Assembly: GCA_035545835.1 (NCBI GenBank)
Contig: DASZXO010000022.1
Coordinates: 1,092-65,091, forward strand
DNA: 64,000 bases
From: Lacunisphaera sp.
Lineage (GTDB): Bacteria; Verrucomicrobiota; Verrucomicrobiia; Opitutales; Opitutaceae
Reading direction: 5' to 3'
Shown: piece by piece, positions 1 to 64,000 of the stretch
How positions within the stretch are numbered: position 1 is the stretch's first letter
How the letters are laid out: every line of letters starts with the position of its first letter
The notes under the pieces: model-generated
Seen by the model: only the letters and a program-made list of their open reading frames with translations
Told to the model about the DNA's origin: nothing
Database searches by the model: none
Translations under genes and position numbers: made by a program

Positions 1-63
1 GTATCGTTTGCCTCGTGCCTCACGTTCGCGGTGTGGAGGCTGAATCCCGGGCTGCTTTCATAG
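1..63 (+). CDS. 3' end of an upstream cassette gene (partial)
   Basis: Frame 1 is open from base 1 (VSFASCLTFAVWRLNPGLLS) to TAG at 61-63, 18 nt before the first attC-like site. Confidence 0.35.
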   Translation, partial: VSFASCLTFAVWRLNPGLLS

Positions 64-81
64 ATTGGCCATGTCGCAAAT

Positions 82-180
82 GCCGAACCTGGCGCGAGAG
101 CCAACAGCTACGCTTGTCACGGATCATGCTGGCACACGCTCCGAGCCAAGCACACACGTGGCTCATCGCTGACGTCAGGC
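82..180 (+). mobile_element. attC-like site 1
   Basis: R'' GCCGAAC (82-88); L''/L'-like pair GAGCCAAC / GTGGCTC with one extrahelical base; R' GTCAGGC (174-180). Confidence 0.7.
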
Positions 181-187
181 TAAGATC

Positions 188-571
188 GTGGCCAACCATC
201 CGCTAAACTTGGCATTCAGGTTCCTGCTGGAGTGCGGCGCGGTCTGGACCTTTGCCCGATTCGGAATGTCGCTTGGCGAGGGAGCCGCGCGCTACGGCTG
301 GGCTTGTCTGCTGGCGCTCGGTGCCATGCTGATTTGGGGCGTGTTTCGCATGCCGAATGACGGGGGACGGCCGGTTGTTCCGGTGTCGGGGCGCGTGCGC
401 CTGGTGCTCGAGTTCACGATTTTTGCGTTTGCGACCGGGGCGCTCTTTCGACTCGGTGAGCCGGGACCGGCCTGGCTTCTGGTCGGGGCGGTCGCGGTGC
501 ACTATTCGCTCTCGTATGACCGGGTTGGAAGAATGTTACATGCAAACGGTGCGGCACGGAAAAAGACCTGA
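188..571 (+). CDS. YrdB family (DUF2568) small membrane protein
   Basis: NLAFRFLLE N-terminus, WGVFRMPND, RLVLE; four hydrophobic segments. Confidence 0.8.
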   Translation: MANHPLNLAFRFLLECGAVWTFARFGMSLGEGAARYGWACLLALGAMLIWGVFRMPNDGGRPVVPVSGRVRLVLEFTIFAFATGALFRLGEPGPAWLLVGAVAVHYSLSYDRVGRMLHANGAARKKT

Positions 572-613
572 CCAGGCGCCAGCCATGGTCGGGGCTCAGC
601 GTCAACGCCGGGC
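566..613 (+). mobile_element. Degenerate, shortened attC-like site 2
   Basis: R''-like ACCTGAC contains the yrdB stop; followed by CAGGCGCCAGCCA resembling site 1; R'-like GCCGGGC at 607-613. Only 48 nt long. Confidence 0.4.
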
Positions 614-616
614 AAA

Positions 617-1024
617 ATGAGCCAGTTGTTTCGCTTCCCCAATTCCGTCAGGCGCTCGCCCGCTGTCCAAGAATGGATGCACTGGGAGAAGGGCGAGCGG
701 GGAAGGATCGCGCAGCATTGGTTCGAGGTGATTCGGGCGTGCGGGGACGATGTTCGGGAGGTGCTGCACGACGGCCATCCGACCGCGTGCGTCGGCGAGG
801 CGGCGTTTGCCTACGTCGACACCTTCAAGGCGCACGTGAACCTTGGGTTCTTTTGCGGGGCCGGGTTACCCGATCCGAAGAGGTTGCTGGAAGGCAGCGG
901 CAAGCTCATGCGTCACGTCAAGATCAGGCCGGGATCGGCTCTCGATGCCATTGCATTGTCGGATTTGATCAGCGCGGCCTATGCCGATATGCGTGCTCGC
1001 GTGCGGGAAGAGAAAAATGCCTGA
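617..1024 (+). CDS. DUF1801 domain protein
   Basis: HPTACVGEAAFAYVDTFKAHVNLGFFCGAGLPDPKRLLEGSGKLMRHVKI is typical of DUF1801/YdhG-like proteins. Confidence 0.85.
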   Translation: MSQLFRFPNSVRRSPAVQEWMHWEKGERGRIAQHWFEVIRACGDDVREVLHDGHPTACVGEAAFAYVDTFKAHVNLGFFCGAGLPDPKRLLEGSGKLMRHVKIRPGSALDAIALSDLISAAYADMRARVREEKNA

Positions 1025-1159
1025 CCAGCCCCAGAGACCACGCACGGGAGGTGGCCGCAGGGCGCAGGGCCCGGCGCATGGGCCGTTTCCCTCGTTCCCC
1101 GGTGGCCGCGCTGCGCCGGCAAAGGCTTGTGTCCGCCGTCCGGACCTGACGTGTTCGGG
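1019..1159 (+). mobile_element. attC-like site 3
   Basis: R''-like GCCTGAC contains the DUF1801 stop; R'-like GTTCGGG at 1153-1159, preceded by CTGACGT as in sites 1 and 4. Confidence 0.5.
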
Positions 1160-1177
1160 ACCCATCCAGCGTCGCTG

Positions 1178-1564
1178 ATGACGAACATCGAAATAGTGCG
1201 GGCCGTGTATGCCTCCGTGCGCGAATCGGACTATGACGCGTTTCGTAGGTTGTGCGCGCCAGACGTCATCTGGACTCAGAACAAAGGGTTTCCGCAGGGC
1301 GGCGTTCGCGTGGGGGCCGAAGCGGTCATCGATGGAGTCTTCCGGCGCTTTGCGCGGGAGTGGACGAGCTGGCGGTATGAGCTGGAGCAGGTGCTGGAGT
1401 CGGGCAACCAAGTGGTGGCGCTGGGCGCGTATCATGGCGTCCATGCGCAGACGAACAAGCGAATGAAGGCTGATGCCGCGCACGTGTTTCGGCTGGCCGA
1501 CGGGAAGGTCGTGGCGTTCCGGCAATTCGCGGACACAAAGGCCGTTTGCGATGCGATGCAGTGA
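1178..1564 (+). CDS. NTF2/SnoaL-like protein
   Basis: APDVIWTQNKGFPQGG and HVFRLADGKVVAFRQFADT. Start moved to ATG 1178, downstream of attC-like site 3. Confidence 0.85.
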   Translation: MTNIEIVRAVYASVRESDYDAFRRLCAPDVIWTQNKGFPQGGVRVGAEAVIDGVFRRFAREWTSWRYELEQVLESGNQVVALGAYHGVHAQTNKRMKADAAHVFRLADGKVVAFRQFADTKAVCDAMQ

Positions 1565-1567
1565 CAA

Positions 1568-1657
1568 GCCGAACGCCAGGGCCGGCGCCGGCGTCCGTCA
1601 CGCCGGCGGCAGAGCCGCCGCGGCGGCCGTGGGTGCGGACCAACCTTGACGTTCGGC
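1568..1657 (+). mobile_element. attC-like site 4
   Basis: R'' GCCGAAC (1568-1574) is the exact reverse complement of R' GTTCGGC (1651-1657); internal imperfect palindrome; 90 nt. Confidence 0.75.
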
Positions 1658-1660
1658 ACG

Positions 1661-2137
1661 ATGGAAGAGCGGGTGTCACTCCGTCCGGTTGCCACTGAAG
1701 ATCTCCCGATCTTCTTCGCGCATCAGCTCGATCCGGAGGCCGCCCGCCTCGCCGCCTTTCCGTCGCGGGATCGCGAGGCGTTCTTTGCCCATTGGACCAC
1801 CCACATCCTCGGCAACCCCGCGGCCGTCAGCCGCGCCGTTCTCGCGGGCGACCGGGTCGCCGGCAACATCGGCGCATGGTCCGAGGCCGGATCCAGCGGC
1901 CGGTACATAGGCTATTGGATCGGTCGTGAGTTTTGGGGCCGGGGCATCGCGTCGGCGGCGCTGTCGCAGTTCCTGCGCCTGGAATCGACGCGACCACTTC
2001 GGGCGCGCGTCGCCCGGCACAATCCCGGCTCGATTCGCGTGCTCGAGAAAGCGGGATTCGCCCGCGTGGGCGACGATGCCTTTGCCCGGCCGAGCGGCGT
2101 CCAGGTGGAAGAGTTCGTCTATCTTCTCACCGCTTGA
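1661..2137 (+). CDS. GNAT N-acetyltransferase, RimJ/RimL type
   Basis: IGYWIGREFWGRGIAS acetyl-CoA motif; NPGSIRVLEKAGF. ATG at 1661. Confidence 0.9.
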   Translation: MEERVSLRPVATEDLPIFFAHQLDPEAARLAAFPSRDREAFFAHWTTHILGNPAAVSRAVLAGDRVAGNIGAWSEAGSSGRYIGYWIGREFWGRGIASAALSQFLRLESTRPLRARVARHNPGSIRVLEKAGFARVGDDAFARPSGVQVEEFVYLLTA

Positions 2138-2279
2138 TCCCAGCCCCGGGCGGGAAGCCGCGATCGTTGCGCGCCAGGGCGCGATCCTCGCGGCCGGGCT
2201 CCGGGCGGCCCGGCCGGCTTTTGATTGTGCGCTCGCGCCGGCGGGGCGGATGTGCGACACTCCAAGCCAAAGGATTACC

Positions 2280-2552
2280 ATGCCCACCGCGATTGTGATG
2301 CTCAAAACGGACCGCAAGCGGGTCACCAACATCGCCGAGCTGCTCCTTGAGCTGCCCGACATCTCGGAGGTCTACTCCATCTCCGGCCGCTACGACCTGC
2401 TGGTCTTCATCAAGAGCGAATCCGTCGACAAGATCGAAAGCGTGATCACCGACGAACTCCTGAAGACCGAGGGCATCGTGGACAGCGAGACGATGTTTGC
2501 CTTTCGCAGCTACGACAAACGCGAGGGCGGCCGGGCGGTGGACGTGGACTGA
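2280..2552 (+). CDS. Stand-alone Lrp/AsnC ligand-binding domain protein
   Basis: LPDISEVYSISGRYDLLVFI and EGIVDSETM; 90 aa with no HTH. True start is ATG 2280 inside the 1926..2552 ORF. Confidence 0.85.
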   Translation: MPTAIVMLKTDRKRVTNIAELLLELPDISEVYSISGRYDLLVFIKSESVDKIESVITDELLKTEGIVDSETMFAFRSYDKREGGRAVDVD

Positions 2553-2716
2553 GAAGTCCGCAGGTGGGCTTGCTGTCGGAGCGGCTTGACGCCGCGATCG
2601 GCTCGTTTGGCGACGGCACAGACCCGCTTCAACGCCCGCTGTCTGAGGCAGCCCGCACGGAGCAAGGGACCAGGTTGCAGGTCCGAACTTCGGATTCAGG
2701 GCATGGATCCAACCTG

Positions 2717-2768
2717 GTGGAGGGCCGGCCTCCCGGCCGGCCGCGGTCGGGCAGGAGCCCGACCCTCC
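2717..2768 (+). repeat. REPIN-like family B, copy 1 (GTGG-AGGGCCGGCCTCCCGGCC doublet)
   Basis: Inverted doublet; near-identical copy in reverse orientation at 11571-11624. Confidence 0.75.
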
Positions 2769-2855
2769 GGTCGGACGCGCATGGGATACAATGGCGTTTC
2801 CAGGCCTTCAGCCAACGCGCATGGAGCCCCGCCCGGAGTCCGGGCCCTGCTTGTT

Positions 2856-4139
2856 CTACTGCTTGTAGACCTTGCCGGCCTTCATGACGAAGCTGACCTT
2901 CGTCATCAGGCTGATGTCGGCGAGCGGGTCGCCCGGCACCGCGACGAGGTCGGCCAGCTTGCCCTTTTCGACCGAGCCGAACTGGTCGTCTTTCCCGATC
3001 AGCATGGCACCGTTGATCGTGCCCATCTGGATGGCCTTCATCGGCGGCACGCCGGCCTCGACAAGGTAAACGAACTCCCTGGCGTTCTCGCCGTGCGGCG
3101 CCACGCCCTGGTCGGTGCCGAGCGCCATCTTCACGCCGGCGCGGTAGGCGCGGCCGGCGGTGGCCTGGATGAGCGGCCCGATCGCGGCGGCCTTGGCGCG
3201 CACGACCTCGGGGAAGTAGCCATCGATCTTCGCCTTGTCGGCGACAAAGCGCCCGGCGCTGATGGTGGGCACGAACCACGTGCCGTGCTCCTTCATGAGC
3301 GCGATGTCCTCGTCGTTCATGTAGGTGCCGTGCTCGATGGAGTCGACGCCGCCGAGCACGGCGCGGCGGATCGCCTCGGCGCCATGCGCGTGCGCGGCGA
3401 CCTTCAGGCCGTATTCGTGGGCGGTCGTGACCACGGCGCGGATCTCATCGTCGTCGAGCTGCGGGTTGTCGCCGCTGCTCTCGAGGCTCAGCACGCCGCC
3501 GGAGGGCATGATCTTGATGAGGTCGACGCCGTGCTTGAAATGCTCGCGCACGACCCGGCGCGCATCGTCGGGACCGTTGATCACGCTCGGGGTGGGGATG
3601 CGGTCCTGGATCTCGTAGTTGAGGCCGGTTGTGGGGTCGGCGTGGCCGCCCGTGCTGCCGATCGGCGTGCCGACGGCGAAGACCCGCGGGCCCTCGACCA
3701 GGCCCTCGGCAATCGCCTTGCGCAGGGCGACGTTGATGTAATCGTCGGCGCCGAGGTCGCGCACGGTGGTGAACCCGGCCATCAGCGTGCGGCGGGCATA
3801 GACGACGGAGCGGTAGGCATAATCCGCCGGATTCAGGTAGAAGCGCTCGGTGTAGGATTTCGGCGACTGCTGGTCGGTGAGGTGGACGTGGCAGTCGATC
3901 AAGCCGGGCAGCACGGTGGCGTCCTTGAGCTCGATCACCGCGTCGCCAACGGCGGGTGCGGTGTAGCCATCCTCGATGGCGGCGATGCGCTCGCCGTCTA
4001 GGACAATGGTAACAGTTTTCCGGGGGGCGTCGGCGCGGCCATCGATGAGCGCACCGGCGTGGATCAGGGTCCTGGCATCGGCAAGGCTGACCGCCAGCAG
4101 CGCGGCGCCCGCGAGAAGTAAGCGGGGACTTATGGACAT
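2856..4139 (-). CDS. Secreted metal-dependent amidohydrolase (Xaa-Pro dipeptidase-like)
   Basis: Signal peptide; PGLIDCHVH, LIKIM, AAHAHG, IEHG and GTD metal-binding motifs. Confidence 0.9.
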   Translation of the reverse strand: MSISPRLLLAGAALLAVSLADARTLIHAGALIDGRADAPRKTVTIVLDGERIAAIEDGYTAPAVGDAVIELKDATVLPGLIDCHVHLTDQQSPKSYTERFYLNPADYAYRSVVYARRTLMAGFTTVRDLGADDYINVALRKAIAEGLVEGPRVFAVGTPIGSTGGHADPTTGLNYEIQDRIPTPSVINGPDDARRVVREHFKHGVDLIKIMPSGGVLSLESSGDNPQLDDDEIRAVVTTAHEYGLKVAAHAHGAEAIRRAVLGGVDSIEHGTYMNDEDIALMKEHGTWFVPTISAGRFVADKAKIDGYFPEVVRAKAAAIGPLIQATAGRAYRAGVKMALGTDQGVAPHGENAREFVYLVEAGVPPMKAIQMGTINGAMLIGKDDQFGSVEKGKLADLVAVPGDPLADISLMTKVSFVMKAGKVYKQ

Positions 4140-4283
4140 GTGCCTTGATGACCCAGCGCCCTACCGCGCGCAACCGCCAAGTCGTCGCCCTGGGGCCGCC
4201 GTCGCTGGCATTTGGCTGGCGCGCCCGCGGCGAATTTTTCAATCTGCGGCATCCCCACGCACCCCACGCACGTAATTCGGGAA

Positions 4284-4308
4284 TAACCCGCGCCCCGCTG
4301 CGCTCGTA
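4284..4308 (+). promoter_or_regulatory. Putative ECF sigma promoter (SigF/ECF16-like)
   Basis: TAACC-N16-CGTA about 100 nt upstream of the precursor ATG. Confidence 0.45.
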
Positions 4309-4411
4309 TCCGCCACGCAACCGCAGAACTCTTTCCCCACTTTCACTTCGTGCCGCCGGCACCTGCCGGCCGGCCGAAGAGAAAAAACGAACCCAACAAT
4401 CCTAGTATCAC

Positions 4412-4723
4412 ATGAACAAATCCACGAAGACCATCATCATGGCCGCAGCGATCTCCGGCCTTTATCTCGGCGGCCTCGCCCTCAAGTCCTACGGCAGCGT
4501 CGGCACCTCCGCCGGCCACGAGGACAAGGCGTCCAAGGACAGCTGCAAGGGCAAGGACGGCTGCAAGGGCAAGGACGACGGCAAGTCGCATGACTGCAAA
4601 GGCAAGAATGACTGCAAGGGCAAGGGCGGCTGCTCGGCCGGCGACAACGGCTGCAAGGGCAAGAACTCCTGCAAGGGCAAGGGCGGCTGCGCGACCAAGG
4701 ACGACGATGCCAAGAAGGGCTGA
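4412..4723 (+). CDS. Cys-rich secreted RiPP precursor, BufA2/bufferin-like
   Basis: Sec-type signal peptide; six CKGK units and two GGC (8 Cys); directly upstream of DUF692, DUF2063 and DoxX genes. Confidence 0.85.
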   Translation: MNKSTKTIIMAAAISGLYLGGLALKSYGSVGTSAGHEDKASKDSCKGKDGCKGKDDGKSHDCKGKNDCKGKGGCSAGDNGCKGKNSCKGKGGCATKDDDAKKG

Positions 4724-4773
4724 TTTGTTCACGTGAACGGGCCCGTCCGGGTTCGTTCCACCCATTCCACGCC

Positions 4774-4808
4774 GGGAGACCGGGCCTCGCCCCGGTCTCC
4801 CTTTTTTT
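4774..4808 (+). terminator. Intrinsic terminator between precursor and MNIO gene
   Basis: 11-bp perfect stem GGGAGACCGGG/CCCGGTCTCCC, 6-nt loop, then T7. Confidence 0.85.
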
Positions 4809-4898
4809 GACCGACCCGGGAATTGCCGGGCGGGGTCGCTGATCCCGCCCTACAGCGTCAGCTTGACCGCTGAAAATTCCGAATAATTCGTTCTCCCC

Positions 4899-5783
4899 AT
4901 GCCCGCCAACAGCTTCAACGGCTTCACCGACTACGGCATCGGCATCGGCCTGCGCATCCCGCACTACGACCACATCCTGACGCGCAAGCCGACGGTCGAC
5001 TGGTTCGAGATCATTTCCGAGAACTTCATGGTCGACGGCGGCCGCCCGCTCGAGGTCCTCGACCAGATCCTGGCGCAATACCGCGTCGTCCAGCACGGCG
5101 TCGCGCTGTACTTCGGTTCGGCCGACGGCCCGAACAAGGAGCACCTCCGCCGGCTGAAGGTGCTCACGAAGCGCACGAGGACGCCGTGGCTCTCCGACCA
5201 CCTCTGCTGGGGCAGCGTGGACGGCAGCTACTCGCACGACCTGCTGCCCATGCCCTACACGATGGCCGCGGCGCGCAAGACGGCCGAGAACATCCGCATG
5301 GTGCGTGACTACCTTGAGCTGCCGATCGCGGTCGAGAACGTCAGTTCCTACACCGAGTTCCACGTCTCCGAGATGACCGAGTGGGAATTCCTCACCGAGG
5401 TCGTCGAGCTGGCCGACTGCGGAATTCTCCTCGACGTGAACAACATCTACGTCTCGTCGAGGAACCACAATTTCGACCCGTACGATTACCTGAACAAAGT
5501 GCCGCACCATCGCGTCGCCCAGATGCACATCGCGGGGCACACGAGGTTCGAGAAGTACATCCTCGACACGCACGACCACCCGGTGCTCGACCCGGTCTGG
5601 AAGATGTACGCGCACGCCACCCGGCTGTGCGGCGTCACCGCCACGTTGCTGGAGTGGGACGACAAGATCCCGTCGTTCGACGAGGTGCACGCCGAGGCGC
5701 TCAAGGCGAACGAGTTCATCGCGCAGGCGCGCGAGGCCGGCATTCCCGCGCCGCGCGAAACCGTGAAGGGGCGGGGCCGGTGA
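4899..5783 (+). CDS. DUF692 multinuclear non-heme iron oxidase (MNIO, BufB-like)
   Basis: GIGLR, EIISENF, HGVALYFG, SDHL, AVEN, LLDVNNIYV, HIAGH, DTH and LLEWD motifs. Confidence 0.95.
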   Translation: MPANSFNGFTDYGIGIGLRIPHYDHILTRKPTVDWFEIISENFMVDGGRPLEVLDQILAQYRVVQHGVALYFGSADGPNKEHLRRLKVLTKRTRTPWLSDHLCWGSVDGSYSHDLLPMPYTMAAARKTAENIRMVRDYLELPIAVENVSSYTEFHVSEMTEWEFLTEVVELADCGILLDVNNIYVSSRNHNFDPYDYLNKVPHHRVAQMHIAGHTRFEKYILDTHDHPVLDPVWKMYAHATRLCGVTATLLEWDDKIPSFDEVHAEALKANEFIAQAREAGIPAPRETVKGRGR

Positions 5784-5825
5784 GGATCGTGCAAATGCAT
5801 GCACACACCCCGGCGCGGCGCGTCA

Positions 5826-5860
5826 CCCCTCTGGCCAGAGGGGAGTCAAGGCCCGCCTAC
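5826..5860. repeat. Perfect 18-bp palindrome with GTAG-type REP-like end
   Basis: CCCCTCTGGCCAGAGGGG (5826-5843) followed by GCCCGCCTAC (GTAG on the - strand), between DUF692 and DUF2063. Confidence 0.5.
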
Positions 5861-5915
5861 GAAGTTCCCCGCTATGCTGAGGGGGGCCCGACAGGGCGGG
5901 GTGTGTAGGAGCGCC

Positions 5916-6854
5916 ATGCCCGCCGCATCCAAACGCTTCGCCCCGACTGCGGTCCGCTCCACCGGCCAGCTCGCCGCCTTGCAGCGCGCCATGTGGGGCG
6001 TGATCTCGCGGCCGTTGACCGACGACAGCCGCATGCAGCCGCGCTGGTCCGACGGCCGGCCGACCGGCGAGGTCGCCGGGCAGATTGCGAAGCCCAACGA
6101 CCGGCTGACCTCCTTCGAGCGGCTCGAGATCTACAACCGGATGTACTGGTTCCGCGTGCTCGACAGCCTGTACGACGATTGTCCCGGCCTGCGCGCCGTG
6201 CTCGGCGACCGGAAGTTCATCGCGCTGGCCGAGGCGTACCTCGTCAAATATCCGTCGCGCTCCTTCACCTTGCGCAACCTGCCGGACCGGCTGGCGCCAT
6301 TCATCCGCGAGGAGCCGCGGTACACCCGCCCGCACACCGCGCTCTGCCACGACCTCGCGCGCTTCGAGTGGGCGCGGGTGGAGGTGTTCGACACCGCGAC
6401 GAAGCCGCTTTTCACGACAAACGACCTGCTCGACGTCGCGCCGGCGAAGCAGGGCCGGCTCAAGCTCGCGTTGCAGCCCTACCTGCAGTTGCTGAAGCTG
6501 GATTACCCGGTCGACGAGTTCATCCTCGCGGTGAAGCAGCGCGAGGCGGAGCTCCTCCGCGGCGACGCCAGCAACGCCCCGTCGGCGCTGCGCCGGCGGA
6601 AGCATCGTCCGGTGAAGCTCCCCGCCCGCGCGCGCACGTATGTGGCGGTGCACCGGCTCGAGGGCCAGATCTACTTCAAGCGCCTCGAGCCCGCCGCCTA
6701 CCGCATCCTTGTCGCCCTGCGCGGCGGCGCCACGCTCGAGCAGGCGCTCGCCACCGGCCTCCCGCGGGCGAGGAAGTCGCAGGCCGACTGGGCGGCGAAG
6801 GTGCGCGACTGGTTCCAGAACTGGATGCAGCTCGGCTGGCTTTGCCGGCGGTAA
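5916..6854 (+). CDS. DUF2063 MNIO partner protein (BufC/HvfC-like)
   Basis: RLEIYNRMYWFR, LARFEWA and YPVDE motifs; AGGA Shine-Dalgarno before ATG 5916. Confidence 0.85.
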   Translation: MPAASKRFAPTAVRSTGQLAALQRAMWGVISRPLTDDSRMQPRWSDGRPTGEVAGQIAKPNDRLTSFERLEIYNRMYWFRVLDSLYDDCPGLRAVLGDRKFIALAEAYLVKYPSRSFTLRNLPDRLAPFIREEPRYTRPHTALCHDLARFEWARVEVFDTATKPLFTTNDLLDVAPAKQGRLKLALQPYLQLLKLDYPVDEFILAVKQREAELLRGDASNAPSALRRRKHRPVKLPARARTYVAVHRLEGQIYFKRLEPAAYRILVALRGGATLEQALATGLPRARKSQADWAAKVRDWFQNWMQLGWLCRR

Positions 6855-6971
6855 GGGCGGTCAATCACACCGGATGGAGACGAGTTCCGCGACGAAGAGC
6901 TGGAGGACGGGATCAGCGGTCCCGCTCTACATATTTTGGAATAGCCGCTGACCTCAAATCTCCCACCCCCC

Positions 6972-7430
6972 ATGAAAATCCGCGCCCTCTACGAAAAATT
7001 CGAGACTTTCGCCTCCTGGCTGCCATCGCCGCTGCTGCTGGTCATCCGGCTGTACTGGGGCATTTCGTTTGTGCAAACCGGCTGGGGCAAGCTCATGCAC
7101 CTCGACCGGACCGCGGCGTATTTTACCGACCTCGGGCTCCCGGTGCCGAAGGTGAACGCATTCATGGCCGGATCGACGGAGTGCTTCGGCGGCCTGCTGC
7201 TTGCGCTCGGCCTCTGCGCCCGGGGCGCGGCCGTGCCGCTCATCTTCTGCATGCTCGTCGCCTACGCGACGGCCGACGGCGAGGCCCTGCGCGCGATCTT
7301 CAGCGACCCGGACAAGTTCACCGGCGCGACGCCGTTTCTCTTCTTCTATGCCGCGCTGATCGTGCTGGCCTTCGGACCGGGCAAGCTCTCGCTCGATACG
7401 CTGGTCTTCCGGAAGGCGCCAAAATCGTAG
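6972..7430 (+). CDS. DoxX family membrane protein (BufD-like)
   Basis: LLVIRLYWG..F..TGWGKL, ECFGGLLLALG and FGPGKLSLD. Confidence 0.9.
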   Translation: MKIRALYEKFETFASWLPSPLLLVIRLYWGISFVQTGWGKLMHLDRTAAYFTDLGLPVPKVNAFMAGSTECFGGLLLALGLCARGAAVPLIFCMLVAYATADGEALRAIFSDPDKFTGATPFLFFYAALIVLAFGPGKLSLDTLVFRKAPKS

Positions 7431-7474
7431 GTTGGGCCTTACGCCCGACGGTAGCGGCGGTCTATGACCGGCGC
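7427..7474 (+). repeat. Composite GTAG REP unit (family C + family D)
   Basis: GTAGGTTGGGCCTTACGCCCGAC followed by GTAGCGGCGGTCTATGACCG. Its first GTAG supplies the doxX TAG stop. An inverted copy lies at 9078-9126. Confidence 0.75.
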
Positions 7475-7526
7475 GCGAAATAAGGCGCTCCTCGGCGTCG
7501 CGCCCACACCCCGCCCACACCCCCGC

Positions 7527-8249
7527 CTACGCCACCACGACGCGCGTGCCGGCGATATGGTCGTGCAGGCAGCGATGGTCCTCGCGGAGCAGGAAGCCGG
7601 AATCGATCACCCAGAAGACGAAGCCGACGATGGGCACCTGCTCGATCAGGAACGGGAGGGCGCCGCGCAGCAGGAACGCCCGGACCGGGCCCGCCGGGCC
7701 GCCGTCGACCTCGCGGACGATGCGCAGCCGCAGCAGGAGCTTGCCGACCGACTGGCCGCGCGCCGCGAGGAGGAGGAACTGGACGAGCACGAGGGCCGCG
7801 AGGAAGGGCAGGGCGTGCGCCAGGTTCTCGCTCACGATGCGGTTGGTGAGCTGGGTCATCTCCGCGAAGCTTTTCGGCTCGCCGCTCATCGCCTCGGCCA
7901 TGACCGCGCGCATCAGCGGCAGCGAGATCGGCAGGTAGCAGATCGACTTCAGCAGGCCGTCGATCATCGCCGCCGGCAGGCGGATCCAGCGGCTGGCGTG
8001 CTCCGGCACGGCGGCCGTCGCCTCGGGTTCGGGTCCGGCCTCGGCGCCGGCCAGGAGCGGCGGGATCGCGGGCGGTGCGGGGGCCGCGGGATTGAACTCG
8101 GGAAAATCCGCGAGGGTCTTCCAGCCGTTCTCGCGGGCCCGGCGGGCCCTGGTCTGCAGGTTGGCCCGGCCGTCGCGAATCCAGTCGGCAATGGCCGGCG
8201 CCGCCACGGGGCCGTACTCCTTGCCGTCTCCTCCTTGGATGATGAACAT
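7527..8249 (-). CDS. GYF_2 (DUF4339)-RDD family membrane protein, paralogue 2
   Basis: N-terminal GGDGKEYGPV...WKTLADFPEF; RDD motifs RLPAAMID, GQSVGKLLLRLRIV and LHDHIAGTRVV. Confidence 0.9.
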   Translation of the reverse strand: MFIIQGGDGKEYGPVAAPAIADWIRDGRANLQTRARRARENGWKTLADFPEFNPAAPAPPAIPPLLAGAEAGPEPEATAAVPEHASRWIRLPAAMIDGLLKSICYLPISLPLMRAVMAEAMSGEPKSFAEMTQLTNRIVSENLAHALPFLAALVLVQFLLLAARGQSVGKLLLRLRIVREVDGGPAGPVRAFLLRGALPFLIEQVPIVGFVFWVIDSGFLLREDHRCLHDHIAGTRVVVA

Positions 8250-8292
8250 GCCGCCACGTTGGCCCCGAATGGGGCCGCGTCAATCACCCCGC

Positions 8293-8994
8293 TCAGGCGG
8301 TGACGACCTGCGTGCCGGCGATCAGGTCGTGAATGCAGCGGCGGTCGTCGCGGAAGATGAAGCAGATGTCGACGAGCAGGTAGAGGAAGCCGAGGACCGG
8401 GACCGCGGAGATCAGGCCGTTGACAAACATCCGCAGCAGGAACGCCTTCACAAAGCCGGCGTCGGCGCCGTCCGGCCAGGTGACGATGCGGATGTTCATG
8501 AGCTTCTTGCCGACGGTCTGGCCGTTGGTCGTGAGCAGGTAGATCTGGATGCCGAGGAGAATGAGCGAGCCGAACACGATCACGGCGATCCCGGCGAAGG
8601 CCAGCGGGCCGCCATGCCGTCCGCCGCCGAGGACCAGCAGGACGCCGCCCGGGATGCCCGCCACGCAGCCCGCGAGAAAATCGATGATCTGGGCCACCAG
8701 GCGCGTGCCGCGGTCGGCCAGCACGTTTCCGGCAGCCGGGGCGACCGGCACCGTGAAGGCTGCCGGCGCCACCGCGGCCGCCGCCGGCGCGGGCCCGGTG
8801 GCGGCAGTTGTCCCGGTCGCCACGGGTGGCGGCGCGGCGAATTCCGGGAAATCGCCGAGCGTCTTCCACTCCGTCTCGCCCTCGCGGCAGGCCTTCGTCT
8901 GCAGGTCAGCCCGGCGGCTCGTGATCCAGTCCCGGATCTTGTCCGCGGGCACCGGTCCGTATTCCTTTCCATCCGCGCCGATGATTTTGAACAT
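8293..8994 (-). CDS. GYF_2 (DUF4339)-RDD family membrane protein, paralogue 1
   Basis: MFKIIGADGKEYGPV...WKTLGDFPEF; RLVAQIID, GQTVGKKLMNIRIV and IHDLIAGTQVV. Start ATG 8994. Confidence 0.9.
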   Translation of the reverse strand: MFKIIGADGKEYGPVPADKIRDWITSRRADLQTKACREGETEWKTLGDFPEFAAPPPVATGTTAATGPAPAAAAVAPAAFTVPVAPAAGNVLADRGTRLVAQIIDFLAGCVAGIPGGVLLVLGGGRHGGPLAFAGIAVIVFGSLILLGIQIYLLTTNGQTVGKKLMNIRIVTWPDGADAGFVKAFLLRMFVNGLISAVPVLGFLYLLVDICFIFRDDRRCIHDLIAGTQVVTA

Positions 8995-9047
8995 GCGCGG
9001 CAAGATGGCGGCGCGCCGCCGGGAGGTCAACGCTCGGGAGGCGGGAT

Positions 9048-9126
9048 GTAGCGGCGCTCCATGAGCGCCGAGGTTTGCGCGACGGTCATAGACCGCCGCT
9101 ACATCTTGGGCGTAAGCCCGACCTGC
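9048..9126. repeat. GTAG REPIN (family D doublet plus family C unit)
   Basis: GTAGCGGCGCTCCATGAGCGCCG ... CGGTCATAGACCGCCGCTAC, then TTGGGCGTAAGCCCGACCTGC. Confidence 0.75.
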
Positions 9127-9157
9127 AAACCCAAGGCGCGTTCCGGCCAATCCGCGC

Positions 9158-10237
9158 TCACTCGTCGCCCGATTTCTCGCGGACGCGCTGGCGGAAGGCC
9201 TTCATCACCTTCTTCCACTCCTTGCGCTCGACCTGGCGGGCCTCGGGATTCACGCGGCGCACCTCGTAGGCGGCGGCGCGCTGCTGGCGCTGCCAGGCCT
9301 GCCAGCGCGCGAGTTCGAGCGAGCCGTCGGCGAGCGCCGCCTGCACCGCGCAGCCGGGTTCGACCGTGTGCGTGCAGTCGCGGAAGCGACAGCGCGCGAT
9401 GATCGACGCGACGTCGTCGAACGCCGCCTCGATGCTCGCGCCGGCCTCCCACGGCTGGATTTCGCGCATGCCGGGCGTGTCGATGACGATGTAGCCACCC
9501 GGCGCGACGATGAGCTCGCGCGTCGTCGTGGTGTGCCGGCCCTTGCGGTCGTCCCGAACCTCCTGGGTGTCCTGCACGGGTTCCCCGATGAGGCGGTTGA
9601 TCAGGGTCGATTTGCCGACGCCGGACGAGCCCAGCAGGGCGACGGTGCGCCCGGGCTGGAGGTAGGGGGCGAGGGCCTTGAGTCCGCGCCGGCTGCGGGC
9701 ACTGACCACGTGCACCGGCACGCCGCGGGCGGCCACGGCGAGCTCGGCGATGATCGCGTCGGCATCGTCGTTGAGGTCGGCCTTGTTGAGCAGGATGACC
9801 GGTTCGGCCCCGCTGGCCCACGCGGCGGCGAGGTAGCGCTCGGTCCGGTGCAACCGGTAATTGCCGTCGAGCGAGGCGACCAGGAAGACCGTGTCGATGT
9901 TGGCGGCGACGACCTGCTCGATCGTCTGGTCGCCGGCCGCCTTGCGCGAAAACCGGGTGCGGCGCGGCAACAGGCCGTGGATGATGGCGCGCGTGTCGTC
10001 GCCGGGCTGCGGCGTGACGGCCACCCAGTCGCCGATGGCGGGAAAGCCGGACGCCGTGCGCGCCTCGCGGGCGAACCGGCCCGAGCACTCGGCCAGGCGG
10101 GCGCCGGTCTCGCCCGTGACCTCGAAGAAACCCTTCAGCTCGAGCGTGACGCGCGCCGGCTGGCAGCCCTCCGCCGCCCAGGGCACGAAGGCCGACGCGA
10201 AGCCATCGCTCCAGCCGAGTTCAGCGAGCGTCATCAC
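9158..10237 (-). CDS. rsgA: Ribosome small subunit-dependent GTPase A
   Basis: NKAD precedes GSSGVGKS (circular permutation); KGRHTTT, DTPG and CRFRDCTHTVEPGC zinc finger. Confidence 0.97.
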   Translation of the reverse strand: MMTLAELGWSDGFASAFVPWAAEGCQPARVTLELKGFFEVTGETGARLAECSGRFAREARTASGFPAIGDWVAVTPQPGDDTRAIIHGLLPRRTRFSRKAAGDQTIEQVVAANIDTVFLVASLDGNYRLHRTERYLAAAWASGAEPVILLNKADLNDDADAIIAELAVAARGVPVHVVSARSRRGLKALAPYLQPGRTVALLGSSGVGKSTLINRLIGEPVQDTQEVRDDRKGRHTTTTRELIVAPGGYIVIDTPGMREIQPWEAGASIEAAFDDVASIIARCRFRDCTHTVEPGCAVQAALADGSLELARWQAWQRQQRAAAYEVRRVNPEARQVERKEWKKVMKAFRQRVREKSGDE

Positions 10238-10544
10238 CGGACAGAAGTTTGGAGCCGTCCGCGCCCGGCCGCCAGAACAGCGCGGTCCGGCCCACGGCGC
10301 CGACGCACGCGCTGGCGGTGGCCTGCGCGAGGGCGGCGTGCAGCGCGGCCCGTTCGTGGCGGTCCTGCCCGCCCGTGAAGCGGACCTTCACCAGCTCGAG
10401 CCGCTTCAATTCCTGGTCGAGTTGCGCGACCACCGTGGCGCTGGCGCCGTCACGGCCGACCCACACGCCGTCGGGCAGCGTTTGCCCCAGGCCGCGCAGG
10501 CGGGTTTTCTGGGCACCGGTGGGCACAGGAGGCGGCATCGCCAT
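10221..10544 (-). CDS. yhbY: YhbY/CRM-domain RNA-binding protein
   Basis: QKTRLRGLGQTLPDGVWVGRDG, ELVKVRF and VGAVGRTALFWR. Start trimmed to ATG 10544. Confidence 0.85.
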   Translation of the reverse strand: MAMPPPVPTGAQKTRLRGLGQTLPDGVWVGRDGASATVVAQLDQELKRLELVKVRFTGGQDRHERAALHAALAQATASACVGAVGRTALFWRPGADGSKLLSGDDAR

Positions 10545-10665
10545 GGCATGACACGCCGGCCACCGGGAGGAAAAGCCGGAAATGCAGCACCTTGCCGCAC
10601 AAGCCATGCACGACAAAAGGCAAGGAATGGTTAGAGGCGGGCACCGGTTGCGGCGATGATAGGCC

Positions 10666-11478
10666 ATGCTTCTTAAGACCCACCCCACGCCGGTGATGGA
10701 ATTGTCCCCCAAAAGCCCCGCCGCAACCTCAACCCGCCTGGTGCCGGGAGGAAGTCCCGTGTCGATCCCGAGCGAAAACGGCACCTTCCATTACTTCGGC
10801 ATCCCGCGGCGAACGCGCATTCCGTGGCTCGCCCTGTTGGTGTCGGTCTCGTTGCACGCGATCGGCATACTTGGTTTCAACGGCCGCCCGGCGCCGAAGA
10901 AGGTCGTTGTGGCCAAGGAGGAAGCGTCCGAGATCCTCATGATGCCAAACCTCGACGAGGAGGAGGAGAAGAAGCCGCAGGAGCTCACCGATGACGCGGA
11001 GATCACCCCGCCCTCGGTCCAGGTTCCGATGCTGGCGGACATCCCGACGATGATCGAGACGAGTGCGTTTACGCAGCTGGTTGACCTGACGCCGCCGCCG
11101 GCCCTCGACGCCGCGGTCAGCAACGTCGTCGCCATCCCGGTGAACATCCAACGCGGCCGGCCCGACACTAGCAAGATCAAGGACCTGTTCAACCTCGCCG
11201 ATCTCGACCGTCCGCCGCAGCCCATCGTGCAGACCCCGCCGGTCTTCCCCTACGAATTGAAGGCGCAGGTCACGGAGGCGAGTGTGCGGCTGGGTTTCAT
11301 CGTCACCGCGCAGGGTGACGTCATCCTGCCGTACGTGGTGAACTCCACCCATCGCGGCTTCGAGCGCCCGGCGATCGAGGCCGTGTTGAAGTGGAAATTC
11401 AAGCCCGGCATGCGCGGCGGCCGCAAGGTCAACACGCGCGTCGAGCAGCCGATCAATTTTACGGTCACGTCGGACTGA
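10666..11478 (+). CDS. tonB: Energy transducer TonB
   Basis: Single TM anchor (LLVSVSLH), Pro-rich linker, C-terminal FERPAIEAVLKWKFKPG. Start uncertain. Confidence 0.9.
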   Translation: MLLKTHPTPVMELSPKSPAATSTRLVPGGSPVSIPSENGTFHYFGIPRRTRIPWLALLVSVSLHAIGILGFNGRPAPKKVVVAKEEASEILMMPNLDEEEEKKPQELTDDAEITPPSVQVPMLADIPTMIETSAFTQLVDLTPPPALDAAVSNVVAIPVNIQRGRPDTSKIKDLFNLADLDRPPQPIVQTPPVFPYELKAQVTEASVRLGFIVTAQGDVILPYVVNSTHRGFERPAIEAVLKWKFKPGMRGGRKVNTRVEQPINFTVTSD

Positions 11479-11493
11479 GGTTTGGCCGATGGA

Positions 11494-11566
11494 GTGGAGG
11501 CGGGGTGCCCTCACCCCGCGATGTGCATGCGCGAATGAGAACCCGCGGGACGAGGGCGCTCTCCAC
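11494..11566 (-). repeat. REPIN-like family A copy (reverse orientation)
   Basis: Reverse complement of GTGGAGGCGGGACGCCCTCGTCCCGCGGG...CCTCGCGGGGTGAGGGCACCCCGCCTCC. Confidence 0.85.
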
Positions 11567-11570
11567 CCTT

Positions 11571-11624
11571 TGGAGGGCCGGTCTCCTGACCGGCCGCGCG
11601 GTCGGCCGGGAGGCCGACCCTCCA
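11571..11624 (-). repeat. REPIN-like family B, copy 2
   Basis: Reverse-complement match to 2717-2768; directly adjacent to a family A copy. Confidence 0.75.
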
Positions 11625-11651
11625 TATCGAGTCGGATCCTTTCGTTCCGAT

Positions 11652-12344
11652 CTAGATCGCCGCAGTGACCGGCAGCTCGCGCCAGGTGCCCGGAGACACG
11701 CCGTCGAGCGTGAGCGCGCCGAACCGCACGCGCTGCAGCGTGAGCACCTCGCAGCCCTGGCTCGCGAACATCCGCCGCACCTGGTGATAGCGGCCCTCGG
11801 TCAGCGTCAGCTCCGCCTCGCGCGGCGCCAGCAGCCGCAGTTCCGCCGGGGCGCAGGGCTCGTCCTCGTCCTTGAGCCGCAGGGTGCCGCCGGCGAACAG
11901 CGCGGCCGTGCCGGCCGGCACGTCGGCGTCGAGCGTGGCGCGATAGATTTTCGGCACCTTGTGGCGGGGCGAGGTGAGCCGGTGGACGAGTTCGGTTTGG
12001 TCGGTCAGCAGCAGCAGGCCGCTGGTGTCCTTGTCGAGCCGGCCGACGCTGGTCACGCCCGGGTTGCGCCGGCGCCAGCGCGGCGGCAGCAGCGAATAGA
12101 CGTTCGGGCCCTCGCGTTCGTCATGCGAGCACACCAGCCCGACGGGCTTGTGCAGGAGGAGCAGCAGGCCGTCCGGGTGATCGGGCGGCTCGCCGTCGAT
12201 CCGGACCTCCGCCGGGTCGGCCTTGGCGCCGAAATCGTCGGCGACCTCGCCGCGCACGGTGACGCGGCCGTCCTCGATCCACGCGCGCGCCTCGCGGCGG
12301 GAGCAATAGCCGAGGTTGGCGAGGAGCTGGTCGAGCCGGCGCAT
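11652..12344 (-). CDS. rRNA pseudouridine synthase, RsuA family
   Basis: S4 domain MRRLDQLLANLGYCSRREAR; HKPVG; catalytic GRLDKDTSG; EGRYHQVRRMF. Confidence 0.93.
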   Translation of the reverse strand: MRRLDQLLANLGYCSRREARAWIEDGRVTVRGEVADDFGAKADPAEVRIDGEPPDHPDGLLLLLHKPVGLVCSHDEREGPNVYSLLPPRWRRRNPGVTSVGRLDKDTSGLLLLTDQTELVHRLTSPRHKVPKIYRATLDADVPAGTAALFAGGTLRLKDEDEPCAPAELRLLAPREAELTLTEGRYHQVRRMFASQGCEVLTLQRVRFGALTLDGVSPGTWRELPVTAAI

Positions 12345-12402
12345 GGCAGGCATCAGACAACAACGGGTCGGGTGCCGCACCAAGGAATTTCGCTGGATTG
12401 TT

Positions 12403-12464
12403 CGCTGCGCTCGGAATGACACGAATCCGAACAAGGTGACGATATTGTCGTCCCGAGCGCAGCG
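12403..12464. repeat. Inverted repeat of TGTCATTCCGAGCGCAGCG-type element (family F)
   Basis: Arms at 12403-12421 and 12446-12464 match at 17/19 nt as an inverted repeat. Confidence 0.6.
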
Positions 12465-12510
12465 GAGGATCCCGTCGGGCGGGGTGCGACGGGAACTTCA
12501 GCCGGCCGTC

Positions 12511-14649
12511 CTACCATGCGGAGCGAAAGCCGCCGAGGATCAGGCGTGGCGTGCCGGTGTTGACGAGACCGTCGGCGCTGCGGCCCGTTTCGATGCGGGC
12601 GTCGCCGAGATTTTCGCCGGTCAGGAAGAGCTCGCCGCGCCGGCCGAGGGCGTAGCTGGCGGTGAGGTCGGCGACCACCGCGGCGCCGAGGACGAGCTGG
12701 TTCTCGTCGTCCTCGAACTGCCGGCCGAGCCAGCGCACGCGGGGCGTGAGTGTGAAGCCGCCGGGCCCGTGCCACACCGCGCCCAGCGTGGCGCTCTGGC
12801 GCGGGACCTGGGCGAGGCGTTTGCCCACAAGGGCGGGAGCGACCGCGGCGGCCTGCACGCTGGTGTCATCGTAGAGGAAGGCCGCGTCGAACCCGAGGCT
12901 GGCCACGGGCTGCCAGTGGGCGGAAAGCTCGAGGCCGCGCACCCGGGTGCGGTCGAGGTTGAGCCGCTCGCGGCCGAGCCCGCCGGCCGGCACGAAACCG
13001 ACGATCGGGAAGTTGCCCGGGCCGTGCGCGAGCGTGACGTTGCCGACGGCGTCGTGGAGCTCGTTCCAGAAGGCCGCGGCGGAGAGCTGCCACGGGCCGG
13101 CGGCGTAGTCGGCGCCGAGTTCCGCGCTCGTCACGCGCTCGGTCTTGAGCGCGGGGTTGGCCTCCGTGATGACGTTGCCGACGCGGAAGGGACGGTAGAG
13201 CTCGTTGAGCGTCGGCCGGCGGAAAGCCTGCTGGCCGGCGGCGCGGAGCCGCCAGCCTTTGGCCGGCTGCCACACCAGCCCGGCACTCGGGCTGAACTCC
13301 AGTCCGTCGTGATCCGCGTAGTGGTCATCGCGCAGCACGGCGCCGGTCGCGCGATCGGTTTCGCGGCGGTGACCGTCGCTCTCGCGCCAGTCGTCGAGCC
13401 GGGCGCCGAGCGTGAGGTTCCAGTCCGCCGCGAGCGGTCGCTCGTGGAGCGCAAAGAGGCCGGCGACGTCCTGGGTGCCGCCGGCGAGGCGCTGGCGGGT
13501 GAAGTCGCCGTTGCTGAACGTGTAGAACTCGCGGGTCTCGCCGCGCACGCGGCGCCAGTCGCCCCCGAGGCTCGTTCGCGCCCCGCCCGGATCGCTCCAC
13601 ACACCGGTCCACGCCAGGCCCCAGGCGGCCGCGGGCACATCGTACTGGTTGCTGGCGGGCGTCTCGGCCGTGCGCGCGGCGTTCACCGCGCTGAACGTGC
13701 TGGTGTACGCCTGGGCCTGACCGTAGGCGGTGGCGGTCCACGCGAAGCGGTCGCCCGCCCTGGCCGCGAACGTGGCCGCGACGGAATTCTCGCGGGAGGT
13801 GTTGACCTGGTAGGGCGTGCCGTTGTCGCGCGTCTCGCCGTAGGTGCGCGCAGAGACCGTCAGCACGCCGTTCGCGCCGGCCGGCTGGCTCCAGCGGGCC
13901 GCGAGCCAGTGGTGCCGGCTCCAGGCGGCGATGTCGATCGGCCCGCGGTCCTCGGGCGCGACGAGCGGAAAGCCGTCGGTGGCGAAATCGCGGCCGGACA
14001 ACTGCAGCGTGCCGCGGCCCGCGGGTTGCGTGAGCTCGAACTCGGCGCTGCGTGTCGCGAAGCGGCCGTAGCTCGCGGCGAGACGCGAACGGGCGTCGAC
14101 GGGGGACTCGGTGAAGAGCTGCACGATGCCGCCGAGGGCGGCGTTGCCCCAGGCCGTGGCGCCGCCGCCGCGCACGAGTTCGACCCGGGCGAGCGATTCC
14201 CGCGGCACCATGCTCCAATTCACCCAGCCGCCGAACGGGTCGTTGAGCGGCACGCCGTCGAGCAGCACGAGCGACCGGCTCGCGCCGCTCGGGCCGAGAC
14301 CGCGCAGCGAGACGCCCTGTGCGGTCGGATTCGCCGTGAGGCTGTCGCTGCGCCGAAACAGGCTGAAGCCGGGCACGGCGCGCAGCGCATCGTCCACCGT
14401 GACCGTCGGCGCCGCGCGCAGGTCGTCGCCGGGCAAATTCACGACCGAAAACGGGACCAGCGCGGGCGGCACCGGCGCGCGGGTGGTGCTGACGACCATG
14501 TCGGGCAGCGCGAGCTGGGCCGAGAGGCGGGCAACCCCGAGGCAGAAGAGAAACAACAATGTCGGGCGGGGTCGCCGGATCCCGCCGGGTCGGTTGGCGG
14601 CGGGATCAGGCGATCCCGCCCCACGGCCGAGCTTGTTGTCCCCGCTCAC
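12511..14649 (-). CDS. TonB-dependent outer membrane receptor
   Basis: TonB-box-like MVVSTTR; plug motif SLRGLGPSGASRSLVLLDGVPLNDPFGGW; terminal aromatic (FRSAW). GTG 14649 overlaps the cytochrome c stop (GTGA). The track ORF to 15555 is over-extended. Confidence 0.9.
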   Translation of the reverse strand: MSGDNKLGRGAGSPDPAANRPGGIRRPRPTLLFLFCLGVARLSAQLALPDMVVSTTRAPVPPALVPFSVVNLPGDDLRAAPTVTVDDALRAVPGFSLFRRSDSLTANPTAQGVSLRGLGPSGASRSLVLLDGVPLNDPFGGWVNWSMVPRESLARVELVRGGGATAWGNAALGGIVQLFTESPVDARSRLAASYGRFATRSAEFELTQPAGRGTLQLSGRDFATDGFPLVAPEDRGPIDIAAWSRHHWLAARWSQPAGANGVLTVSARTYGETRDNGTPYQVNTSRENSVAATFAARAGDRFAWTATAYGQAQAYTSTFSAVNAARTAETPASNQYDVPAAAWGLAWTGVWSDPGGARTSLGGDWRRVRGETREFYTFSNGDFTRQRLAGGTQDVAGLFALHERPLAADWNLTLGARLDDWRESDGHRRETDRATGAVLRDDHYADHDGLEFSPSAGLVWQPAKGWRLRAAGQQAFRRPTLNELYRPFRVGNVITEANPALKTERVTSAELGADYAAGPWQLSAAAFWNELHDAVGNVTLAHGPGNFPIVGFVPAGGLGRERLNLDRTRVRGLELSAHWQPVASLGFDAAFLYDDTSVQAAAVAPALVGKRLAQVPRQSATLGAVWHGPGGFTLTPRVRWLGRQFEDDENQLVLGAAVVADLTASYALGRRGELFLTGENLGDARIETGRSADGLVNTGTPRLILGGFRSAW

Positions 14650-15194
14650 TTCGGCAGGCCGGGCCGGGCGCGGGCGACCGCGACCTCGGCGGGCGTGACG
14701 GGCTTGGTGATCGGCTCGGCGGCGAAGCGGTGGCGGACGTAGGTGGCGACGGCGGCGACCTGTTCGTCGCTCAATGCGTCCTGCGGCGCCATCTTGTTGT
14801 CGTAGGCATCCGCGGCGGCGCCGACCACCTCGGCGCCCCGGAGAATCAGCGACAGCAGGTACTGCGGGTCGGGATTGGAGATCCACGCGCTCTTGTTGAT
14901 GCCGGGCTGCATGAACGGCACGCCGTTGCCGTCGGCCATGTGGCAGGTCGCGCACGTATCCGCGTAAACCTTCGCGCCCTGCTTGAGCAATGCGTCCATG
15001 TCCACCTTGGTCGGGGCGGCCGCGCCAGCCCGGGCCGGTGGTGCCGCGGGTGTCGGGGCGGGCGCCGACTTTGGGGCGGGCGCCGCCGGCTTTTCCGCGG
15101 CGGCGGCGGGTGATGCGGCCGCGGCGGCCGGCGGCTCGGCTTTCGAGCACGCCGCGAGCAACAGGACCGCGGTGGCGCAGGCGAGCGATCTCAC
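14646..15194 (-). CDS. Lipoprotein class I cytochrome c
   Basis: Lipobox LLAAC; Ala/Pro linker; CATCH heme motif; distal Met in NKMAP. GTG 15194 overlaps the upstream stop. Confidence 0.88.
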   Translation of the reverse strand: MRSLACATAVLLLAACSKAEPPAAAAASPAAAAEKPAAPAPKSAPAPTPAAPPARAGAAAPTKVDMDALLKQGAKVYADTCATCHMADGNGVPFMQPGINKSAWISNPDPQYLLSLILRGAEVVGAAADAYDNKMAPQDALSDEQVAAVATYVRHRFAAEPITKPVTPAEVAVARARPGLPK

Positions 15195-16450
15195 TTTTCG
15201 CCGGTGTAGATGATGCGCCACACGCGGCCGTTCGACGAATCGGTGATGTAGAGCGAGCCGTCGGGGCCGACGGCGACGCCGTTCGGCCGGTGCAGCGCGT
15301 CGCCGGGCGAGGCGAGCGAGGTGTAGCCGGCGAAGTTGTCGGCGAAGGTCTCGAAGGCGCCCGTCGGCAGGCCTTTTTCATCGAACGGAATGAAGACGAC
15401 CTGGTAGCCGGCCTGCGGCAGCGGGGCGCGGTTCCACGAACCCTGGAAGGCGAGGAAGGCACCGCCGCGGTATTTTTCCGGGAACTGCGTGCCGGTGTAG
15501 AAGGCGAGCTGCATCGGCGAGTAGTGCGCGGGGAAGACGACGAGCGGCGCGTCAAACCGGCCCGAGTCGTCGACCTTCTTGCCGTCGCCGCCGTATTCCG
15601 GGTTGAGCTTGCGCTCCTTTGTGCGCGCGTCGACGTAGGTGTAGGGCCAGCCGAAATTGGCTCCGTCGCGCAGCAGGTGCATGACCTCGGCGGGATTCTC
15701 CGAGTTGTCGAGTGCCGTGTAGTCCTTCGGGTCGACGGTGTTGAGCTGGTCGCGGCCGTGGATGCAGATGAAGAGCTGCCCGTTGGCCGGGTTGAGCGCG
15801 ATGGTCGTCGAGTGCCGGTGGCCGGTCGAGACGTGGACGCCGGTGGCCTGCGTCTGGTCGGGCTTGTCGGGATCGAAGCGCCAGTAGCCGCCGTGGGTCT
15901 TGAGGAATTCGGTGGGATCCTCGCCCTTGGCGCCGAAGGCGCGGTCGCGCTTGCCGCCGTAGGCGTTCGAGGGCGAGCCGGTCTCGACGTACAGCTGGCC
16001 GTCGGCGCCGAAGGCGAAGGCCTTGGCGTTGTGCTGCTTTTCGTCGGGCAGGTCGCGCACGATGCGCTCGGGCTCGCCGGCCGGCACGAGTTCGCCGGGG
16101 GTCAGCTTGTAGCGGTAGACGGCGTCGTTGGTCGACTCGTACAGCCAGCCGTTGTGCAGGGCGATGCCGGTGCCGCCGCCGGAGCCGAATTCCTTGATGA
16201 TCTCGGCGCGGCCGTCGCCGTCGGCGTCGCGCAGGGCGTAGATGCCGTCCTCGCGCGTCTTGATGTAAAGGTCGCCGTTGTCGGCGACGGCCAGGTTGCG
16301 CAGCGGCTTCAGGTGGTCGGCGACGACCAGGGCATGGAAGCCCATCGGCAGGATGAGGCCGCCGTTGTCGGCGTCCGGTTTGGGCAGGGCCGCGAAGGCG
16401 GCGGTCGCGAGCAGGAGCGACGCGGTCGGCAGCAGGTAGGGCGTGGGCAT
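15191..16450 (-). CDS. Secreted PQQ-dependent sugar / L-sorbosone dehydrogenase family protein
   Basis: Signal peptide; beta-propeller repeats; GHRHS (GxRN-like), HGRDQL, GWPY, AHYSPM, GSWNR and RPNGVAVGPDGSLYITD. Start ATG 16450. Confidence 0.88.
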   Translation of the reverse strand: MPTPYLLPTASLLLATAAFAALPKPDADNGGLILPMGFHALVVADHLKPLRNLAVADNGDLYIKTREDGIYALRDADGDGRAEIIKEFGSGGGTGIALHNGWLYESTNDAVYRYKLTPGELVPAGEPERIVRDLPDEKQHNAKAFAFGADGQLYVETGSPSNAYGGKRDRAFGAKGEDPTEFLKTHGGYWRFDPDKPDQTQATGVHVSTGHRHSTTIALNPANGQLFICIHGRDQLNTVDPKDYTALDNSENPAEVMHLLRDGANFGWPYTYVDARTKERKLNPEYGGDGKKVDDSGRFDAPLVVFPAHYSPMQLAFYTGTQFPEKYRGGAFLAFQGSWNRAPLPQAGYQVVFIPFDEKGLPTGAFETFADNFAGYTSLASPGDALHRPNGVAVGPDGSLYITDSSNGRVWRIIYTGEK

Positions 16451-16561
16451 AGTGGCGGCCAAGGTGGCCAAAAACCCGGGCGAAGCAAGCGGCGGCCCGG
16501 TCATGTCGCCGGGAATAATAGGCTCGCCACGGCCCCGGCGTTGCTGGATGCCTTTTCGCCT

Positions 16562-18127
16562 ATGTCCAATTGGGAATACAAGCTCGTCAGCAGCGGCAAG
16601 GGTGGGTTCGCGTCCCCGGCGCTGATGGAGAAGTTTTTGAACGACCTCGGGCAGGACAACTGGGAGATCATCAGCTTCCACCAGCCGCCCGACAATCCGC
16701 TGGCCTTCCACGGGCTGGCCCGCCGGTCCACGCAGAAGGACTGGACACTGGAGGACGCGGCTCGCGCGGCGGCCCGCGTCGAGGCCGACAAATTGCGCGC
16801 CGAGTTCGAGGCCAAGTTCCGCGCCGGCACGGGCCAGCCGGAGGCGGCCGCCGAGGAGGAGGGGGAGACCTTCCTGGCCGAGGAAAAGGCGGCGAGCGCC
16901 GGCGACCTGCGCCGGCCGCGCGACACCTCGCGCGACGACGACCCCGACGCCGCCGAGGAGGAAAACGGCTCCTCCCGCGACGAATGGGAACAGCTCGCCG
17001 AGGAGGACGAGCTGCCGGTGTTCTTCGATGCCATCCGCCCGCACATGCGGCGCAACCAGCGCGGCCCGGGCATGAGCGTCGGCCTCGATTACCTGGCCAA
17101 GAAATGGCGGCTGGAGGAGGCGGACCTCAAGACCGCGCTCGTCGAATGCGGCTTCCAGATCCCGGCCGACGAGAACGCCCAGCCGGTCTACATCGAATAC
17201 GAGGGCGAGCTCTATTGGGTGAACATCAACCGCCGCGGCGAAATCTGGATCAACCTGCGCGACAAGCCCGAGCCGGTCTTCCGCGTCGCCCAGGGCAGGC
17301 GCGTCGAGAGCGTGGACGAACCGGCCGTGACGAGCGCCGCGCCCGCGCCGGCCGGGGAGCGCGCGCCGCGGCCACCGGCCGCCGCCACCCAGGCGCCCGC
17401 GTCCGGCCAGCCCGCGGCCTCCAAGACCTTCCTGGGCAAATTGCGCGGCATGATGCGGCGCAACCGGCGCGGCCACGGCTGGTCGGGCAGCTTCCCGTTC
17501 CTCACCAAGGCGCTGAAGCTCGACGAGGCGCAGCTGTTGGAAAAGCTGGCCGAGTCTGGCGTGCGGCTGCCGACTGAGGCCGAGCCGCAGCCACCGCCCG
17601 CGGCGGATGGCGACGTGGTTTTCTGGCTCAACAAGAACCAGCGCGGCGAGATCTGGATCAACGCCCGCGTCGAGCGCGACCGCGACCAGGGCGGCGCCGG
17701 CCCGGCCGAAGCGGGGGCGGAAGGCCAGGCGGCGCCAGGCGGGGAAACGGCGGGGAGTGCAGCGCCCGGTGAGCCGGTGCCGCCGGCCGCCGCCGAAGGC
17801 GCACCCGGGCCGGCCCACACGCTGCCCGCCCTGCGGCTGCTGATGCAGCCGAAGAAACGCGGCGACGGGGTCACCGCGCAGGTGAAGGACCTGGCGGAGC
17901 AGCTCGGGCGCAAGGACGAGGAATTGCTCGCCGCGCTCGCCGGCGTCGGCCTCACCGTGCCCGAGTCGCCGAAGGCCAAGCCGGCGTTTGCCGAGCACGG
18001 CGACGAGATCTTCTGGCTCAACGTCAACGCCCGCGGCCAGGTGTGGCTCAATGCCAAGTCAAAGGCGGCCACGCGGAAGACGCGCGCGAAGAAAGGAAAG
18101 GCGGACGAGGAACCGGCGGAGGAATGA
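16562..18127 (+). CDS. DUF4177-like N-terminal domain plus three copies of an uncharacterised ~85-aa domain
   Basis: WEYKLV...FLNDLGQDNWEII N-terminus; three repeats each ending W[VL]NxNxRG[EQ][IV]W[IL]N. Start ATG 16562. Confidence 0.8.
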   Translation: MSNWEYKLVSSGKGGFASPALMEKFLNDLGQDNWEIISFHQPPDNPLAFHGLARRSTQKDWTLEDAARAAARVEADKLRAEFEAKFRAGTGQPEAAAEEEGETFLAEEKAASAGDLRRPRDTSRDDDPDAAEEENGSSRDEWEQLAEEDELPVFFDAIRPHMRRNQRGPGMSVGLDYLAKKWRLEEADLKTALVECGFQIPADENAQPVYIEYEGELYWVNINRRGEIWINLRDKPEPVFRVAQGRRVESVDEPAVTSAAPAPAGERAPRPPAAATQAPASGQPAASKTFLGKLRGMMRRNRRGHGWSGSFPFLTKALKLDEAQLLEKLAESGVRLPTEAEPQPPPAADGDVVFWLNKNQRGEIWINARVERDRDQGGAGPAEAGAEGQAAPGGETAGSAAPGEPVPPAAAEGAPGPAHTLPALRLLMQPKKRGDGVTAQVKDLAEQLGRKDEELLAALAGVGLTVPESPKAKPAFAEHGDEIFWLNVNARGQVWLNAKSKAATRKTRAKKGKADEEPAEE

Positions 18128-18161
18128 GACGGAACCTTGCCCCCGGGGCGATGTTCGCGGC

Positions 18162-19757
18162 CTACGGCCCGGCTTCGTAGGGCGACATCGTCTCCTGGTG
18201 GAATTTCGTCAGCGCCGCGAGCTGGTCGGCGACGAGGCGGTCGGCGCGGCAGAGCGGCAGCTTCCCGGCGCCGCCTTCCTGGCGCCGGGCCTGGGCCCAT
18301 TGGTCGAACACGCCGGGGATCACGAGCCGGATCGACGGCTGGTCGAGGCTGTGGGCGGAGCGCCGCGCGGCATAGTCGGGATTGCGCCGCGCCAGCTCGG
18401 CATCGAACGCGGGGCCGAGCACGTTCGCTGTCGGCGTCCGGGTGGTGTGCGTCCGGAGTTCCAGCCACCATTCGTGGCAATTGAGGCTGCGGCCCGCGGC
18501 CACGCGCCGGGAGTACGGCGCCACGTGCAGGCCGACCGGCTGCCAGCCGTTGTGCGCGCACACGGCCAGCAGCGTGTCGAGCAACTCGCGCTCGGTGACA
18601 CGCTCGCCGGCGGCATTGAGCTGCAGCTGGGTGCGGCCGACGAACTGGAGGCGCGGCGGCTTGAGGGAGTGGAAGCGCACGATGTCGCCGGGCACATGGC
18701 GGCACAGTCCCGCGGGGGTCGTGAGGACGAGCACATAGTCCACGTTCAGCTGCACCTCGGACAGCGGCACGCAATCGGTGCCCGCGTGGGCCAGCGTGTC
18801 GGCATGGAAGAGGCGCAGCGGCAGGAATTCGAAGAACAGCCCGGCCCCGGCCAGCAGGCGGAGGCCCGCGGCGCCGTGGTCATCCTGCGCGGCGATGACG
18901 CCCTCGGCGGCGGCGTAGATCTCCTGGAACCCCACCGTCGGGCCCAGCGTGGCGCGGAGCGTGTCGGCGAACAGGCCGAGCGGCGCGCCGGTGAAGAGAA
19001 AGCACTCGAGGTTGGGCCACACCGCCTGGAGGTGCGCGGCCCGCTCGGGACCGGCCGCCGCGCACACGGCCTCGGCCAGCGCGCAGACCTCCGCCGGCGT
19101 CCCGCCGACGAGCGTGACGTCGCGCGGAAGCATGGTGCCGGCGATTTGCCGCAGTTTTTCCGGGCCGGCCGGCAGCCGGGCGACCGCCGCCGGCGGCGCG
19201 TAGAGGTTGGCCTCGGCCCACGGCGAGAGGCAGAGCGCGAACATGCCATCGAGCGACGTGCGGTACGCGCCGTGGTCCTCGGTGAGCGCCGTGCTGGCGC
19301 CCGCGTGCAGGTGGCGGCCGAGAAACACGCCGGTGTGGCCCACGCGCGCCGCGTGGAGGAACAGGGCGGCGCACAGGCCGCGGCGGTAGTGCGCCAGCAT
19401 GGCGTCGGTCACCGGCAGGAGCTTGGGCGCCGCGCCGGTCGTGCCCGCGGTCTCGACGAAGAAAGGGCAGCGGCCGGGCGCGAGGACGTTCGCCTCGCCC
19501 GCGGCCATCCGGGCGACGAGCGGGGCGAAGTAATCGTGGAGGCGCGGCGGCACGCGTTCGCGGAACCGGGCGTATGGCGTGTCCGCGGCCAGGCTGTGCC
19601 CCCGCCCGAATTCGGTCGGCGCGATCCGCGCCAGCAGGCGCGCGAACGCCGCGGCCTGCGCCTTTGCATCGTGCTCCTTGTCCCCCAGCCGCCGGCTGAA
19701 CCGCGCCACGCGCCAGCCGGCCCAGAAATTCACGAGAAACCTCGGGGCGAGGGTCAT
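18162..19757 (-). CDS. GH3 acyl-adenylate/amido-synthetase family protein (divergent)
   Basis: TEFGRGH, FRERVP, ETAGTTGAAPKLLPVT, YAAAEG, FFEFLP, YVLVLTTPAGL and GDIVRF. Start ATG 19757. Confidence 0.85.
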   Translation of the reverse strand: MTLAPRFLVNFWAGWRVARFSRRLGDKEHDAKAQAAAFARLLARIAPTEFGRGHSLAADTPYARFRERVPPRLHDYFAPLVARMAAGEANVLAPGRCPFFVETAGTTGAAPKLLPVTDAMLAHYRRGLCAALFLHAARVGHTGVFLGRHLHAGASTALTEDHGAYRTSLDGMFALCLSPWAEANLYAPPAAVARLPAGPEKLRQIAGTMLPRDVTLVGGTPAEVCALAEAVCAAAGPERAAHLQAVWPNLECFLFTGAPLGLFADTLRATLGPTVGFQEIYAAAEGVIAAQDDHGAAGLRLLAGAGLFFEFLPLRLFHADTLAHAGTDCVPLSEVQLNVDYVLVLTTPAGLCRHVPGDIVRFHSLKPPRLQFVGRTQLQLNAAGERVTERELLDTLLAVCAHNGWQPVGLHVAPYSRRVAAGRSLNCHEWWLELRTHTTRTPTANVLGPAFDAELARRNPDYAARRSAHSLDQPSIRLVIPGVFDQWAQARRQEGGAGKLPLCRADRLVADQLAALTKFHQETMSPYEAGP

Positions 19758-19883
19758 GCGCGACGGTAAGACAGGCGGCCAGCCGAACGCTACAGGGATT
19801 TTCCCCGGCGGCGGGAAAAAACGGTAAAGCCCGGGCCATTCGCAGTTGCCGCAACCGGCCCGTCCGGCAGTGTGGGCGGGAAC

Positions 19884-20606
19884 ATGCCCCTGCCGCCCGT
19901 GCTGTACGCCGACGACGAGCTGGTCGCCCTCGACCAGCCGGGCGCGGCCCCCGGCGAAACCGCCGGCATCGGCGCGGCGGTGCGCCGGGAGTTCGGCCCG
20001 GACACGGTGGTGGCCAGCCGGCCGGACCCGGAGGCGAGCGGGGTGGTGCTTTACGCCCGCACGCGCGGGGCGCGCGATTTTCTTTCCGGCCAGTTCCAGG
20101 CGCGGACCGTGCGGCCGCGGCAGCTGGCGCTGGTGACCGGCCTGCCCGCGATGGACGCGTTCATCGCGGAATACGTGCTGAAGGACGACGAGGCCCGACC
20201 CGGGCGGCTGTGCGTGGTCAGGAAGCACGGGCAGCCGGCGCGCACGGAGTTTGCCGTGCTGGAGAGATTCCCGGCGCCGGCCGGCCGGCCCGCCTTCGCC
20301 TGCGTCGAGGCCCGGCCCGATTCCGGCCGGCCGCACCAGGTCCGCGTGCACCTGGCGACGACGGGCACGCCGGTGCTGAACGACGCGGCCTATGGCAACG
20401 ACACCCGGCTGCTGCTCTCGGGCCTCAAGCGCGGGTACAAGGGGCGCGCCGACGAGCGGCCGCTCATCGCCCGCCTGGCGCTCCACACCGCGGCGCTCAC
20501 CTTCCGGCACCCGCGCACCCGCGAGCTCCAGACCGTCGAGGCGCCGCTGCCGCACGATTTCGCCGTCGCGCTCAAGTACCTGCGCAGATTCGTGTCGCCC
20601 GGTTGA
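19884..20606 (+). CDS. RluA-family pseudouridine synthase-like protein with degenerate motifs
   Basis: SRPDPEASG (canonical HRLDxxTSG), SGRPHQVRVH, NDAAYG and LALHTAALTFRHP. Confidence 0.8.
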   Translation: MPLPPVLYADDELVALDQPGAAPGETAGIGAAVRREFGPDTVVASRPDPEASGVVLYARTRGARDFLSGQFQARTVRPRQLALVTGLPAMDAFIAEYVLKDDEARPGRLCVVRKHGQPARTEFAVLERFPAPAGRPAFACVEARPDSGRPHQVRVHLATTGTPVLNDAAYGNDTRLLLSGLKRGYKGRADERPLIARLALHTAALTFRHPRTRELQTVEAPLPHDFAVALKYLRRFVSPG

Positions 20607-20675
20607 GCGCGGGCCCAGACCTTGGCTTTACTTCGCGACGGGAGGCCGGTTGTCTTGCGCCAATCAAACGACCCC

Positions 20676-22676
20676 ATGAGTGAAAAACCTCCGGTGACCC
20701 ACACCGTTGATGCCGACGGCGTCGGCTGGATCAGCTTCGACGACCCGGCCAGCCGGGCCAACATCTTCAACCCGGCGACGCAGGCCGCCCTGGGCGGCGT
20801 GGTGACCGCGCTGGCCGCGCAACCGTTGAAGGCGGTCGTGGTCGTGAGCGCGAAGGAACGCATCTTCATCGCCGGGGCGGACCTGAAATGGCTGGCGCAG
20901 CTGCCCGATCCGGCGGCGGCCAAGCAGGCCGCGCGCGCCGGCCAGGAACTGTTCGCGCGGCTCGGCGCCCTCAAGGTGCCGGTGGTGTGCGCCATCCACG
21001 GCGCCTGCGCCGGCGGCGGCTACGAGCTGGCGCTGGCTTGCCACTGGCGCATCGCGAGCGACGCGAAGGAGACGGTCATCGGCCTGCCCGAGGTCGGCCT
21101 GGGCCTGATCCCCGGCTGGGGCGGCTGCGTGCGGCTGCCGCGGCTCGTCGGCGCGCCGGCGGCCGTGGCCCACATCCTGAAGGCCGCGCTGGTGCCCGCG
21201 ACCGAGGCCCTCGCCGCGGGGCTGGTCGACGAACTTGCGCCCGCCGCCGAGCTGAAGGCCCGTGCCCGGGCCGCCGCGCTCCGTCTCGCCGCCGAGGGCC
21301 CGCCGCGCCGGGCGGAGCCGCCGGCCGCGCCCGCGGACTTCTTCCCCGCGCAACGCAAGGCCGTGCTCACCCGCCAGCGCCACCAGCCCGCGCCGCTGGC
21401 CGTGCTCGACGCCGTCGAGCAGACCGCCGGCCTGCCGCTGGCGCCCGCCCTTGACCTCGAGGCGGCGCTGTTCGGCCGCATCGCCACCGGCGAGATCGCG
21501 CGCAACCTGCTGCACGTGCACTTTCTCAAGGACGCGGCGAAGAAGGCCACGCTCGACCCCTGGTTTCCCGGCACGCCCGCCGCGCCGAAGCTGGCGCCGT
21601 TTCGCACCGTCGGCATCGTCGGCGCCGGCGTGATGGGCTCGGGCATCGCGCACTGGTGCGCACTGCACGGGCTCGGGGTCATCCTGTGCGACGAGAAGCG
21701 CGAGGCGCTCGAGCACGGCGTCGAGGTGATCCGCGGGCTGTTCCGCGACGCGGTGAAGCGCGGGAAGCTCACGCACGAGGCCGCGCACAAGATGACCGGC
21801 GGCATCGGCATCACGACCAGCCTCGAGGATTTCGAGATCTGCGACCTGATCATCGAGGCCGTGGTCGAGAACGTGGAGGTAAAGCGCCAGGTGTTCGCCG
21901 CGCTGAGCAAGGTCGCGGCCCCGGACTGCGTGCTGGCCTCGAACACCTCGGCGCTGCCGATCGAGGAGCTGGCGTCCACGGCGACGAACCCCGGCCGCGT
22001 CGTCGGCCTGCATTTCTTCAACCCGGTCGGGCGCATGCCGCTGGTCGAGCTGGTCCTGAGCCCGCACACCGCGCGCGAGACGGCCGACCGCGCGCTCGCG
22101 TTCGTGCGGGCGCTGGGCAAGACGGCGGTCGTCTGCCGGTCCGCGCCGGGCTTCCTCGTCACGCGCGTGCTGTTCTTCTACCTGAACGAGGCCTGCCGGC
22201 TCTGGGAGGAGGGCGTGCCGGCGGCGGCGATCGACGGCGCGATGCGCGACTGGGGCTGGCCCATGGGCCCGCTGCGGCTCATCGACGAGGTCGGCCTCGA
22301 CGTGTCGGATTTCATCTACGGCGAGATGCAGCACTATTACCCGGACCGCTTCACGCCGACCGCGGTGTGCGGCCGGCTCCTCGGGGCGGGCCAGCGCGGG
22401 CGCAAGAACGGCGCGAGCGCGGGCTTCTACACCTATGCGGACGGGCGCGAGGAGCCGAACCCCGCGTTGGAGCCGTTCACGCCCATTCCCCCGATGCAGC
22501 TGGAAGCGGCGGCGATCCAGGAGCGGCTCAACGGCGTCATGATCGCCGAGACCCGGCGCGTGCTGGCCGAGGGCGTGCTGCAGTCGGCCGACGAGGCCGA
22601 CCTGGCGCTGCTGCTCGGCGCGGGCTTTCCCGCCTGGCGCGGCGGCCTGCTGCACCTGGCCGGCGCGAAAGCATGA
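20676..22676 (+). CDS. fadJ: Fatty acid oxidation multifunctional enzyme (enoyl-CoA hydratase / 3-hydroxyacyl-CoA dehydrogenase), FadJ-like
   Basis: GGGYELAL and LPEVGLGLIPGWGG hydratase motifs; GAGVMG, SNTSALPI, GLHFFNPV and PMGP dehydrogenase motifs. Start ATG 20676. Confidence 0.9.
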   Translation: MSEKPPVTHTVDADGVGWISFDDPASRANIFNPATQAALGGVVTALAAQPLKAVVVVSAKERIFIAGADLKWLAQLPDPAAAKQAARAGQELFARLGALKVPVVCAIHGACAGGGYELALACHWRIASDAKETVIGLPEVGLGLIPGWGGCVRLPRLVGAPAAVAHILKAALVPATEALAAGLVDELAPAAELKARARAAALRLAAEGPPRRAEPPAAPADFFPAQRKAVLTRQRHQPAPLAVLDAVEQTAGLPLAPALDLEAALFGRIATGEIARNLLHVHFLKDAAKKATLDPWFPGTPAAPKLAPFRTVGIVGAGVMGSGIAHWCALHGLGVILCDEKREALEHGVEVIRGLFRDAVKRGKLTHEAAHKMTGGIGITTSLEDFEICDLIIEAVVENVEVKRQVFAALSKVAAPDCVLASNTSALPIEELASTATNPGRVVGLHFFNPVGRMPLVELVLSPHTARETADRALAFVRALGKTAVVCRSAPGFLVTRVLFFYLNEACRLWEEGVPAAAIDGAMRDWGWPMGPLRLIDEVGLDVSDFIYGEMQHYYPDRFTPTAVCGRLLGAGQRGRKNGASAGFYTYADGREEPNPALEPFTPIPPMQLEAAAIQERLNGVMIAETRRVLAEGVLQSADEADLALLLGAGFPAWRGGLLHLAGAKA

Positions 22677-22822
22677 AGATTTACGCCGGCGGACGCGCGC
22701 CGCGGAAGCCGTTGCCGGACTAGGCCAAACGAGTGAATCCTCCCGCGGCGGTCGCGGCCGGCTGGCGAAATGCATTGCCGTGGGACACGGTTTTGGGACG
22801 TAATCGCGCCGAGTTCCACGCC

Positions 22823-25800
22823 ATGGCCACCGCCACGACCCTGAACAAAGAACAGAAGCGGCACCTGCTGCTGACGATGCTGGAGAGCCGCCTCGGCGAC
22901 CTGCGCGAGGAGAGCCTGAACCGCCAGGGCAAGGGTCACTTTCACGTCTCGGGCCGCGGGCACGAGGCGTTGTGCGCCCTCGGCGCGCAGCTGCGCGACA
23001 GCGATTACCTGGTGCCGTATTATCGCGACCGCGGGCTGTGCCTGGGGCGCGGCCTGACGACCAAGTACCTCGCCCTGGAATATTTCTCGAAGCGCGACTC
23101 GGCCTCGCGCGGCCGGATGATGCCCTCGCACTACTGTTCGCGGGAGCACAACATCGTGAGCGTGCCGACGCCGACCGGGTCGCAGCTCCTGCCGGCGTGC
23201 GGCATCGCCTGGGGCCTGCAGCTCGACCAGAAGGATGGCGTCGTCGTCACCTGCATCGGCGACGCGGCCACCCGCCAGGGCGACTTCTACGAGGCGCTGG
23301 CCTTTGCCCAGGAAAGGAAGCTGCCGCTGCTCGTGGTCGTCGAGGACAACGCCTACGGCATCTCGACGCCGACGCGGAAGACCAACCCGCTGGCGCTGGC
23401 CGTGCTCAACCAGGCGCAGTGGGTCGAGGTTGACGGCGCCAACGCCGAGGCCGTGCACGCCGCGTCGCGCCAGGCGCTCGCGGAGCTGCGCGAGGGCCGC
23501 GGCCCGGTGTTCCTGTGGGTGCGGGTCGAACGGCTGTCGAGCCACACGAGTTCGGACGACCACAGCCTGTACCGTTCGAAGGAGGACCTGGCGGCGCTCG
23601 AGCAGGCCGACCCGATTCGCAACCTGAAGCTGCGGATGATCCAGGACGGCGAGCTGACCGAGGCGGAGTTCGCCGCCCTCGAGGCGGAGCTCAAGGAAAA
23701 GGTGCGCCGGGACTACGCCGCCGCCGAACAGGCCGAGAACCCGCGCGCCGACGAGCTGATGCTCGAGACGCTCGCACCCTCGCCGGAGCTGAACGAGGAA
23801 CTCTTTCCCGCCGGCAAGTACCGGATGGGCGACCTGATCAACCGCACGCTGCGCGCCGGGCTCGATGCCGACCCGGGCCGCATCATCTTCGGCGAGGACG
23901 TCGAGGACCCGAAGGGCGGGGTGTTCCGGCTGACCCAGAAGCTCACGACGGATTTTCCCGGCCAGGTGTTCAATTCCCCGCTGGCGGAGTCGACCATCGT
24001 CGGCCTCGCGGGCGGGCTGGCGCTGTACGGCCGCCGGCCGGTCTTCGAGATCCAGTTCATCGATTTCATCTTTCCCGGCTTCAACCAGCTCGTCTCCAAC
24101 CTCGCCAACCTCCGCTGGCGCACGAACGGCGAGTGGAAGGTACCCGCGGTCATCTACGCCCCGTATGGCGCGTACCTGCCCGGCGGCGGGCTGTGGCACT
24201 CGCAGGCCAACGAGGCGGCGTTTGCGCACTTTCCGGGCATCAATGTCGTCGTGCCGAGCACGCCCGAGGACGCCGCCGGCCTGCTCTGGACGGCGATGCA
24301 CGCGGAGGACCTCGTGCTTTTCCTCCTGCCCAAGCACATGCTGTGGGCGGAGCGCGCGGTGGCGGAGCCGGTGATGTCGGTGCCGCTCGGCGTCGCGCGC
24401 CGCTGCCTCGAGGGCACCGACCTCACGCTCGTCGCCTGGGGCAACACGATGGAGAAGGCGTACGAGGCCATCGCCCAGCTGAAGGGCGAGGTCGGCGTCG
24501 ACCTGATCGACCTGCGCTCGATCGTGCCCTGGGACAAGGCGCTGGTTGAGGAGTCCGTCCGCCAGACCGGCCGGCTGGTCGTCGTGCAGGAGGACACGGA
24601 GAATTGCTCCGTCGGCCAGATGATCATCACGCACGTCATGGGCCAGCCCGACTTGTGGGCGGGGATGAAGGCCCCGCCGGTGCTCGTGTCGAAGGGCAAC
24701 GTGATGATCGGCTACAACCCGATCTACGAATATGCCGCGCTGCCGGACACGCCGCGGATCGTCGACGCCATCTGGCGCACGGTGTCGGTGCACCACGCGC
24801 ATGACGAGTCCATGGCCTCGAGCGTCGCGCCGATGCCGGTCGCGCCGGCCGCGGCGCCCGCCCCGGCCGAGGGCCACGCGCCGCAGAACACCGTGATCGC
24901 CGGGACCAGCGACATCATCGTCCGCGTGCCGATCATGGGCGAGGGCCTGCGCTCGGCGCGCGTGGTCTCGCTCAACAAGAAGCCCGGCGATCCCGTGCAG
25001 CACGACGACGTGCTCTGCGAGGTCGAGACCGACAAGGCGGTTTACCCGATCGAGGCTTCCTTCGCCGGCCAGCTCAAGGAATGGCGCATCCAGCTCGATG
25101 ACACCGTGCTCATCGGCCAGGACATCGCGGTCGTCACCGGCGATGCCGCCAGCGTCGCGGCCCTGCCGGTGGAGGGCGCCGCGCCCGCGGCCACGGTGGC
25201 CAAACCGGCCGCGGTCGCCCCGGCCCGATCGGGCGCCGGGTCCGACCCCGCGAAGGCGGGGACCAACCCCGCCGTGCCGGCAAAGATTTCCAACTCCCCC
25301 GGTCCCATGAAAGGCAACACCCGTCCGCCCGCCCTGCACCCGGCCATCACCAAGCGGCTCGATGCCGTCGTCCCCGCCACCATGCTCATGGATGTCCGCT
25401 GGGAAAACCTGCGGCTGGCCCGGGAGGAGGCGAAGAAGAAATTCGGCCAGAATGCACCGTCGCCCTCGGCGATGATGGCGTGGTGCATCGTGCGGACCCA
25501 GGAGAAGCACGCGGCCTTCCGCTGCGTCGTCAATCGCGAGGGCGCGATCCTGGAGCAGGCCGACTTCGAATGTGGCGTGGCCGTCGCGCTCGACGGCGAC
25601 CGCCTCGCGACGGCCGCAATCCCGGCCGCCAACCGCCTCGGCTGGGCCGATTTCGTCGCGGCCTACCACCGGGCCGTGGAGGAGACCCGCGCCGGCCGCC
25701 TGATCGACGTGCAGGCGCCGATGAACATCACCAGCCTCGGCGCGTTCGGCGTCGAGAGCGCGACGCCGATCGTGGTGCCGCCGGCCATGGCGACGATCTT

Positions 25801-25969
25801 CCTTGGCTCGGCGCACGAGCGCCTGATCAACGACGGCGGCGTGATCCATCCCGCCGAGGTCATCACGCTCTCGCTGACATTTGACCACAAGGTCGTCAAT
25901 GGCGCCGGCGCCGCCTCCTTCATGCGCGACCTGCGCGTGGAGCTGGAGGGCTTCCGGCTGCCCGGGTGA
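22823..25969 (+). CDS. Single-chain 2-oxoacid dehydrogenase: E1alpha + E1beta + lipoyl domain + E2 acyltransferase core (branched-chain type likely)
   Basis: GDAATRQGDFYE...EDNAY TPP motif; RLSSHTSSDD; FGEDV..GGVFR, SPLAES and GLWHSQ; ETDKA lipoyl lysine; TFDHKVVNG E2 catalytic motif; one uninterrupted frame. Start ATG 22823. Confidence 0.92.
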   Translation: MATATTLNKEQKRHLLLTMLESRLGDLREESLNRQGKGHFHVSGRGHEALCALGAQLRDSDYLVPYYRDRGLCLGRGLTTKYLALEYFSKRDSASRGRMMPSHYCSREHNIVSVPTPTGSQLLPACGIAWGLQLDQKDGVVVTCIGDAATRQGDFYEALAFAQERKLPLLVVVEDNAYGISTPTRKTNPLALAVLNQAQWVEVDGANAEAVHAASRQALAELREGRGPVFLWVRVERLSSHTSSDDHSLYRSKEDLAALEQADPIRNLKLRMIQDGELTEAEFAALEAELKEKVRRDYAAAEQAENPRADELMLETLAPSPELNEELFPAGKYRMGDLINRTLRAGLDADPGRIIFGEDVEDPKGGVFRLTQKLTTDFPGQVFNSPLAESTIVGLAGGLALYGRRPVFEIQFIDFIFPGFNQLVSNLANLRWRTNGEWKVPAVIYAPYGAYLPGGGLWHSQANEAAFAHFPGINVVVPSTPEDAAGLLWTAMHAEDLVLFLLPKHMLWAERAVAEPVMSVPLGVARRCLEGTDLTLVAWGNTMEKAYEAIAQLKGEVGVDLIDLRSIVPWDKALVEESVRQTGRLVVVQEDTENCSVGQMIITHVMGQPDLWAGMKAPPVLVSKGNVMIGYNPIYEYAALPDTPRIVDAIWRTVSVHHAHDESMASSVAPMPVAPAAAPAPAEGHAPQNTVIAGTSDIIVRVPIMGEGLRSARVVSLNKKPGDPVQHDDVLCEVETDKAVYPIEASFAGQLKEWRIQLDDTVLIGQDIAVVTGDAASVAALPVEGAAPAATVAKPAAVAPARSGAGSDPAKAGTNPAVPAKISNSPGPMKGNTRPPALHPAITKRLDAVVPATMLMDVRWENLRLAREEAKKKFGQNAPSPSAMMAWCIVRTQEKHAAFRCVVNREGAILEQADFECGVAVALDGDRLATAAIPAANRLGWADFVAAYHRAVEETRAGRLIDVQAPMNITSLGAFGVESATPIVVPPAMATIFLGSAHERLINDGGVIHPAEVITLSLTFDHKVVNGAGAASFMRDLRVELEGFRLPG

Positions 25970-26004
25970 GCCGGGTTGGTGCGGTTGAAGGCGGGACCTG
26001 CCGG

Positions 26005-26078
26005 GTGGAGGCGGGACGCCCGCGTGCCGCGGGTTGCCATTCGTGCTTGCTCCTCGCGGGGTGAGGGCACCCCGCCGC
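26005..26078 (+). repeat. REPIN-like family A copy
   Basis: GTGGAGGCGGGACGCCC...CCTCGCGGGGTGAGGGCACCCCGCC. Confidence 0.85.
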
Positions 26079-26230
26079 CGGCTCCCGACGGCATGGATTA
26101 TTTACGCTGGCACGCGGATCTTGCGAAGAATCCCGCATCGCCCGGCGGCGGCGATACTCAGGCTCGCTTTTGGACCGCGGCTGCGTATGGTCTGCGGCTC
26201 GGGACAGGGCCGGTCCCGAACCCACGCTGC

Positions 26231-27361
26231 ATGACCAGCCCCTCCCATTCCACGCCGGTGACGAACCCGCTGCGGCAAGCCTTGAAGATCCTGGTGATCG
26301 AGGACGACGCCCGCTGGCGGACGCTGATCGAAATCCAGCTGCAATCGGCGGGACACACGGTCCTCACCGCCGCCGACGGCCTGGCCGGCCTCGCGCTGGC
26401 GACCGAGAAGCCCGACGTGATCCTGTGCGACGTGGAGATGCCGCGGCTCAACGGCTACGGCGTGCTCGAGGCGCTGCACCAGCAGCCGGGCCTGAGCGAA
26501 ATCCCGTTCATCTTCCTGACCGGGCGCACCGCCCGGGCCGAACAGCGCAAGGGCATGGTGCTCGGCGCCGACGATTTCATCACCAAGCCGTTCCAGCCGG
26601 AGGAACTCCTGGCGAGCATCCGCACCGTCCTGGCCAAGCGGCAGTCGCTCGCGCAGCGCCTCCACGCGTACACGGAGGAGCACCAGCGCGAGATCACCGC
26701 GCCGTGGGCGCATGAGCTCCTGACGCCGCTCAATGGCATCCTCGGCATGGCCGCCATGCTGGAAGCGGAGCCGGGGATGATCTCGCCGCTGGATTTGCGC
26801 GAGATGGCCCGGTCCATCCGGCAATGCGCGCGCCGCCAGCAGGCGCTCGCGCACAAGCTCGTCCGCCACTTCCAGCTCGAGCAATTCCGGCAGACCGGCT
26901 GGAGCGATTCCGCCGCGGAGGCGGAGGCGGCCGCGTGCCTCGAGGACGAGTTGCTCGGCGTGGCCGAACAGGCTGGCCGTCCTTCCGACCTGCAGCTGCG
27001 GTGCGAGGAAGCGCTGGTGCGCATCAGCCCCGCCTGGCTGCGGGTGGCCGTGGCGGAGCTGGCCGAAAATGCCTTCAAGTTCTCGGCGCCCGGCGCGCCC
27101 GTCACGGTGACGGCGGGCGAGGTCGAGGGCCTCTATCGCATCGAGGTCGAGGACCGCGGGCCCGGCATGGGCGACCGCGAGCGGGCCGGCATCGGCGCCT
27201 TCCGGCAGTTCGGCCGCGCGCAACATGAGCAACAGGGGCTCGGCCTCGGGTTGTCGACGGTGCGCAGCATCGCGCAGTTGCACCGCGGCACCCTCGAACT
27301 GCAGCCGGGCACGGGAGGGTTCGGCCTGCGCGCCATCCTCGCGTTGCCGCTGGTGGAGTGA
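26231..27361 (+). CDS. Hybrid response regulator / histidine kinase (REC-HisKA-HATPase)
   Basis: ILVIEDD, ILCDVEMP, FITKPF; H-box HELLTPL; N-box ELAENAFKFS; VEDRGPGM and GLGLGL. Start ATG 26231 or GTG 26258. Confidence 0.92.
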   Translation: MTSPSHSTPVTNPLRQALKILVIEDDARWRTLIEIQLQSAGHTVLTAADGLAGLALATEKPDVILCDVEMPRLNGYGVLEALHQQPGLSEIPFIFLTGRTARAEQRKGMVLGADDFITKPFQPEELLASIRTVLAKRQSLAQRLHAYTEEHQREITAPWAHELLTPLNGILGMAAMLEAEPGMISPLDLREMARSIRQCARRQQALAHKLVRHFQLEQFRQTGWSDSAAEAEAAACLEDELLGVAEQAGRPSDLQLRCEEALVRISPAWLRVAVAELAENAFKFSAPGAPVTVTAGEVEGLYRIEVEDRGPGMGDRERAGIGAFRQFGRAQHEQQGLGLGLSTVRSIAQLHRGTLELQPGTGGFGLRAILALPLVE

Positions 27362-27407
27362 GCTGATCGGGTGGAGCCCGCGCTCCATGAGGACTGAATG
27401 CCGCCTG

Positions 27408-27484
27408 GTGGAGGCGGGACGCCCTCGTCCCGCGGGATGCAATTCGCGCTGCTGCCTCGCGGGGTGAGGACACCCCGCCTCCCA
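27408..27484 (+). repeat. REPIN-like family A copy
   Basis: GTGGAGGCGGGACGCCCTCGTCCCGCGGG...CCTCGCGGGGTGAGGACACCCCGCCTCCC. Confidence 0.85.
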
Positions 27485-27538
27485 GCGTGGCCAACCCGCG
27501 CGGAGTGAAGGTTCCGCCGCCAGCCCAGCCGCGCGCCG

Positions 27539-28081
27539 CTACCGCGGCAGCCCGGCTTCGCGTGCGACCCGCCGCAACGGCTCGTCCTGCGGGTAGATCT
27601 GCAGGAACTGTTGCAGGAAAAGGTCGGTGGCCGGGCTGAAGTTGGCGTGGTTCACCTCGACGCCGTCGCGGCTGACGAGCACGACGTGGCAGAGGAAGCA
27701 GAAGTCGCAGGTCACCACGTCGGCGCCGTGGTGGAAACGGAGCCGCAGGTAGAGCGACGGCCGCCGGCCGCCGTGCGCCCGCCAGTCGTAGGTCTTTTCA
27801 TCCAGCAGCAGGTCGCGCAGCGCCCCGGCGACGGGCGCCGGCACGACCGTGAACGTCGTGTCCTCGTAGCGCTCGGTCTTCCAGTCGATCCGCCCGTCGG
27901 GCAGCTCGGCGGCGGGAATGTGCCTGAGCAGGCAGCTGTCCACCCGGTCGGCGGTGCGGACGATGCCGAGGTTTTCGGGCGAGCCAAAGAGGCGGGCGAC
28001 ATCCTCCGGGTGGTCGGCGGCGGGCGCGGCGCCGACGCCGAGCAGGGCCGACAGGGAAATGAGGGAACGCTTCATGATCAT
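27539..28081 (-). CDS. Hypothetical secreted protein with CxxCxxC (CDFCFLC) motif
   Basis: Signal peptide MIMKRSLISLSALLGVGAAPA; start overlaps the mutase stop (ATGA at 28081-28078). Confidence 0.7.
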   Translation of the reverse strand: MIMKRSLISLSALLGVGAAPAADHPEDVARLFGSPENLGIVRTADRVDSCLLRHIPAAELPDGRIDWKTERYEDTTFTVVPAPVAGALRDLLLDEKTYDWRAHGGRRPSLYLRLRFHHGADVVTCDFCFLCHVVLVSRDGVEVNHANFSPATDLFLQQFLQIYPQDEPLRRVAREAGLPR

Positions 28082-29823
28082 ACCATGGGCCGGAATTTTC
28101 CGACGATGCCGGTGAGACAGGCGGTGATCTGGCCGAGGGAGCACACTTCCACCGTCGACACGAGCTCGGCGAAGACGTTCCCACCGCCGCGCACGACGTT
28201 CTCCAGGCGCTGCAGCGCGGCGGGCGCCTGCTTCGCATGCCGGCGCTTGAAGGCGCGCAACCGTTCGACCTGCAGGCGCTGCCGGCGCGGCGGGGTGCGG
28301 GCCAGCGGGACATGCGGCATCGGCTCATCCGTCTTGTAGCGGTTGAGGCCGATGATGGGCCGGGCGCCGCCGTAGACCTGCTCCTCGTAGGCGTGGCCGG
28401 CCTCCTGGATCTTGCTGCGCTGGTAGCGCTGCTCCTGCGCGGCGAGCACGCCGCCGAGCGTGTCCATCTCGCGGAACACGTCGAGGATCGCCTTCTCCAC
28501 CTGCTGCTCGAGGACGAGCAGGCCGGGCGCGCCGCCGAACATGTTCATCATGTGTTTGAACACGCCGGACTCCTCGAGGATGATCGACTGGCCGTGCGAG
28601 GCGAGCGTGGCGTATTTCTCCGTCGGCGTCGTGAACGGCTCGTCCGCGGAGTTGGAGTGGCACGAGTTCGTGTAGTTGAGGTAGGCGAGCATCAGCTCGA
28701 CCGCCGTGCGCGTGAGGTTGTTCTGGAACTCGGCGGCGATCAGCGAGCGGCCGGAGGTCTGCGTGTGGAGCTTGAGCAGCTGCGCCTTGCTGGAGGCGCC
28801 GAAGACGTCGCGCATGCCGATGGCCCAGAGGCGCCGGGCCACGCGGCCGAGCACGAGGTATTCGACGTCGAGCCCGCAATCGAGGAAGAACGACAGGCGC
28901 GGGCCGAACTGGTTGACGTCGGCGCCGCGCTGCTTGAGCAGCTCGACGTAGGTGAAGCCGTTGGCCAGCGTGAAGGCGGCCTGCTGCACCGGCGTCGCCC
29001 CGGCCTCGGCGATGTGGTAGCCGGAGATCGAGACGGGGTACCAGCGCGGCAGGTTCGGCACGCACCACTCGATCATGTCGCAGAGGAACCGCAGCGACGC
29101 CTCGATCGGGAAGATGACCTCGTTCTGCGCCTGCACTTCCTTCAGCATGTCGGCCTGGATCGTCCCGCGGAGCTGGGCGAGGCAGCCCGGCCCGAACCGG
29201 CGCTTCGCGGCGGCGATGAACATCGCGAGGATGACCGGCGCCGGCGCGTTCATGGTCATCGAGACGGACGCATCCTTCCGCGTGAGGTCGAAGCCGGCGA
29301 AGAGCCGGGCCATGTCCTCGACGGTGTCGATGGCCACGCCGCCCTCGCCAACCTTGCCGAGCACGCCTGGGTGGTCGGAATCGAGGCCGTAGAGCGTGGG
29401 CCCGTCGAAGGCCGTCGAAAGCCGCAGGCTCTTCTGGTGCGAGCTGAGGTAGTGAAAGCGCTTGTTGGTGTCCTCGGCCAGCCCGAGCCCGGCGAACAGC
29501 CGCATCGGCTCCTCGCCGGCGCCGCTGTCGCGGTCGAGATACATCTCGCGGTAGGCGGCGTTGGCGTAGGGGAACTCGCCCGGCAGGCCCTGGCCGAGGA
29601 GGTAGCTGGCGATGACGCCCGGGTCGTCGGTCTGGGGCAGGGCGAGGCGCGGCAGCGGCGTGCCCGTGGGCGACACGGTCCAGTCGATCGACTCGTGGAT
29701 TTGGGCCCAGCGCTCGCGGAGCTCGGCAGCGAAGCGGGTGTCGGTGCGCGCACGGGCCACCTCGGCGGTGACATGCGCGTTGTAGGCGTCGACGGCGTCG
29801 GCGATGCGTCCGAGCTGGCTCAT
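28078..29823 (-). CDS. B12-dependent acyl-CoA mutase substrate-binding subunit (C-terminal half of split IcmF, isobutyryl-CoA mutase type)
   Basis: PMRLFAG, RLSTAFD, QADMLKEVQAQN, ISGYHIAEAGA, LSFF and HTQTSGRSL; no B12-binding domain at the C-terminus. Confidence 0.9.
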   Translation of the reverse strand: MSQLGRIADAVDAYNAHVTAEVARARTDTRFAAELRERWAQIHESIDWTVSPTGTPLPRLALPQTDDPGVIASYLLGQGLPGEFPYANAAYREMYLDRDSGAGEEPMRLFAGLGLAEDTNKRFHYLSSHQKSLRLSTAFDGPTLYGLDSDHPGVLGKVGEGGVAIDTVEDMARLFAGFDLTRKDASVSMTMNAPAPVILAMFIAAAKRRFGPGCLAQLRGTIQADMLKEVQAQNEVIFPIEASLRFLCDMIEWCVPNLPRWYPVSISGYHIAEAGATPVQQAAFTLANGFTYVELLKQRGADVNQFGPRLSFFLDCGLDVEYLVLGRVARRLWAIGMRDVFGASSKAQLLKLHTQTSGRSLIAAEFQNNLTRTAVELMLAYLNYTNSCHSNSADEPFTTPTEKYATLASHGQSIILEESGVFKHMMNMFGGAPGLLVLEQQVEKAILDVFREMDTLGGVLAAQEQRYQRSKIQEAGHAYEEQVYGGARPIIGLNRYKTDEPMPHVPLARTPPRRQRLQVERLRAFKRRHAKQAPAALQRLENVVRGGGNVFAELVSTVEVCSLGQITACLTGIVGKFRPMV

Positions 29824-31031
29824 GCGGTCACCTCCATCCAGCAGGCCTTGTCGCCGCCGGTGGACGGGGCGAGGCCGCCCCGCTGCGCGAGCGCGTCAAA
29901 GAGGGCGTCCACGCCCGGGTCGAAGTGCCGCGCGGCGGTGGTCGGGTAAAGCCGGCGGCCCTTGCCGTCCTGGTCCAGCCGCGCCTGGATCTCGGCGCGG
30001 GCCGTGTGCGCCATCGGGTGGTCGCACTTGTTCAGCGCGACGAAATCGGCGCCCGCCAGCAGCGCGATCTTCTGCAGCTGGATGCGGCCGCCGTAATGCG
30101 GCGGCAGGACGAAGAGCGTGGCATCGACCAGCGGTGGCCCGCGGCCGAAGGTGCGGAACGGATCGCTTTCCTGGCCGACACCGACGGACTCGACGAGGAC
30201 CAGGTCGAACTCGCCGGCCTCGCGCAGGATCCCGATGGCCGCGGGCGCCGCGGCCGACAGGCCGGTGAGGCTGCCGCGCGTCGCGAGCGAGCGGAAGAAC
30301 ACGCGGTCGTCCTGGGCGTAGATGGCGGAGACGCGGTCGCCGAGGATGGCGCCGCCGGAGTCGGGATGCGACGGGTCGTTGGCCAGGATCGCGATGCGGC
30401 CGCCGGGGCAGCGCCGGAGAAAGCGGGACACGAGTTCGTCGATCAGCGTCGATTTTCCGGCGCCCCCGGGTCCGGCCACGCCGAGGACAAAAGCGCGCGA
30501 AGCGCGCTTCAGGTGTGAGGCCGGAGGTTTGAGGGGGGAGGGGTTCGACTCCGCCAGCGTGATGGCGCGGGCGAGGGCGCGGTCGCCCGTGAAGCGGGCG
30601 TTCGGCCGGCCCGGGCGCGCATAGTCGCGCTTGATGGTGGCCATGATCTCCGCGAGCGGCGTGCCGGCGAAGAAGATGCGGTCGGTGCCCTGCCGCTTCA
30701 TCACGCGCTCGTCAGCCGGCGTGATCGTGCCGCCCCCGCCGCCGAAGACGGGGATGTCGCCGCCGCCGCGCTGCCTGAGCTGGGCGACGACCTCCCGGAA
30801 GAAGACGATGTGGCCGCCGTTGTACGAGCTGAGGCCGACGACGTTGACGTCCTCCTGCACCGCCGCGCGGACGATGGCGGACACGGGCTGGTGATAGCCG
30901 AGGTAGATGACCTCGATGCCGTGGCTGGCGAGCTCAAGGTTGATCGTGGTCACGGCGCTGTCGTGGCCGTCACAGAGCGGCACGGCCGTCAGGATGCGCA
31001 CGGGGGCGGGGGCGTGGGAACGGGCGGACAT
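29820..31031 (-). CDS. Cobalamin-binding domain + MeaB/ArgK-type GTPase chaperone (N-terminal half of split IcmF)
   Basis: CDGHDSAV (DxHxxG-like), [41 protein letters not shown] and NKCD. Start ATG 31031. Confidence 0.9.
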
Positions 31032-31159
31032 TCCGGCGAAGCGAATCCGAGAATGGCGCCGGGCGCAATGGCCGAGGGAGCCCGCGGGGGGCGAATTCCT
31101 CCCTTGGGAGTAGGGGACAACTCGGTCGACAGCCGGCTCCGGCCCGGCATGATGGGCCC

Positions 31160-32113
31160 ATGCACTTTCGCGACCTGAACGAGGCACAGCTCCTCGCGGT
31201 GGCCATCGGCGCCGAGGAGGAGGATGCGCACATCTACCGGGACTTCGCCGCCTCGCTGGAGGCGGAATTCCCCGCCTCGGCCGAGCTCTTCCGGCGGATG
31301 GCGGAAGAGGAGTCGAACCACCGCCACCGGCTCATCGAGGCCTACCGCCGGAAATTCGGCGAACACATCCCGCTGATCCGGCGGCAGGACGTGAAGGGTT
31401 TTCTCGTGCGGCGGCCGTCCTGGCTGGCGCGCACGCTCCGGCCGGAGACGGCGCGCGGGGAGGTGGCGTTGATGGAACTCGAGGCGCGGCGCTTCTACGA
31501 GGCGGCGGCGGCCCGGAGCACGGATGCCGCCATCCGCCAGCTGCTGGGCGACCTCGCGCAGGAGGAGCAGAAGCACGAGGCCACGGCCGAGCTGGTCGGC
31601 GGCGCGCAGGAAGCGTCCGGGCAACTGCACGAGGAACGGCTGGCCGCGCGCCGGATGTTCGTGCTGCGTTTCGTGCAACCGGGCCTGGCCGGGCTGATGG
31701 ACGGATCGGTCTCGACGCTCGCGCCGCTGTTTGCCGCGGCCTTCGCCACCGGCAACACGTCCGAGACCTTCAAGGTCGGCCTGGCTGCGTCGGTCGGCGC
31801 CGGCATCAGCATGGGCTTCGCCGAGGCGCTGTCCGACGACGGCAAGCTCAGCGGACGCGGCGCGCCCTGGCTGCGCGGCGTGGTCTGCGGCCTGATGACC
31901 ACGCTCGGCGGCATCGGGCACACGCTGCCCTATCTCATCCGCAACTTCCACACCGCGACGTCGGTGGCGATCGCGGTGGTGGTGGTCGAGCTCGGCGTGA
32001 TCGCCTGGATCCGCAAGCGCTACATGGACACGCCGCTGCTGGCGGCGATCTCCCAGGTGGTGGTGGGCGGCGTGCTCGTGTTCATCGCCGGCTGGCTGAT
32101 TGGCGCCGGGTGA
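31160..32113 (+). CDS. mbfA: Rubrerythrin-VIT1/CCC1 fusion iron exporter
   Basis: EEED..IY and [10 protein letters not shown] ferritin-like motifs; [23 protein letters not shown] and [14 protein letters not shown]. Confidence 0.93.
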
Positions 32114-32140
32114 GATGCTGGCGAAAAGACATGCCATGGG

Positions 32141-32195
32141 GTAGGGCGCGCAGTCCCTTGCGCGCCACGGCGGCGAACGGAGTCGCCGCCCTTCC
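32141..32195 (-). repeat. GTAG REPIN-like family E copy
   Basis: Reverse-complement match to 38307-38360. Confidence 0.8.
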
Positions 32196-32203
32196 GGGGC
32201 CGC

Positions 32204-33316
32204 TCAAATCGGCAGCGTGACCTCGACCGTCGTGCCGTGACCCGGCTCGCTCTGGATGCGGAGCTGGCCGCCGAGGCGCTGGACGATGCGGCGCGACAGG
32301 GCCAGGCCGAGGCCGAGGCCCTGCTGCTCGAATTTCTTGCGGTCGTGCTGCTGGAAGAGCCCGAGTTGCTGCAGCTGTTTCGGCGTCATGCCGCGACCGG
32401 CGTCCTGCACGGTGAGGCGCGCGTTCGTGCCCTCGGCGCGAAGCCGGACGGCGACGGGCGATTCCTTGCGCGAGAAGGCGAGGGCGTTGTCGGTGAGCTC
32501 CTCGACGAGCGCGGTGAATTCGGTCGGGCCGCAGCGCAGGCGCATCGGGGCGAGCTCGACCTTGACGTCGGCGGTGCGCGCATGGCGCTCGGCGGTGGCC
32601 TTGACGCCGGCGTGGAACGCCTCGGCGACCTGCTGGGCCTCGAGCCACGGCACCGGGGGCCGGCCGGGCGCGTCGAGCTGGATGATGTGGAGGTAATTCC
32701 GCAGCGTGCGATGCAGGCGCCGCGCGGAAACGAGGATGTCGCGCAGGATCGCGCGGACCTCGTCCTTGCCGAGGTCGTCCAATTCCTCCTCGAGCATCTC
32801 GGTCAGGCCGAACACGCCGGCCAGCGGGGTGAAGAACTCGTGCGGCAGGGTTGCGTGCAGGCTGGCGCGGAGCTGTTCGATCACGCGGTTCTCGAGGTGG
32901 CGGCTGACCTCGGCGCGCTTGAGGCGGGCGGCGACGGCGCGGGTGAGGTCGCCGATCGAAAACGGCTTGAGGAGGAAATCGTCGGCCCCGAGCTCCATGC
33001 CGGCCCGCGGGTTGGCGTACGCCGGGTCGCCCGTCATCAGGATGAACTGGCGGTCGGCCAGCTCCGGGTCGAGCCGGAGCTGCTTGAGGTAGCCCTTGCC
33101 GTCGACGCCGGGCATGTCGATGTCGCACACGATCACGTCGGGCAGGTAGGCCCGCGCCAGTTCGCCGCCCTGCACCGTGTCGGAGGCCCCGAGCACCTGG
33201 TAGCCATGGGCCTCGAGGCCCTCGACCAGCACGGGCCGGAGACGGACATCGTCGTCGATCAGCAGCACGGTCTTGAGGCTGGCGCCGGGGACGGGCGAGA
33301 GGGGTGACTCGGACAT
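32204..33316 (-). CDS. Hybrid response regulator / histidine kinase (REC-HisKA-HATPase), paralogue of 26231..27361
   Basis: VLLIDDD, IVCDIDMP, FLLKPF; H-box HEFFTPL; ELTDNALAFS, VQDAGRGM and GLGLGL. Start ATG 33316. Confidence 0.92.
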   Translation of the reverse strand: MSESPLSPVPGASLKTVLLIDDDVRLRPVLVEGLEAHGYQVLGASDTVQGGELARAYLPDVIVCDIDMPGVDGKGYLKQLRLDPELADRQFILMTGDPAYANPRAGMELGADDFLLKPFSIGDLTRAVAARLKRAEVSRHLENRVIEQLRASLHATLPHEFFTPLAGVFGLTEMLEEELDDLGKDEVRAILRDILVSARRLHRTLRNYLHIIQLDAPGRPPVPWLEAQQVAEAFHAGVKATAERHARTADVKVELAPMRLRCGPTEFTALVEELTDNALAFSRKESPVAVRLRAEGTNARLTVQDAGRGMTPKQLQQLGLFQQHDRKKFEQQGLGLGLALSRRIVQRLGGQLRIQSEPGHGTTVEVTLPI

Positions 33317-33401
33317 ACCAGCGGCGAGCCTGACATTTCGCCGGGAGCTGGCAATGCTTCTAACCAAGGCATGACGGCGAGCCGCCGATGCGGCCCGCCG
33401 C

Positions 33402-34799
<1,398 letters not shown>

Positions 34800-34888
34800 G
34801 GGGAAGGAGGGCGGAGGGAAGCCGAGCGACCGCGGGATGGCAAACCGGGAATATGCCAACGCGAGCCGCCCGGCGGCGGCCGGGCTAG

Positions 34889-36001
34889 CTAGCGCGCCTC
34901 GAGGCGGGCCACCACGCGCCGGCCGAGGGCGATGCCCGGCAGCTCGACGACGCGATACGTTACGTACGAGATCGCGCCCCCCAGGGCCAGGACGAGGGCG
35001 TAGGCCGCGAGCGTGCCACCCGCGGGCAATCCATCCGGCCAGCGCAGGTAGAGAAATTGGAACAGCGCGAAGTGAACGAAATAGAGGCTGTAGCTAATGC
35101 GCCCGATGAAGACGACGATGGGGTTCACCAGCAGCCGCGAATGCGTCTGGTGCAGGGCGAATCCGAAAAGTGCGAACGCCACCCCATAGAGCGCGACGGC
35201 GGGGAGCGGCGGCGGGAGGGGCGGCTTCATCTGGCGGAACAGCGCGGCGCCAAGCAGCAGCGCCAGCCCGAGGCAGATCCAGCCGGCGAGGGCATCGGGC
35301 CGGTCGCGTCGATCCCGCCAGACAAAATACAGGACGATCCCGCACGCGAACACGGGCAGCTCGCCGAAGATCCAGTAGAACCGGAAGTTCTCGCTGAGGT
35401 AGTTGAAACCGGCGGGGTAGGGCGGCGTGAGCAGCGGCGCCAGCCAGTCATTCGCGACGCGCGCCAGCGCCAGCGTGGCAACCACCAGGACCAGCGCGCG
35501 TGTCCGGTTGGTGACGAATCGGAAGAAGAATGGCAGCAGCAGGTAGAACGAAACCTCGGTGGCGATCGACCAGCCGCCGGGCACGACCGAGTTGATGGTT
35601 TCGGGATGCCAGCCGTGGAGGAAGAGCGCGGTCAGCCCGATGTCGAGCGGCGTGACTCCGCGCGGCGCCCACAAGCGCGGCCCCGTGCCCGCCAGCCAGA
35701 GGAAGAACAGCAGGCCGGCATAGAACATCGGCGCGACCCGGAAGAACCGGCGGAGGAAAAAGTCCGCCAGCGAGCGGCGTTCGTGCCCGTGGCGCCGCTC
35801 ATTCGACAGGAACAGGGCTAAGGCGCTGGCGACGAAGAAGAGCTGCACGCCCATGGCGCCGTTGGCGCAGAACTGCGCGGCCCACGCCGAGGCCGGCCGC
35901 GTCCACTGCCCGGTGTGGGTGAGCACGACGCCGAGGATGGCATAGCCCCGCATCGCATCGATGGCGTCGAGGCGCGGACCGGGGCCGGGCGGGGCGGACA
36001 T
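34889..36001 (-). CDS. Acyltransferase family 3 (OafA-like membrane O-acyltransferase)
   Basis: [59 protein letters not shown] and YRVVELP. Confidence 0.93.
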
Positions 36002-36076
36002 GCGTCCACGCTGGCGGCCGCGGCGCCGTTGGCCAATCCGAATTGGGTGTCCGGTAAACGGCGGTAAAATGAATGA

Positions 36077-36152
36077 GTGGAGGTGGGACGCCCTCGTCCC
36101 GCGGGTTGCCGTTCGCGCTTGTGCCCCGCGGGGTGAGGGCACCCCGCCTCCA
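36077..36152 (+). repeat. REPIN-like family A copy
   Basis: GTGGAGGTGGGACGCCCTCGTCCCGCGGG...CCCCGCGGGGTGAGGGCACCCCGCCTCCA. Confidence 0.85.
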
Positions 36153-36223
36153 AGCAGGCTCCTTCAGGACGCGATCTCGTTTGCATCGCGTCCCAGGTAG
36201 GCGTTCGCTCCCTCACACCCGCC

Positions 36224-36958
36224 ATGACTGCACCGTTGCGCGTCACTGTCTGGAACGAATTCCGCCACGAGCGGAAAGATCCGCGGGTCGCGGCCCATTA
36301 TCCGCGCGGCATCCACGAGGCCATCGCGGGCTTCCTGCGGACCGATCCCGGGCTGGCGGTGCGCACCGCCACGCTCGATGAGCCGGAGCACGGGCTGGCC
36401 GCGGCGGTGCTCGACGCCACCGACGTGCTCGTCTGGTGGGGACACCTGGCGCACGCCGAGGTGCGGGACGCCGTCGTCGCCCGCGTGCAGGCGCGGGTGC
36501 TCGAGGGCATGGGCCTCGTGGTGCTGCATTCGGGGCACTACTCCAAGGTCTTCAAGGCGCTGATGGGCACCACCTGTTCGCTGCGCTGGCGCGAGGCGAC
36601 GGACAAGGAGCGGGTGTGGGTCGTCTGCCCGTCGCACCCGATTGCGCAGGGACTCGGCGATCATTTCGAAATCCCGATCGAGGAGATGTACGGGGAGCCG
36701 TTCGACATCCCCACGCCCGACGAGCTGGTTTTCATCTCCTGGTTCAGCGGCGGCGAGGTGTTTCGCAGCGGCGCCACCTGGCGGCGCGGGCACGGCCGGG
36801 TCTTCTATTTTCGGCCCGGCCACGAAACCCATCCCACCTACCACCAGCCGGAGGTGCAACGCGTGATCGCCAACGGCGTCCACTGGGCGCGGCCCGTCCT
36901 CCAGCGCCCGGACGCGTGTCCGAACGTGGCGCCGCTCGAGCCGCTGCCGCCGCGCTGA
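36224..36958 (+). CDS. ThuA (trehalose utilisation)-like protein
   Basis: [41 protein letters not shown] and [10 protein letters not shown]. Confidence 0.93.
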
Positions 36959-37035
36959 TGCCGGTCGGACGGTTCGACGCCGGCTGCCGCATCCGGTCTT
37001 TCCTTTGCGGCCATCCTGGGCGAGAAGGCAGCGCG

Positions 37036-38301
37036 ATGGCTCACCTGCGATTCGTTGCGCCTTGGTTTGTGCTGCTGCTCCTCGGCGGCTGCGCGTCCTT
37101 GCCGCGCGAGTACGTCATCACGGATTTCGGGGCGAGGGCGGGTGGCGAAGAAATCGCCACGCGCGGCATCCAGGCGGCGATCGATGCCGCGGCGCAGGCC
37201 GGCGGCGGCACCGTCGTGGTGCCGGCGGGTGTGTTTCGCAGCGGTTCGATCTTCCTGAAACCCGGGGTCCAGTTGCACCTCGCCGAGGACGCAGTGCTGA
37301 AGGGCTCGGAAAACATTGCCGACTATCCCAAGCAGCCCACGCGCATCGAGGGACATGTCGAACCCTGGCGGATGGCGCTGGTCAACGCCGAGGACCTGGC
37401 GGGGCTGCGCATCACGGGCCCGGGGCGACTCGATGGCAGCGGTCCGGTCTACTGGCGTGCTTTCTGGCAGCGGCGGAAAGAAAACCCGAAGTGCACGAAT
37501 CTCGAGGTCGAGCGACCGCGCCTGATTTACCTCGCCCGCTGTCGCGATGTCCGCATCGAGAGAATCGCGCTGGCGGACGCCGGTTTCTGGAACCTGCACC
37601 TGTACGCGTGCCGCGACGTTGTGCTCAGGAACCTGCGGATCACGCTCCCGAGCGCGACCGGCGGACTGCGCGGCCCGAGCACCGATGGCATTGACATCGA
37701 CAGCTCGCAGCGCGTCACGGTCACGGGATGTTACATTTCGACCAACGACGACGACATCGCGCTGAAGGGCAGCAAGGGTCCGCGGGCGGACCTCGACGCC
37801 TCCAGCCCGCCGGTCGAGGACATCCGGGTGGAGAACTGCGAGATCGGCGACGGCAACGGCCTGATCACGTGCGGCAGCGAGGCGACCGTGGTGCGGCGGG
37901 TGACGGTGCGGGATTGCGTCCTGACCGGCCGGGCGACGCTGCTCACGCTGAAGCTCCGGCCCGACACGCCGCAGTATTATTCGGACATCACGCTCGACGG
38001 CATCCGGCTGGCCGGCGAAGGGCGGCTGCTGAACGTGGCGCCGTGGATGCAGTTCTTCGACCTGCAGGGCCTGCCGCCGCCGGCGCGCACGGTGGAGCGC
38101 GTCGTCCTGCGGAACATCACCGGCCGGTACCGCGCCTTGGGCACTTTGCGCGGCAACCCCGGCGACACACTGCGCGATATCACGCTGGAAAACTTCGACG
38201 TGCAGCTCGCGGATGACGCCTTCGCGCCCGGCCCGGTGGAACGCCTCGCGCTGCGCCACGTGGTCGTGAACGGGCGGGAGGTTTCGGTTCCGCCGCGCTG
38301 A
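37036..38301 (+). CDS. Glycoside hydrolase family 28 lipoprotein (polygalacturonase-like)
   Basis: Lipobox LLGGC; ITDFGA, IQAAID, PSTDGIDID, NDDDIALKG and CGSE. Start ATG 37036. Confidence 0.88.
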   Translation: MAHLRFVAPWFVLLLLGGCASLPREYVITDFGARAGGEEIATRGIQAAIDAAAQAGGGTVVVPAGVFRSGSIFLKPGVQLHLAEDAVLKGSENIADYPKQPTRIEGHVEPWRMALVNAEDLAGLRITGPGRLDGSGPVYWRAFWQRRKENPKCTNLEVERPRLIYLARCRDVRIERIALADAGFWNLHLYACRDVVLRNLRITLPSATGGLRGPSTDGIDIDSSQRVTVTGCYISTNDDDIALKGSKGPRADLDASSPPVEDIRVENCEIGDGNGLITCGSEATVVRRVTVRDCVLTGRATLLTLKLRPDTPQYYSDITLDGIRLAGEGRLLNVAPWMQFFDLQGLPPPARTVERVVLRNITGRYRALGTLRGNPGDTLRDITLENFDVQLADDAFAPGPVERLALRHVVVNGREVSVPPR

Positions 38302-38306
38302 AAAGG

Positions 38307-38360
38307 GTAGGGCGGCGACTCCGTTCACCGCTGCGGCGCGCAAGGGACGGCGCGCCCTAC
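38307..38360 (+). repeat. GTAG REPIN-like family E copy
   Basis: GTAGGGCGGCGACTCCGTTCACCGC...GGCGCGCCCTAC. Confidence 0.8.
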
Positions 38361-38491
38361 CTGCCCACGGCGAGTGCGGCAACTGGCTCAAACCGGTCAC
38401 CCCATCGACATTCAAACGTTGGACGGACTATGCCGAGGTGGCCGCTTGCTTTCACGGGGGCCCGGCGCAGATTGGGCGCCACCCCTTACCC

Positions 38492-39616
38492 ATGAATTCA
38501 CCCCACGCTTCACGCCCCGGGCTGCCGGTTTCCCGGCGCCAGTTTCTCGGTCATCTTTCCGTTGGCGCCGCCCTGCTCGCGGCCGGAAGCCGCGCTCGCG
38601 GGGACGATTCGCCGGCGAAGAAGCTCGGTGTCGCGCTCGTCGGCCTTGGCAGCTACGCCAGCGGCCAGCTCGGGCCGGCGTTGAAGAAGACGAAATACTG
38701 CCGGCTGGCGGGAGTCGTGACCGGTTCGCCCGAGAAGGGCCGAAAATGGGCGCAGAACTTCGGTTTTCCCGAGACGAGCATCTACGGCTACGACACGATG
38801 GCGCGGCTCGCGGACAATCCCGACATCGACATCGTGTATGTCGTCACCCCTAACAGCCTCCATGCCGAGCACTGCATCGCCGCCGCGCGCGCCGGCAAGC
38901 ACGTGATCAGCGAAAAGCCGTTCACCACCACGGTCGCCGACGCCGAGCGCGTGCTCGCCGTGTTCCGGGAGAAAAACATCCGGCACTCGATCGGTTATCG
39001 GCTGCATTTCGATCCCTACCACGAGGAGCTCCGGCGGCTCGTGCGGACGAACGAATTCGGGCCGTTCATGAAGACGAAGGGTGATTTCAGCTTCACCATG
39101 AACAGCCGCCCATGGCGCGCCATCCGGCAGTTTGCCGGCGGCGGCCCCTTGATGGATGTGGGCGTGTACGTCATTCAGGAAGGCTGCATGGCCGCCGGCG
39201 ACGTTGCGCCCGTGGCGGTGACGGCGAAGGAAGGACCGAAGACCCGCCCCGACATCTTCCAGGACGTCGAGGAGGACATCGCGTGGACCATGGAGTTTCC
39301 CAACGGCTCGACCTGCGAAGGCCACTGCAGTTACCAGCAAAACAAGAACTGGTTCCGCGCCGACGCAGCGAAGGGTTGGTACGAGATCAGCCCAGCCTAC
39401 TCCTACAACGGCCTCGCCGCCGCGACCAGCAAGGGTCCGCTGCATTTCCCGGGCGGGTTCAGCCAGCAGGCGGCGCAGATGGACGACTTTGCCCGCGCCA
39501 TCCTGGATCACCGGCCCTCGCCGGTCCCGGGTGAGATGGGCCTGCGCGACATGAAGATCATCGCCGCGATCTACGAAGCCGCCGCGACGGGCAAACGGGT
39601 GACGATTGCGGCCTGA
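38492..39616 (+). CDS. Tat-exported Gfo/Idh/MocA oxidoreductase (glucose-fructose oxidoreductase-like)
   Basis: SRRQFL twin-arginine signal; GVALVGLGSYA, VTPNSLH, SEKP and DVGVY. Confidence 0.92.
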   Translation: MNSPHASRPGLPVSRRQFLGHLSVGAALLAAGSRARGDDSPAKKLGVALVGLGSYASGQLGPALKKTKYCRLAGVVTGSPEKGRKWAQNFGFPETSIYGYDTMARLADNPDIDIVYVVTPNSLHAEHCIAAARAGKHVISEKPFTTTVADAERVLAVFREKNIRHSIGYRLHFDPYHEELRRLVRTNEFGPFMKTKGDFSFTMNSRPWRAIRQFAGGGPLMDVGVYVIQEGCMAAGDVAPVAVTAKEGPKTRPDIFQDVEEDIAWTMEFPNGSTCEGHCSYQQNKNWFRADAAKGWYEISPAYSYNGLAAATSKGPLHFPGGFSQQAAQMDDFARAILDHRPSPVPGEMGLRDMKIIAAIYEAAATGKRVTIAA

Positions 39617-39632
39617 GGCCGTTTCCCCTTTC

Positions 39633-40487
39633 ATGAGACCCCTGCGCTCCGTCCTGCTCCTCCCGCTGCTCGCCGCCATGTCGCTTCCCGGCCAGGAAAA
39701 ATCCGCCGCCACGCCGCCGCCCGTGTTCGGCTCGCAGGTCGTGCATTTCGCGGACCTGAAGGCCTTCGGCACCGGGGTGGGCGAGCGCCGCGACGTGGCG
39801 AACAACCCCACCGCCACGCTCGAGCGCTTCGAGTGCCACATCAGCGTGCTCAATCCGTCGCAGGTGTCGCATCCGCCGCACACGCACCCGCAGGAGGAGC
39901 TGATCATCCTGCGCGAGGGCACGCTCGACGTGAACGCCAACGGCAAGGTGCAGCGCGTCGGTCCCGGCGCGTTCTTCTTCTTTCGCTCGAACAACCCGCA
40001 CAACGTGTCGAACAACGGGACGGTGCCGGCGAAGTACTTCGTGTTCAATTTCGCCACCGCGCGCACCCATGCGGCGCCCGCCGTCGGCGCGCCGACCGCG
40101 CCGGGCGAACTGGGTTCCACCGTCCTCGACTGGCCGCAACTGCCGGTGCAGCCGACCAAGAATGGCGAACGCCGCGAGGTCGTCGACTCGCCCACGGCCA
40201 CGCTGGCGCACCTCGAATGCCATGTGACGACGCTCAACCCCGGCCGGGCGCCGCACGCCGCCCACCACCATCCCGACGAGGAGATCATCCTCGTCAAGGA
40301 CGGGCAGCTCGAGGTCACCATCAACGGCAAGACCGACACGGCTGTCGCCGGCGACATCGCCTTCTTCTCGTCCAACGACGAGCACGGATTGAAGAACAAC
40401 GGCCCGACGCCGGCGGCCTACTACGTCTTGCGCGTCGTCACGGAGAAGACGCCGGCGGCCGCCCCGAAGGCCGCCGCAACGAACTGA
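39633..40487 (+). CDS. Secreted bicupin protein
   Basis: Signal peptide; two cupin domains (HPPHTHPQEE and HAAHHHPDEE). Confidence 0.88.
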   Translation: MRPLRSVLLLPLLAAMSLPGQEKSAATPPPVFGSQVVHFADLKAFGTGVGERRDVANNPTATLERFECHISVLNPSQVSHPPHTHPQEELIILREGTLDVNANGKVQRVGPGAFFFFRSNNPHNVSNNGTVPAKYFVFNFATARTHAAPAVGAPTAPGELGSTVLDWPQLPVQPTKNGERREVVDSPTATLAHLECHVTTLNPGRAPHAAHHHPDEEIILVKDGQLEVTINGKTDTAVAGDIAFFSSNDEHGLKNNGPTPAAYYVLRVVTEKTPAAAPKAAATN

Positions 40488-40508
40488 GGCGCGCCGGGCG
40501 TCCGGGAG

Positions 40509-40566
40509 GTAGGGCGGCGACTCCGCTCGCCGCCGTGACCGGCGCGGAGCGGAGTCCGCGCCCCAC
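40509..40566 (+). repeat. GTAG REPIN-like family E copy
   Basis: GTAGGGCGGCGACTCCGCTCGCCGCC...GGAGTCCGCGCCCCAC. Confidence 0.75.
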
Positions 40567-40654
40567 CATTCCCGACCCGAAAACTAACGTTAGCACAATC
40601 TGGCGGGCGGAAGGTTTGACGCTGTCCGTGCGGCGTGCTCGCTTCGGGACCGTC

Positions 40655-41593
40655 GTGAACCTCTCCACCCCGCCAGTTCACCGCGCCATCCTGGTTCTGG
40701 CCTGCTGCCTCGGCGGGTGGGTGAACCTCGCCGCCGCCGGGCCGGCGCCGGCCGTCGCGCCATCGCCGACGCGCGCCTGGGTGGAACAGCTCTTCGGGGC
40801 GCTCAAGGCGCCGATTCCGCCGCGGCACCTCGTGGGCCCCATCCACTACGTCGGCGTGAGCGGCGTCAGCTCGTTCCTCATCACCACGCCGGCCGGGCAC
40901 ATCCTGCTCGACACGGGTTTCGCGGACACGGAACCGCGGGTCGAACACAGCGTCGAGCAGCTCGGCTTCAAGCTGGCGGACATCAAGTTCATCCTGAGCA
41001 GCCACGCGCATGTCGACCACGTCGGCGGCCACGCGGCGATGCAGAAGCTCACCGGGGCGCAGGTCGTGGCCAGCGCGGCCGACGCCCGGCTGCTCGAGTC
41101 CGGCGGCGCGGACGATTTCCTGGCGTGGCCCAGGGACACGCTGGCGTTTGCGCCGGTACACGTTGACCGGATTGTCGGCGACGGCGACTCGGTGTCGCTC
41201 GGCGGCGTGACCCTCACCGCCCACCTCACGCCCGGGCACACGCGCGGCGCGACAACCTGGACGATGGACGCCACGGACGGCGGCCGCACGTACCACGTCG
41301 TCTTTTTCAGCAGCACGACCGTCAATCCCGGCACGAGCCTCGTGCTGCACCCGGCTTATCCCGGGATCGTCGCGGACTACGAAAGGACTTTCGCGGCGCT
41401 CAAGGCGCTGCCCTGCGACATCTTCTTCGCGCCGCACGGCAGCCAGTTCGATCTCGCCGGCAAGTTCGCCCGCCAGGATCGCGGCGAAGGCGTCGCGGCC
41501 TTCGTCGATCCCGAGGGCTGGCACAAACTCCTCGCGACCGTCGAGGGGGCATTCCGGGACCAGCTGGTCGCCGAGCAGGCGGCGGCGAAATGA
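40655..41593 (+). CDS. Subclass B3 metallo-beta-lactamase-like protein
   Basis: Signal peptide; IHYVG, SHAHVDH (HxHxDH), TPGHTRGATTW and PCDIFFAPH zinc ligands. Start GTG 40655. Confidence 0.9.
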   Translation: MNLSTPPVHRAILVLACCLGGWVNLAAAGPAPAVAPSPTRAWVEQLFGALKAPIPPRHLVGPIHYVGVSGVSSFLITTPAGHILLDTGFADTEPRVEHSVEQLGFKLADIKFILSSHAHVDHVGGHAAMQKLTGAQVVASAADARLLESGGADDFLAWPRDTLAFAPVHVDRIVGDGDSVSLGGVTLTAHLTPGHTRGATTWTMDATDGGRTYHVVFFSSTTVNPGTSLVLHPAYPGIVADYERTFAALKALPCDIFFAPHGSQFDLAGKFARQDRGEGVAAFVDPEGWHKLLATVEGAFRDQLVAEQAAAK

Positions 41594-41612
41594 AACGGCG
41601 ATCGCCACGTCC

Positions 41613-42872
41613 ATGAGCCGGCGGCACCTGCAGGGACTGCGCTGGTGGATGATCTCCCTGATCATGCTCGGCGCGATCATCAACTACCTCACGCGCAGCA
41701 CCCTGGCGGTGGCGGCGCCGACGCTGCTCTCCGACCTGCACATCTCCGCGAAGGAATACTCGTGGATCACGGGTGCGTTCCAGGGGACGATCATGCTGCA
41801 ACCGTTCGCCGGGTATTGCCTCGATGTGGTGGGGCTGAAACTCGGCTTTGCCCTGTTCGCGACCGCCTGGTCGCTGACCACCATGGCGCACGGCCTCGCC
41901 CACACCTGGCAGGGGTTTGCCTGGCTGCGCGGCTTGCTCGGGCTGAGCGAAGGCTCGGCCAATCCCGCCGGCATCAAGGCGATCGCCGAATGGTTTCCCG
42001 GGCGCGAACGCGGGCTCGCCGGCGGCGTGTACAACATCGGCGCCTCGGTCGGCTCGATGCTGGCGCCGCCGCTCGTCGCCTGGGCCATCCTCGTCTACAA
42101 CTGGCGGATTGCCTTCGTGATCACCGGCGCGCTCGGGCTGGTGTGGGTGGTGCTCTGGCTGTGGCTGTACGAGGCCCCGGACAAACATCCCGCATTGTCG
42201 GAGGAGGAGCGGGCCTTCATCGCGGCGGGACAGGAGGAACACCTGCGCGGAGACGGCCGGCGGCCCGCGATGACCGCGATCCTCAAGCAGCGCAACTTCT
42301 GGGGCATCGCCCTGCCGCGCTTTCTGGCCGACCCCACGTGGGGGACCTTGACCTTCTGGCTGCCGCTCTACCTGACGAGCGTGCGGCATTTCGACCTGAA
42401 ACAGATCGCGCTGTTCGCCTGGCTGCCCTTCCTCGCGGCCGACCTCGGCTGCCTGTTCGGCGGCACCGTGAGCCTCACGCTGCAAAGGCGCGGCGTCAGC
42501 CTGATCAATGCCCGGCGGGGCGCCTTCACCCTCGGCGCGATCCTGATGACGGGCGTCGGGTTCACGGGTTTCGTCGCCAGCCCGTACGTCGCCATCGCGC
42601 TGCTCTGCCTCGGTGGCTTTGCGCACCAGACGCTTTCGGTCACGGTCATCACCATGGCCTCGGACCTCTTCCGCAAGAACGAGGTCGCGACGGTCGCGGG
42701 CCTCGCGGGCACGATGGGCAACCTCGGGCTGCTGATCTTCACGCTGCTGATCGGCGGGCTCGTGGCCACGGTGGGCTACGCCCCGTTTTTTGTCGTGCTC
42801 GCCGTGCTCGATCTGGTCGGGGCGGTGGTGTTGTGGACCGTGGTGCGCGACCGCCCGGCCGGCGCGGCCTGA
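41613..42872 (+). CDS. MFS transporter, ExuT/hexuronate-like (ACS family)
   Basis: INYLTRSTL, AEWFPGRERGLAGGVYNIGAS and FWLPLYL; about 12 TM segments. Confidence 0.9.
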   Translation: MSRRHLQGLRWWMISLIMLGAIINYLTRSTLAVAAPTLLSDLHISAKEYSWITGAFQGTIMLQPFAGYCLDVVGLKLGFALFATAWSLTTMAHGLAHTWQGFAWLRGLLGLSEGSANPAGIKAIAEWFPGRERGLAGGVYNIGASVGSMLAPPLVAWAILVYNWRIAFVITGALGLVWVVLWLWLYEAPDKHPALSEEERAFIAAGQEEHLRGDGRRPAMTAILKQRNFWGIALPRFLADPTWGTLTFWLPLYLTSVRHFDLKQIALFAWLPFLAADLGCLFGGTVSLTLQRRGVSLINARRGAFTLGAILMTGVGFTGFVASPYVAIALLCLGGFAHQTLSVTVITMASDLFRKNEVATVAGLAGTMGNLGLLIFTLLIGGLVATVGYAPFFVVLAVLDLVGAVVLWTVVRDRPAGAA

Positions 42873-42910
42873 GCTTGCGCCGCCCGGGGCAATGTTGGAA
42901 ACCTCGCACC

Positions 42911-44575
42911 ATGACTGAGCCCGCGCCCACCGTCCGCAATCCCATCCTGCCCGGCTTCAATCCCGATCCGTCGATCGTGCGCGTCGGCGACGACTACTAC
43001 ATCGCCACCTCGACCTTCGAGTGGTTCCCCGGCGTGCAGATCCATCACTCGCGCGACCTGCGGCACTGGCGGTTGCTCACGCGCCCGCTGCGCCGCCCGA
43101 GCCAGCTCAACCTGCTCGGCGATCCCGACTCGTGCGGCATCTGGGCGCCGTGCCTGAGCCACGCCGACGGCCGGTTCTGGCTCATCTACACGGACGTGAA
43201 GCGCTACGGCCGCACCTCGACCGGCGGGGCGGCCGGCGGCGCCTCGCTGCGCGATTTCCACAACTACCTCGTGACTTGCCCGACGATCGACGGCGACTGG
43301 TCCGACCCAGTGTACCTCAACAGCAGCGGCTTCGACCCGTCGCTGTTTCACGACGCCGACGGCCGCAAGTGGCTCGTCAACCAGCTCTGGGACCACCGCC
43401 CGGGCCGGAACCGTTTCGCCGGGATCGTCCTGCAGGAATACTCCGTCGCGGAGCGCCGGCTCGTCGGCGAGCGCAGCAACATCTTCGCCGGCACGGAGCT
43501 CGGGTTCACCGAGGCGCCGCACCTCTACCGGCGCGGTGGCTGGTATTATCTGCTGACCGCGGAAGGCGGCACCGGTTGGGGCCACGCGGTCACGATGGCG
43601 CGTTCGCGCGCGCTCACGGGGCCGTACGAACTGCACCCGGACAAGTACATCCTCAGCTCGCGCCACCGGCCCGACGTGCCGCTCCAGCGCGCGGGCCACG
43701 CGGACCTGGTCGAGACGAAGACCGGCGAGACCTTGATGGTCTACCTCTGTGGCCGGCCGTTGCCCAATCGTGGCACCTGCACGCTCGGGCGCGAGACGGC
43801 GATGCAACCGATGGTGTGGGGCGCCGACGGCTGGCTGCGCACGACGGACGGGCAGGGGATCGCACAGGCCGAGGTCGCGCTGCCGCGGCTCCCCCCGCAT
43901 CCGTTTCCACCGGCGCCCGCCCGCGAGGACTTCAACGGCCCGGCGCTGCCGATCGACTTCCAGTGGCTGCGGTCGCCCTGGCCCGACGAGTTGTTCAGCC
44001 TCACGGCCCGGCCCGGGCACCTGCGGCTGTTCGGCCGCGAGACGATCGGCAGCCTGTTCAGGCAGGCGCTGGTCGCGCGGCGCCAGCAGGCGCATTGCTA
44101 CAGCGCGGCCACGGTCGTCGAGTTCGAGCCGGGGCATTTCCAGCAGATGGCCGGCCTCGTGTGCTACTACGGCGGCACGAAGTTCCACTACCTGTACCTC
44201 TCGCACGACGAGCAGGCGGGCAAGCACCTGCGCGTGATGTCGGCGCTGCCGAACCACATGCAGGCCGACGCCTTCACGCCGCCGATCCCCATCCCGGCGG
44301 GCCGGCCCGTGCAGCTTCGCGTCGAGGTCGATTGCGAGCGGCTGCATTTCGCGTACCGGCTCGACGACGGCGGCTGGCAATGGCTGCCGCAGCAGTTCGA
44401 CGCCAGCATCCTGTCGGACGAGGCCAGCGCGCCGGGCAACGCGAACTTCACCGGCGCCTTTGTCGGCCTGGCGTGCTCGGACCTTGCCGGCACGGCGCGG
44501 CCGGCGGACTTCGACTGGTTCGAGTACCGCGAGCGGTCGTTCCGCGCGAATCCGTTCGCGGCGGAGATGGGGTGA
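42911..44575 (+). CDS. GH43 beta-xylosidase / arabinofuranosidase
   Basis: NPILPGFNPDPS, STFEWFPG, GIWAP, GFDPSLFHD, TEAPH and LGRET; C-terminal beta-sandwich. Start ATG 42911. Confidence 0.95.
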   Translation: MTEPAPTVRNPILPGFNPDPSIVRVGDDYYIATSTFEWFPGVQIHHSRDLRHWRLLTRPLRRPSQLNLLGDPDSCGIWAPCLSHADGRFWLIYTDVKRYGRTSTGGAAGGASLRDFHNYLVTCPTIDGDWSDPVYLNSSGFDPSLFHDADGRKWLVNQLWDHRPGRNRFAGIVLQEYSVAERRLVGERSNIFAGTELGFTEAPHLYRRGGWYYLLTAEGGTGWGHAVTMARSRALTGPYELHPDKYILSSRHRPDVPLQRAGHADLVETKTGETLMVYLCGRPLPNRGTCTLGRETAMQPMVWGADGWLRTTDGQGIAQAEVALPRLPPHPFPPAPAREDFNGPALPIDFQWLRSPWPDELFSLTARPGHLRLFGRETIGSLFRQALVARRQQAHCYSAATVVEFEPGHFQQMAGLVCYYGGTKFHYLYLSHDEQAGKHLRVMSALPNHMQADAFTPPIPIPAGRPVQLRVEVDCERLHFAYRLDDGGWQWLPQQFDASILSDEASAPGNANFTGAFVGLACSDLAGTARPADFDWFEYRERSFRANPFAAEMG

Positions 44576-44594
44576 AGCGGGTGCATTGCATGGA

Positions 44595-44642
44595 GTAGGT
44601 CGGGGTGTATCCCCGACATGTCGGGCATAAAGCCCGACCTAC
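44595..44642. repeat. GTAG REPIN-like family C doublet
   Basis: GTAGGTCGGGGTGTATCCCCGAC-AT-GTCGGGCATAAAGCCCGACCTAC. Confidence 0.8.
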
Positions 44643-44676
44643 AGGAAAGGTTCGCAAGCCGGCAGTTTTCGCAGAG

Positions 44677-44749
44677 GGGAGGCGGGACCATCAGTCCTGC
44701 GGGATGCGATTGACGCCGCGGCCTCGCGGGGCCGATGGCCCCGCCTCCC
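44677..44749 (+). repeat. Diverged REPIN-like family A copy
   Basis: Same scaffold GGAGGCGGGAC...CCTCGCGGGG...CCCCGCCTCC, with altered but still pairing hairpins. Confidence 0.6.
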
Positions 44750-44904
44750 TTTCTGGCCCAAGCCCCGGCCCGCCGCGCGGCGCGCCATCCGGGCAGGTTA
44801 ACCGCGGGCGCGCTTTTGGCAATTTCTGCGGCGCGGCCGGTCGGCGGCAGGCCTAGAGTGAGGCTCCCGCAGCGCGGGATGCACCCGCGGTGCGGACCCG
44901 CGTC

Positions 44905-45825
44905 ATGCCTACCCGCCGTGAATTCCTGAAAACCGGACTGGCGCTCGGTGCCGCCGTTTCGCTCCCTGGATGGCGCCGCCTCGCCGCGGCCGAAATCCCG
45001 ATGGCGGTCGGACCCAAGCCCGTCCTCGTCGCCGTGCGCGAAGGCACCCGGACTGCCATGCTCGACGCGGCGCTGAAGTCGCTCGGGGGCATCGGCGCCT
45101 TTGTGCGGCCGGGCCAGACGGTTTGCCTCAAGCCCAACATCGGCTGGGATGCCCCGCCCGAACGCGGCGCCGACACCCATCCCGAGCTGGTCGGGCATCT
45201 GACGCGGCTGTGCCTCGCGGCGGGCGCGAAGTCGGTCGCCGTCTTCGACAACCCCTGCGACCAGTGGCAGCGCTGCTACGAGCACAGCGGCATCGAGCAA
45301 GCCGCGCGCGAGGCCGGGGCCCAGGTCGTCAACGGCAAGGATCGCAGCCTTTATCGCGAGGTCGAGGTGCCCGGTGGCGTCAGCCTCAAGCGCGCCCTCG
45401 TGCACTCGCTCGTGCTCGACAGCGACGTGTTCCTCAACGTGCCCGTGCTCAAGCACCACAGCGGCACCGGCATGACCGCCGCGATGAAGAACCTGATGGG
45501 CTGCGTCTGGGATCGCGGTTTCTACCACCAGAACAACGTGCACCAGGCCATCGCGGACTTCCTGCTCCTGCGCAAGCCGACGCTCAACCTCCTCGATGCC
45601 TACCACCCGATGGTCCGCAACGGCCCGCGCGGCCGGACGGTCGACGACGTCGTCGAGATGCGCATGCTGCTCGCATCGACGGACCCGGTCGCGCTCGATG
45701 CCGCGGCGGCGCGCACCCTCGGGCTCGACCCCGAATCGATCGCATACATCCCGCTGGCGGCGCAGCTGACGGTCGGCGTGGCCGACCTTGAAGCGGTCGA
45801 GGTCCGGCGGATCAACCTGGCTTGA
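44905..45825 (+). CDS. Tat-exported DUF362 domain protein
   Basis: TRREFLK twin-arginine signal; VCLKPNIGW, THPELV, NVPVLKHH and KNLMG. Confidence 0.9.
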   Translation: MPTRREFLKTGLALGAAVSLPGWRRLAAAEIPMAVGPKPVLVAVREGTRTAMLDAALKSLGGIGAFVRPGQTVCLKPNIGWDAPPERGADTHPELVGHLTRLCLAAGAKSVAVFDNPCDQWQRCYEHSGIEQAAREAGAQVVNGKDRSLYREVEVPGGVSLKRALVHSLVLDSDVFLNVPVLKHHSGTGMTAAMKNLMGCVWDRGFYHQNNVHQAIADFLLLRKPTLNLLDAYHPMVRNGPRGRTVDDVVEMRMLLASTDPVALDAAAARTLGLDPESIAYIPLAAQLTVGVADLEAVEVRRINLA

Positions 45826-45829
45826 ATCC

Positions 45830-47389
45830 ATGCGCCGGCGCGGCCTGAGAGCCCTGCGAGTCGCGGTGGCCGCCTTCGTCCTGGCCGGGCTGACCGCGGC
45901 ATTCCTCGATTTCCGCGGGCTGGTGCCGGCGTCGCTGGCCCATTGGCTCGCCGCGATCCAGTTCGTGCCCGCGGTCGTCGTGTTCGCGACGGGCGGGGCC
46001 GCCGTCGCGGCCGTGGCGATCCTCGTCATCACGCTGGCCCTTGGCCGCGTATACTGCGCGGTCGTCTGTCCGCTCGGGATTTTCCAGGATGTGATCGGCT
46101 GGCTCGCGCGCGGGCTGCGTCTCCGGCGCCGCCTGCTGCCGTTCGCCCGGGCGAACAACGGCCTCCGCTACGGCGTGCTGGTGGCCACGCTCGCGACGAT
46201 CGCCGTCGGCGGGGCCTCGATTGCCAGCTCCCACACCGATCCCTACAGCAACTTCGGCCGGGTCGTGTCTGGCCTGTTTCGTCCCATGGTCGTCGCCGCC
46301 AACAATGCCCTCGTCGCGCCGGCCACGGCCCTGGGCTTCACCGGGCTTTACCGCGTCAATCCTCCCTGGCCCGCCCCTGGCCTCCTCTGGCCGGCCTTGG
46401 TCGTGCTCGTGCTCGTCACGCTGCTCGCGGCCTGGCGCGACCGGATTTACTGCAACACCCTCTGTCCGGTCGGCGCGCTGCTTGGCGGGGTGGCCGCGCG
46501 CGGAGCCTTCCGGCTGACGCTCGACCGGGGTGCCTGCAGCAAGTGCGCCGATTGCCTGCGCGCGTGCAAGGCCCAGTGCATCGACCTGCGCACGGGCGCG
46601 ATCGACGCCTCGCGGTGCGTGGCCTGCTACAACTGCATCGCTGCGTGCGGGCAACATGGCATCGCCTATCGCTGGCGCTGGGGCCGGCCGGCGGCGGACC
46701 GTGCGCTCGGCGCGCTCCCGGACCCCGGCCGGCGCGCCTTCCTCGCGAACGCCTCCGTGGCGATCGCGGCGGCGGTGGGCGCCAACCGGCTGCTGGCGGT
46801 CGCGGTGCCGCGCGCGGCCGACAGCCAGGCGAGCCGGGCGATCTGCCCCCCGGGCGCCGGCGGCATCGACCGTTTCCTCGCGCGGTGCACGGCCTGCCAG
46901 CTTTGTGTCAGCGCCTGCCCGACGCACGTGCTGCAACCGGCGCTGGATGAATACGGCTTCCCGGGCTTCATGAAGCCGCGGCTCGATTACACGGCGGCCT
47001 TCTGCAATTTCGACTGCCAGCGCTGCGCCGAGGTCTGCCCGGCCGGCGCCATCGGGCCGCAATCGCTCGCCGCCAAGCAGGTGACGCGCATCGGCCTCGC
47101 CCAGCTCGACCTCGAGAAGTGCATCGTGAAGACCAAGGGCACCGACTGTGCCGCCTGCTCGGAGCATTGCCCGACCAAGGCGGTGGACACGGTTCCTTAC
47201 GGCCACGGGCTCCGGCTGCCGCAGGTGACGGACGATCTCTGCATCGGTTGCGGTGCGTGCGAGTACGCGTGCCCGGCGCTGCCCCGCAAGGCCATCAAGG
47301 TGGCGGGCCGGCGGCACCACGAGGTCGCCGTCCGGCGCGTGGAGGGGAAGGCGAAGGATCCGCGCAAGGGCGGCGGCTTTCCCTTCTGA
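45830..47389 (+). CDS. Membrane polyferredoxin (NapH/MauN-like membrane part plus several 4Fe-4S motifs)
   Basis: GRVYCAVVCPLG, RIYCNTLCPVG, CSKCADC, CVACYNC, CTACQLCVSACP, CNFDCQRCAEVCP, CAACSEHCP and CIGCGACEYACP. Confidence 0.9.
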   Translation: MRRRGLRALRVAVAAFVLAGLTAAFLDFRGLVPASLAHWLAAIQFVPAVVVFATGGAAVAAVAILVITLALGRVYCAVVCPLGIFQDVIGWLARGLRLRRRLLPFARANNGLRYGVLVATLATIAVGGASIASSHTDPYSNFGRVVSGLFRPMVVAANNALVAPATALGFTGLYRVNPPWPAPGLLWPALVVLVLVTLLAAWRDRIYCNTLCPVGALLGGVAARGAFRLTLDRGACSKCADCLRACKAQCIDLRTGAIDASRCVACYNCIAACGQHGIAYRWRWGRPAADRALGALPDPGRRAFLANASVAIAAAVGANRLLAVAVPRAADSQASRAICPPGAGGIDRFLARCTACQLCVSACPTHVLQPALDEYGFPGFMKPRLDYTAAFCNFDCQRCAEVCPAGAIGPQSLAAKQVTRIGLAQLDLEKCIVKTKGTDCAACSEHCPTKAVDTVPYGHGLRLPQVTDDLCIGCGACEYACPALPRKAIKVAGRRHHEVAVRRVEGKAKDPRKGGGFPF

Positions 47390-47530
47390 GTGATCGACCG
47401 CGTCGGGCGGCGCCTCCGCTCGCCGCGGCGGCGGCCTTTACACCCGCTGCCGCGCCGCGCCGACACAGTCGCGCCGCGGGTTGACCGGCCGACCAGGCGC
47501 CGGCAGGCTGCGGCACCCCATCCACCCGCC

Positions 47531-48883
47531 ATGAACAAGCTGCTCTCCGACGCCTCCGCCCGCGCCATCCGGTACCTGGAAAACCTCGACCACCGTGCCG
47601 TGGCGCCCTCGGCGGCGGCGATCGCCGCGCTCGGCGCCTTCGACGAGCCGCTGCCGGCCGGGCCCTCGGACCCGGCGCTCACGCTGCGGCTGCTGGACGA
47701 GGTCGGTTCGCCCGCGACCACCGCGATGGCCGGCCCGCGCTTCTTTGGCTTTGTGATCGGCGGCTCGCTGCCGGTCAGCCTCGCGGCCAACTGGCTCGCG
47801 GGCGCCTGGGACCAGAACACCGGCCTGTACAAGCCGACCCCGGGCGCGGCCCATCTCGAGGTCGTGGCCCTGCGCTGGTTGCTTGACCTGCTCGGGCTGC
47901 CGGCGGACTGCGCCGGTGCGTTCGTGACCGGTGCCACCGTGGCGAACCTCACGGCGCTCGCGGCGGCGCGCCACGCGGTGCTGGCGCGCGCCGGTTGGAA
48001 CGTCGAGGCCGACGGGCTCTTCGGCGCCCCGCCCATCACGGTCGTCGTCGGCGAGGAGGTGCACCCGACGGTGAAGAAATCCCTCGGCGTCATCGGCCTC
48101 GGCCGCAACCGCGTCATCAAGGTCCCCGTCGACGGCCAGGGCCGCCTGCGCGCCGACCGGCTGCCGGCGCTGCAGGGTCCCGCGATCGTGATCGTGCAGG
48201 CGGGCAACGTGAACACCGGCGCTTTCGACCCGATCGGCGAGGTCTGCCGGCAGGCGCATGCCGCGGGCGCCTGGGTGCACGTCGACGGCGCGTTCGGCCT
48301 GTGGGCGGCGACGGTGCCGGAGCTGGCGCCGCTCGTCGCCGGCATCGCCGAGGCGGATTCGTGGGCGACCGACGCCCACAAATGGCTCAATGTGCCTTAT
48401 GACTGCGGGCTCGCCTTCGTGCGCGACGCCCACGCGCTGCAGGCCGCCATGGCCATCACCACTGAATACTTGCCCACGCAGGTCGAGCAGCGCAACCCGT
48501 CGGACTTCACCCCGGAGTTGTCGCGGCGCGCGCGAGGCGTCGAGGTGTGGGCGGCCCTGCGGGCGCTCGGCCGCGCCGGCGTGGCCGAGATGATCGGGCG
48601 CAACTGCCGCCAGGCGCGCCGGTTTGCGGAGAAGCTGGCCGCGGCCGGTTGCGAGATCCTGAATGACGTCGTGCTCAACCAGGTGCTCGTGGCGTTCGGC
48701 GACGCCGAGCGCACGAAGCGCGTCATCGCGGCCATCCAGGCCGACGGCACCTGCTGGGCCGGCGTGACCGTCTGGCAGGGCCGCACCGCGATGCGCCTCA
48801 GCGTGTGCTCGTGGGCGACGACCGATGCGGACGTGGACCGGAGCGTCGCGGCGATCGTCCGCTGCGCGGCAGCCGCGACCTGA
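47531..48883 (+). CDS. Group II PLP-dependent decarboxylase (aromatic amino acid decarboxylase-like)
   Basis: PRFFGFVIGG, FVTGATVAN, HVDGAFG and DAHKWLNVPYDCG (PLP lysine). Start ATG 47531. Confidence 0.93.
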   Translation: MNKLLSDASARAIRYLENLDHRAVAPSAAAIAALGAFDEPLPAGPSDPALTLRLLDEVGSPATTAMAGPRFFGFVIGGSLPVSLAANWLAGAWDQNTGLYKPTPGAAHLEVVALRWLLDLLGLPADCAGAFVTGATVANLTALAAARHAVLARAGWNVEADGLFGAPPITVVVGEEVHPTVKKSLGVIGLGRNRVIKVPVDGQGRLRADRLPALQGPAIVIVQAGNVNTGAFDPIGEVCRQAHAAGAWVHVDGAFGLWAATVPELAPLVAGIAEADSWATDAHKWLNVPYDCGLAFVRDAHALQAAMAITTEYLPTQVEQRNPSDFTPELSRRARGVEVWAALRALGRAGVAEMIGRNCRQARRFAEKLAAAGCEILNDVVLNQVLVAFGDAERTKRVIAAIQADGTCWAGVTVWQGRTAMRLSVCSWATTDADVDRSVAAIVRCAAAAT

Positions 48884-49324
48884 ACGGCCACGCCATCATC
48901 GTGGCTCTGGCGGAGCGCAGGTGCGTCCACCTTATCCTGAGAACGGGAAGGTGGACCCGCTCACGCCGGCGGCGGAGGCATCGATCTGTTTCGCCGCGAC
49001 GGAACCGGCGGCCGCCGGTGCGCCGGGACCGAGATCGGAAGCGCCGGGCTGCTGCGGCCCGCCGGGTCCGTCGCGATGAGCAGGCTGAGCGCGGCGAGGA
49101 TGAGGACGGCGGCGATCATGGTCTCCTGAGTCAAGGGCGGCGGGCGGCAGGTTCCGCCCGGGCCATCAAAATTCCGCGAAATAACCGCCCGGCCGCCGGC
49201 ACCTGAATTGAGGCGGATTTGCGGCTCACCGCTTGCGGCGCGGGCGGCTAGCCTCGATACCAAGGGTCGAGCCGGCCGGGAGCCGGCCGTCGACCGAACC
49301 AGTTTCCGCCAACCCCACACCCAT

Positions 49325-50950
49325 ATGAAAACGCGATGGTCCGTTTGTTTCGCCCTGCTCGCCACCGTGGCCCTCCGGGCCGCGACCCCGGAGGAAGCCC
49401 GGATTGTGCAGCTGGCCGCGGAGGTCGACAACGCGCTCGCCGCCGGGAATGTGGCGATCCTGGAATCCCGCCTGAATGCGGATTACGTCTACGTGGAGCC
49501 GCAGCAATCCTATCAACCGCCGGGGCAGAAACCGGCCGGTCGGGCATCGCTCGGGCAAAGGATCGATGCGCGCCGGCTGCGCGACCATTGCCAGATGGAC
49601 GATCCGCCCGAGGTGCACGTGGTGGGGGACACCGCGATCATCACGGGCACCTACCGGGTCATCCCGCCGGACCATGAATCCACCGGGCGCCCGCGGATGC
49701 TGCTGCAGGGGCGGTTCACCGAGACGTGGGTCCGGACCGGCGCGGGCTGGCAACTGCTGGCCGAGCACCGCTCCCTGAACGACCGGCAGGCTTGGGCGGC
49801 CGTCGCCGGTGCGCCCGGCTGGTCGCCCTTCGCGGCGACCCCGGAGCCGGCGGCGGCCGCACCCGCGCCGACCCAGGACGAGGCCGCGAAAGACGAACCG
49901 GCCGCCGAGCGGGCGGCGCGGGCGCGGGACCATCGCGGGTTCCTGCCGGCCACCTTCGGGGATTTCTTCCACGCCTACGAGCCGACCTCGATCGGCTACA
50001 CCTGGGACCAGGGCGACGAAGGTTTCATGGACTTCACGTTCTCCGACATGCTGCCGTTGTCCCCCAACGCGCGGAACTTCCCGGATCCGGTGCGGGAGTT
50101 GACGGACCAGGGATTCCGGCGTCCGTTCAACCCTGCGAAACCCGCGCTGTATTTCGCCGCCAACGTGCGCGCCGGCCAGTACATCGGGACCCGGCCGTCG
50201 GCGCCGGTGGTCGGCAAACGCTTCAATCCGCTGTTCGCGCTGCGGTTCTGGTTCCGCGACGCCCACGACGCCCTCGAGTCCGACGAGAACTTTTTCGAGG
50301 TGGTCTACGCGCACGAGTCCAACGGCCAGTTCATCTCGAGCAAGGAACGCTTCGACCAGCAGCTTCAGACCTTCCTTGACCAGGTGCATGACGCGCACAC
50401 GCCGGCAGACGCCGACATCGCGAGCCACTCGGCCTATCACAGCGCCCGCGACAACATCAGCCGTGGCTGGGACTACGTCGGCCTGCAGTTTGCGCGCGAC
50501 TGGGACTCCGAGAGCCGGCTGCCCTGGCTGCGCGGGCGCAAGATCACCCAGGGGGTGCGGGCAAAGTTCAACTATTTCCTGCCCTACGGCCTGTTTCAGA
50601 AGGAGTGGGAGCAATACAACGCGTGGGAGGGCGATCCGCAGGGCAAGCCGCGCAGCCACGTGGACGGCCTCTCGCTGCGCTACACGGTGACGATCCTGCC
50701 GACCGCGAAGAAGTCCGAATGGAACTGGCTCATGAACTCCCAGCGCTTCCAGCGCCGTTACTCGCTGATCTGGACGACCGGTTACGCCGATCCTTTCCGC
50801 TTCAACACCTTCCGGCTCGAGGGCAGCGCGGTCCTGTTCGATCAGTTTCCGCTCACCCTCTGGTATCGCTACGGCTACAACAGCGACCTCGTCGACTACT
50901 ACCGCAAGGATCACAGCCTGGGTGTGTCCCTGTCCTATTGGAATTTCTGA
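49325..50950 (+). CDS. Secreted NTF2-like (DUF4440) domain fused to a divergent outer-membrane phospholipase A (OMPLA/PldA-like) barrel
   Basis: Signal peptide; VHVVGDTAIITG and FTETWVRTGAGWQL; then YEP, HESNG, SRGW and GYNSDLVDY; terminal Phe. Confidence 0.65.
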   Translation: MKTRWSVCFALLATVALRAATPEEARIVQLAAEVDNALAAGNVAILESRLNADYVYVEPQQSYQPPGQKPAGRASLGQRIDARRLRDHCQMDDPPEVHVVGDTAIITGTYRVIPPDHESTGRPRMLLQGRFTETWVRTGAGWQLLAEHRSLNDRQAWAAVAGAPGWSPFAATPEPAAAAPAPTQDEAAKDEPAAERAARARDHRGFLPATFGDFFHAYEPTSIGYTWDQGDEGFMDFTFSDMLPLSPNARNFPDPVRELTDQGFRRPFNPAKPALYFAANVRAGQYIGTRPSAPVVGKRFNPLFALRFWFRDAHDALESDENFFEVVYAHESNGQFISSKERFDQQLQTFLDQVHDAHTPADADIASHSAYHSARDNISRGWDYVGLQFARDWDSESRLPWLRGRKITQGVRAKFNYFLPYGLFQKEWEQYNAWEGDPQGKPRSHVDGLSLRYTVTILPTAKKSEWNWLMNSQRFQRRYSLIWTTGYADPFRFNTFRLEGSAVLFDQFPLTLWYRYGYNSDLVDYYRKDHSLGVSLSYWNF

Positions 50951-50977
50951 CGGGCGGCGGCGAGCCCGCCGCGCGGC

Positions 50978-51424
50978 TCAACCGAGCTTGAGCAGCATGT
51001 CGACCCGGTGCATGCCGGGGCCCCAGCCATCCGGCGTGCGGCTGATTTCCCGCGCGCCAAACCGCGCAAAGAAGGGCGCGGACTCGTGGCTTGCGGCGAT
51101 ACGCAGCGCACCGCTCTGGCGCGTTTCCGCCGAGCTGATCGCGCGGTTCATGATGGCCCGGCCGAGGCCCCGGCCCTGCATCTCGGGCACCAGCAGGATC
51201 CAGCGCAGGCACGGGCCGCGGTCCGTCCGGAGCACGCCGTACGCGCCGGCGATCCGGCCGTCGACCAGGCACACTTCATACCCTACCGGCAGGGCGTCGA
51301 GGAACGCTTCGTAGTCGCCGCGCTCGTTCGCCGCAAAATAGCGCGGGCAATTGGCGTCGAAGAGCGCCAGGCACGCGGCGCGGTCGCCGGGCTCCCAGGC
51401 CCGGAAGTGTGGTGTCAGGGTCAC
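50978..51424 (-). CDS. GNAT N-acetyltransferase
   Basis: WILLVPEMQGRGLGRAIM and PFFARFG. Confidence 0.85.
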   Translation of the reverse strand: MTLTPHFRAWEPGDRAACLALFDANCPRYFAANERGDYEAFLDALPVGYEVCLVDGRIAGAYGVLRTDRGPCLRWILLVPEMQGRGLGRAIMNRAISSAETRQSGALRIAASHESAPFFARFGAREISRTPDGWGPGMHRVDMLLKLG

Positions 51425-51454
51425 GCGACCACCGAAACCGACACGGACCGGTTT

Positions 51455-53095
51455 TCAATCACGATGGGGCGAAGTGCCGCCGGGTGACGGCGACGGCGAG
51501 GGCGGCGGACGCACGAGCTTCAGGATGTCCGAACCCCACGTTCCGGCCTGCTGGCGCGGCGCATTGGTGGAAAAATAGTAGGGGTGGATCCGGAAGACCC
51601 GCGCCACGCGGTATTCCGCGAGATGATCGGCGAGGAGATAAGCGAGGCCGCCGCGCGGCACCGGCTGCGGGCCGCGCGGCGTCGCCACCCAGCCCACCTC
51701 GAGATAGATCGCCGGCGGCGGCGCGCCGCCGAAGGCGTCGTGTTTCACCCGGGCCTCGAAGGCGGCGACTTCCGCCCGGGCTTGGAGCGTGAGCGGTCCC
51801 GGGTCCTGCATGTAACCGGGTTCGGCGAGCGCCACCGCGGTGATGCCGCTGCCCAGCAGGGTCACGTCGCCGCGCCCCTCCGCCAGCGGCGCCAGGATGA
51901 AGTCGAGCACGAGCGGGCCCGGCTGCCGGCGGATGTCGTCCGCGAGGGCCGTCCAGCCCGGATCCGGCGGCGGCGGGGCGGGGGCGAGAAAGAGGACGAG
52001 CGCGAGATTGGCGGCCAGGACCAGTTCCTTCCCGGGCAGCCGGACGGCGGTGGCGGCACCGGCCGCAGGTCGCCACGCCAGCCCGGCGAGCACGAGGAGC
52101 GGCGGCAGCAAGAGATGAAAATGATACGTGAGGTAGGCCCCGATCCGCCACCCGGGCGGACCGAGGAGCGCGCCGAAGCCGGCCGCCGCGGCCAGCGACC
52201 AGTAGCCGGTGGCGGCTTCCGCGGGTTGCGGGTGCACCAGGGTGCGGGGCAGGTGCGCGCAGAAATGGCGGACCTCGCGCGCGACGGGGATTGCGCCCAG
52301 CGCCACGCCCGCGAACGCCAGGAGCGCGAAATCGCGCCACTGTTGCAGGAACCACGCGCCATCGTTTTCCGGCTTGGCGAGGTGCGACAGGAAAGCCTCG
52401 AACAGGTAATAGGGATTGGCGCGGGCGAAGGCCGCGACCCCGCCGGCCAGGATGGCGCCGCCCAGGATCGCGGTCCAGAGGGCCGGTCGCCGCGGGCCGA
52501 ACCACAGTCCGTGCACGACCACGATCGCGCCGGCGAGCAAGGTGTAGGGTTTCGTCAGATACGCGGCGAGCGCCGCGCTGCCGAAGACCACGGCGAAAAC
52601 CGCCGGGTGAAACCGGGCGCGAACCGCCGGCTGGCCCAGGGCGAGGAGCGCGATGATCTCGCCGGCGACGAGGAAGTCCGGCCGCGCCTGGATCGAGTAG
52701 CTGCCGGCCTGGAGCGCATAGTACAAGGCGACGAGCCCGGCGGCGGCGCCCGCCGGGCAGCGATTCGCGCGCAGGACCAGCCCGAGCAACCCGCACGCGA
52801 CGGCCAGCGCCGCCAGGTTGGCGACGCGGTGGGCGGCATACGGGTCGCGCAGCACCCGGAGAAACGGCCGCACGAAGGCCGGGTAGCCCGGCCCGTAGGG
52901 ATCGAAGCCGTCCACGAAGTGGCCGGCCTGGTACTGGTGCGGCCAGGTGCGGGCGAGGGCGACATAGTTGGTTTCCCACATGCCCATCGGCTCGGCGAGG
53001 CCGACGGCGCGCGCCTCGACATAGAGATGATAGCCGGCGGCGACGATGGCGGCGATCCAGAGGCAGGCGAGGACGGCGGGACGCAACGGGGTCAT
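51455..53095 (-). CDS. Polytopic membrane protein, GT-C (ArnT/PMT-like) glycosyltransferase-like
   Basis: First-loop WETNY..., YGPGYP, ARPDF and TKPY; more than ten hydrophobic segments; soluble C-terminal tail. Start ATG 53095. Confidence 0.65.
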   Translation of the reverse strand: MTPLRPAVLACLWIAAIVAAGYHLYVEARAVGLAEPMGMWETNYVALARTWPHQYQAGHFVDGFDPYGPGYPAFVRPFLRVLRDPYAAHRVANLAALAVACGLLGLVLRANRCPAGAAAGLVALYYALQAGSYSIQARPDFLVAGEIIALLALGQPAVRARFHPAVFAVVFGSAALAAYLTKPYTLLAGAIVVVHGLWFGPRRPALWTAILGGAILAGGVAAFARANPYYLFEAFLSHLAKPENDGAWFLQQWRDFALLAFAGVALGAIPVAREVRHFCAHLPRTLVHPQPAEAATGYWSLAAAAGFGALLGPPGWRIGAYLTYHFHLLLPPLLVLAGLAWRPAAGAATAVRLPGKELVLAANLALVLFLAPAPPPPDPGWTALADDIRRQPGPLVLDFILAPLAEGRGDVTLLGSGITAVALAEPGYMQDPGPLTLQARAEVAAFEARVKHDAFGGAPPPAIYLEVGWVATPRGPQPVPRGGLAYLLADHLAEYRVARVFRIHPYYFSTNAPRQQAGTWGSDILKLVRPPPSPSPSPGGTSPHRD

Positions 53096-53235
53096 CGGGT
53101 CTGGAAACTCACGCGCCCGGGCAGCGTGCGCCGGCGGCGGAGGGGGCGCAACGCCCGAATGACCGCGCCGCCCGGGGAGCGAGGCCCGCGGCCGGACGCA
53201 AACGGAGGTTTGCAACCCGGCCGCGATTCCTTCTC

Positions 53236-54234
53236 GTGGTGGCCGTGCATGTCTCCACGCCAGACACGAACACCCCCGCCGTTGAGGTGCGCGGGGTGGT
53301 GAAACGGTACGACAAGGTCGAGGCCTTGCGCGGCGTGGAGTTCACGGTGCGCGCCGGCGAGAAGTTCGCGCTGCTCGGCCCGAACGGCGCCGGGAAGACG
53401 ACGCTGTTTTCCATCCTTGCGACCTTGCGCGCGCCGACGGAAGGCTCGGCGCGCGTGCTCGGGCTCGATGTAGTGGAGCGGCGCGACGCGGTGCGCCGGG
53501 CGATGGGCATCGTGTTCCAGGAGCCGGCGCTCGAGCTCCGGCTGAGCGGGCGCGAGAACCTGGTCCTGATGGGCCTGTTCTACGGCCTCGGGGCCGCGGC
53601 CTCCAGGCGGCGCGCGGCCGAGATCATCGCGCAGGTGAAGCTCGAGGACGCGGCCGACCGGCCGGCGCAGACGCTTTCCGGCGGGCAGCGCCGCAAGCTG
53701 GAGCTGGGCCGTGCGCTCGTCACGGACCCGCGGATCCTGTTCCTCGACGAGGCGACGCTCGGCCTCGACGTGGACGCGCGCCGGGGCTTCTGGACGCAGG
53801 TCACGGCGCTCGCCGCCGCGGGCCGGACCATCTTTTTCACGACGCACTACATGGAGGAGGCGGAGGTGGCGGATCGCATCGCGCTGATCGATCGCGGCCG
53901 GATCGTCGCCCTCGACACGCCGCGTGCGCTGAAGGCGCGGATCGGCGGCGGCGTCGTCCGGCTGAAGACCGAGGACGACGGCAAGGCGCGCACGTGGCTC
54001 GCCGAGCAGAAGCTCGAAGCCGCGGCCGGCGACGGCGAGATCATGCTGGTGCACGCCGACCCCGCGGCGGCGCTGCCGGAGATCCTGCGGCACCTGCCGG
54101 TGAAGGTGCAGCGGGCGGAGGTCCACGAACCCAGCCTCGAGGACGTGTTCCTGCAATTGACCGGCCGCGGTTTCGGCGGCGATGCGCCGGCCGTGAACGG
54201 GCGGCCCGGGCGCGGGCCGGGGGGTGCGCCATGA
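53236..54234 (+). CDS. ABC transporter ATP-binding protein (DrrA-like)
   Basis: GPNGAGKTT, LSGGQ, ILFLDE, TTHYMEEA and C-terminal PSLEDVFL. Confidence 0.95.
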   Translation: MVAVHVSTPDTNTPAVEVRGVVKRYDKVEALRGVEFTVRAGEKFALLGPNGAGKTTLFSILATLRAPTEGSARVLGLDVVERRDAVRRAMGIVFQEPALELRLSGRENLVLMGLFYGLGAAASRRRAAEIIAQVKLEDAADRPAQTLSGGQRRKLELGRALVTDPRILFLDEATLGLDVDARRGFWTQVTALAAAGRTIFFTTHYMEEAEVADRIALIDRGRIVALDTPRALKARIGGGVVRLKTEDDGKARTWLAEQKLEAAAGDGEIMLVHADPAAALPEILRHLPVKVQRAEVHEPSLEDVFLQLTGRGFGGDAPAVNGRPGRGPGGAP

Positions 54235-55016
54235 TGCTCAAGGGCATCTACGCGGTGGTGCTGATCGACCTGAAGCGGTTCTGGCTCGATCGCGCCCGGA
54301 TCGCGATGGGCTTGCTGCAGCCGTTGCTCTACCTCTTCGTGCTCGGCGCCGGCATCGGGTCGAGTTCACGGCTCGGCGGCGGGAGCTACCAGCAGTTCAT
54401 TTTCCCGGGCGTGATCGGGCTCTCGATGCTCTTCACGGCGACGTTCGCCGCGATCTCGATCGTCTTCGACCGGCAGATCGGCTTCTTCAAGGCGGTGCTT
54501 GTGTCGCCGGTTCCGCGGCCGGCCATCGCGCTCGGCAAGATCGCCGCCGGCTCCCTGCAGGCCGCGGTGCAGGGGGCGATCGTGCTGCCCTTCGCCCCGT
54601 TCGTCGGCGTGCCGCTCACGCCGCTCGAGGTGCTGCTGCTCCTCGCGGCCATGCTGCTCGCGAGCACGATGTTCGCGGCCATCGGCCTGGCCTTTGCGGC
54701 GCGGTTCACGTCCGTGACAGTGTTCCCGGTGGTGAGCAACGCGGTGCTCCTGCCGATGTTCTTCCTCTCGGGGGCGATGTATCCGCTGTCGCTGGCGCCG
54801 CGCTGGATGCAGGTCGCCGCGCATTTCGACCCGGTGGCCTACGCCGTCGACCTGATGCGCGGCGCGCTGCTCGGGCACTTCTTCTTTTCGCCCTGGCTGT
54901 CGATCGGGGCGTTGTCGCTGGTGATCGCCGGCCTGGCGTGGGAGGCGGTGCGCGTGCTCAACCGCGGCGAGGACGATTCCAGCCTCGGGGCCAACCGCGT
55001 CTGGGGCCGGCGCTGA
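54231..55016 (+). CDS. ABC-2 type transporter permease
   Basis: LQPLLYL, FIFPGVI, DRQIGFF, LPMFFLSGAMYP and DPVAYAVD; ATGA overlap with the ATPase gene. Confidence 0.93.
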   Translation: MMLKGIYAVVLIDLKRFWLDRARIAMGLLQPLLYLFVLGAGIGSSSRLGGGSYQQFIFPGVIGLSMLFTATFAAISIVFDRQIGFFKAVLVSPVPRPAIALGKIAAGSLQAAVQGAIVLPFAPFVGVPLTPLEVLLLLAAMLLASTMFAAIGLAFAARFTSVTVFPVVSNAVLLPMFFLSGAMYPLSLAPRWMQVAAHFDPVAYAVDLMRGALLGHFFFSPWLSIGALSLVIAGLAWEAVRVLNRGEDDSSLGANRVWGRR

Positions 55017-55022
55017 CGCCGG

Positions 55023-55424
55023 CTATTTCGCCGGCGGCTGGCGCTGCCCGGTGAAGTCGGCTTCACCGAAGTCGCCGATCTTCGCCTTGCCCTTCATCGT
55101 GTCGCCGCTGACGGTACCGGTGTAGGTCATCTCGACCTCGCCGTTCGGGCCGCTGGCCTTGAAGGTGAAGGTGATCGCGTCGCCCTTGACCGAGCCCATC
55201 ACCGGCGCCTCGCCGAAGAAACCCTTGTAGTGCCCGGTCAGCTTGTCGCCGTCCTGCGTAAACGTGAAGGTCGGCGTGCCCTTGCCCTGCGGTGTTTCGA
55301 TCTCGCAGTGCCAGGTGCCGGCGACCTTGACGGCGGCGGGCGCGGCAGGTTTGTCGTCGGCGCGGGCGGCGACGAGGGCGAGGAAGGCACAGGACGCCGT
55401 GAACAGGTGAAGCAGGTGTTTCAT
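55023..55424 (-). CDS. Small secreted beta-strand-rich protein
   Basis: Signal peptide; VAGTWHCEIETPQG, TFTQDGDKLTG and YTGTVSGDTMKG. Confidence 0.75.
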   Translation of the reverse strand: MKHLLHLFTASCAFLALVAARADDKPAAPAAVKVAGTWHCEIETPQGKGTPTFTFTQDGDKLTGHYKGFFGEAPVMGSVKGDAITFTFKASGPNGEVEMTYTGTVSGDTMKGKAKIGDFGEADFTGQRQPPAK

Positions 55425-55622
55425 GGGGTGCAGGGTGGAGGGACAGAAGCAGAAGCCAGGCAAGGCGTAAAGCCGGCGTGCCGCGGTTTTTCGGCGTCGC
55501 GGGGAGTCCCGGCTCACTTACCGGCCCGAGCGGGCGCTGGCGGCGGGACGGGAAACGGGCGGAGGCGGGATTCCTTGCCGCGCGCGGGGCGGGGGTGCAG
55601 GCTGTGACCACCTCCCGTCCCC

Positions 55623-56123
55623 ATGCCCTACAAGATCATCCCCATGACACCACGGAAGCGCATCGCGCTGGTCGCACACGACGGCCAGAAGCAGAACCTC
55701 GCGGAATGGGCCAAGTTCAACCGCGAGACCCTGGCGGGGCATGAAGTCTGGGCCACCGGCACGACCGGCGCGATGATGGAGAAGACCCTCGGCTTCCCGG
55801 TGCAAAAGCTCCAGAGCGGCCCGCTCGGCGGCGACCAGCAGATTGGCGCCATGATCGTCGAGGGCCGGATTGACTTCCTCATCTTCTTCTGGGACCCGCT
55901 CGAGCCGCAGCCGCACGACCCGGATGTGAAGGCGTTGCTGCGGATGGCGGTGGTGTGGAACGTGCCCGTGGCCTGCGACCGGTCGACCGCCGACTTCATG
56001 ATTTCCTCGCCGTTGATGCACGGCGCCTACGAGCGGCAGGTGTCCGACTACGAGTATTACCGCCAGCGCCGGCTCCCGGTGGAGGCTCGGGCCACCCCCC
56101 GCGCCGCCAAGGCGAAGACCTGA
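55623..56123 (+). CDS. mgsA: Methylglyoxal synthase
   Basis: [30 protein letters not shown] and [11 protein letters not shown]. Confidence 0.97.
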
Positions 56124-56127
56124 CCCC

Positions 56128-56517
56128 ATGCTCAAGACCAAGTCGGTGCATTCCCCCATCGAGCCGGCGGACGGCCTGCGGATCCTGGTCGCGCGTTTCC
56201 GGGGCCGCGGGCTGCCGGCCGACCGTTACGACGTGTGGATGGCGAACCTGGGCCCGAGCGAGCGACTCCTGAAATCCTATCTCGCGGAGCGGATCACTTG
56301 GAAGGAATTCGGGCAGCGCTACCGCGAGGAGCTGTTCGCACCGGCGGCGATCGACCGGGACAACGCCACGATCAAGAACCACGGCCAGAAGTTCACGCTG
56401 CGGCTGATCGCGAAGCTGGCCGCCCGGGACAACGTCACGCTCCTGTGCCACTGCGCCGAGGACGCGGCGCACTGCCACCGGTTCCTGCTGCAGGACCTGG
56501 TCGCGCGGGAAACCTGA
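56128..56517 (+). CDS. DUF488 / YeaO-like protein
   Basis: DGLRILV, WMANLGPS, FGQRYREEL and LLCHCAEDAAHCHR. Confidence 0.85.
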   Translation: MLKTKSVHSPIEPADGLRILVARFRGRGLPADRYDVWMANLGPSERLLKSYLAERITWKEFGQRYREELFAPAAIDRDNATIKNHGQKFTLRLIAKLAARDNVTLLCHCAEDAAHCHRFLLQDLVARET

Positions 56518-56522
56518 CGGCC

Positions 56523-58004
56523 CTATTTGGCGAAGGCCGCGATGAACGCGTGCACCGGCATCGCCTCGAGACGGGCGCGGTTGGCGAAGAGTTCCATCAG
56601 GCGGGCGGCCTTTTCGGCGCCGTAGTGGTTGAGGAAGGCGGCGTGCGCCTTGTGCTGGAGGAGTGGGATGCCCTCCTTGCGGCGGCGGCGGTGGCCGATC
56701 GGGTACTCGACGGCGATCCTCTCGGTCGAGCGGCCGTCGTCGAAGAAGACCTGCACGGCGTTGGCGATGGAGCGCTTCTCGGGGTCGAGGTAGTCCTTCG
56801 TGTATTGCGGGTCCTCGGTCACGACCATCTTCGCCCGCAGCGCATCGATGCGCGGGTCGGCCGCGGCGTCGTCCTCATAATGCCCCGCGTGGAGCGTGCC
56901 GTGGAGCAGCCCGATGGCGGTCATGTACTGGAGGCAGTGGTCGCGGTCGGCCGGGTTGTGGAGCGGGCCGGCCTTGTCGATGATGCGCAGGGCCGACTCG
57001 TGCGTCGTGATCTCGATGCGCTCGATTTCCTCGATGCGGCGGCTGCGAACCTGCTGGTGGAGGTGCACGGCGCACTCGACGGCGGTTTGGGCGTGGAACT
57101 CGGCGGGGAAGGAGATCTTGAAGAGCACATTCTCCATCACGTAGCTGCCGAGCGGCCGGCCGAGGCGCACCGGCTGGCCCTTGAACGCGACGTCCTGGAA
57201 GCCCCAGGTTTTGGCCGTGAGTGCGGACGGGTAGCCCATCTCGCCCGTCATGGCGATGAGCGCGAGGCGCACGCCGCGGCTGGTGGCGTCGCCGGCGGCC
57301 CACGACTTGCGCGAGCCGGTGTTGGGCGCGTGGCGGTAGGTGCGCAGCGCGGAGCCGTCGAGCCAGGCGTGGGAGATCGCATTGATCACCTGTTCGCGTG
57401 TCGCCCCGAGCATGACGGCGGCGACCGCGGTCGAGGCGACGCGGACGAGCAGCACGTGGTCGAGGCCGACGCGGTTGAAGGCGTTCTCGAGCGCGAGCAC
57501 ACCCTGGATCTCGTGGGCCTTGATCATGGCCGTGAGAACCTCGCGCATCGTCAGCGGCGCCGGGTGCGGCGGCAGGAGCGAGTGATAGGCGGCGGGCGCG
57601 ATATGGGCGGCCTGGTGGCGCGAGAGCCAGTCGCCGACGCCGAGGATCGCGCCGAGGTTGTCGGACGGGTGGCCCCATTCGGCGGCGAGCCAGGTGTCAT
57701 TGAAATCGAGCCAGCGGATGATCGTGCCGATGTTGAAGGCCGCGGCGACGGGATCGAGTTCGTGGGCGGTGCCGGGCACGCGCGCGCCGTGCTGGATGGC
57801 GGCGCCGGGCACCACCGGTCCCAGCAGCTTGGTGCAGGCCGGGTAGGCGAGCGCCATGACGCCGCAGGCGAGGGTGTCGGCGAGGCACCAACGGGCGGTG
57901 TCGTAGGCCTCCTCGCTGGCGATCTGCGCGCCCAGGGCATAGTCGGCGAGGTCGACCAGCAGCTGGTCGGGCGGCGGGCGGACGTTGGAGAGATGGGAGG
58001 ACAT
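56523..58004 (-). CDS. prpD: 2-methylcitrate dehydratase
   Basis: [58 protein letters not shown] and DRDHCLQY. Confidence 0.97.
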
Positions 58005-58079
58005 GGAGTGGATCGGGCCCTGACTTCTACTCGTTCCCGTCAACCGAGAGAACGAGAAAGATCATGGGAACGAGAAGGA

Positions 58080-59231
58080 TTACCTTTGCTCCAGCGGCAC
58101 ATAAGGCCGGTCGGCCGGGCCGGTGTAGTTCGCCGCGGGCCGGATGATCTTGCCGTCGGCCCGCTGCTCGATGACGTGCGCGGCCCAGCCGGCAGTGCGG
58201 GCCATGACGAAGAGCGGCGTGAACATCAGCATCGGCACCCCCATCAGGTGGTAGGCCACGGCGCTGTACCAGTCGAGGTTGGGGAACATCCGCTTCTCGG
58301 CCCACATGAACTTCTCGATGCGCTCGGCCACGCCGAACAGCGTGCCGCTGCCGGACTGGTCCGACAGCTCGCGGGCGACCTGCTTGATGATGGCGTTGCG
58401 CGGGTCGCTGACGGTGTAGACCGGGTGGCCGAAGCCGATGACGATCTCCTTGCGCGCGACGCGGGCGCGGATGTCCGCCTCGGCGGCATCGGGCGCCGGG
58501 TAGCGCTGCTGGATCTCAAGGGCCACCTCGTTGGCGCCGCCATGCTTCGGGCCGCGCAAGGCGCCGATCGCGCCGGTCAGGCATGAATAGATGTCGGAAC
58601 CCGTGCCGGCGATGACGCGTGCGGTGAAGGTGGAGGCATTGAACTCGTGCTCGGCGTAGAGGATCAGGGAGCGGTCGAGGGCGCGGACATGCGCCGGCGG
58701 CGCCGGCTGCTGGTGCAGCAGGTGCAGGAAGTGGGCGGCGAGCGAGTCGTCGGCCGTCTCGGTCTCGATGCGCCGCCCGGCCGTGGCGAAATGGTGCCAG
58801 TAGGCCAGCATCGACGGGAATGTCGCGAGCAGCCGGTCGGCGATCTCCCGCGCGCCCTCGGCTGACGTGGGCGGGACCCGCTCCGGTTCAAGGTGCCCGA
58901 GGACCGAGCAGCCCGTGCGGAGAACGTCCATCGGGTGCGCGGCGGCGGGAATCTCCTCGAGGACGGAGCGGAGCGTCCGCGGCAGGCCGCGCAACCGGAT
59001 GAGCCTGGCCCGGTAGGCCTCGAGCTCGGCGCGGTTCGGCAGGCGCTCGTGGACGAGCAGGTGCGCGACCTCCTCGAAGGTCGCCTGCGCCGCGAGTTCG
59101 GCGATGTCATAGCCGCGGTAATGGAGGTCATTGCCGGACTGGCCGACGGTGCAGATCGCGGTGTTGCCGGCGGGCACGCCGGAAAGGGCGACGGATTTCT
59201 TGGCCTTGGGGGCGGGGGGCTCGGAAGACAT
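58080..59231 (-). CDS. prpC: 2-methylcitrate synthase
   Basis: [42 protein letters not shown] and FPNLDWYSA; lies between prpB and prpD. Confidence 0.95.
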
Positions 59232-59260
59232 CGTGGGTGGGGATCAGTGCGATCCGGGAG

Positions 59261-60103
59261 CTAGGGCTTCCCGGTGGGCGGGGTGTACCCGAGGGTGGCG
59301 TAGAGGTCGGCGCGGGTCTGCATGCGGCCGACGACCGAGGCCTGCGTCCCCTCGCGGCGGATCGCCGTGTACACCTCGAGCGAAGCGGCCGCGGCGGCGC
59401 GGGAGGCGGACAGCGGGTAGAGCGCCATCGCGACGCCGGCGGCGCGCAGCTCGGCGGGGGAAAAGAACGGCGTCTGCCCGAACTCGGTGAGGTTGGCCAG
59501 CACCGGAGCCTTCACGGCGGCGGCGAAGGCATGGTAATCCTCGAGCGTGCGCAGCGCCTCCGGGAAGATCATGTCGGCCCCGGCGGCCACATAGGCCTGC
59601 GCCCGGGCGATCGCGCCGGGGACGCCTTCGTTGGCGGCGGCGTCGGTGCGCGCCATGACGACAAAGCTGGCGTCGGGCTTGCCGGCGACGGCGGCGCGCA
59701 CGCGGTCGATCATTTCGGACGTCGGCACCAGGTGCTTGCCCGGCAGGTGGCCGCAGACTTTCGCCGGCACCTGGTCCTCGAGGTGCACGGCCGCGGCGCC
59801 GGCCGCGGCCAGCGCCCGGACCGCGCCGGCGGGATCGTCCCAACCGGTGTCGATATCGACGAGCAGCGGCAGCGGCACGCGCCGGGTGATGCGGCGGACG
59901 TCGATCAGGACATCGTCCAATTCGGTCAGGCCGACATCGGGCACGCCGCAGGAGTGGTTGGCGACGCCGCCGCCGGAAAGGTACAGCGCGCGGAATCCGG
60001 CCCGTTGCGCGAGGAGCGCCGCGTAGGCGTTGATCGCGCCTGCAATCTGCAGCGGCTGCTCGGCCTGGAGGGCGGAGCGGAACCGGGAACCGGGCGAGGG
60101 CAT
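59261..60103 (-). CDS. prpB: Methylisocitrate lyase
   Basis: LYLSGGG, LLVDIDTGW, HLEDQ, KVCGHLPGK, ARTDA, DMIFPEA and LANLTEFGQTP. Start ATG 60103. Confidence 0.93.
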   Translation of the reverse strand: MPSPGSRFRSALQAEQPLQIAGAINAYAALLAQRAGFRALYLSGGGVANHSCGVPDVGLTELDDVLIDVRRITRRVPLPLLVDIDTGWDDPAGAVRALAAAGAAAVHLEDQVPAKVCGHLPGKHLVPTSEMIDRVRAAVAGKPDASFVVMARTDAAANEGVPGAIARAQAYVAAGADMIFPEALRTLEDYHAFAAAVKAPVLANLTEFGQTPFFSPAELRAAGVAMALYPLSASRAAAAASLEVYTAIRREGTQASVVGRMQTRADLYATLGYTPPTGKP

Positions 60104-60219
60104 GGTGGGGTGGCGGGGGTTGCGGTGGGCGGGCAATCTATGACACGAGCCCGCACGCTGTCGAGGGCCGGCGTTGCCGGGGCGCCCAATACGCCGAAAG
60201 AACGGCCCGGACCGGTTGG

Positions 60220-61572
60220 TCAGGCGAGGTCCGAGAGCCGGCGCGCCGAGGGGCGGAGGGGGACGAGGCTGGCGAGGTCGACCGGCAGGTTGGTGCGGAT
60301 GGACTCGACGCCGGCGATGCCGACGAGGATCGAGGCGGCGCCCTGCTCGTGGCCGGCGAAGCGTCCCCACGGGTCGGCGGCGGGCGCCGCGGGGGAGTAG
60401 AACGAGCGGCAGAGGATTTCGTCGGCGCCGCCGTGCGCGCCGGCCACCGCCGGCACGGGCACGAGGTAGCTTTTCTGGAAATGCGGGTAGACCCGGATCC
60501 ACTCGCCCTCGGCCTCGGCGCCAGGCTTGTCGTCGAGCTTGAAGTCCTTCGGCCGCACGGCGCGGTTCATGTGCGTCCCGATGAACTCATGGTACTCGAT
60601 GCGGCCGCGGTCACCGTTGAAGCACACGCGCATGCCCTCGCGGGGGCTGTAGCAGACGAGCGAGTAGGTGAGCAGCTCCCCGGTGCGGTAGCGGACGTTG
60701 AGCGACATCTGGTCGGGGATGTCGATGTCGTCGCGAAACACGTTGCGGTCGCGGATGTAGCCGGAATCGGCTTCGCCGGCGCGGTAGATCCGGCGGAAGG
60801 GCTCGCTCTCGTCGAGGTCGAGGCAGAACGGGTCGCCCTTCGCCTCGGGGTGGCCGGTGTAGCGCGGATAGGCCGCGAGGGCGCCGTCGCCGCGTGCCTC
60901 CGCATTCTTGCGGCCGTAGAAAACGAGGTCGCCATACGCGAAGACCTGCGCCGGGATGGCATCGAGCCACCAGTTCACGAGGTCGAAATGATGCGTGGCC
61001 TTGTGGACGAGCAGCGTGCCCGACTCGGCGGCGCGGGCATGCCAGCGGCGGAAATAGTCGGCGCCGTGGTTCGTATCCAGCAGGTACTCCAGGTTGACGG
61101 AACGGACCTTGCCGATGACGCCGGTGGCGATCAGCTCCTTCACCTTGGTGCGGAACGGGGCCCACCGGTAATTGAAGGCCACGCGCACGCGGCGGCCGGT
61201 CTCCTGCTGGGCGGCGAGGATCGCCCGGCATTTGGCGGCGTCGATGGTCATGGGTTTTTCCGTGATCACATCGCACCCGGCGCGCACCGCGCGCACAATG
61301 TAGTCATGGTGCGTCGAATCGACCGAGCACACGAAGACGGTGTCGGGCTTTTCCGCCCGGAGCATGGCGTCAAACTGCGCGGCCGGATAGGCGGGCACGG
61401 CGTGGTAGCCCCAATCGCCGGCCAGCATCTCATTGTAATAGGCCATCCGGGCCGGGCTCAGGTCGCAGATCCCGACCAGTTCGTTATCGTCGCGATAGGT
61501 CGTGACGAGCGGCTCGATGAAGCTGATGGCGCGGCCGCCGGTGCCGACGAAGGCGAATCGCTGCTTGCTCAT
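60220..61572 (-). CDS. Gfo/Idh/MocA family oxidoreductase
   Basis: FAFVGTGGR, ITEKP, VAFNYR, HGADYFRRWH, HKATHHFDL and HGGAD. Confidence 0.93.
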   Translation of the reverse strand: MSKQRFAFVGTGGRAISFIEPLVTTYRDDNELVGICDLSPARMAYYNEMLAGDWGYHAVPAYPAAQFDAMLRAEKPDTVFVCSVDSTHHDYIVRAVRAGCDVITEKPMTIDAAKCRAILAAQQETGRRVRVAFNYRWAPFRTKVKELIATGVIGKVRSVNLEYLLDTNHGADYFRRWHARAAESGTLLVHKATHHFDLVNWWLDAIPAQVFAYGDLVFYGRKNAEARGDGALAAYPRYTGHPEAKGDPFCLDLDESEPFRRIYRAGEADSGYIRDRNVFRDDIDIPDQMSLNVRYRTGELLTYSLVCYSPREGMRVCFNGDRGRIEYHEFIGTHMNRAVRPKDFKLDDKPGAEAEGEWIRVYPHFQKSYLVPVPAVAGAHGGADEILCRSFYSPAAPAADPWGRFAGHEQGAASILVGIAGVESIRTNLPVDLASLVPLRPSARRLSDLA

Positions 61573-61619
61573 GGCGTAAGGAAAAACACGAAGCTAGGGT
61601 GGTGCATGGGGGAGGGCAA

Positions 61620-64000
61620 TCACGGCGTAAGCCGGCGGAGCGGCGTGAGCGTCACCGGTCCGAGCAGGCCCGATGGCGCCAGCGGCCAGCCGGAGGCGTC
61701 GAAGGGCTTGTACCGGAGGTCAACGAGGTTGATCTCGCGCATGATCTTCCAGTCGACGTGGCGGCGGTCGAGGTCGCGGATGCGGTTGGCGGCGAGGTTG
61801 GTCACGTCCAGTTCGAGGACGTTGCGGCCCGGGCGCAGCGCCGGTCCGGTCCGGAGCCGGAACGGCAGGCTCCAGGCGGTGCCCAGGTCCGTGCCGTTGA
61901 GGCGGACGCGGGCGCTTTCGCGCACGTCGCCGAGGTCGAGCTGCCAGTCGTCCGCCGGGGTCGCGGGCGCGTCGAACTCGACCCGGTACCGCGCCGTGCC
62001 GCCGAAGCGCTGCGCGGCCTCGCCGCCGAGTTCCGTCCAGGATTTCAGCTCGCGGGCCTGCAGCGGCGGCGGCAGGTCCGGGCCGCCGGAGGTGAACGTG
62101 ATGTGCCACTCGCCGGCGAGCGGGACGGGCTCGCCGGCGGGGGCGGTGTAGTTCCAATCGGCGGCGGCGCCCGGCGCGACGGTGGCATACGTGCGCAGCA
62201 GCAACGAGGCACCCGGGGCGAGCTGCAGAAAGACCGCCGGGTTGCCCACGGTGCGGACGGCTGCGCGGCCCGCGCGGCCCGTGAGCGGATCGGTGAGCAC
62301 CGCGCCGCGAACCGCGGTGCCCAGAATCAGCCAGCCGTCGAACGGCTGCGCTTGCAGGTTGGTGAAGAAATAATCGTGGCCGTCGTCGCGGGCGCGGCGG
62401 ATAAACCCCAGGCCGGCCGCCGCCGCCGGCTCACAGGTCGCGCCGCGGTAGTCGAGCTCCGCCAGGACGTCGCCGCTCAGGCTGCCGGTCCGGGCCAGCG
62501 CGTCCTTGATCTGCTGGAATTGGGCCCGGCGTTCCTCCAGGCGGCCGAGGCCGGGCACATCCTCCGGCGGCGCGGCGAAAACCACGGCGCCGCCCGCCTG
62601 CCGGAACGCGAGCAGCTGCGCCAGCGTGGCCACCGGCATGCGGCGGGTCGCCGGGATCACGAGCACGCGATACCGGGTGCCCCCGGGGGTGATGAGGGCG
62701 CCACCGGCGACATGCGTCGCCTGCAGTTGCGCGTCCGAGATGTAGTCGGGGCTGTACCCGGCCTGGAGCAGCTCCGTGGCCACCTGCTCGAAGGGTGAGT
62801 GGGCCAGCCAGCCTCGGTCGTGCACGCCGTACTGGCGCATGAGCCCGTCGGGCTGGTCGATCACGTCCTCGAACGGCCAGTAGACGAGCACATCGTTGTC
62901 GGGCCGGCCGGATTGGAGCACCGCCTGGACGCGGGCGACGTAGGCGTTGAGCGCGGCGAAATCGGTCCACCAGGTGTTGTTCGGGTTGAACTGGGTGGAG
63001 GCGTAGAAGAACCAGCCGGGCCAGGCGGCGTCCGGCGGCGAGTAGACCGTGCCGTGGTAGACGACATGGTTGATCCCGGCGGTGAACAGGCGGTCGATCT
63101 CGGGCTTGGCGAAGGCAAGCGCGACGTGCCAGTGCTCGCGCAGCCAGGTGCAGGTTTCGCTTGAGGCCAGCGGCCGGCCCATGACGTGCGCGGCGGACGA
63201 CGCCAGGCGGAGCACGAGCGGGTTCGGGATGTCGCGGTCGGAGCTCCAGTCTGTGCGCAAGCCGGGCACGGGGAAGGGCGTCGAGCCAAAGGTCTCCGTT
63301 TCGGGAATGTCGACCGTGCCGTAGAGGTCCAGCAGGTTGGCGGGCGCGCCGTGCGACTGGTTGCGCACGAGGAAGCCGTGATCGTGCGACCATTGTTTCC
63401 AGCGCTCGAGGTAGTCGAGATGGAGCCGGGCTAGCGTGGCCCGGTAGTCGGATTTCAACCGGCGCAGCCGGTCGGGATCGACCGGGGCCTGGCCGAGCAG
63501 CTCGGCCGCGTGCTCCTGCAGGTCGTAGCCGTGCATCGCCTGGAAGGTGGCGGGCAGCTCCGGCGTCCAGGAGGCATCGTAGTATTCGAACGAATCGTGG
63601 AATTGCGCCCGGACCAGGCGGGGCGGGAAACCGGCAAAGGCCCGCGTGAAGGGCGCCAGATAGCGATCCAACGCCGCGGGCGAATAAGGATCGAGCACGA
63701 GGCCTTCGCCGCCCGGCGCGGCGCGCTTCACTTTCATGCCGGTGGGCGCGCCGGCAAGCCGTCCGTCGACGAGCGTGAGCCTGGCCGAGCCGTCGGCCGC
63801 CGGGACCCACGGGCCGCCGAACGGCCACCCGGTGCCGGTCACCATGTCGACCCCGAGCCCGAGGCGGCGCGCCTCGTTGGCGGTGTAGGTCAGCATCTCC
63901 ATCCAGCGCGGCGACAGGAATTCGATGGAGCGCGCCTCCGCCCCGCGGGCCCCGTAGATCGGCGTGATCTCCACCCCGCCGAGTCCCGCGGCGGCAAACG
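61620..64000 (-). CDS. Glycoside hydrolase family 106 (alpha-L-rhamnosidase-like), 5' end beyond the window
   Basis: Frame stays open past 63974 (FAAAGLGGVEITPIYG); GTGWPFGGP, DSFEY, QSHG, DIPETETF, SETCTW and GINHVVYHG; C-terminal LDLGDV and GRNVLELDV. Confidence 0.88.
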   Translation of the reverse strand, partial: FAAAGLGGVEITPIYGARGAEARSIEFLSPRWMEMLTYTANEARRLGLGVDMVTGTGWPFGGPWVPAADGSARLTLVDGRLAGAPTGMKVKRAAPGGEGLVLDPYSPAALDRYLAPFTRAFAGFPPRLVRAQFHDSFEYYDASWTPELPATFQAMHGYDLQEHAAELLGQAPVDPDRLRRLKSDYRATLARLHLDYLERWKQWSHDHGFLVRNQSHGAPANLLDLYGTVDIPETETFGSTPFPVPGLRTDWSSDRDIPNPLVLRLASSAAHVMGRPLASSETCTWLREHWHVALAFAKPEIDRLFTAGINHVVYHGTVYSPPDAAWPGWFFYASTQFNPNNTWWTDFAALNAYVARVQAVLQSGRPDNDVLVYWPFEDVIDQPDGLMRQYGVHDRGWLAHSPFEQVATELLQAGYSPDYISDAQLQATHVAGGALITPGGTRYRVLVIPATRRMPVATLAQLLAFRQAGGAVVFAAPPEDVPGLGRLEERRAQFQQIKDALARTGSLSGDVLAELDYRGATCEPAAAAGLGFIRRARDDGHDYFFTNLQAQPFDGWLILGTAVRGAVLTDPLTGRAGRAAVRTVGNPAVFLQLAPGASLLLRTYATVAPGAAADWNYTAPAGEPVPLAGEWHITFTSGGPDLPPPLQARELKSWTELGGEAAQRFGGTARYRVEFDAPATPADDWQLDLGDVRESARVRLNGTDLGTAWSLPFRLRTGPALRPGRNVLELDVTNLAANRIRDLDRRHVDWKIMREINLVDLRYKPFDASGWPLAPSGLLGPVTLTPLRRLTP

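Follow-up and report, generated by a model that had tools for sequence, protein, structure and literature searches.

Contig C22 of an Opitutaceae genome of the Lacunisphaera/Oleiharenicola type (Verrucomicrobiota, about 4 Mb, 68% GC) carries, in the first 2.1 kb of the analysed 64,000-nucleotide stretch (the window), five small co-oriented ORFs coding for TspO, DUF2568, DUF1801, SnoaL-like and GNAT proteins. This raises the question of whether the spacers between them are attC sites of an integron and, if so, whether the genes can still be mobilised as cassettes. The analysis indicated that the region is the worn tail of an integron gene-cassette array, an element of an already known type and not a new one. 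Each cassette contains one short ORF. The R' box ends 3–18 nt ahead of each start codon and the R'' box overlaps or closely trails each stop codon, with the exception of GNAT, which is not followed by a site. The heptamers GTCAGGC, ACCTGAC, GTTCGGG and GCCGAAC, named in the original prediction, as well as GTTCGGC, had all been located correctly (Table 1), and two sites indeed contain the stop codon of the upstream gene (TGA of DUF2568 at 569–571 within ACCTGAC and TGA of DUF1801 at 1022–1024 within GCCTGAC). For site 1, the R' box had been recognised and the start of the site, its R'' box, omitted.

Table 1. Features of the cassette array at the left end of the window.
Feature	Position	Strand	Details
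TspO/MBR gene, 3' end; first visible cassette ORF	1–63 (full gene C22:669–1154; stop 61–63)	+	Pfam PF03073, E = 4.4e-42
attC site 1, best preserved	82–180	+	99 nt; R'' GCCGAAC 82–88, L'' AGCCAAC, L' GTGGCTC, R' GTCAGGC 174–180
DUF2568 (YrdB-like) membrane protein, 127 aa	188–571	+	PF10823, E = 2e-12; GC3 0.71
attC site 2, putative remnant	566–613	+	48 nt; R'' ACCTGAC 566–572, CAGGCGCC spacer, internal deletion of ~55 nt, 3' half with R' GCCGGGC 607–613
DUF1801 protein, 135 aa	617–1024	+	PF08818, E = 1.5e-10
attC site 3, putative remnant	1019–1159	+	141 nt; R'' GCCTGAC 1019–1025; R' GTTCGGG 1153–1159, alternative GTCCGGA 1138–1144
SnoaL_2/NTF2-like protein, 128 aa	1178–1564	+	PF12680, E = 1.5e-18; GC3 0.77
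attC site 4, putative	1568–1657	+	90 nt; R'' GCCGAAC 1568–1574 and R' GTTCGGC 1651–1657, perfectly complementary
GNAT acetyltransferase, last cassette ORF, 158 aa	1661–2137	+	PF13302, E = 3.4e-18
Terminator-like GC hairpin and T-tract, closing the co-oriented gene run	2191–2226	+	10-pair stem (9 GC), then GCTTTTGATT

Genus-specific covariance models were built for this analysis, R1 from 12 and then R2 from 112 attC sites taken from arrays in the genus that are linked to an integrase, and the distribution and context of homologous genes were followed in 65 genomes of the genus. Site 1, which begins 19 nt past the TspO stop codon, scored 35.0 bits with R1 and 37.8 bits with R2 (E = 2.8e-4 for a search of all 4 Mb of the genome), a little less than the weakest sites linked to an integrase. 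Its homology to the first attC, that of cassette 1, in the integron of a congener (G007) extends over the full length with 79% identity. On the bottom strand, the L stem and the hairpin form and the R stem does not. In the whole genome, the genus model matched at E ≤ 1 only this site and sites on three other contigs (five on C49, three on C17 and one on C33). Site 2 (R2 16.6 bits, E = 0.013 in 6.8 kb) and site 4 (R1 12.2 bits, R2 10.3 bits, E = 0.07–0.36) were the next-best matches in the 4–6.8 kb searched, while site 3 matched neither of the models. Within 4 kb, one site was thus recognised clearly and two were borderline. The Rfam search gave no match in the window nor on the true integron of the genome, a negative result that is uninformative because Rfam holds no attC family.

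Half-sites were examined separately. The nhmmer half-site profiles detected the 3' half both in site 1 and in a site upstream of TspO and were erratic on the short 5' halves; position weight matrices and alignments were used instead. The matches of the 3'-half matrix ending at 180, 613 (score 10.6) and 1657 and the one upstream of TspO were the top four in 4.5 kb, with ranks 8, 56, 101 and 9, respectively, among 8.08 million genome positions. The 5'-half matrix singled out site 1 alone, a one-base gap masking the corresponding half of site 3. Alignment of the four spacers with the 112 real attC sites yielded best scores of 110, 41, 56 and 63 for sites 1–4, with shuffle means of 20–23 (z = 20.2, 7.0, 9.9 and 9.8), and all four outscored 150 natural control segments per length, for which the maxima were 32–40.

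In alignment, site 2 matched the 3' portion of an attC 103 nt long. GTCAACG was also considered as its R' box, GCCGGGC being more likely. Site 3 is homologous in its 5' half to a family of long attC sites (about 131–136 nt) and degenerate in its 3' half; aligned with L041:13466–13599, the site reached a score of 56 (null 22.0 ± 3.4). The R-box pair of site 4 is the second most common in the genus, with degenerate L boxes and a GC content of 80%. Folding of its bottom strand gives a closing (R) stem of 11 bp (z = -2.4). Sites 2 and 3 form no attC hairpin, and site 3 folded worse than its own shuffles (z = +1.85). The description of the spacers as four palindromes is therefore correct for site 4, partly correct for site 1 and wrong for sites 2 and 3.

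The same data bear on an alternative origin of the spacers, as intergenic hairpins of an ordinary kind, terminators or REP-type repeats, with heptamers arising by chance in a genome of 68% GC. Heptamers alone did not exceed chance (in the window, 13 copies of CCTGACC vs. 9.9 expected), sites 2–4 reached only 10–17 bits and unrelated hairpin repeats do occur nearby. Pairing between the R' box ahead of a gene and the R'' box behind it, put forward in the original prediction as a mark of cassettes, is equivocal here. The principle was confirmed in living arrays of the genus, in which 70 of 92 cassettes (76%) pair at 7/7 positions. In the window the values were 6/7, 5/7 and 6/7, and the 6/7 matches are not diagnostic by themselves, since among R'/R'' pairs drawn at random from real attC sites of the genus, 46% reached at least 6/7. 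Such a chance origin is already contradicted for site 1 by its full-length homology to the attC of a real integron, and the four spacers beat every shuffle and natural control in alignments with real attC sites, whereas the control spacer behind GNAT (2138–2279) showed no attC homology (z = 0.8). The 3' halves lie at the canonical distance ahead of the start codons, and homologous genes in relatives stand beside strong attC sites. An origin from ordinary hairpins is scarcely credible, and all four spacers, judged by their homology, are derived from attC sites.

At the right end, a collapsed attC at about 2131–2174, behind GNAT, was considered and gained no support from the covariance model or the alignment. 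Unrelated hairpin repeats were noticed close by, at 2718–2768.

The lack of an attC after GNAT would agree with a more limited reading, in which only TspO and site 1 are integron-derived as a single stray cassette, and the four genes to the right form an accessory operon with attC-resembling spacers. Only site 1 and the half-site upstream of TspO are unambiguous, and GNAT is widespread, with homologues in 31 of the 65 genomes, i.e., half of the genus, the more distant ones in a conserved non-cassette context. This reading is at odds with the significant attC homology of sites 2–4 and with the near uniqueness of DUF2568 and SnoaL to this genome (present in 1 and 3 of the 65 genomes, respectively; DUF1801 in 7). 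It also conflicts with the cassette position of homologues elsewhere. In five genomes, GNAT homologues have an attC of 31–62 bits directly upstream, and the copy in G054 has an attC on both sides. In G010 and G054, GTTCGGC stands 3–4 nt ahead of the GNAT start codon, which makes three genomes counting the window; in one of them it lies inside a 62-bit attC. The DUF1801 homologues in G076 and G045 lie near real attC sites, and the copy in G002 is flanked by GTCAGGC and GCCTGAC, complementary at 7/7 positions. No attC was found beside TspO homologues in relatives. A single stray cassette is considered improbable.

Homologues of DUF2568, SnoaL, DUF1801 and GNAT are found on unrelated contigs, none of them syntenic with the conserved amidohydrolase gene at 2856–4139 (73–75% identity in relatives). 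The order of the cassettes is not conserved in relatives, their genes being scattered or absent. Together with the attC-model matches and a further site upstream of the window, this supports the claim that the genes are genuine cassettes.

The upstream site is an attC 3' half at C22:631–655, outside the window, which ends 13 nt before the GTG start of TspO and constitutes the fifth half-site. The preceding sequence, C22:1–629, is 97% identical to C76:1–630, with the half-site beginning two bases further on. At this junction, at the edge of the contig, the repeated element cuts the fifth attC. An L''-like stretch upstream of TspO was ruled out as the L'' box, as it belongs to the repeat common to both contigs. 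The ORF of the repeat (C22:1–420) had no Pfam match and hence is not called a transposase.

No match to the integron integrase model TIGR02249 was found on C22, where the leftward search covered the 1091 nt before the contig ends in the repeat; an integrase could lie farther upstream. On the contig, the array is thus not part of a complete integron, which would have intI, attI and Pc next to it. The true integron of the genome lies on another contig, C49, which encodes its sole full integron integrase, apparently intact (369.6 bits, cut-off 265), followed by five low-GC cassettes. Two further attC clusters lie on C17 and C33. The integrase and the array on C17 would be compatible with an array that is still active, either as the distal part of a living array, e.g., that of C17, which has the same orientation and continues to the end of its contig and beyond, or as a CALIN excisable in trans by the C49 integrase, with GAC/GTC as functional cores. 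The site 1 score close to those of the weakest integrase-linked sites, the perfect R boxes and closing stem of site 4 and the 7/7 GTCAGGC/GCCTGAC pair around the G002 copy of DUF1801 are in agreement with this possibility.

The core triplets are informative in this respect. The R''/R' triplets are AAC/GTC in site 1, GAC/GCC in site 2, GAC/GTT in site 3 and AAC/GTT in site 4, only the last being canonical. In live sites of the genus, AAC or ATC and GTT or GAT were found in 104–109 of 112 cases. GAT accounted for 29% of the R' boxes of the 112 integrase-linked sites, and GAT/ATC serves as a second core in about 30% of cassettes, which shows that the genus tolerates more than one triplet. GTC occurred in none of the 112 R' boxes and GAC in one of the 112 R'' boxes, at the far end of an array (G009). 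For this long array (26 sites in the stretch examined), the most distal site found carries GCCTGAC and GCCAGGC, i.e., the same two changes. A search for cryptic decayed tails behind live arrays in 11 relatives gave only two weak 3'-half matches, so that such tails are no general feature there.

With the class 1 integrase IntI1, a GAT triplet mutant was tolerated and recombination even improved (Frumerie et al. 2010, PMC2811028). GTC attC sites were left uncleaved in vitro and GTC × GTC recombination was 150-fold lower, although a GTC attC recombined with wild-type attI at wild-type levels (PMC2811028). The original prediction had offered either a tolerant integrase or drift after loss of activity as the cause of the GAC/GTC cores. 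Drift is favoured and the tolerant integrase disfavoured because GTC is absent from the 112 integrase-linked sites, in which GAT makes up 29% of R' boxes, and because IntI1 failed to cleave GTC sites in vitro; the GAC/GTC cores have the appearance of decay driven by GC. It is rather improbable that GAC/GTC represents a third functional crossover type beside GTT and GAT, recombined by Opitutaceae integrases. If it did, the high-GC array would be a reservoir from which cassettes could still be mobilised, and the 'conserved triplet' would differ between lineages. Activity of the array is further opposed by the incapacity of sites 2 and 3 to form the hairpin, by R'/R'' pairing below the 7/7 of most live cassettes, by the interruption of the array by the repeated element and by a third-position GC content (GC3) well above that of live cassettes, and it is therefore regarded as unlikely. 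The window from 1 to 2137 and about 460 nt leftward on the contig very probably constitute an old, largely immobilised, CALIN-like cassette array.

The following history would account for such an array. Each of the five genes, of promoterless style, may have been captured as a cassette through IntI-mediated attC × attI or attC × attC recombination, each spacer being the residue of the attC that arrived with its upstream gene. Once selection for recombination was relaxed, the attC sites would have eroded by AT-to-GC changes within their R boxes (from AAC to GAC, with the TGA stop preserved, and from GTT to GTC or GCC), by loss of L-box pairing and, in site 2, by internal deletion of the hairpin. 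The codon composition of the genes would have shifted part-way to that of the host; their GC3 is 0.71–0.77 vs. 0.51–0.61 in integron cassettes and 0.89–0.91 in neighbouring core genes. This intermediate value could reflect the composition of the donor instead of amelioration. Insertion of the repeated element in the attC ahead of TspO would then have truncated the array and produced the contig break. At present, the cassette genes probably form one transcription unit, ending at the hairpin behind GNAT.

The locus may illustrate the fate of cassettes after movement stops: the genes are retained, their recombination sites degrade through GC pressure or collapse through deletions, and codon usage approaches that of the host. 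Such arrays are probably under-counted by standard attC models, which bears on estimates of the share of genomes acquired through integrons. The two natural crossover triplets used by the genus, GTT and GAT, agree with the laboratory work on IntI1 and provide a baseline for judging decay variants.

Among known systems, the array resembles a CALIN, the IntegronFinder term for clustered attC sites with no integron integrase (Cury et al. 2016, PMC4889954). In about half of the published CALINs, the genome encodes IntI elsewhere, and insertion sequences were named as one route to their formation (PMC4889954). The array likewise has co-oriented small ORFs between attC-type sites, no intI match on its contig but an IntI encoded on another one, and at its edge a repeat that is possibly a mobile element. 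Unlike in a CALIN, only one site is well preserved and the others are remnants below the threshold, one with an internal deletion, and the genes are partly adjusted to the GC content of the host. As only one site passes the strict model threshold, a strict two-site rule would make the locus a single attC with remnants, and the output of a standard IntegronFinder run on the array would probably be one attC or none. The sedentary chromosomal arrays of the genus (those of G007 and G009 and that on C49) have similar cassette sizes, one ORF per cassette and the same attC family (R'' of the GCCGAAC type, CCAG spacer, L'' AGCCAAC, L' GTGGCTGA, AAC-GTTCGGC). In contrast to these, the array has no adjacent intI or attI on its contig, its sites score 10–38 bits vs. 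40–78 bits for most integrase-linked ones, its GC3 is higher, its R'/R'' pairing is imperfect and it carries GAC, GTC and GCC cores, reported as not seen there apart from the single GAC among 112. The natural GAT and GTC variants match triplet mutants tested by Frumerie et al. 2010 (PMC2811028). The latter were laboratory constructs recombined by class 1 IntI1, whereas the variants described here are natural ones from Verrucomicrobiota, known from their sequence alone.

Only 1091 nt of contig C22 lie to the left of the window (C22:1092-65091, + strand), whose start is occupied by a run of small co-oriented ORFs with attC-derived spacers between them. The heptamers named in the original prediction of an integron-like cassette array were all found at the positions quoted. 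The TGA stop codons of the DUF2568 and DUF1801 genes lie inside ACCTGAC (566-572) and GCCTGAC (1019-1025), respectively. Beyond the hairpin that follows the GNAT gene, there are an AsnC-type gene and a conserved amidohydrolase on the opposite strand. At 2649-2845 (core 2718-2768) lies a GC-rich double-hairpin repeat (GGAGGGCCGGCC...GGCCGGCC..GGTCGGGC...GCCCGACCCTCC), further copies of which are on eight or more other contigs of the genome, and its 51-nt core is present at many places in congeners, in either orientation and with 82-98% identity. The repeat resembles a REP- or MITE-type element and is unrelated to attC.

Features at the start of the window, with covariance model scores (R1 over 4 kb / R2 over 6.8 kb) and best alignment to 112 real attCs
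Feature	Position	Strand	Bits (R1 / R2)	E (R1 / R2)	Best alignment	Shuffle mean	z	Remarks
TspO/MBR gene, 3' end	stop 61-63	+						small ORF, co-oriented with next four
Site 1	82-180		35 / 37.8	2.8e-7 / 1.8e-7	110	22.9	20.2	R'' GCCGAAC 82-88; L'' AGCCAAC; L' GTGGCTC; R' GTCAGGC 174-180 (GTTCGGC in G007)
DUF2568	188-571	+						small co-oriented ORF
Site 2	566-613		12.2 / 16.6	0.068 / 0.013	41	20.4	7.0	
DUF1801	617-1024	+						small co-oriented ORF
Site 3	1019-1159				56	22.0	9.9	
SnoaL_2 protein	1178-1564	+						small co-oriented ORF
Site 4	1568-1657		12.2 / 10.3	0.07 / 0.36	63	23.0	9.8	
GNAT acetyltransferase	1661-2137	+						small co-oriented ORF
Control spacer	2138-2279				26	22.9	0.8	3' of GNAT
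Terminator-like hairpin	2191-2216							3' of GNAT

Neither the window nor the integron on contig C49 of the same genome gave an Rfam match and, since Rfam has no attC family, genus-specific covariance models were built for the present analysis. R1 was made from 12 attCs of the C49 array and that of the congener G007, its R and L stems being specified explicitly. Its search of integrase-flanking DNA in about 20 relatives yielded 112 sites of 25-78 bits, from which R2 was built. At E ≤ 1, the matches of R1 in the full 4 Mb genome were confined to C49 (five sites), C17 (three), C33 (one) and window site 1 (35 bits, E 2.8e-4), so the model was specific. In the local scans, site 3 had no match to R1 or R2. 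Window 78-175 was 79% identical to G007:C45:14487-14584, the attC of the first cassette beside the G007 intI, and this match set the limits of site 1. The variant R' of this site makes a perfect 8-bp palindrome, TGACGTCA (170-177), across the old crossover point just 5' of DUF2568.

The descent of the spacers from attCs was also evaluated by scoring each of the 8.08 million positions of the genome against a 25-nt matrix built from attC 3' halves. The top nine matches, followed by a score gap, were all within attC clusters. C22 contributed two of them, site 1 and a half-site (C22:631-655) ending 13 nt 5' of the TspO start. Genome-wide ranks of 56 and 101 were obtained for the 3' halves of sites 2 and 4, and the four matches on C22 were the top ones in 4.5 kb. 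In the alignments to real attCs, every site exceeded the maxima (32, 40 and 35) of natural controls, i.e., 150 segments per length from the rest of the window. Site 2 kept R'' and its spacer and then jumped to the last ~38 nt of a 103-nt attC, an internal deletion of ~55 nt. For site 3, the first 60 nt and the surroundings of the L' box matched a long (~131-136 nt) attC family, and site 4, which through drift now has 80% GC, matched a 99-nt family. Bottom-strand folds agreed with the decay seen in the alignments, as only site 4 closed the R stem, site 1 kept the L stem, and sites 2 and 3 no longer formed the attC hairpin. AttC-like sites of only 32 and 45 nt, with most or all of the hairpin missing, were observed at L019:2908-2939 (congener G010) and L021:3851-3895 (G001); the former lies between a dihydroorotase-like gene and a GNAT homologue and resembles site 2. 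Loss of the hairpin by deletion may be a frequent route of attC death.

At the left edge, C22:1-629 and C76:1-630 are two copies of a repeat with 97% identity, both contigs starting at the same base. Within the repeat is the 3' part of an ORF that matches no Pfam family. On C22 the repeat adjoins a truncated attC and is therefore probably a mobile insertion in the array. The half-site begins two bases past the repeat end, so the repeated element appears to have cut the attC 5' of TspO, with a break of the contig as the result. Formerly, the array would have extended further left.

The cassette status of the genes was evaluated in 65 genomes of the genus. DUF2568 was found here only, SnoaL in 3, DUF1801 in 7 and GNAT in 31, and the amidohydrolase was conserved at 73-75% identity without linkage to any of these four. 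An attC of 31-62 bits lies directly 5' of GNAT homologues in G054, G001, G065, G064 and G037, with the G054 copy having attCs on both flanks, and GTTCGGC precedes the GNAT start by 3-4 nt in the own genome, G010 and G054. More distant GNAT homologues have a conserved non-cassette context. The DUF1801 homologues of G076 and G045 are near strong attCs. TspO is divergent from the usual TspO of the genus (≤56% identity) and no attC was found beside its homologues in relatives, so the case for it as a cassette depends on the two sites that flank it in the present array. GC3 was 0.71-0.77 in the five window genes, 0.51-0.61 in the C49 cassettes and 0.89-0.91 in adjacent core genes.

An integron integrase is encoded in the own genome at C49:20971-21885 (TIGR02249, 369.6 bits, cut-off 265), adjoined by five low-GC cassettes whose attC boxes, R'' of the GCCGAAC type and R' of the GTTCGGC type, are those bounding window site 4. 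Of 61 genomes sampled from the genus, 33 had integron integrases above the cut-off. Three cassette ORFs checked in the C49 integron (L007:3429-5829) had no Pfam match. Past its last attC are two ORFs (GC3 0.86 and 0.77, the second a GNAT), preceded by a stop embedded in CCTGACCTGAC, at which a supported attC was looked for and not found. A second integrase-less, low-GC array at C17:13674-15074 (three attCs of 53-61 bits, first boundary GATCGGC) follows core genes and, oriented like the window array, continues past the contig end, and a lone attC of 52 bits lies at C33:8456-8529.

The principle of cross-pairing, a match between the R' preceding a cassette and the R'' following it, holds in the 112-site set: 70 of 92 cassettes matched 7/7 and 11 matched 6/7, as against 7/7 within a single site in only 20 of 112. 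The 6/7 values originally cited for the window carry little weight, as random pairs of real boxes reach at least 6/7 in 46% of draws. Two crossover types travel with the cassettes, GTT/AAC (55) and GAT/ATC (26), just 5 being discordant between them. The latter makes up ~30% of cassettes in integrase-linked arrays of the genus, among them L024 (G007), L039 (G009), L030, L033, L035, L037 and L043; it was also noted in the own genome at C17:13640-13700. Despite this per-cassette concordance, cores are mixed inside single sites (20 GTT/ATC, 15 GAT/AAC), and therefore the same integrases handle GTT and GAT. The GTT triplet has been called absolutely conserved in characterised integrons (PMC2811028). 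The GAT/ATC cassettes are consistent with the IntI1 mutant data, in which GAT with its complement recombined as well as GTT or better, whereas GTC in both partners lowered recombination 150-fold and a GTC attC showed no detectable cleavage in vitro (Frumerie et al., PMC2811028).

The GAC, GTC and GCC cores of the window are read, from sequence, as probable drift after loss of recombination, because none of the R' boxes in the 112 sites has GTC, because of the IntI1 data, because AAC to GAC preserves the stop codon (TAA to TGA) and because all core changes here run from AT to GC in a genome of 68% GC. Of the two explanations offered initially for the GAC/GTC cores, drift is thus favoured, and an integrase tolerating a non-GTT crossover is disfavoured for GTC. 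The sole GAC R'' among the 112 sites (L039:13661-13725; R'' GCCTGAC, R' GCCAGGC) belongs to the most distal attC detected in the retrieved stretch of the long G009 array (26 sites). Its two changes, AAC to GAC and GTT to GCC, are those also seen in window sites 2 and 3, and they suggest that decay at the ends of arrays repeatedly takes this path. The best argument against drift is the G002 copy of DUF1801, bounded by an exact GTCAGGC/GCCTGAC pair; by a rough estimate, chance could produce such complementary changes in about one case in three.

The attC-like array is confirmed, and its interpretation as genuine cassettes supported. In 11 relatives, the live arrays stop abruptly and hardly any weak half-sites follow them, so a worn array is not the usual integron tail in the genus. 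Owing to the decay of its sites, the window array is a borderline case under the strict definition of CALINs, attC clusters lacking an integron integrase, which asks for two sites that pass the model. Possible origins of CALINs include integrase loss, rearrangement, IS activity and secondary-site insertion, and integrons are on record in Verrucomicrobia (Cury et al., PMC4889954). By the definition of Cury et al. (PMC4889954), the window array is CALIN-like; it is a real element of a known kind.

Follow-up and report, generated by a model that had tools for sequence, protein, structure and literature searches.

The question raised by this locus of Lacunisphaera sp. (Verrucomicrobiota; Opitutaceae) is what a TonB-dependent receptor imports when its gene shares an operon with a secreted PQQ-type dehydrogenase and a cytochrome c. 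The window, that is the whole stretch of DNA analysed, comprises 64,000 nucleotides of contig DASZXO010000022.1 (assembly GCA_035545835.1). According to the original prediction, made from the window alone, the receptor takes up PQQ (or else a metal or substrate) for the dehydrogenase and the cytochrome is the dedicated acceptor of its electrons. The following features were distinguished:

16450-15191, minus strand: PQQ-type dehydrogenase gene, 419 aa; secreted, six-bladed, AA12/sorbosone-dehydrogenase-like, HGRD...E type
15749-15760, minus strand: HGRD metal-site motif, dehydrogenase residues 231-234; the cluster C2 motif of bioRxiv 10.64898/2026.07.10.737718
15194-14646, minus strand: cytochrome c gene, 182 aa; lipoprotein, class I monohaem; LAAC lipobox at residues 13-16, Ala/Pro tether at 17-62, CATCH haem motif at 81-85
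14649-12511, minus strand: TonB-dependent receptor gene, 712 aa; Plug and TonB barrel; candidate PQQ importer
14561-14624, no strand: REP-like palindrome, in frame in the receptor signal-peptide region; 27-nt arms, 89% complementary
12395-12472, no strand: second REP-like palindrome family, just 3' of the receptor gene
11652-12344, minus strand: RsuA-family pseudouridine synthase gene, a neighbour outside the module
10666-11478, plus strand: tonB paralogue, linkage to the operon not stable
16562-18127, plus strand: DUF4177-like gene, divergent; a landmark of the constant chromosomal position that the receptor has in Opitutaceae

An ORF check of the window returned the three minus-strand genes as predicted, with GTGA stop/start overlaps at 15194-15191 and 14649-14646. 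Both overlaps are conserved among relatives and exceed chance: the enzyme-cytochrome GTGA is kept in 14 of the 14 loci with split genes, and 19 of 29 loci have an in-frame start of the receptor that overlaps the stop codon of the cytochrome gene. No sigma-70 promoter or terminator signal above chance was seen at the operon, and no riboswitch was found in the ten loci searched. The palindrome at 14561-14624, the arm motif of which has 63 matches across the genome, lengthens the N-terminus of the receptor by about 20 codons; among the loci compared, only the two nearest relatives (L001 and L002) carry an insertion at the same site. The idea that the cytochrome-receptor overlap is an artefact of this element was dropped, since relatives that lack the repeat have conserved the overlap as well.

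The dehydrogenase matches the Pfam families GSDH and TrAA12. TrAA12/CcPDH six-bladed propellers occupy Foldseek ranks 1-4 for its model (pLDDT 88.8), the best fold matches being TrAA12 6i1t (E 3e-22, TM 0.76) and CcPDH 6jt5. These matches bear out the predicted secreted PQQ/sorbosone-type beta-propeller dehydrogenase as a six-bladed, AA12-like enzyme. Nine PQQ contacts of CcPDH were compared (R273, H363, R430, N431, H539, H560, W563, N564 and R621), seven of which are identical in the dehydrogenase (R51, H140, R212, H309, W339, N340 and R388); N431 is substituted by H213 and H560 by Q336. Most relatives of the enzyme retain H560, two loci (L213 and L217) retain all nine contacts, and TrAA12 itself deviates from CcPDH at several of these positions. 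The fungal AA12 enzymes CcPDH (6JT5/6JWF) and TrAA12 (6I1Q) are the nearest solved folds and mostly share the layout of the PQQ site, and CcPDH likewise hands electrons to an attached cytochrome. However, identity to the fungal enzymes is about 20%, the enzyme here is periplasmic, and its partner is c-type whereas the fungal partner is b-type. A lanthanide-type metal site (NERD..D or NGRD..D) is absent from the dehydrogenase, which has HGRD...E instead; in relatives the motif is HGRD or MGRD.

The tether of the cytochrome is 46 residues long and consists for 74% of Ala and Pro. The protein belongs to Pfam family Cytochrom_C, has the cytochrome domain of the Ralstonia nitrite reductase 3zbm as top PDB match (E 8e-11), and combines a CxxCH motif (CATCH) with M135, which the alignment pairs with the Met of the 3zbm domain, as is characteristic of class I cytochromes c. 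In 19 of 32 Opitutales entries it is fused to the dehydrogenase. A model of the enzyme-cytochrome complex scored 0.72 (best control 0.00), with 96% agreement between runs and a partner pLDDT of 90; the mark applied is reached by 51 of 78 solved pairs and by 2 of 108 mismatched pairs. The modelled cytochrome contacts H140, D234, W339 and N340 of the dehydrogenase. Resemblance to fused quinohaemoproteins may account for the model passing its controls. Taken together, the gene fusions and the complex model give good support to the predicted role of the cytochrome as dedicated electron acceptor.

The enzyme-cytochrome pair by itself is already known. Voutsinos et al. (bioRxiv 10.64898/2026.07.10.737718) described a PQQ six-bladed propeller with an adjacent monohaem cytochrome c551, including fused forms. 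Their cluster C2 (HGRD...E) shares with the present pair the fold, the metal motif and the cytochrome type (closest structure 3ZBM). In contrast to cluster C2, the dehydrogenase here is substituted at two of the nine PQQ contacts, and would therefore miss their strict filter, and the cytochrome is lipid-anchored through an Ala/Pro tether. A receptor coupled to the pair is absent from their description.

The receptor was compared with PqqU (YncD; PDB 9C4O/6V81) of E. coli, to which the original prediction had likened it. Both are single-domain TonB receptors of about 700 aa, the hosts of both use but do not make PQQ, and synteny with the enzymes is usually missing. Identity is about 20-21%, and the two form separate families. 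In the sequence-based profile alignment (approximately 21% identity) Y99 of PqqU lies within a gap of 3 residues; R304 aligns with Gln and R365 with the Thr of GETxE (manual strand alignment). A phmmer search with the receptor did not have PqqU among its matches. Foldseek placed PqqU 9c4o at rank 1 by a small margin, and the VIA fold comparison placed BtuB and FyuA (Z 41-42) above 6v81 (37.8) and 9c4o (35.3); fold comparison does not separate receptor substrates. The low identity (about 20%) and the missing Y99, R304 and R365 indicate that the receptor is not a PqqU/YncD orthologue. In a published survey few PqqU were recorded in Alphaproteobacteria (n=1) and Verrucomicrobia (n=5), two groups in which the present family does occur, and it was suggested that PQQ users without PqqU synthesise PQQ or depend on diffusion (Munder et al. 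2025, PMC12124388).

A tonB gene had been noted near the receptor. It does lie approximately 1 kb beyond the receptor, but on the opposite strand and behind the rsuA-like gene; in related loci it is shifted or absent, and there are at least six paralogues. Its strand and unstable position rule it out as a member of the module, and it is no evidence for PQQ import.

The predicted import of PQQ for the dehydrogenase is favoured indirectly by carriers without pqqC, by neighbouring PQQ enzymes and by PqqT operons in two genomes. The reported lack of pqq genes in the window was confirmed, and for PqqC and PqqE it extends to the whole genome (93% complete), in which TIGR02111, PF03070 and tblastn with Sinorhizobium PqqC/PqqE gave no match. 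TIGR02111 was shown to work by its matches in 51 of 301 Alphaproteobacteria. PqqC-family genes were absent from 36 congeners, 56 Opitutales genomes had no PqqU orthologue, and 165 loci of the receptor family gave no match to PqqC/PqqE; a PqqT homologue was not found in the organism's own genome. All congeners with the receptor (29/29) have a PQQ enzyme, which in the six without the AA12-like enzyme is of the YliI type, and 6 of the 8 congeners without the receptor show no clear PQQ enzyme. Among the 301 Alphaproteobacteria, 12 contained the core receptor family; all 12 had a PQQ enzyme and none had pqqC. Of 88 alphaproteobacterial PQQ users, none of the 10 carrying the receptor had pqqC, versus 46 of the 78 lacking the receptor (Fisher p 3e-4; kin not independent), and many PQQ users without pqqC in this set also lacked the receptor family. 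The co-occurrence of receptor and PQQ enzyme is confounded by kinship and genome size.

The receptor family comprises more than 7,000 sequence clusters and is recognised by the motifs FRR..HPT.QG, DPFGGW and ELYRPFR. No characterised member was found in the literature searched (coverage incomplete), none of the NCBIfam receptor models reaches its cut-off, and ESM Atlas returned only generic receptor clusters. Numerous Arg and aromatic positions are conserved in the sequences of the family, among them R99, R100, W142, W145, R235, R274, R387, R486 and R489, which would suit an aromatic ligand with three carboxylates. Five unrelated kinds of PQQ enzyme adjoin family members, at about 12 separate places in a FastTree tree with long branches, because of which its root and the position of PqqU are not trusted. 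PQQ-enzyme adjacency was seen in 4 of 12 members chosen blind to context; it was not seen in one clade of 32 members, whose neighbourhoods are apparently of sphingomonad/caulobacter type, and 29 of 55 Opitutaceae loci have the receptor without an adjacent enzyme. The three-gene operon recurs in an alphaproteobacterium, where it has an ATGA overlap (45, 36 and 36% identity). In two genomes, G292 and L208, the receptor gene overlaps the final gene of an ABC operon encoding a homologue of the binding protein PqqT of Methylorubrum extorquens (PDB 9B1U; PMC11331073), which matches 9B1U with E 2e-72 and retains L37, T41 and K142. The receptor copy of G292 is 43% identical to the receptor encoded in the window.

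The main rival to PQQ import is that the receptor takes up lanthanides or a lanthanide-PQQ complex, as LutH/LanA, for a lanthanide-dependent enzyme, which we consider unlikely. LutH, TonB_Ln and LanA are likewise TonB receptors near PQQ alcohol dehydrogenase clusters; in gene context the present family differs from LutH/LanA by the lack of neighbouring PqqC/PqqE genes in the 165 loci. Some members lie within xoxF-xoxJ-cytochrome clusters with TIGR03863/TIGR03866 genes, and several receptor neighbours are XoxF-like lanthanide enzymes. The narrow Foldseek top match to PqqU also parallels lanthanide receptors that are found in Verrucomicrobia, lack the PqqU residues and have PqqU as top PDB match (2026 preprint, bioRxiv 10.64898/2026.07.10.737718). 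However, those receptors adjoin pqq biosynthesis genes, whereas the 165 loci here lack PqqC/PqqE and the carriers lack pqqC, and enzymes of the HGRD...E type are inferred not to bind lanthanides. Furthermore, no 8-bladed PQQ enzyme was found in the own genome, three receptor-bearing genomes (G021, G025 and G027) have a YliI-type (calcium) enzyme as the sole PQQ enzyme found, and the coupling to PqqT indicates PQQ. No LutH/LanA-type receptor was found in 20 ped/lut-like loci, and no mxaI in the 301 genomes drawn.

An unrelated housekeeping role for the receptor, with a vitamin or a metal as the imported compound and the enzyme-cytochrome gene merely inserted upstream of a receptor gene that keeps its place, is rather improbable. 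The position of the receptor beside the DUF4177 gene is indeed fixed with or without the enzyme, msrPQ is often found 3' of it in Opitutaceae, a copper chaperone adjoins a distant relative, and some family members are auto-annotated as cobalamin receptors. This leaves unexplained the recurrent PQQ-enzyme adjacency in other lineages, the PqqT operon and the exclusion of pqqC, and neither the riboswitch search nor the NCBIfam models point to such an importer. Import of the substrate of the enzyme, be it a small aromatic, a sugar or a sugar acid, in the manner of polysaccharide-utilisation loci would fit the frequent location of PQQ six-bladed enzymes within carbohydrate clusters and the gluconolactonase and GMC oxidoreductase genes beside some members. 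We regard it as very unlikely, since the partner enzymes differ in substrate (alcohols, glucose, AA12-type sugars) and have only the cofactor in common, and the loci lack conserved glycoside hydrolases and sugar regulators.

On the comparative sequence evidence, the receptor probably represents a second, PqqU-independent family of PQQ importers, here in an operon through which a PQQ auxotroph would both import the cofactor and use it for oxidation. The receptor would draw trace PQQ through the outer membrane, and the periplasmic six-bladed apo-enzyme would take up PQQ and a metal, probably calcium to judge from fold and residues, and oxidise a sugar or sugar derivative. The cytochrome c, co-translated with its neighbours, tethered to the membrane and docked above the PQQ site in the model, would accept the electrons and presumably hand them on to a haem-copper oxidase, three of which are encoded in the genome. 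The receptor is expected to supply every PQQ enzyme in the cell, which would be why relatives kept it after loss of the AA12-like enzyme.

We also lean towards the wider reading that it founds a widespread second outer-membrane PQQ-importer family, with binding residues other than those of PqqU, which takes the place of PQQ synthesis in Opitutaceae, Chthoniobacterales, Sphingomonadales and other Alphaproteobacteria. If so, much of the gap in the published PqqU survey would be filled, and the extent of PQQ cross-feeding estimated for soil and fresh water would change. A large unannotated family of TonB receptors would gain a function, and with it a second solution for PQQ binding.

All three genes, on the minus strand, and the two GTGA overlaps between them were found where the original prediction had placed them. 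Pfam assigned the genes to a GSDH/TrAA12-like propeller, a class I cytochrome c and a TonB receptor (plug and barrel). The host belongs to the Opitutaceae, and the loci nearest to the operon are those of Lacunisphaera and Oleiharenicola. The features of the region are:

4412-7430, plus strand: Cys-Lys-Gly repeat precursor (103 aa), then a DUF692/MNIO enzyme, DUF2063 and DoxX
12511-14649, minus strand: TonB-dependent receptor
14561-14624: REP-like palindrome, in frame in the receptor's signal-peptide region (at about 5880-5960 in L001 and L002, two loci of relatives)
14646-15194, minus strand: cytochrome c
15191-16450, minus strand: dehydrogenase (419 aa)
16562-18127, plus strand: DUF4177-like protein (conserved across Opitutaceae; an internal unit of ~75 aa occurs three times)
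18162-19748, minus strand: GH3-family acyl-adenylate enzyme, kept near the locus in many Opitutaceae

The cluster at 4412-7430 presumably resembles a bufferin-type metal-binding RiPP cluster. The nearby tonB gene is present as described, but it gives no evidence for the module: an rsuA-like gene separates it from the operon, it is encoded on the other strand, its position varies among relatives, and its paralogues number at least six.

Because the dispersed repeat occupies the receptor's initial codons, the second overlap could have been an accident. However, the cytochrome stop overlaps an in-frame receptor start in 19 of 29 related loci, mostly with a normal signal peptide directly after it, while among these loci the insert is confined to this genome and the two relatives closest to it; an accident of the repeat was therefore rejected. 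In these three genomes, translational coupling is preserved despite the in-frame palindrome. At least three further families of dispersed palindromic repeats have many copies genome-wide (window 11480-11650 and 12395-12472).

The model of the dehydrogenase (pLDDT 88.8) matched fungal AA12 enzymes best, followed by bacterial soluble glucose dehydrogenases. Seven of the nine PQQ contacts of CcPDH, an AA12 enzyme, are identical, the exceptions being N431 (His) and H560 (Gln). Since several of the nine also differ in TrAA12, and homologues further away retain the complete set, the dehydrogenase is likely, judging by its residues, to use PQQ. Residue 336 (window 15443-15445), corresponding to CcPDH His560, is Gln in 9/13 enzymes of the split type; every fused one has His there. 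The metal site is HGRD...E, a type that a preprint (bioRxiv 10.64898/2026.07.10.737718) infers not to bind lanthanides; half of the relatives carry MGRD instead, which is absent among the metal-site motifs in the passages of it that were consulted. Calcium would be the metal and a sugar the substrate. No other clear PQQ enzyme was found in the genome.

The cytochrome is a lipoprotein on a tether of 74% Ala/Pro. Among solved structures, the cytochrome domain of Ralstonia nitrite reductase comes closest to it, as the same preprint reports for the Bacteroidetes partners of such enzymes. Enzyme and cytochrome are fused in one protein in 19/32 Opitutales rows, and the 13 split forms group in a clade of their own (SH-aLRT 100), suggesting one fission event in which the lipid anchor was gained. 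A model of the complex scored 0.72 against 0.00 for the best control (the mark was reached by 51 of 78 solved pairs and 2 of 108 mismatched pairs), with 96% contact agreement between runs and a partner pLDDT of 90; the haem face would lie over H140, D234, W339 and N340 of the enzyme. This adds little beyond the fusion, because the two parts of a fused gene may score well through resemblance to structures already solved. Electrons would pass from the cytochrome to an oxidase; three genes for haem-copper oxidases are present in the genome. The pair is of an already known kind.

In the assembly (4.04 Mb, completeness 93%) neither PqqC nor PqqE was matched, extending to the genome the absence of pqq genes first noted in the window. 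A search of 36 congeners gave no PqqC-family gene, and one of 56 Opitutales genomes gave no PqqU orthologue (the best match had E 1e-30 and 25% identity). The receptor, one of 13 TonB receptors in the genome, is not PqqU: in a profile alignment (21% identity) it has a gap at Y99, Gln at R304 and Thr corresponding to R365, the residues that define PqqU (PMC12124388). PqqU narrowly led the Foldseek ranking but not that of VIA, so that the fold is uninformative on the substrate. With E 1e-40 as the cut-off, the family numbers at least 7,098 clusters; it has its own set of conserved Arg and aromatic residues; an incomplete literature search found no paper on it.

The site of the receptor is fixed across 55 Opitutaceae-type loci. 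At just 12 of these the enzyme lies upstream, and at 29 no enzyme lies between the receptor and the divergent DUF4177-like gene; the receptor does not depend on the operon's enzyme. At L032, a cytochrome remnant without enzyme between these two genes (4695-4961) is consistent with enzyme loss. Loci L003 and L004 have receptors 75-77% identical to that of the window and fused enzymes just 61-62% identical, against 66-68% and 76-77% (split) for L010/L012, a pattern suggesting that the enzyme gene was replaced in situ. A PQQ enzyme of some kind is present in each of the 29 receptor-bearing congeners; in the six without the operon's enzyme it is of the YliI type (E 2e-119 or better). Of the eight congeners without the receptor, six have no clear PQQ enzyme and the other two are fragmented assemblies. 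This co-occurrence is confounded by kinship and genome size. Genes for an msrPQ-like molybdoenzyme often adjoin the receptor family (L025:3968-5659, ~15 other Opitutaceae loci, L138, L146 and L152).

Outside this group, a PQQ enzyme lay at most 5 kb away in 4/12 context-blind representatives (estimated chance expectation ~1-3%). Members with such neighbours are scattered over about 12 distinct positions of a FastTree phylogeny, with each of the three main clades represented; one 32-member clade has none. They include XoxF-like enzymes with XoxJ, quinohaemoprotein alcohol dehydrogenases, glucose-type dehydrogenases and, at six loci, another kind of six-bladed enzyme paired with a dihaem cytochrome. 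The operon of enzyme, cytochrome and receptor recurs in one alphaproteobacterium, there with ATGA as the overlap. What the partner enzymes have in common is the cofactor, not substrate or metal. At L113 and L121 receptor-family genes are paired, or are followed by a sensor kinase and response regulator. A more distant relative of the receptor (L215:6561-10960, E 3e-100) has a PCuAC copper chaperone as its neighbour and comes from a genome with pqqC (G138); it is perhaps part of a metal-importing sister group.

Among 301 Alphaproteobacteria, pqqC occurs in 51 genomes and the core receptor family in 12, including the seed genome; each of the 12 carriers has a PQQ enzyme, and pqqC is absent from all of them. 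Among 88 PQQ users, pqqC was found in 0/10 with the receptor versus 46/78 without it. Genome G292 is among five genomes with a PQQ-associated ABC cluster and no pqqC; its receptor, 43% identical to that of the window over its length, overlaps the end of the ABC operon. The ABC binding protein there and at L208 (same operon) matches PqqT (9B1U, E 2e-72), with L37, T41 and K142 retained; PqqT binds PQQ at 60 nM (PMC11331073).

The main rival reading is that the receptor imports a lanthanide. Some family members are located in xox clusters, and the lanthanide receptors of the preprint likewise lack the PqqU residues. However, those receptors adjoin pqq genes, as 0/165 receptor-family loci do (PqqC/PqqE search), and receptor carriers lack pqqC. 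Moreover, this genome has no lanthanide-type enzyme, and three congeners retain the receptor with a YliI-type as their only PQQ enzyme. Import of the enzyme's substrate, or coincidental insertion of the enzyme-cytochrome genes beside the receptor, explains fewer of the observations. We infer that PQQ is the cargo: although outside the PqqU family, the receptor would, on genomic evidence, work like PqqU.

Follow-up and report, generated by a model that had tools for sequence, protein, structure and literature searches.

The 64,000-nt stretch of DNA analysed here (contig DASZXO010000022.1, assembly GCA_035545835.1, Lacunisphaera sp., Opitutaceae; referred to as the window in the rest of the text) carries two convergent gene units, one with a FadJ-like enzyme and a fused E1alpha-E1beta-lipoyl-E2 dehydrogenase on the forward strand, and the other with a split IcmF-type mutase pair on the reverse strand. 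Judged from sequence, we give about an even chance to the reading that these units are part of a gene set for branched-chain acyl-CoA catabolism that rearranges within Opitutaceae and would process valine via butyryl-CoA. The genes lie and face as a preliminary description of this DNA had placed them, and the enzyme assignments made there hold by Pfam, NCBIfam and PDB alignment.

The mutase is encoded by two genes on the reverse strand. The first (29820..31031) codes for a 403-aa fusion of a B12-binding domain and a MeaB G-protein chaperone (Pfam B12-binding and MeaB, the latter with 130 bits); its ORF spans 29820-31187 and the true start is probably M53, at 31031. Its stop overlaps the start of the second gene (28078..29823), which codes for the substrate TIM-barrel subunit (Pfam MM_CoA_mutase), as ATGA at 29820-29823. 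The two products match positions 2-393 and 506-1073 of the NCBIfam IcmF model, respectively, the fusion corresponding to the N-terminal two-thirds of an IcmF and the barrel scoring 537 bits. Alignment of the barrel with the PDB structure of IcmF, 4XC6, gave 425 bits and placed Phe110 and Gln233 on Phe598 and Gln742, which we take, from the alignment offsets, to be the substrate-signature residues of IcmF. Phe and Gln in isobutyryl-CoA mutase (ICM) replace the Tyr and Arg of MCM under a published two-position rule (PMC7238569). The fusion protein conserves the DGHD His-ligand motif and the P-loop (GxGGAGKS; GPGGAGKST here) relative to 4XC6. The pair has an ICM-type active site, and we predict that it is a split IcmF-type isobutyryl-CoA mutase; the direction and substrate that we assign to it in vivo are putative. 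It is the sole acyl-CoA mutase of the genome, in which no methylmalonyl-CoA mutase was found.

Both proteins find their best match, in PDB as in NCBIfam, in IcmF of Cupriavidus metallidurans (4XC6; NCBIfam NF045497), with which they share the domain order B12-binding, MeaB G-domain, barrel as well as the DGHD, P-loop and Phe/Gln signatures. However, IcmF is a single polypeptide whereas the window version is split after the G-domain into two genes, and the summed score of the pair (537 + 261 bits) falls far short of the equivalog threshold (1500). Among the class orthologs found (≥64% identity), every open frame except one spans only about 590-690 aa, which suggests that splitting is the norm there; the exception, G091, has 965 aa, and its genome also has two separate genes. 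The IcmA/IcmB type of Streptomyces cinnamonensis, which connects valine catabolism with n-butyryl-CoA, has the Phe/Gln signature in common with the window mutase, as well as the reaction predicted for the latter, but its small B12 subunit stands alone and its MeaB is separate, while both are fused into one protein here. Its context also differs, being polyketide precursor supply rather than the catabolic context (FadJ, thiolase, acyl-CoA dehydrogenase) of the window mutase.

The fused dehydrogenase (22823..25969 on the forward strand; referred to as E1E2 below) is a one-chain 2-oxoacid dehydrogenase matching Pfam E1_dh, Transket_pyr, Transketolase_C, Biotin_lipoyl and 2-oxoacid_dh, whose ORF extends over 22733-25969 and whose database start is M31, at 22823. 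It has in common with the Bkd complex the TPP E1alpha/E1beta domains, the lipoyl domain with its DKA lysine motif and the E2 catalytic domain (DHKxxxG), but joins E1alpha, E1beta and E2 as one polypeptide, and its E2 domain is divergent (104 bits compared to about 275-280 bits for the other E2s of the genome). A peripheral subunit (E1/E3)-binding domain (PSBD) gave no PF02817 match in the fused protein at E ≤ 0.001, and the Ala/Pro-rich linker (residues 800-875) shows no PSBD-like motif; the PDH-type E2s of the genome carry this domain. For the E1 parts, the best PDB match was the branched-chain E1 of Thermus (1UM9), and a search for homologs of the whole protein returned 4137, with the automatic name 2-oxoisovalerate dehydrogenase E1. 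Four loci of Chthoniobacterales have the fused dehydrogenase followed by genes for an enoyl-CoA hydratase (ECH), an HMG-CoA lyase and a carboxyltransferase (CT), leucine-catabolic neighbours with which a BCKDH role of the dehydrogenase fits. The PDH and OGDH complexes of the genome are accounted for, and a prp cluster on a different contig contains a third E2. E1E2 appears BCKDH-like, with a substrate specificity that we infer from similarity to Thermus E1b, from the neighbours and from the automatic names.

Upstream on the same strand, the gene at 20676..22676 codes for a FadJ-like enoyl-CoA hydratase/3-hydroxyacyl-CoA dehydrogenase (Pfam ECH_1, 3HCDH_N and 3HCDH), the sole bifunctional FadJ-type protein of the genome. 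It resembles the FadJ/FadB alpha subunit in having hydratase and dehydrogenase domains on a single chain, but the top NCBIfam models, FadJ and FadB, gave 492 and 459 bits, below equivalog cut-offs of about 870 (869 for FadJ), and there is no adjoining FadI/FadA thiolase. Most Opitutaceae loci have FadJ immediately 5′ of E1E2, and this holds down to 56% identity; the two are a conserved pair across the family, beyond chance. Ten genomes have FadJ beside E1E2 reduced to a 200-aa remnant, and the mutase is missing in all ten. These genomes form one clade and the co-loss is one event on the tree; it therefore carries no statistical weight, and we dropped it as a statistical argument.

The gene for a pseudouridine synthase (19872..20606, forward strand; Pfam PseudoU_synth_2) is a syntenic neighbour upstream of FadJ, with the order pseudouridine synthase, FadJ, E1E2 kept in about 40 loci; it may be co-transcribed with FadJ and is outside the pathway. 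At the other end, a hybrid response-regulator/histidine-kinase gene (25976..27361, forward strand; Pfam Response_reg, HisKA and HATPase_c) begins 7 bp past the dehydrogenase stop and is kept downstream of E1E2 in 21 loci, making it a possible operon member or regulator. The forward unit would consist of FadJ, E1E2 and then the hybrid kinase. The intergenic region separating it from the reverse unit (27362..27538) folds with a minimum free energy of −98.1 kcal/mol (z = −3.25; 0 of 200 shuffles folded equally well) and is likely a bidirectional terminator between two transcription units. Last in the reverse unit is a gene (27539..28081) for a small secreted protein (signal peptide; about 180 aa) with no match in Pfam or NCBIfam, whose start overlaps the stop of the mutase barrel gene (ATGA), suggesting translational coupling; homologs come after the mutase in four loci (L001, L011, L013 and L039). 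An Rfam scan of the window matched no family, cobalamin riboswitch included.

The Lacunisphaera-like host is a freshwater Verrucomicrobium. As had been noted before, neither an acyl-CoA dehydrogenase (ACAD) nor a thiolase nor an E3 is encoded in the window; the rest of the genome has two to three ACADs, an Lpd and one strong thiolase of the acetoacetyl-CoA type (contig C4). Only three crotonase-fold genes were found in the genome, coding for MenB, a Liu-type ECH and FadJ, of which the latter two are of the beta-oxidation type; a crotonase on contig C2, considered as a fatty-acid enzyme, was rejected since it is MenB by sequence. The preliminary description was also right about prpBCD in the window: prpD (56.5-58.0 kb), prpC (58.1-59.2 kb) and prpB (59.3-60.0 kb) of the methylcitrate cycle occupy 56523..60034 of the reverse strand, with NCBIfam scores of 792-829 bits for prpD, 645 bits for the 2-methylcitrate synthase and 361-413 bits for prpB, all above the equivalog cut-offs. 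ORFs at 44.8-48.9 kb were rejected as candidates for these genes. MMSDH is encoded twice in the genome, once with pyrimidine-catabolic genes and once with a prp/sugar-acid-like cluster. The distal canonical valine route may therefore be present, and the proposed bypass of the usual methacrylyl-CoA route is hypothetical, although the two MMSDH genes stand in other contexts.

Proximity of the mutase to E1E2 was counted in 80 loci and co-occurrence in 50 E1E2-bearing genomes. In 20 of the 80 loci the mutase is no more than 10 kb away from E1E2, the spacer between them varying from 0-7 kb; this adjacency changed at least seven times on the E1E2 tree, and 34 of the 50 genomes have the mutase whereas 16 lack it. 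The grouping of the mutase with E1E2 thus goes beyond chance only in part, and of the neighbourhood anticipated for the three genes it is the FadJ-E1E2 pair that proved conserved, while the compact three-gene system did not survive the comparison.

The commonest operon partners of the mutase are ACAD, CT, AtuA and ECH, not E1E2 or FadJ, and many Opitutaceae have the operon ACAD < B12MeaB > mutase > CT > AtuA > AtuA_ferredoxin > ECH. Such operons share ACAD, an acyl-CoA carboxylase beta-type CT, AtuA with AtuA_ferredoxin, and ECH with the Liu/Atu systems of Pseudomonas (LiuA-E, AtuA-H). However, they have no biotin carboxylase/BCCP subunit, a B12 mutase is no part of the Pseudomonas pathways, and the module is absent from the window and sits on other contigs. 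Of the 50 genomes, just 16 have AtuA, 12 of them among the 34 that carry the mutase and 4 among those lacking it, for which reason obligate coupling of mutase and AtuA was rejected. In a locus of another family (L105), the order is thiolase > B12MeaB > mutase > two acyl-CoA synthetases together with a 3HCDH-ECH bifunctional enzyme, and in one of a third family (L106) the mutase pair adjoins an acyl-CoA synthetase and a FadJ at 51% identity. The grouping of the mutase with thiolase, acyl-CoA synthetases and hydratase/dehydrogenase enzymes elsewhere supports the view that it feeds beta-oxidation. All modules come together in a locus of another genus, L113 (ACAD < B12MeaB > mutase > CT > AtuA > ECH > convergent with E1E2 < FadJ). 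The low proximity, the Liu/Atu-like operons and this supercluster together speak for a gene set that rearranges and against a fixed system of three genes. What stands of the valine reading is its BCKDH context, the ICM active site and beta-oxidation links in three families; the fixed linkage does not.

Under the rearranging-set reading, E1E2 with Lpd acting in trans would convert branched-chain 2-oxoacids by oxidative decarboxylation to isobutyryl-, isovaleryl- and 2-methylbutyryl-CoA, and the mutase would turn isobutyryl-CoA into n-butyryl-CoA. An ACAD encoded elsewhere would then make crotonyl-CoA, which FadJ would hydrate and oxidize to acetoacetyl-CoA for cleavage into two acetyl-CoA by the single acetoacetyl-CoA thiolase. 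FadJ could also serve isoleucine (tiglyl-CoA), with the propionyl-CoA passing to the methylcitrate cycle. Valine flux through the mutase route in this bacterium is presumed. Formation of butyryl-CoA from valine via ICM is also known from anaerobic isobutyrate degraders. The idea of a route from valine through isobutyryl-CoA to butyryl-CoA is likewise shared with Streptomyces, since ICM is induced by valine in S. albus and the isobutyryl-to-butyryl-CoA by-pass is documented there (PMC8176718). The chemistry of the route is thus not undescribed but known; the one-piece E1E2 and split-mutase architectures and their grouping are not described.

The mutase may instead belong to the Liu/Atu-like module (ACAD, CT, AtuA-type lyase and ECH) and act on acyl-CoAs with a beta-methyl branch, such as those derived from leucine or pivalate (pivalyl-CoA to isovaleryl-CoA, for instance), its place beside E1E2 being a leftover of an ancestral supercluster. 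This would account for the ACAD-mutase-CT-AtuA-ECH operon of many Opitutaceae, whose partners, the commonest of the mutase, point to leucine, isovaleryl or beta-methyl-branched substrates, and for the full supercluster of L113; in the genome to which the window belongs, contigs C69/C35 carry a mutase-free copy of the CT/AtuA module, and IcmF enzymes interconvert isovaleryl- and pivalyl-CoA (PMC10481361). A full-text literature search on pivalyl-CoA mutase and on AtuA/DUF1446 gave no match. We nevertheless hold this explanation to be rather unlikely, as the AtuA counts make the link non-obligate, the mutase active site keeps the Phe/Gln of ICM, and the L105 and L106 families pair the mutase with thiolase, FadJ-type enzymes and acyl-CoA synthetases. 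In the genome of the window, the mutase pair departed from CT/AtuA and remained with E1E2/FadJ.

A second explanation is anabolic or homeostatic: the dehydrogenase would be a housekeeping supplier of primers for iso/anteiso fatty acids, the mutase would balance isobutyryl- against n-butyryl-CoA primers (iso-even versus straight-chain lipids), and FadJ would be a mere neighbour. Lacunisphaera species contain 33-49% iso-C15:0, plus anteiso-C15:0, iso-C14:0 and iso-C16:0 (PMC5303756), and with so high a share of iso/anteiso fatty acids in the membranes, primer supply may be the main task of the dehydrogenase. Moreover, E1E2 is kept in all Opitutaceae genomes examined, even in the clade without FadJ and the mutase, the pattern expected of a core function. 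Yet catabolic genes flank E1E2 (FadJ in Opitutaceae; ECH, HMG-CoA lyase and CT in Chthoniobacterales), and the genes grouped with the mutase are those for thiolase, ACAD and acyl-CoA synthetases rather than ones for fatty-acid synthesis. Supplying primers is also compatible with catabolism rather than exclusive of it, and as the main explanation it seems to us improbable. We regard as more improbable still that the adjacency is functionally meaningless, that is, family-level synteny inherited by convergent units that are regulated and used independently. The neighbourhood also conserves housekeeping genes of unrelated function (those for the pseudouridine synthase, GH3 and the Asn/Asp-tRNA synthetase), the E1E2-mutase spacers vary, and a terminator-like structure separates the units, all as plain synteny would have it. 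However, the metabolic genes concerned all act on short or branched acyl-CoAs, and their re-association in differing orders in separate families is left unexplained by synteny.

A bolder form of the rearranging-set reading, which we put forward tentatively and consider doubtful, is that an ancestral Opitutaceae supercluster such as that of L113 (FadJ, one-piece BCKDH, split IcmF, ACAD, alpha-less CT, AtuA-type lyase and ECH) would make up a system of minimal size that is complete for valine, leucine and isoleucine alike. Valine would be processed solely via B12-dependent n-butyryl-CoA, without methacrylyl-CoA or valine-derived propionyl-CoA, and AtuA would replace HMG-CoA lyase for leucine. 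If so, the use of valine and isobutyrate in these freshwater bacteria would be cobalamin-dependent. Biochemically, IcmF-type mutases have been studied thoroughly, whereas what they do in the physiology of most bacteria is not settled. Across several families of Verrucomicrobia the mutase is found repeatedly beside BCKDH, FadJ-type enzymes, thiolase, ACAD and acyl-CoA synthetases, which suggests a catabolic function; two uncommon architectures, the one-piece E1-E2 and the fusion of a B12 domain with its chaperone, would share one metabolic context. If true, the turnover of amino acids by Verrucomicrobia that abound in fresh water and soil would be tied to cobalamin supply.

The window has a G+C content of ~70%, and its gene order was derived from a GC3-based gene call and Pfam analyses. 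After a GH3 gene (- strand) come, all on the + strand, a pseudouridine synthase gene (psiU), the FadJ-like gene (20676-22676), the gene coding for the fused E1α-E1β-lipoyl-E2 dehydrogenase (22823-25969; E1E2) and a gene for a hybrid response regulator/histidine kinase (25976-27361). A 177-nt spacer (27362-27538), which forms a long hairpin (-98 kcal/mol, z = -3.25), separates this unit from a convergent one on the - strand, composed of a small ORF (27539-28081, GC3-based call), the mutase barrel gene (28078-29823) and the gene for the B12-binding + MeaB fusion (29820-31031; B12MeaB), with ATGA overlaps at both junctions. Beyond it are genes for a rubrerythrin-VIT protein (+), a second hybrid kinase (-) and an Asn/Asp-type tRNA synthetase (-), and prpB, prpC and prpD are found at 56.5-60.0 kb. 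Gene call, Pfam and positions bore out every detail given in the preliminary description for the genes that it named, prpBCD included.

The E1 halves of the fused dehydrogenase best match the branched-chain E1 of Thermus thermophilus (1UM9), followed by a Pyrobaculum E1β deposited as a pyruvate dehydrogenase (1IK6), other BCKDH enzymes and Gram-positive-type PDH. The E2 domain of the protein is far more divergent than the other E2s of the genome (104 bits versus ~275-280), and in the stretch that joins it to the lipoyl domain neither Pfam nor sequence inspection detected an E3/peripheral-subunit-binding domain. The same genome also codes for SucAB-Lpd, a canonical PDH whose E1α exceeds the TIGR03182 cut-off, two further E1 sets without E2 and, inside a second prp cluster, a third E2 together with a fused E1α-β. 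Detectable homologs of the fused dehydrogenase number 4137 and are annotated by public pipelines as "2-oxoisovalerate dehydrogenase E1 component" or "TPP-dependent enzyme"; roughly 243 genomes encode the fused form. Relatives of the fused protein belong without exception to Verrucomicrobiota, chiefly to Opitutaceae (Lacunisphaera, Oleiharenicola), the closest being encoded by a Lacunisphaera MAG (91% amino-acid identity). At four Chthoniobacterales loci, genes for an enoyl-CoA hydratase (ECH), an acyl-CoA carboxyltransferase (CT) and, between them, HMG-CoA lyase (NF004283, 217 bits) lie downstream of the fused gene, which places it in a leucine-catabolic setting. A BCKDH role of the fused dehydrogenase is likely.

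The two mutase proteins separately cover positions 2-393 and 506-1073 of the NCBIfam IcmF model and match Cupriavidus metallidurans IcmF (4XC6) with 219 bits (B12-binding + MeaB) and 425 bits (barrel). Aligned to 4XC6, the former keeps the His-ligand motif DGHD and the P-loop, while Phe110 and Gln233 of the barrel align with IcmF Phe598 and Gln742; a Phe/Gln rather than a Tyr/Arg pair distinguishes ICM-type enzymes from methylmalonyl-CoA mutases (PMC7238569). This split pair is the only acyl-CoA mutase of the 93%-complete genome, and propionyl-CoA must therefore enter the methylcitrate cycle, whose genes occur twice. The second set (contig C15:51176-61579), in which PrpB and PrpC are fused into one protein of 700 aa beside PrpD, is flanked by MMSDH, SDR, a fused E1α-β (728 aa), a PDH-like E2 and a FAH-family protein, and is possibly a dedicated 2-oxobutyrate or propionyl-CoA-forming module. 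Mutase orthologs (≥64% identity) were found in 16 of the 251 genomes of the class searched, spread over five families. Since their open frames are short (~590-690 aa), and since genome G091, which has the one exception (965 aa), likewise carries the two genes apart, a split mutase seems to be the norm in this group. The small ORF, whose start overlaps the mutase stop, codes for a secreted protein (signal peptide MKRSLISLSALLGVGAAPA) with no family match. Four related loci also have a homolog of it downstream of the mutase; a secreted protein is an unexpected companion of a B12 enzyme that works in the cytoplasm.

Among the 80 loci compared, most of those from Opitutaceae retain psiU-FadJ-E1E2 in this order, even where identity falls to 56%, whereas nearly all Chthoniobacterales-type loci (57-60% identity; exception, L079) lack it. 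A mutase ortholog is present in 34 of the 50 whole genomes with E1E2, and the E1E2 tree requires at least seven changes of "mutase nearby" and at least five of "mutase present". Cultured carriers include Lacunisphaera limnophila and Oleiharenicola lentus, the latter with its mutase directly convergent with E1E2 (L024). One Opitutaceae clade of 10 genomes retains beside E1E2 only a FadJ remnant, a conserved ORF of about 200-212 aa ~600 bp upstream with just the 3HCDH NAD-binding part (loci L015, L016, L018, L020, L021, L025, L031, L042, L057, L060 and L066); the mutase is found in 0 of the 10, the genome search covering all of these 11 loci except L060. This joint loss of FadJ and mutase is suggestive, but it counts as a single event on the tree.

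In many Opitutaceae the mutase heads an operon, B12MeaB-mutase-CT-AtuA-AtuA_ferredoxin-ECH, divergent from an acyl-CoA dehydrogenase (ACAD) gene, the split mutase sitting between ACAD and the carboxyltransferase. The genome studied here has the CT-AtuA-AtuA_ferredoxin-ECH operon and divergent ACAD minus the mutase (C69:5870-9626 and C35:1-1985), with no biotin carboxylase/BCCP gene in that cluster, and AtuA occurs in just 16 of 50 E1E2 genomes. A locus from another genus (L113) unites everything, the ECH end of the operon being convergent with FadJ-E1E2. Outside Opitutaceae, the mutase pair follows a thiolase gene and precedes genes for two acyl-CoA synthetases and a bifunctional 3HCDH-ECH enzyme (L105), or adjoins genes for an acyl-CoA synthetase and a FadJ of 51% identity (L106). 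A different context is seen in family f20 of the class (L107-L112), where the genes that flank the split mutase are in every case those for an MFS transporter, a small secreted protein and, divergently oriented, an SDR (75-85% conserved). The gene set is a recombining pool of branched-chain acyl-CoA genes. The compact B12-dependent valine route proposed earlier is supported in part: the link between mutase and β-oxidation enzymes recurs in three families, whereas only 20 of the 80 loci have the mutase pair no more than 10 kb downstream of E1E2, the variable genes in between spanning 0-7 kb.

The β-oxidation capacity of the genome is limited, with three crotonases (one FadJ, one Liu-type ECH and MenB), two to three ACADs and a single strong thiolase, which is of the acetoacetyl-CoA type and whose neighbours code for a CoA ligase of the acetate/acetoacetate-CoA ligase family (under equivalog cut-offs) and for proteins that look tyrosine-catabolic by sequence. 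These few enzymes would be enough for the route as proposed: isobutyryl-CoA would be channelled by the split IcmF to butyryl-CoA, feeding FadJ-dependent β-oxidation through crotonyl-CoA and acetoacetyl-CoA to two acetyl-CoA. In anaerobic isobutyrate degraders, isomerisation of isobutyrate to butyrate likewise precedes β-oxidation. The canonical valine route may also be present, given two MMSDH genes, one with dihydropyrimidine dehydrogenase and β-ureidopropionase and the other within a sugar-acid-like/prp cluster. Alternatively, the fused dehydrogenase could act anabolically, as a primer source for iso/anteiso lipids, which are abundant in Lacunisphaera (PMC5303756). Our preferred explanation, at about an even chance of being correct, is that these genes serve the catabolism of branched-chain acyl-CoAs, with isobutyryl-CoA sent by the split IcmF into FadJ-dependent β-oxidation.

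The suggestion that this is an undescribed system survives only for part of it. The reaction sequence is known from Streptomyces, where ICM joins valine to n-butyryl-CoA and valine is the inducer (PMC8176718). What is new is the architectures, namely a one-piece E1-E2 and a B12 domain fused to its chaperone with the barrel separate, the verrucomicrobial setting, and the recurrent grouping of the mutase with BCKDH, FadJ and Liu/Atu-like genes.

Follow-up and report, generated by a model that had tools for sequence, protein, structure and literature searches.

The window analysed here is a stretch of 64,000 nucleotides from a Lacunisphaera genome. At 22823-25969 on its plus strand lies one gene for a 1048-residue protein, a single real polypeptide in which E1alpha, E1beta, a linker, a lipoyl domain, a second linker and an E2 core follow one another. 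The open reading frame stays open across 1078 codons from 22733 to 25969, with the stop codon at 25967-25969. Both the database protein (P0004, 100% identity, 1048 aa) and the family consensus start at the ATG at 22823, and the Pfam residue positions below follow this 1048-aa numbering. A sequence-only reading of the DNA had proposed a frame of about this length with these four parts, and the Pfam search bears this out: five domains, each far over its own curated cut-off, lie in the single frame, and every motif that had been named sits at its position.

All modules lie on the plus strand. The E1alpha module (22877-23746) is covered by E1_dh (residues 19-308, E 1e-50) and carries the ThDP motif G146-D147...N176, starting in GDAATRQ at 23258, and the loop H241-T-S-S-D-D at 23543-23560. 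The E1beta module (23822-24754) is made up of Transket_pyr (residues 334-506, E 2e-26) and Transketolase_C (residues 525-644, E 2e-22), with E389 in PLAEST (23978) and H459 in LWHSQ (24191). Linker 1 (residues 656-689; 24788-24889) is Ala/Pro-rich, about 34 residues long and predicted to be disordered, with AF2 pLDDT <50 at residues 659-687. It leads into the lipoyl domain (residues 690-775; 24890-25147; Biotin_lipoyl at residues 700-770, E 9e-15), where the K738 codon (25034-25036) lies inside ETDKA (25025-25039). Linker 2 (residues 776-831; 25148-25315), about 56 residues and likewise predicted disordered (AF2 pLDDT <50), takes the place of the E1/E3-binding domain (PSBD) of a canonical E2. 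The E2 acyltransferase catalytic domain (residues 832-1048; 25316-25966; 2-oxoacid_dh, PF00198, at residues 846-1042, E 1.5e-28) closes the chain, with S971 (25733-25735) in ITSLGAF (25727) and H1022 (25886-25888) and N1026 (25898-25900) in DHKVVNG (25883-25903).

Directly upstream on the same strand is a FadB-like enoyl-CoA hydratase / 3-hydroxyacyl-CoA dehydrogenase gene (20622-22676; Pfam ECH_1, 3HCDH_N and 3HCDH), the start codon of which is unsettled. Downstream, on the minus strand, Pfam identifies a split IcmF-like acyl-CoA mutase (28078-31187), with the barrel at 28078-29823 and the B12-binding and MeaB GTPase parts at 29820-31187. A scan of 20300-28300 for promoters and terminators gave nothing over chance, and no acyl-CoA dehydrogenase was found beside the gene.

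Distribution and integrity of the reading frame

A chain of this kind might stem from an assembly or annotation artefact, or be a pseudogene in decay, with E1 and E2 genes that are really separate run together, and the genome is indeed a 105-contig draft. However, the same uninterrupted frame is present in independent assemblies, including several Mb-scale contigs of which one is labelled chromosome. In the Opitutaceae there are at least 120 near full-length homologues (1029-1082 aa, 72-100% identity), several of which lie on Mb-scale contigs. All 80 kept genome loci match the protein, 74 of them, with Chthoniobacterales and Udaeobacter represented, from residue 7 or earlier to residue 1044 or later. 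In the family alignment, no domain shows variation at its active-site residues. An assembly error, the first caveat of the sequence-only reading, is thus not borne out, since the same full-length protein occurs across independent assemblies; we regard an artefact as almost inconceivable and an assembly or annotation error as effectively refuted.

A second homologue search added a Planctomycetota sister clade and a Methylacidiphilales group. When 201 Verrucomicrobiota genomes were sampled, the E1 module was matched at E<=1e-100 in 44, with never more than one such match per genome; 11 match over the whole length, and a further 16, with frames of about 1013-1057 aa, match through the lipoyl domain. 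The layout seems to be the standard one for several Verrucomicrobiota orders and for many Planctomycetota.

The E1 part also has relatives in other arrangements. Fused E1alpha-beta proteins without an E2 (JGI '2-oxoisovalerate dehydrogenase E1 component') have the same alpha-beta fusion and fall inside and around the clade in the E1 tree; two are encoded in the same genome (C26:13747-15711 and C15:53515-55701). These proteins, however, end after E1beta and require a separate PSBD-bearing E2. A homologous E1ab-lipoyl module is found in fusions to a KAS III (FabH-like) domain in other Verrucomicrobiota, cyanobacteria and others; the E1 tree places these fusions as sister to the E2-fusion clade of Planctomycetota. 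In them, the C-terminal acceptor is a condensing enzyme and not an E2 CoA-acyltransferase.

Active sites, folds and the missing docking domain

Domain content, conservation, folds, the absence of a PSBD, gene context and distribution were computed directly. In the ThDP motif, G146-D147-A148 ... E174-D175-N176 are invariant in 31 aligned members. The family alignment also shows no variation at H241, S243, D245 and D246 of the HTSSDD loop, at E389 (PLAEST) and H459 (WHSQ), or at E735 and the lipoyl K738. We take E389 to be the beta Glu that activates ThDP N1', H241 to be the alpha His of the phosphorylation-type loop and H459 the beta His. In the E2 domain, D1021, H1022, N1026 and G1027 do not vary, and conservation at S971 is >=90%. 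Little or no variation is thus seen at the catalytic residues of any of the three activities, in members down to 36% identity. The E2 chain ends in a tail of about 6 residues past the last helix (GFRLPG), of the form F-x-L-P, in which F1044 does not vary and conservation at L1046 and P1047 is >=90%.

The sequence-only reading had rightly picked out DHKVVNG and its kept His, next to the canonical DHRxxDG. The motif is not an odd active site, as its Asn is invariant in the family. N1026 corresponds to Asn614 in the well-studied and active E2p of A. vinelandii (DHRVINGA), PDB titles of which name Ser558/His610/Asn614. The Asn in DHxxxNG is therefore not a defect, and the change from D to N in DHxxxDG was rejected as inactivating. 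Judging by the conserved E2 residues, an inactive E2 domain, a further caveat of that reading, does not seem to be borne out. The A. vinelandii core (1EAA, 1DPB-D) shares this DH-x-x-x-N-G form and is the top hit of the E2 domain by sequence (1EAA, 3.6e-10). It differs in belonging to a canonical LD3-PSBD-core E2 with 24-mer assembly, at ~24% identity, with a tail one residue longer and more hydrophobic (IRAILL vs FRLPG here).

Solved relatives were found for the separate modules. E1alpha matches PDB 1UM9_A by phmmer (1.9e-39) and 1UMB_A by Foldseek (TMt 0.77), and E1beta matches 1UM9_B by both (2e-61; TMt 0.86). The AF2 model of the lipoyl-E2 part has a mean pLDDT of 85, with the lipoyl domain modelled as a beta-barrel (pLDDT 92-98) and the E2 domain mostly at 84-97, except for two 10-residue blocks at 71 and 79. 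Against solved E2o, E2p and E2b cores, the E2 model gave TMt 0.72-0.83 and rmsd 2.1-4.6 A in Foldseek. In sequence the domain is very divergent, ~20-24% identical to solved cores and scoring 100 bits against Pfam vs 270-280 bits for the canonical E2s of the same genome. In its E1 alpha/beta fold and catalytic residues, its lipoyl domain and its CAT-like E2 core with a His/Ser site, the chain resembles the BCKDH and Gram-positive-type PDH complexes that have a heterotetrameric E1 (T. thermophilus E1b 1UM9, G. stearothermophilus E1p-PSBD 1W85, human BCKDH 1DTW), and the same chemistry would be expected. In those systems, E1alpha, E1beta and E2 are separate proteins and E1 and E3 dock on the PSBD, whereas here all but E3 is in one chain, the PSBD is missing and the E2 core is highly divergent.

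The whole-model fold search matched only separate parts, with no solved chain above TMq 0.45 of the model. Neither a characterised protein nor a PDB chain of the E1ab-lipoyl-E2 layout came up in searches of the literature and the PDB, and the literature search found no published study of one, so the earlier remark that no characterised four-part protein was known still holds.

2-oxoacid dehydrogenase complexes are a textbook multi-enzyme assembly, in which the E2 core docks E1 and E3 via the PSBD. The Pfam E3_binding model (PF02817) found this domain in none of the 31 members, with no match even at E<=1 across residues 656-859 (linker-lipoyl-linker), while each of the genome's three canonical E2s, used as a positive control, scored 49-57 bits; the domain is absent, as had been claimed. 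Linker 2 is gappy and unconserved in the alignment and differs strongly in length between members, and no conserved docking element was seen in either linker. The stretch HPAITKRL, a candidate for a PSBD remnant, was rejected since in the alignment it falls on the N-terminal arm of the acyltransferase domain; it is kept in the family as PAL-x-PAIT-[KR]-[KR]-L. The PSBD's job for E1 in canonical complexes would be taken over by the covalent tethering of E1.

Likely reaction and substrate

We consider it likely that the gene encodes a functional, self-contained acyl-CoA-forming 2-oxoacid dehydrogenase chain, with E3 supplied in trans and a substrate that is probably branched-chain or short. Here we infer activity, substrate, oligomeric state and E3 route, taking every step of the mechanism from homology. 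The E1alpha-beta module, expected to be an alpha2beta2-like homodimer with its two active sites where the subunits meet, would decarboxylate the 2-oxoacid with ThDP and reductively acylate lipoyl-K738, on the domain tethered ~34 residues behind it. The ~56-residue linker would let the acylated arm swing to the C-terminal E2, expected to be a trimer, where the acyl group would be transferred to CoA via H1022/S971/N1026. The dihydrolipoyl arm would then be re-oxidised in trans by a lipoamide dehydrogenase encoded on contig C26 or C24, and the acyl-CoA product would pass on to two enzymes encoded nearby, the FadB-like one and the IcmF-like isobutyryl/butyryl-CoA mutase.

Among 2-oxoacids, a short or branched-chain one is the most likely substrate. 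Of the solved E1 structures, the branched-chain E1 of T. thermophilus is the best match, and the H-T-S-S-D-D loop resembles that of BCKDH. E1 similarity, however, does not split BCKDH from the Gram-positive-type PDH: PDH E1s score close to the best relative, that of G. stearothermophilus lying near the BCKDH E1s, and the best NCBIfam matches are PDH E1alpha and E1beta models, all under cut-off. With the E2 core also closest in sequence to an E2p, the same machine might instead act on pyruvate, 2-oxobutyrate or another short 2-oxoacid that is not branched-chain. We think this somewhat unlikely, as the other complexes of the genome look like OGDH (sucA-sucB-lpd, C26), PDH (C29) and a prp-cluster complex (C15), and the SDD-type loop, the IcmF-like mutase and FadB suit isobutyryl/butyryl-CoA chemistry. 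The OGDH-, PDH- and prp-like sets account for the canonical E2s, and therefore no canonical BCKDH E2 is left.

The gene neighbourhood is shared by part of the family. In 29 of the 80 related loci, and also in L038, fadB lies directly upstream and on the strand of the fusion gene; the mutase gene is downstream and convergent in nine related loci and an immediate neighbour in L043. Within the 80-locus set, the fadB/icm context occurs in none of the Chthoniobacterales-titled loci, and fadB is upstream in no locus titled Chthoniobacterales or Spartobacteria. In L100, the single Chthoniobacterales-titled locus read in detail, the neighbours are unrelated, and the gene context of distant members is uninformative. 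The fadB/icm context and the elimination of the other complexes both point towards a branched-chain substrate, a class comprising 2-oxoisovalerate, 2-oxoisocaproate and 2-oxo-3-methylvalerate.

Some relatives fuse the E1ab-lipoyl module to ACP, PKS or KAS III domains, and CoA is therefore possibly not the acceptor in every member. For the Lacunisphaera protein, the corresponding alternative is that the acyl acceptor is a phosphopantetheine carrier (ACP), or that the main role is to make branched starters for lipid synthesis and not catabolism. Relatives with E1ab-LD-E2-ACP (P0134) and E1-LD-E2-ACP-KS...C-A (P0229) architectures would fit this, as would the KAS III that stands in for E2 in the sister lineage and the limit of one match per sampled genome; the one-per-genome pattern of E2 or KAS III is not independent evidence, however, because it follows taxonomy. 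Since no ACP domain is present here or in the Opitutaceae and Chthoniobacterales orthologues, and the conserved neighbours work on acyl-CoA, we judge this improbable.

E3 supply and higher-order assembly

The profile search found no lipoamide dehydrogenase on contig C22, which holds the window, and an E3 gene is absent within 6 kb in the 80 related loci, in agreement with the earlier statement that none is nearby. Good matches are on contigs C26 and C24, with two lpdA over the curated cut-off; for lipoylation, the genome has lipA (354 bits) and LplA/LipB-type genes at other sites. With a disordered linker instead of a PSBD, E3 must be recruited in some other way, which might be a transient encounter or an adaptor; no adaptor candidate was seen adjoining the gene. 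For such a route, which the sequence-only reading had called unknown, there are precedents. In the glycine cleavage system, free E3 re-oxidises the H protein. Eukaryotic E2o lacks a PSBD, and the adaptor MRPS36 serves E3 (PMC9974300). The eukaryotic OGDH complex likewise has an Ala/Pro-rich disordered linker in place of the PSBD, and differs in that E1o is separate and the adaptor, MRPS36/KGD4, is known (PMC9974300).

The chain may also not be autonomous, and instead dock on the cell's canonical PDH or OGDH E2 core and share its PSBD-bound E3. The actinobacterial 'two-in-one' 2-oxoglutarate dehydrogenase OdhA/KGD (PMC10415282; PDB 8P5V), which also has E1 and E2 activities on one polypeptide and so differs from the three-protein complex of textbooks, sets the precedent, and the genome holds three canonical PSBD-bearing E2s and two E3s for a protein that has no PSBD of its own. 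OdhA, however, has the order E2o-E1o, a sucA-type homodimeric E1 and no lipoyl domain, and borrows its arms from E2p; its domains pack rigidly in a D3 hexamer (PMC10415282). Here, by contrast, the order is E1ab-LD-E2, the E1 is of the alpha/beta type, the lipoyl domain is the chain's own and the linkers are long and predicted disordered. In the sequence and fold searches, OdhA chains gave weak partial matches only. The linkers also show no conserved docking element, and the E1beta C-terminus runs on into linker 1. In solved E1-PSBD complexes (1W85), this C-terminus helps to bind the PSBD. Docking of this kind is, in our view, unlikely.

An autonomous chain would have to combine E1 and E2 of different symmetry. 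The conflict between 2-fold and 3-fold symmetry raised by the sequence-only reading is softer than claimed, as long linkers of differing length and predicted disorder join E1, lipoyl domain and E2, and the fusion would thus act as a flexible tether. The chains may form a hexamer, an open network or a canonical 24-mer core to which E1 dimers are tethered. In canonical E2s, trimers build the 24- or 60-mer core by way of a C-terminal 'knob' helix. The 3-residue Phe insertion of actinobacterial E2 (10.1101/2020.07.24.212647) is absent from the E2 tail.

The several lines may be joined, tentatively and with rather less confidence than the catalytic role itself, in an autonomous 'three-in-one' dehydrogenase that has abandoned the PSBD, forms a non-canonical particle, uses free E3 and carries a portable E1ab-lipoyl cassette. 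Obligate E1 dimers and E2 trimers of one chain, with a shortened C-terminal knob, would give a particle such as a small closed cage or D3 hexamer, and not a 24- or 60-mer that carries docked satellites. Undocked E3 would re-oxidise the lipoyl arm, much as free E3 does for the H protein of glycine cleavage. The E1ab-lipoyl cassette would be a '2-oxoacid loading module' plugged onto E2, KAS III, ACP or PKS/NRPS acceptors.

To our knowledge, the only studied exception with fused E1 and E2 is actinobacterial OdhA, which altered views on how such complexes are built. In the present family, E1alpha, E1beta, the swinging arm and E2 are all fused and the docking domain is gone. This offers a one-gene system in which to ask whether active-site coupling needs a giant core, how E3 is served without a PSBD and how symmetry-mismatched modules on one chain assemble. 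One gene plus E3 that turns 2-oxoacids into acyl-CoA is also potentially handy for metabolic engineering. In this genome, the protein is likely the entry enzyme of a compact branched-chain route with FadB and the B12-dependent mutase.

A single-chain 2-oxoacid dehydrogenase

The gene for the fused dehydrogenase lies on the + strand of the window, in a frame that an ORF scan found open from 22733 to 25969. A database protein of 1048 aa (P0004, 100% identical) and the family consensus both start at the ATG at 22823, in agreement with the limits of 22823-25969 proposed in the sequence-only reading. Within this single frame, the Pfam matches are to five successive domains, each scoring far above the curated cut-off: E1_dh (residues 19-308), Transket_pyr (334-506), Transketolase_C (525-644), Biotin_lipoyl (700-770) and 2-oxoacid_dh (846-1042). 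Each motif named in the earlier reading was recovered at its position by a motif search of the translation, including the lipoyl motif ETDKA at 25025-25039 and the E2 motif DHKVVNG at 25883-25903. The observation of one gene encoding E1alpha, E1beta, a lipoyl domain (LD) and E2 in a single chain is confirmed. Long ORFs on the opposite strand over the gene were dismissed as the usual by-product of 70% G+C.

A potential alternative explanation for such a gene, raised together with the original observation, is an assembly error that joined separate genes. A search over 5.8 billion proteins returned, among the matches listed, at least 120 homologues of 1029-1082 aa with 72-100% identity, each with this full set of Pfam domains; among the named sources are Lacunisphaera, Opitutus sp. 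GAS368, Oleiharenicola lentus and Didemnitutus, and several lie on Mb-scale contigs. A genome scan with one genome per species confirmed more than 577 candidate stretches, from which 80 loci were kept, including Chthoniobacterales, "Spartobacteria" and Udaeobacter loci at 56-60% identity. The match extends from residue 7 or earlier to residue 1044 or later in 74 of these loci, the remaining six being partial. Among 201 sampled Verrucomicrobiota genomes, 44 had a match at E<=1e-100, of three kinds: end-to-end matches, frames of ~1013-1057 aa in which the E2 part has diverged too far for a single alignment with the fused dehydrogenase, and longer frames with other fusions, such as those to KAS III. 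A second search, with a distant member as query, brought in a large clade from Planctomycetota as well as proteins from Methylacidiphilales, likewise with these domains. Since full-length homologues recur across loci, genomes and phyla, an assembly error is excluded.

Catalytic residues were examined in an alignment of 31 members, which range down to 36% identity. Invariant positions are G146 and N176 of the ThDP motif, H241, S243, D245 and D246 of the HTSSDD loop, E389 and H459, E735 and K738 of the lipoyl site, and D1021, H1022, N1026 and G1027 of the E2 motif, while S971 of ITSLG is at least 90% conserved. DHKVVNG had been read as a departure from the canonical DHRxxDG. However, the Asn is found in all 26 diverse members in which a regular expression detected the motif (P0131, with DHRWITG, was missed), and the solved protein that the E2 domain matched best in a PDB sequence search, A. 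vinelandii E2p (1EAA), has DHRVINGA; PDB entries 1DPB-D carry titles on the roles that Ser558, His610 and Asn614 play there. The DHxxxNG active site can therefore be regarded, from these comparisons, as a known, functional variant, the activity of the fused dehydrogenase itself being putative.

In the whole-chain AlphaFold2 model (mean pLDDT 77), residues 659-687 and 786-833 have pLDDT <50 and divide three folded modules from one another. The E1beta part of the model superimposes on T. thermophilus E1b 1UM9_B with a target-normalised Foldseek score (TMt) of 0.86, and its E1alpha part on 1UMB_A with 0.77; no solved chain in the fold search covered more than a query-normalised score of 0.45 of the whole model. 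Modelled separately, LD-linker-E2 reached a mean pLDDT of 85 and matched E2o, E2p and E2b cores at TMt 0.72-0.83 (rmsd 2.1-4.6 A, ~20-24% identity). The Pfam score of the E2 domain is 100 bits, versus 270-280 bits for the canonical E2s of the same genome; the domain is real but divergent.

Subunit binding, E3 supply and assembly

The layout is that of a canonical E2 (LD-PSBD-core) minus its PSBD (the domain for peripheral subunit binding), plus an N-terminally fused E1alpha-E1beta (E1ab). As the earlier reading had it, no E1/E3-binding domain is recognisable: PF02817 was found by Pfam in none of the 31 members, and the linker-LD-linker stretch of the fused dehydrogenase gave no match at E<=1, where the same search scored each of the genome's three canonical E2s at 49-57 bits. 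In a 30-sequence LD-E2 alignment, the segment between LD and E2 is gappy, unconserved, Ala/Pro/Ser-rich and of widely different length between members, without a conserved block. The sequence PAL-x-PAIT-[KR]-[KR]-L, considered as a PSBD remnant, proved in the alignment to be the conserved N-terminal arm of the E2 catalytic domain. In BCKDH and Gram-positive PDH it is the PSBD that serves E1; here the covalent tether would take over that part.

The absence of a nearby E3 gene also held, with none on the window's contig or within up to 6 kb flanking the 80 related loci. The E3 genes that pass the curated cut-off are on two other contigs of the genome, at C26:7671-9098 (adjoining sucA-sucB) and C24:40363-41793, and lipA and LplA/LipB-type genes are also found elsewhere in it. 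The earlier reading implied an unknown route of E3 recruitment, for which there are precedents. In the glycine cleavage system, free E3 re-oxidises the H protein. Eukaryotic E2o, like the fused dehydrogenase, has no PSBD, and uses the adaptor MRPS36 for E3 (PMC9974300).

A conflict between two-fold E1 and three-fold E2 symmetry had also been proposed. This is eased, because both linkers are long and predicted to be disordered, such that the two symmetries are decoupled. In OdhA, the actinobacterial E2o-E1o fusion, E2o and E1o are instead packed rigidly in a D3 hexamer (PMC10415282), whereas long disordered linkers are predicted here. Candidate assemblies are a hexamer, a canonical cube with tethered E1 dimers, or a network. 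Canonical cores have a C-terminal tail that makes up the inter-trimer "knob"; in orthologues from Opitutaceae and Chthoniobacterales this tail is short (GFRLPG), with F-x-[LI]-P conserved. The Phe-containing insertion that confines actinobacterial E2p to trimers (preprint 10.1101/2020.07.24.212647) is absent from these tails in the alignment.

Neighbouring genes and likely function

The closest solved E1 in the PDB search was the T. thermophilus branched-chain enzyme, with a Gram-positive PDH E1 at nearly equal score, and all NCBIfam matches fell below cut-off. A FadB-like gene (+, Pfam) lies 146 nt upstream. Downstream and convergent are two genes, overlapping by 4 nt, of a split IcmF-like acyl-CoA mutase assigned by Pfam: the mutase barrel (28078-29823, -) and the B12-binding and MeaB GTPase part (29820-31187, -). 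Among the 80 related loci, 29 have the FadB-like gene in the same upstream place, as does L038, and a mutase gene is downstream in nine, directly adjoining in L043. None of the 29 is titled Chthoniobacterales or Spartobacteria; neither fadB nor icm was found in the flanks of Chthoniobacterales-titled loci among the 80, and L100, one such locus read in detail, has unrelated neighbours. In the complete genome of Lacunisphaera limnophila (L037, CP016094), the upstream FadB-like gene is reduced to a 211-aa ORF at 9303-9938 with 3HCDH_N only, and there is no icm in the vicinity, so that even Opitutaceae do not all share the fadB/icm context. No acyl-CoA dehydrogenase was found adjoining the fused dehydrogenase.

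The genome's other 2-oxoacid complexes comprise, on C26, a sucA-sucB-lpd set and a lone E1ab fusion; on C29, a pdhA/B/C-like set; and, at C15:53515-60759, a cluster with an E1ab fusion (728 aa), a PrpB-like::citrate synthase protein (700 aa), a PrpD-like gene assigned by eye and a PSBD-bearing E2; none resembles a canonical BCKDH E2. The PrpB-like part is a PEP-mutase/isocitrate-lyase-type domain, and this cluster may be a 2-oxobutyrate/propionyl-CoA-methylcitrate module. Taken together, the E1 relatives, neighbours and other complexes fit a route, which we infer, in which the fused dehydrogenase would convert 2-oxoisovalerate (or a related oxoacid) to isobutyryl-CoA, which would be isomerised to butyryl-CoA and enter beta-oxidation.

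Two receiver-HisKA-HATPase_c hybrid proteins without a sensor domain are also encoded in the window, at ~26231-27361 (+) and 32204-33463 (-). The first comes after the dehydrogenase gene and is found again close to that gene in 10 related loci. Another fusion, at 31160-32113 (+), joins a rubrerythrin domain to a membrane domain of the VIT1 type (vacuolar iron transporter family).

Apparent exchange of the acyl acceptor

In an E1-only tree of 115 sequences (quick search, SH-aLRT support only), all fusion proteins form one clade (support 100). One group (98) holds 16 of the 18 Verrucomicrobiota-type E2 fusions together with two E1-only rows; the remaining two fusions, P0130 and P0134, are placed close by, within the same 99-supported clade. 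A further group (99) is made up of Planctomycetota-type E2 fusions, and its sister is a large clade (97) with a FabH-like KAS III in place of the E2 core. One Planctomycetota-type clade member with two LD matches, P0327 (1204 aa), has a eukaryote, Anaeramoeba ignava, as its recorded source, which could be horizontal transfer or symbiont or contaminant DNA.

Such E1ab-LD-KAS III fusions, in frames of 1115-1339 aa, occur in other Verrucomicrobiota families (loci L031, at G017:C27, L032, L033, L035 and L036; proteins P0148 and P0158, the latter from Anthocerotibacter panamensis and annotated "beta-ketoacyl-ACP synthase 3"). Their domain order suggests that starter units may be handed directly from the lipoyl arm to the condensing enzyme. 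Further partners are seen in P0134 (L039, TARA metagenome; E1ab-LD-E2-ACP), P0166 (1942 aa; E1ab-LD-KAS III-KR-ACP) and P0229 (2895 aa), which runs (truncated E1)-LD-E2-ACP-KS-methyltransferase-...-Condensation-AMP-binding and is a putative oxoacid-dehydrogenase "loading module" heading a PKS/NRPS. Given these varied C-terminal partners, the E1ab-LD cassette seems to be a portable module whose acyl acceptors can be exchanged. This leaves a small chance that acceptors other than CoA are used as well.

No published account of an E1ab-LD-E2 single chain was found in literature searches, nor a sequence of this layout in PDB sequence searches, in keeping with the earlier reading, which knew of no characterised protein with all four parts; database names are generic only ("thiamine pyrophosphate-dependent enzyme", "2-oxoisovalerate dehydrogenase E1 component"). 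The identity of the fused dehydrogenase and its uncharacterised status are supported, and it is of relevance to enzymologists working on 2-oxoacid dehydrogenase complexes.
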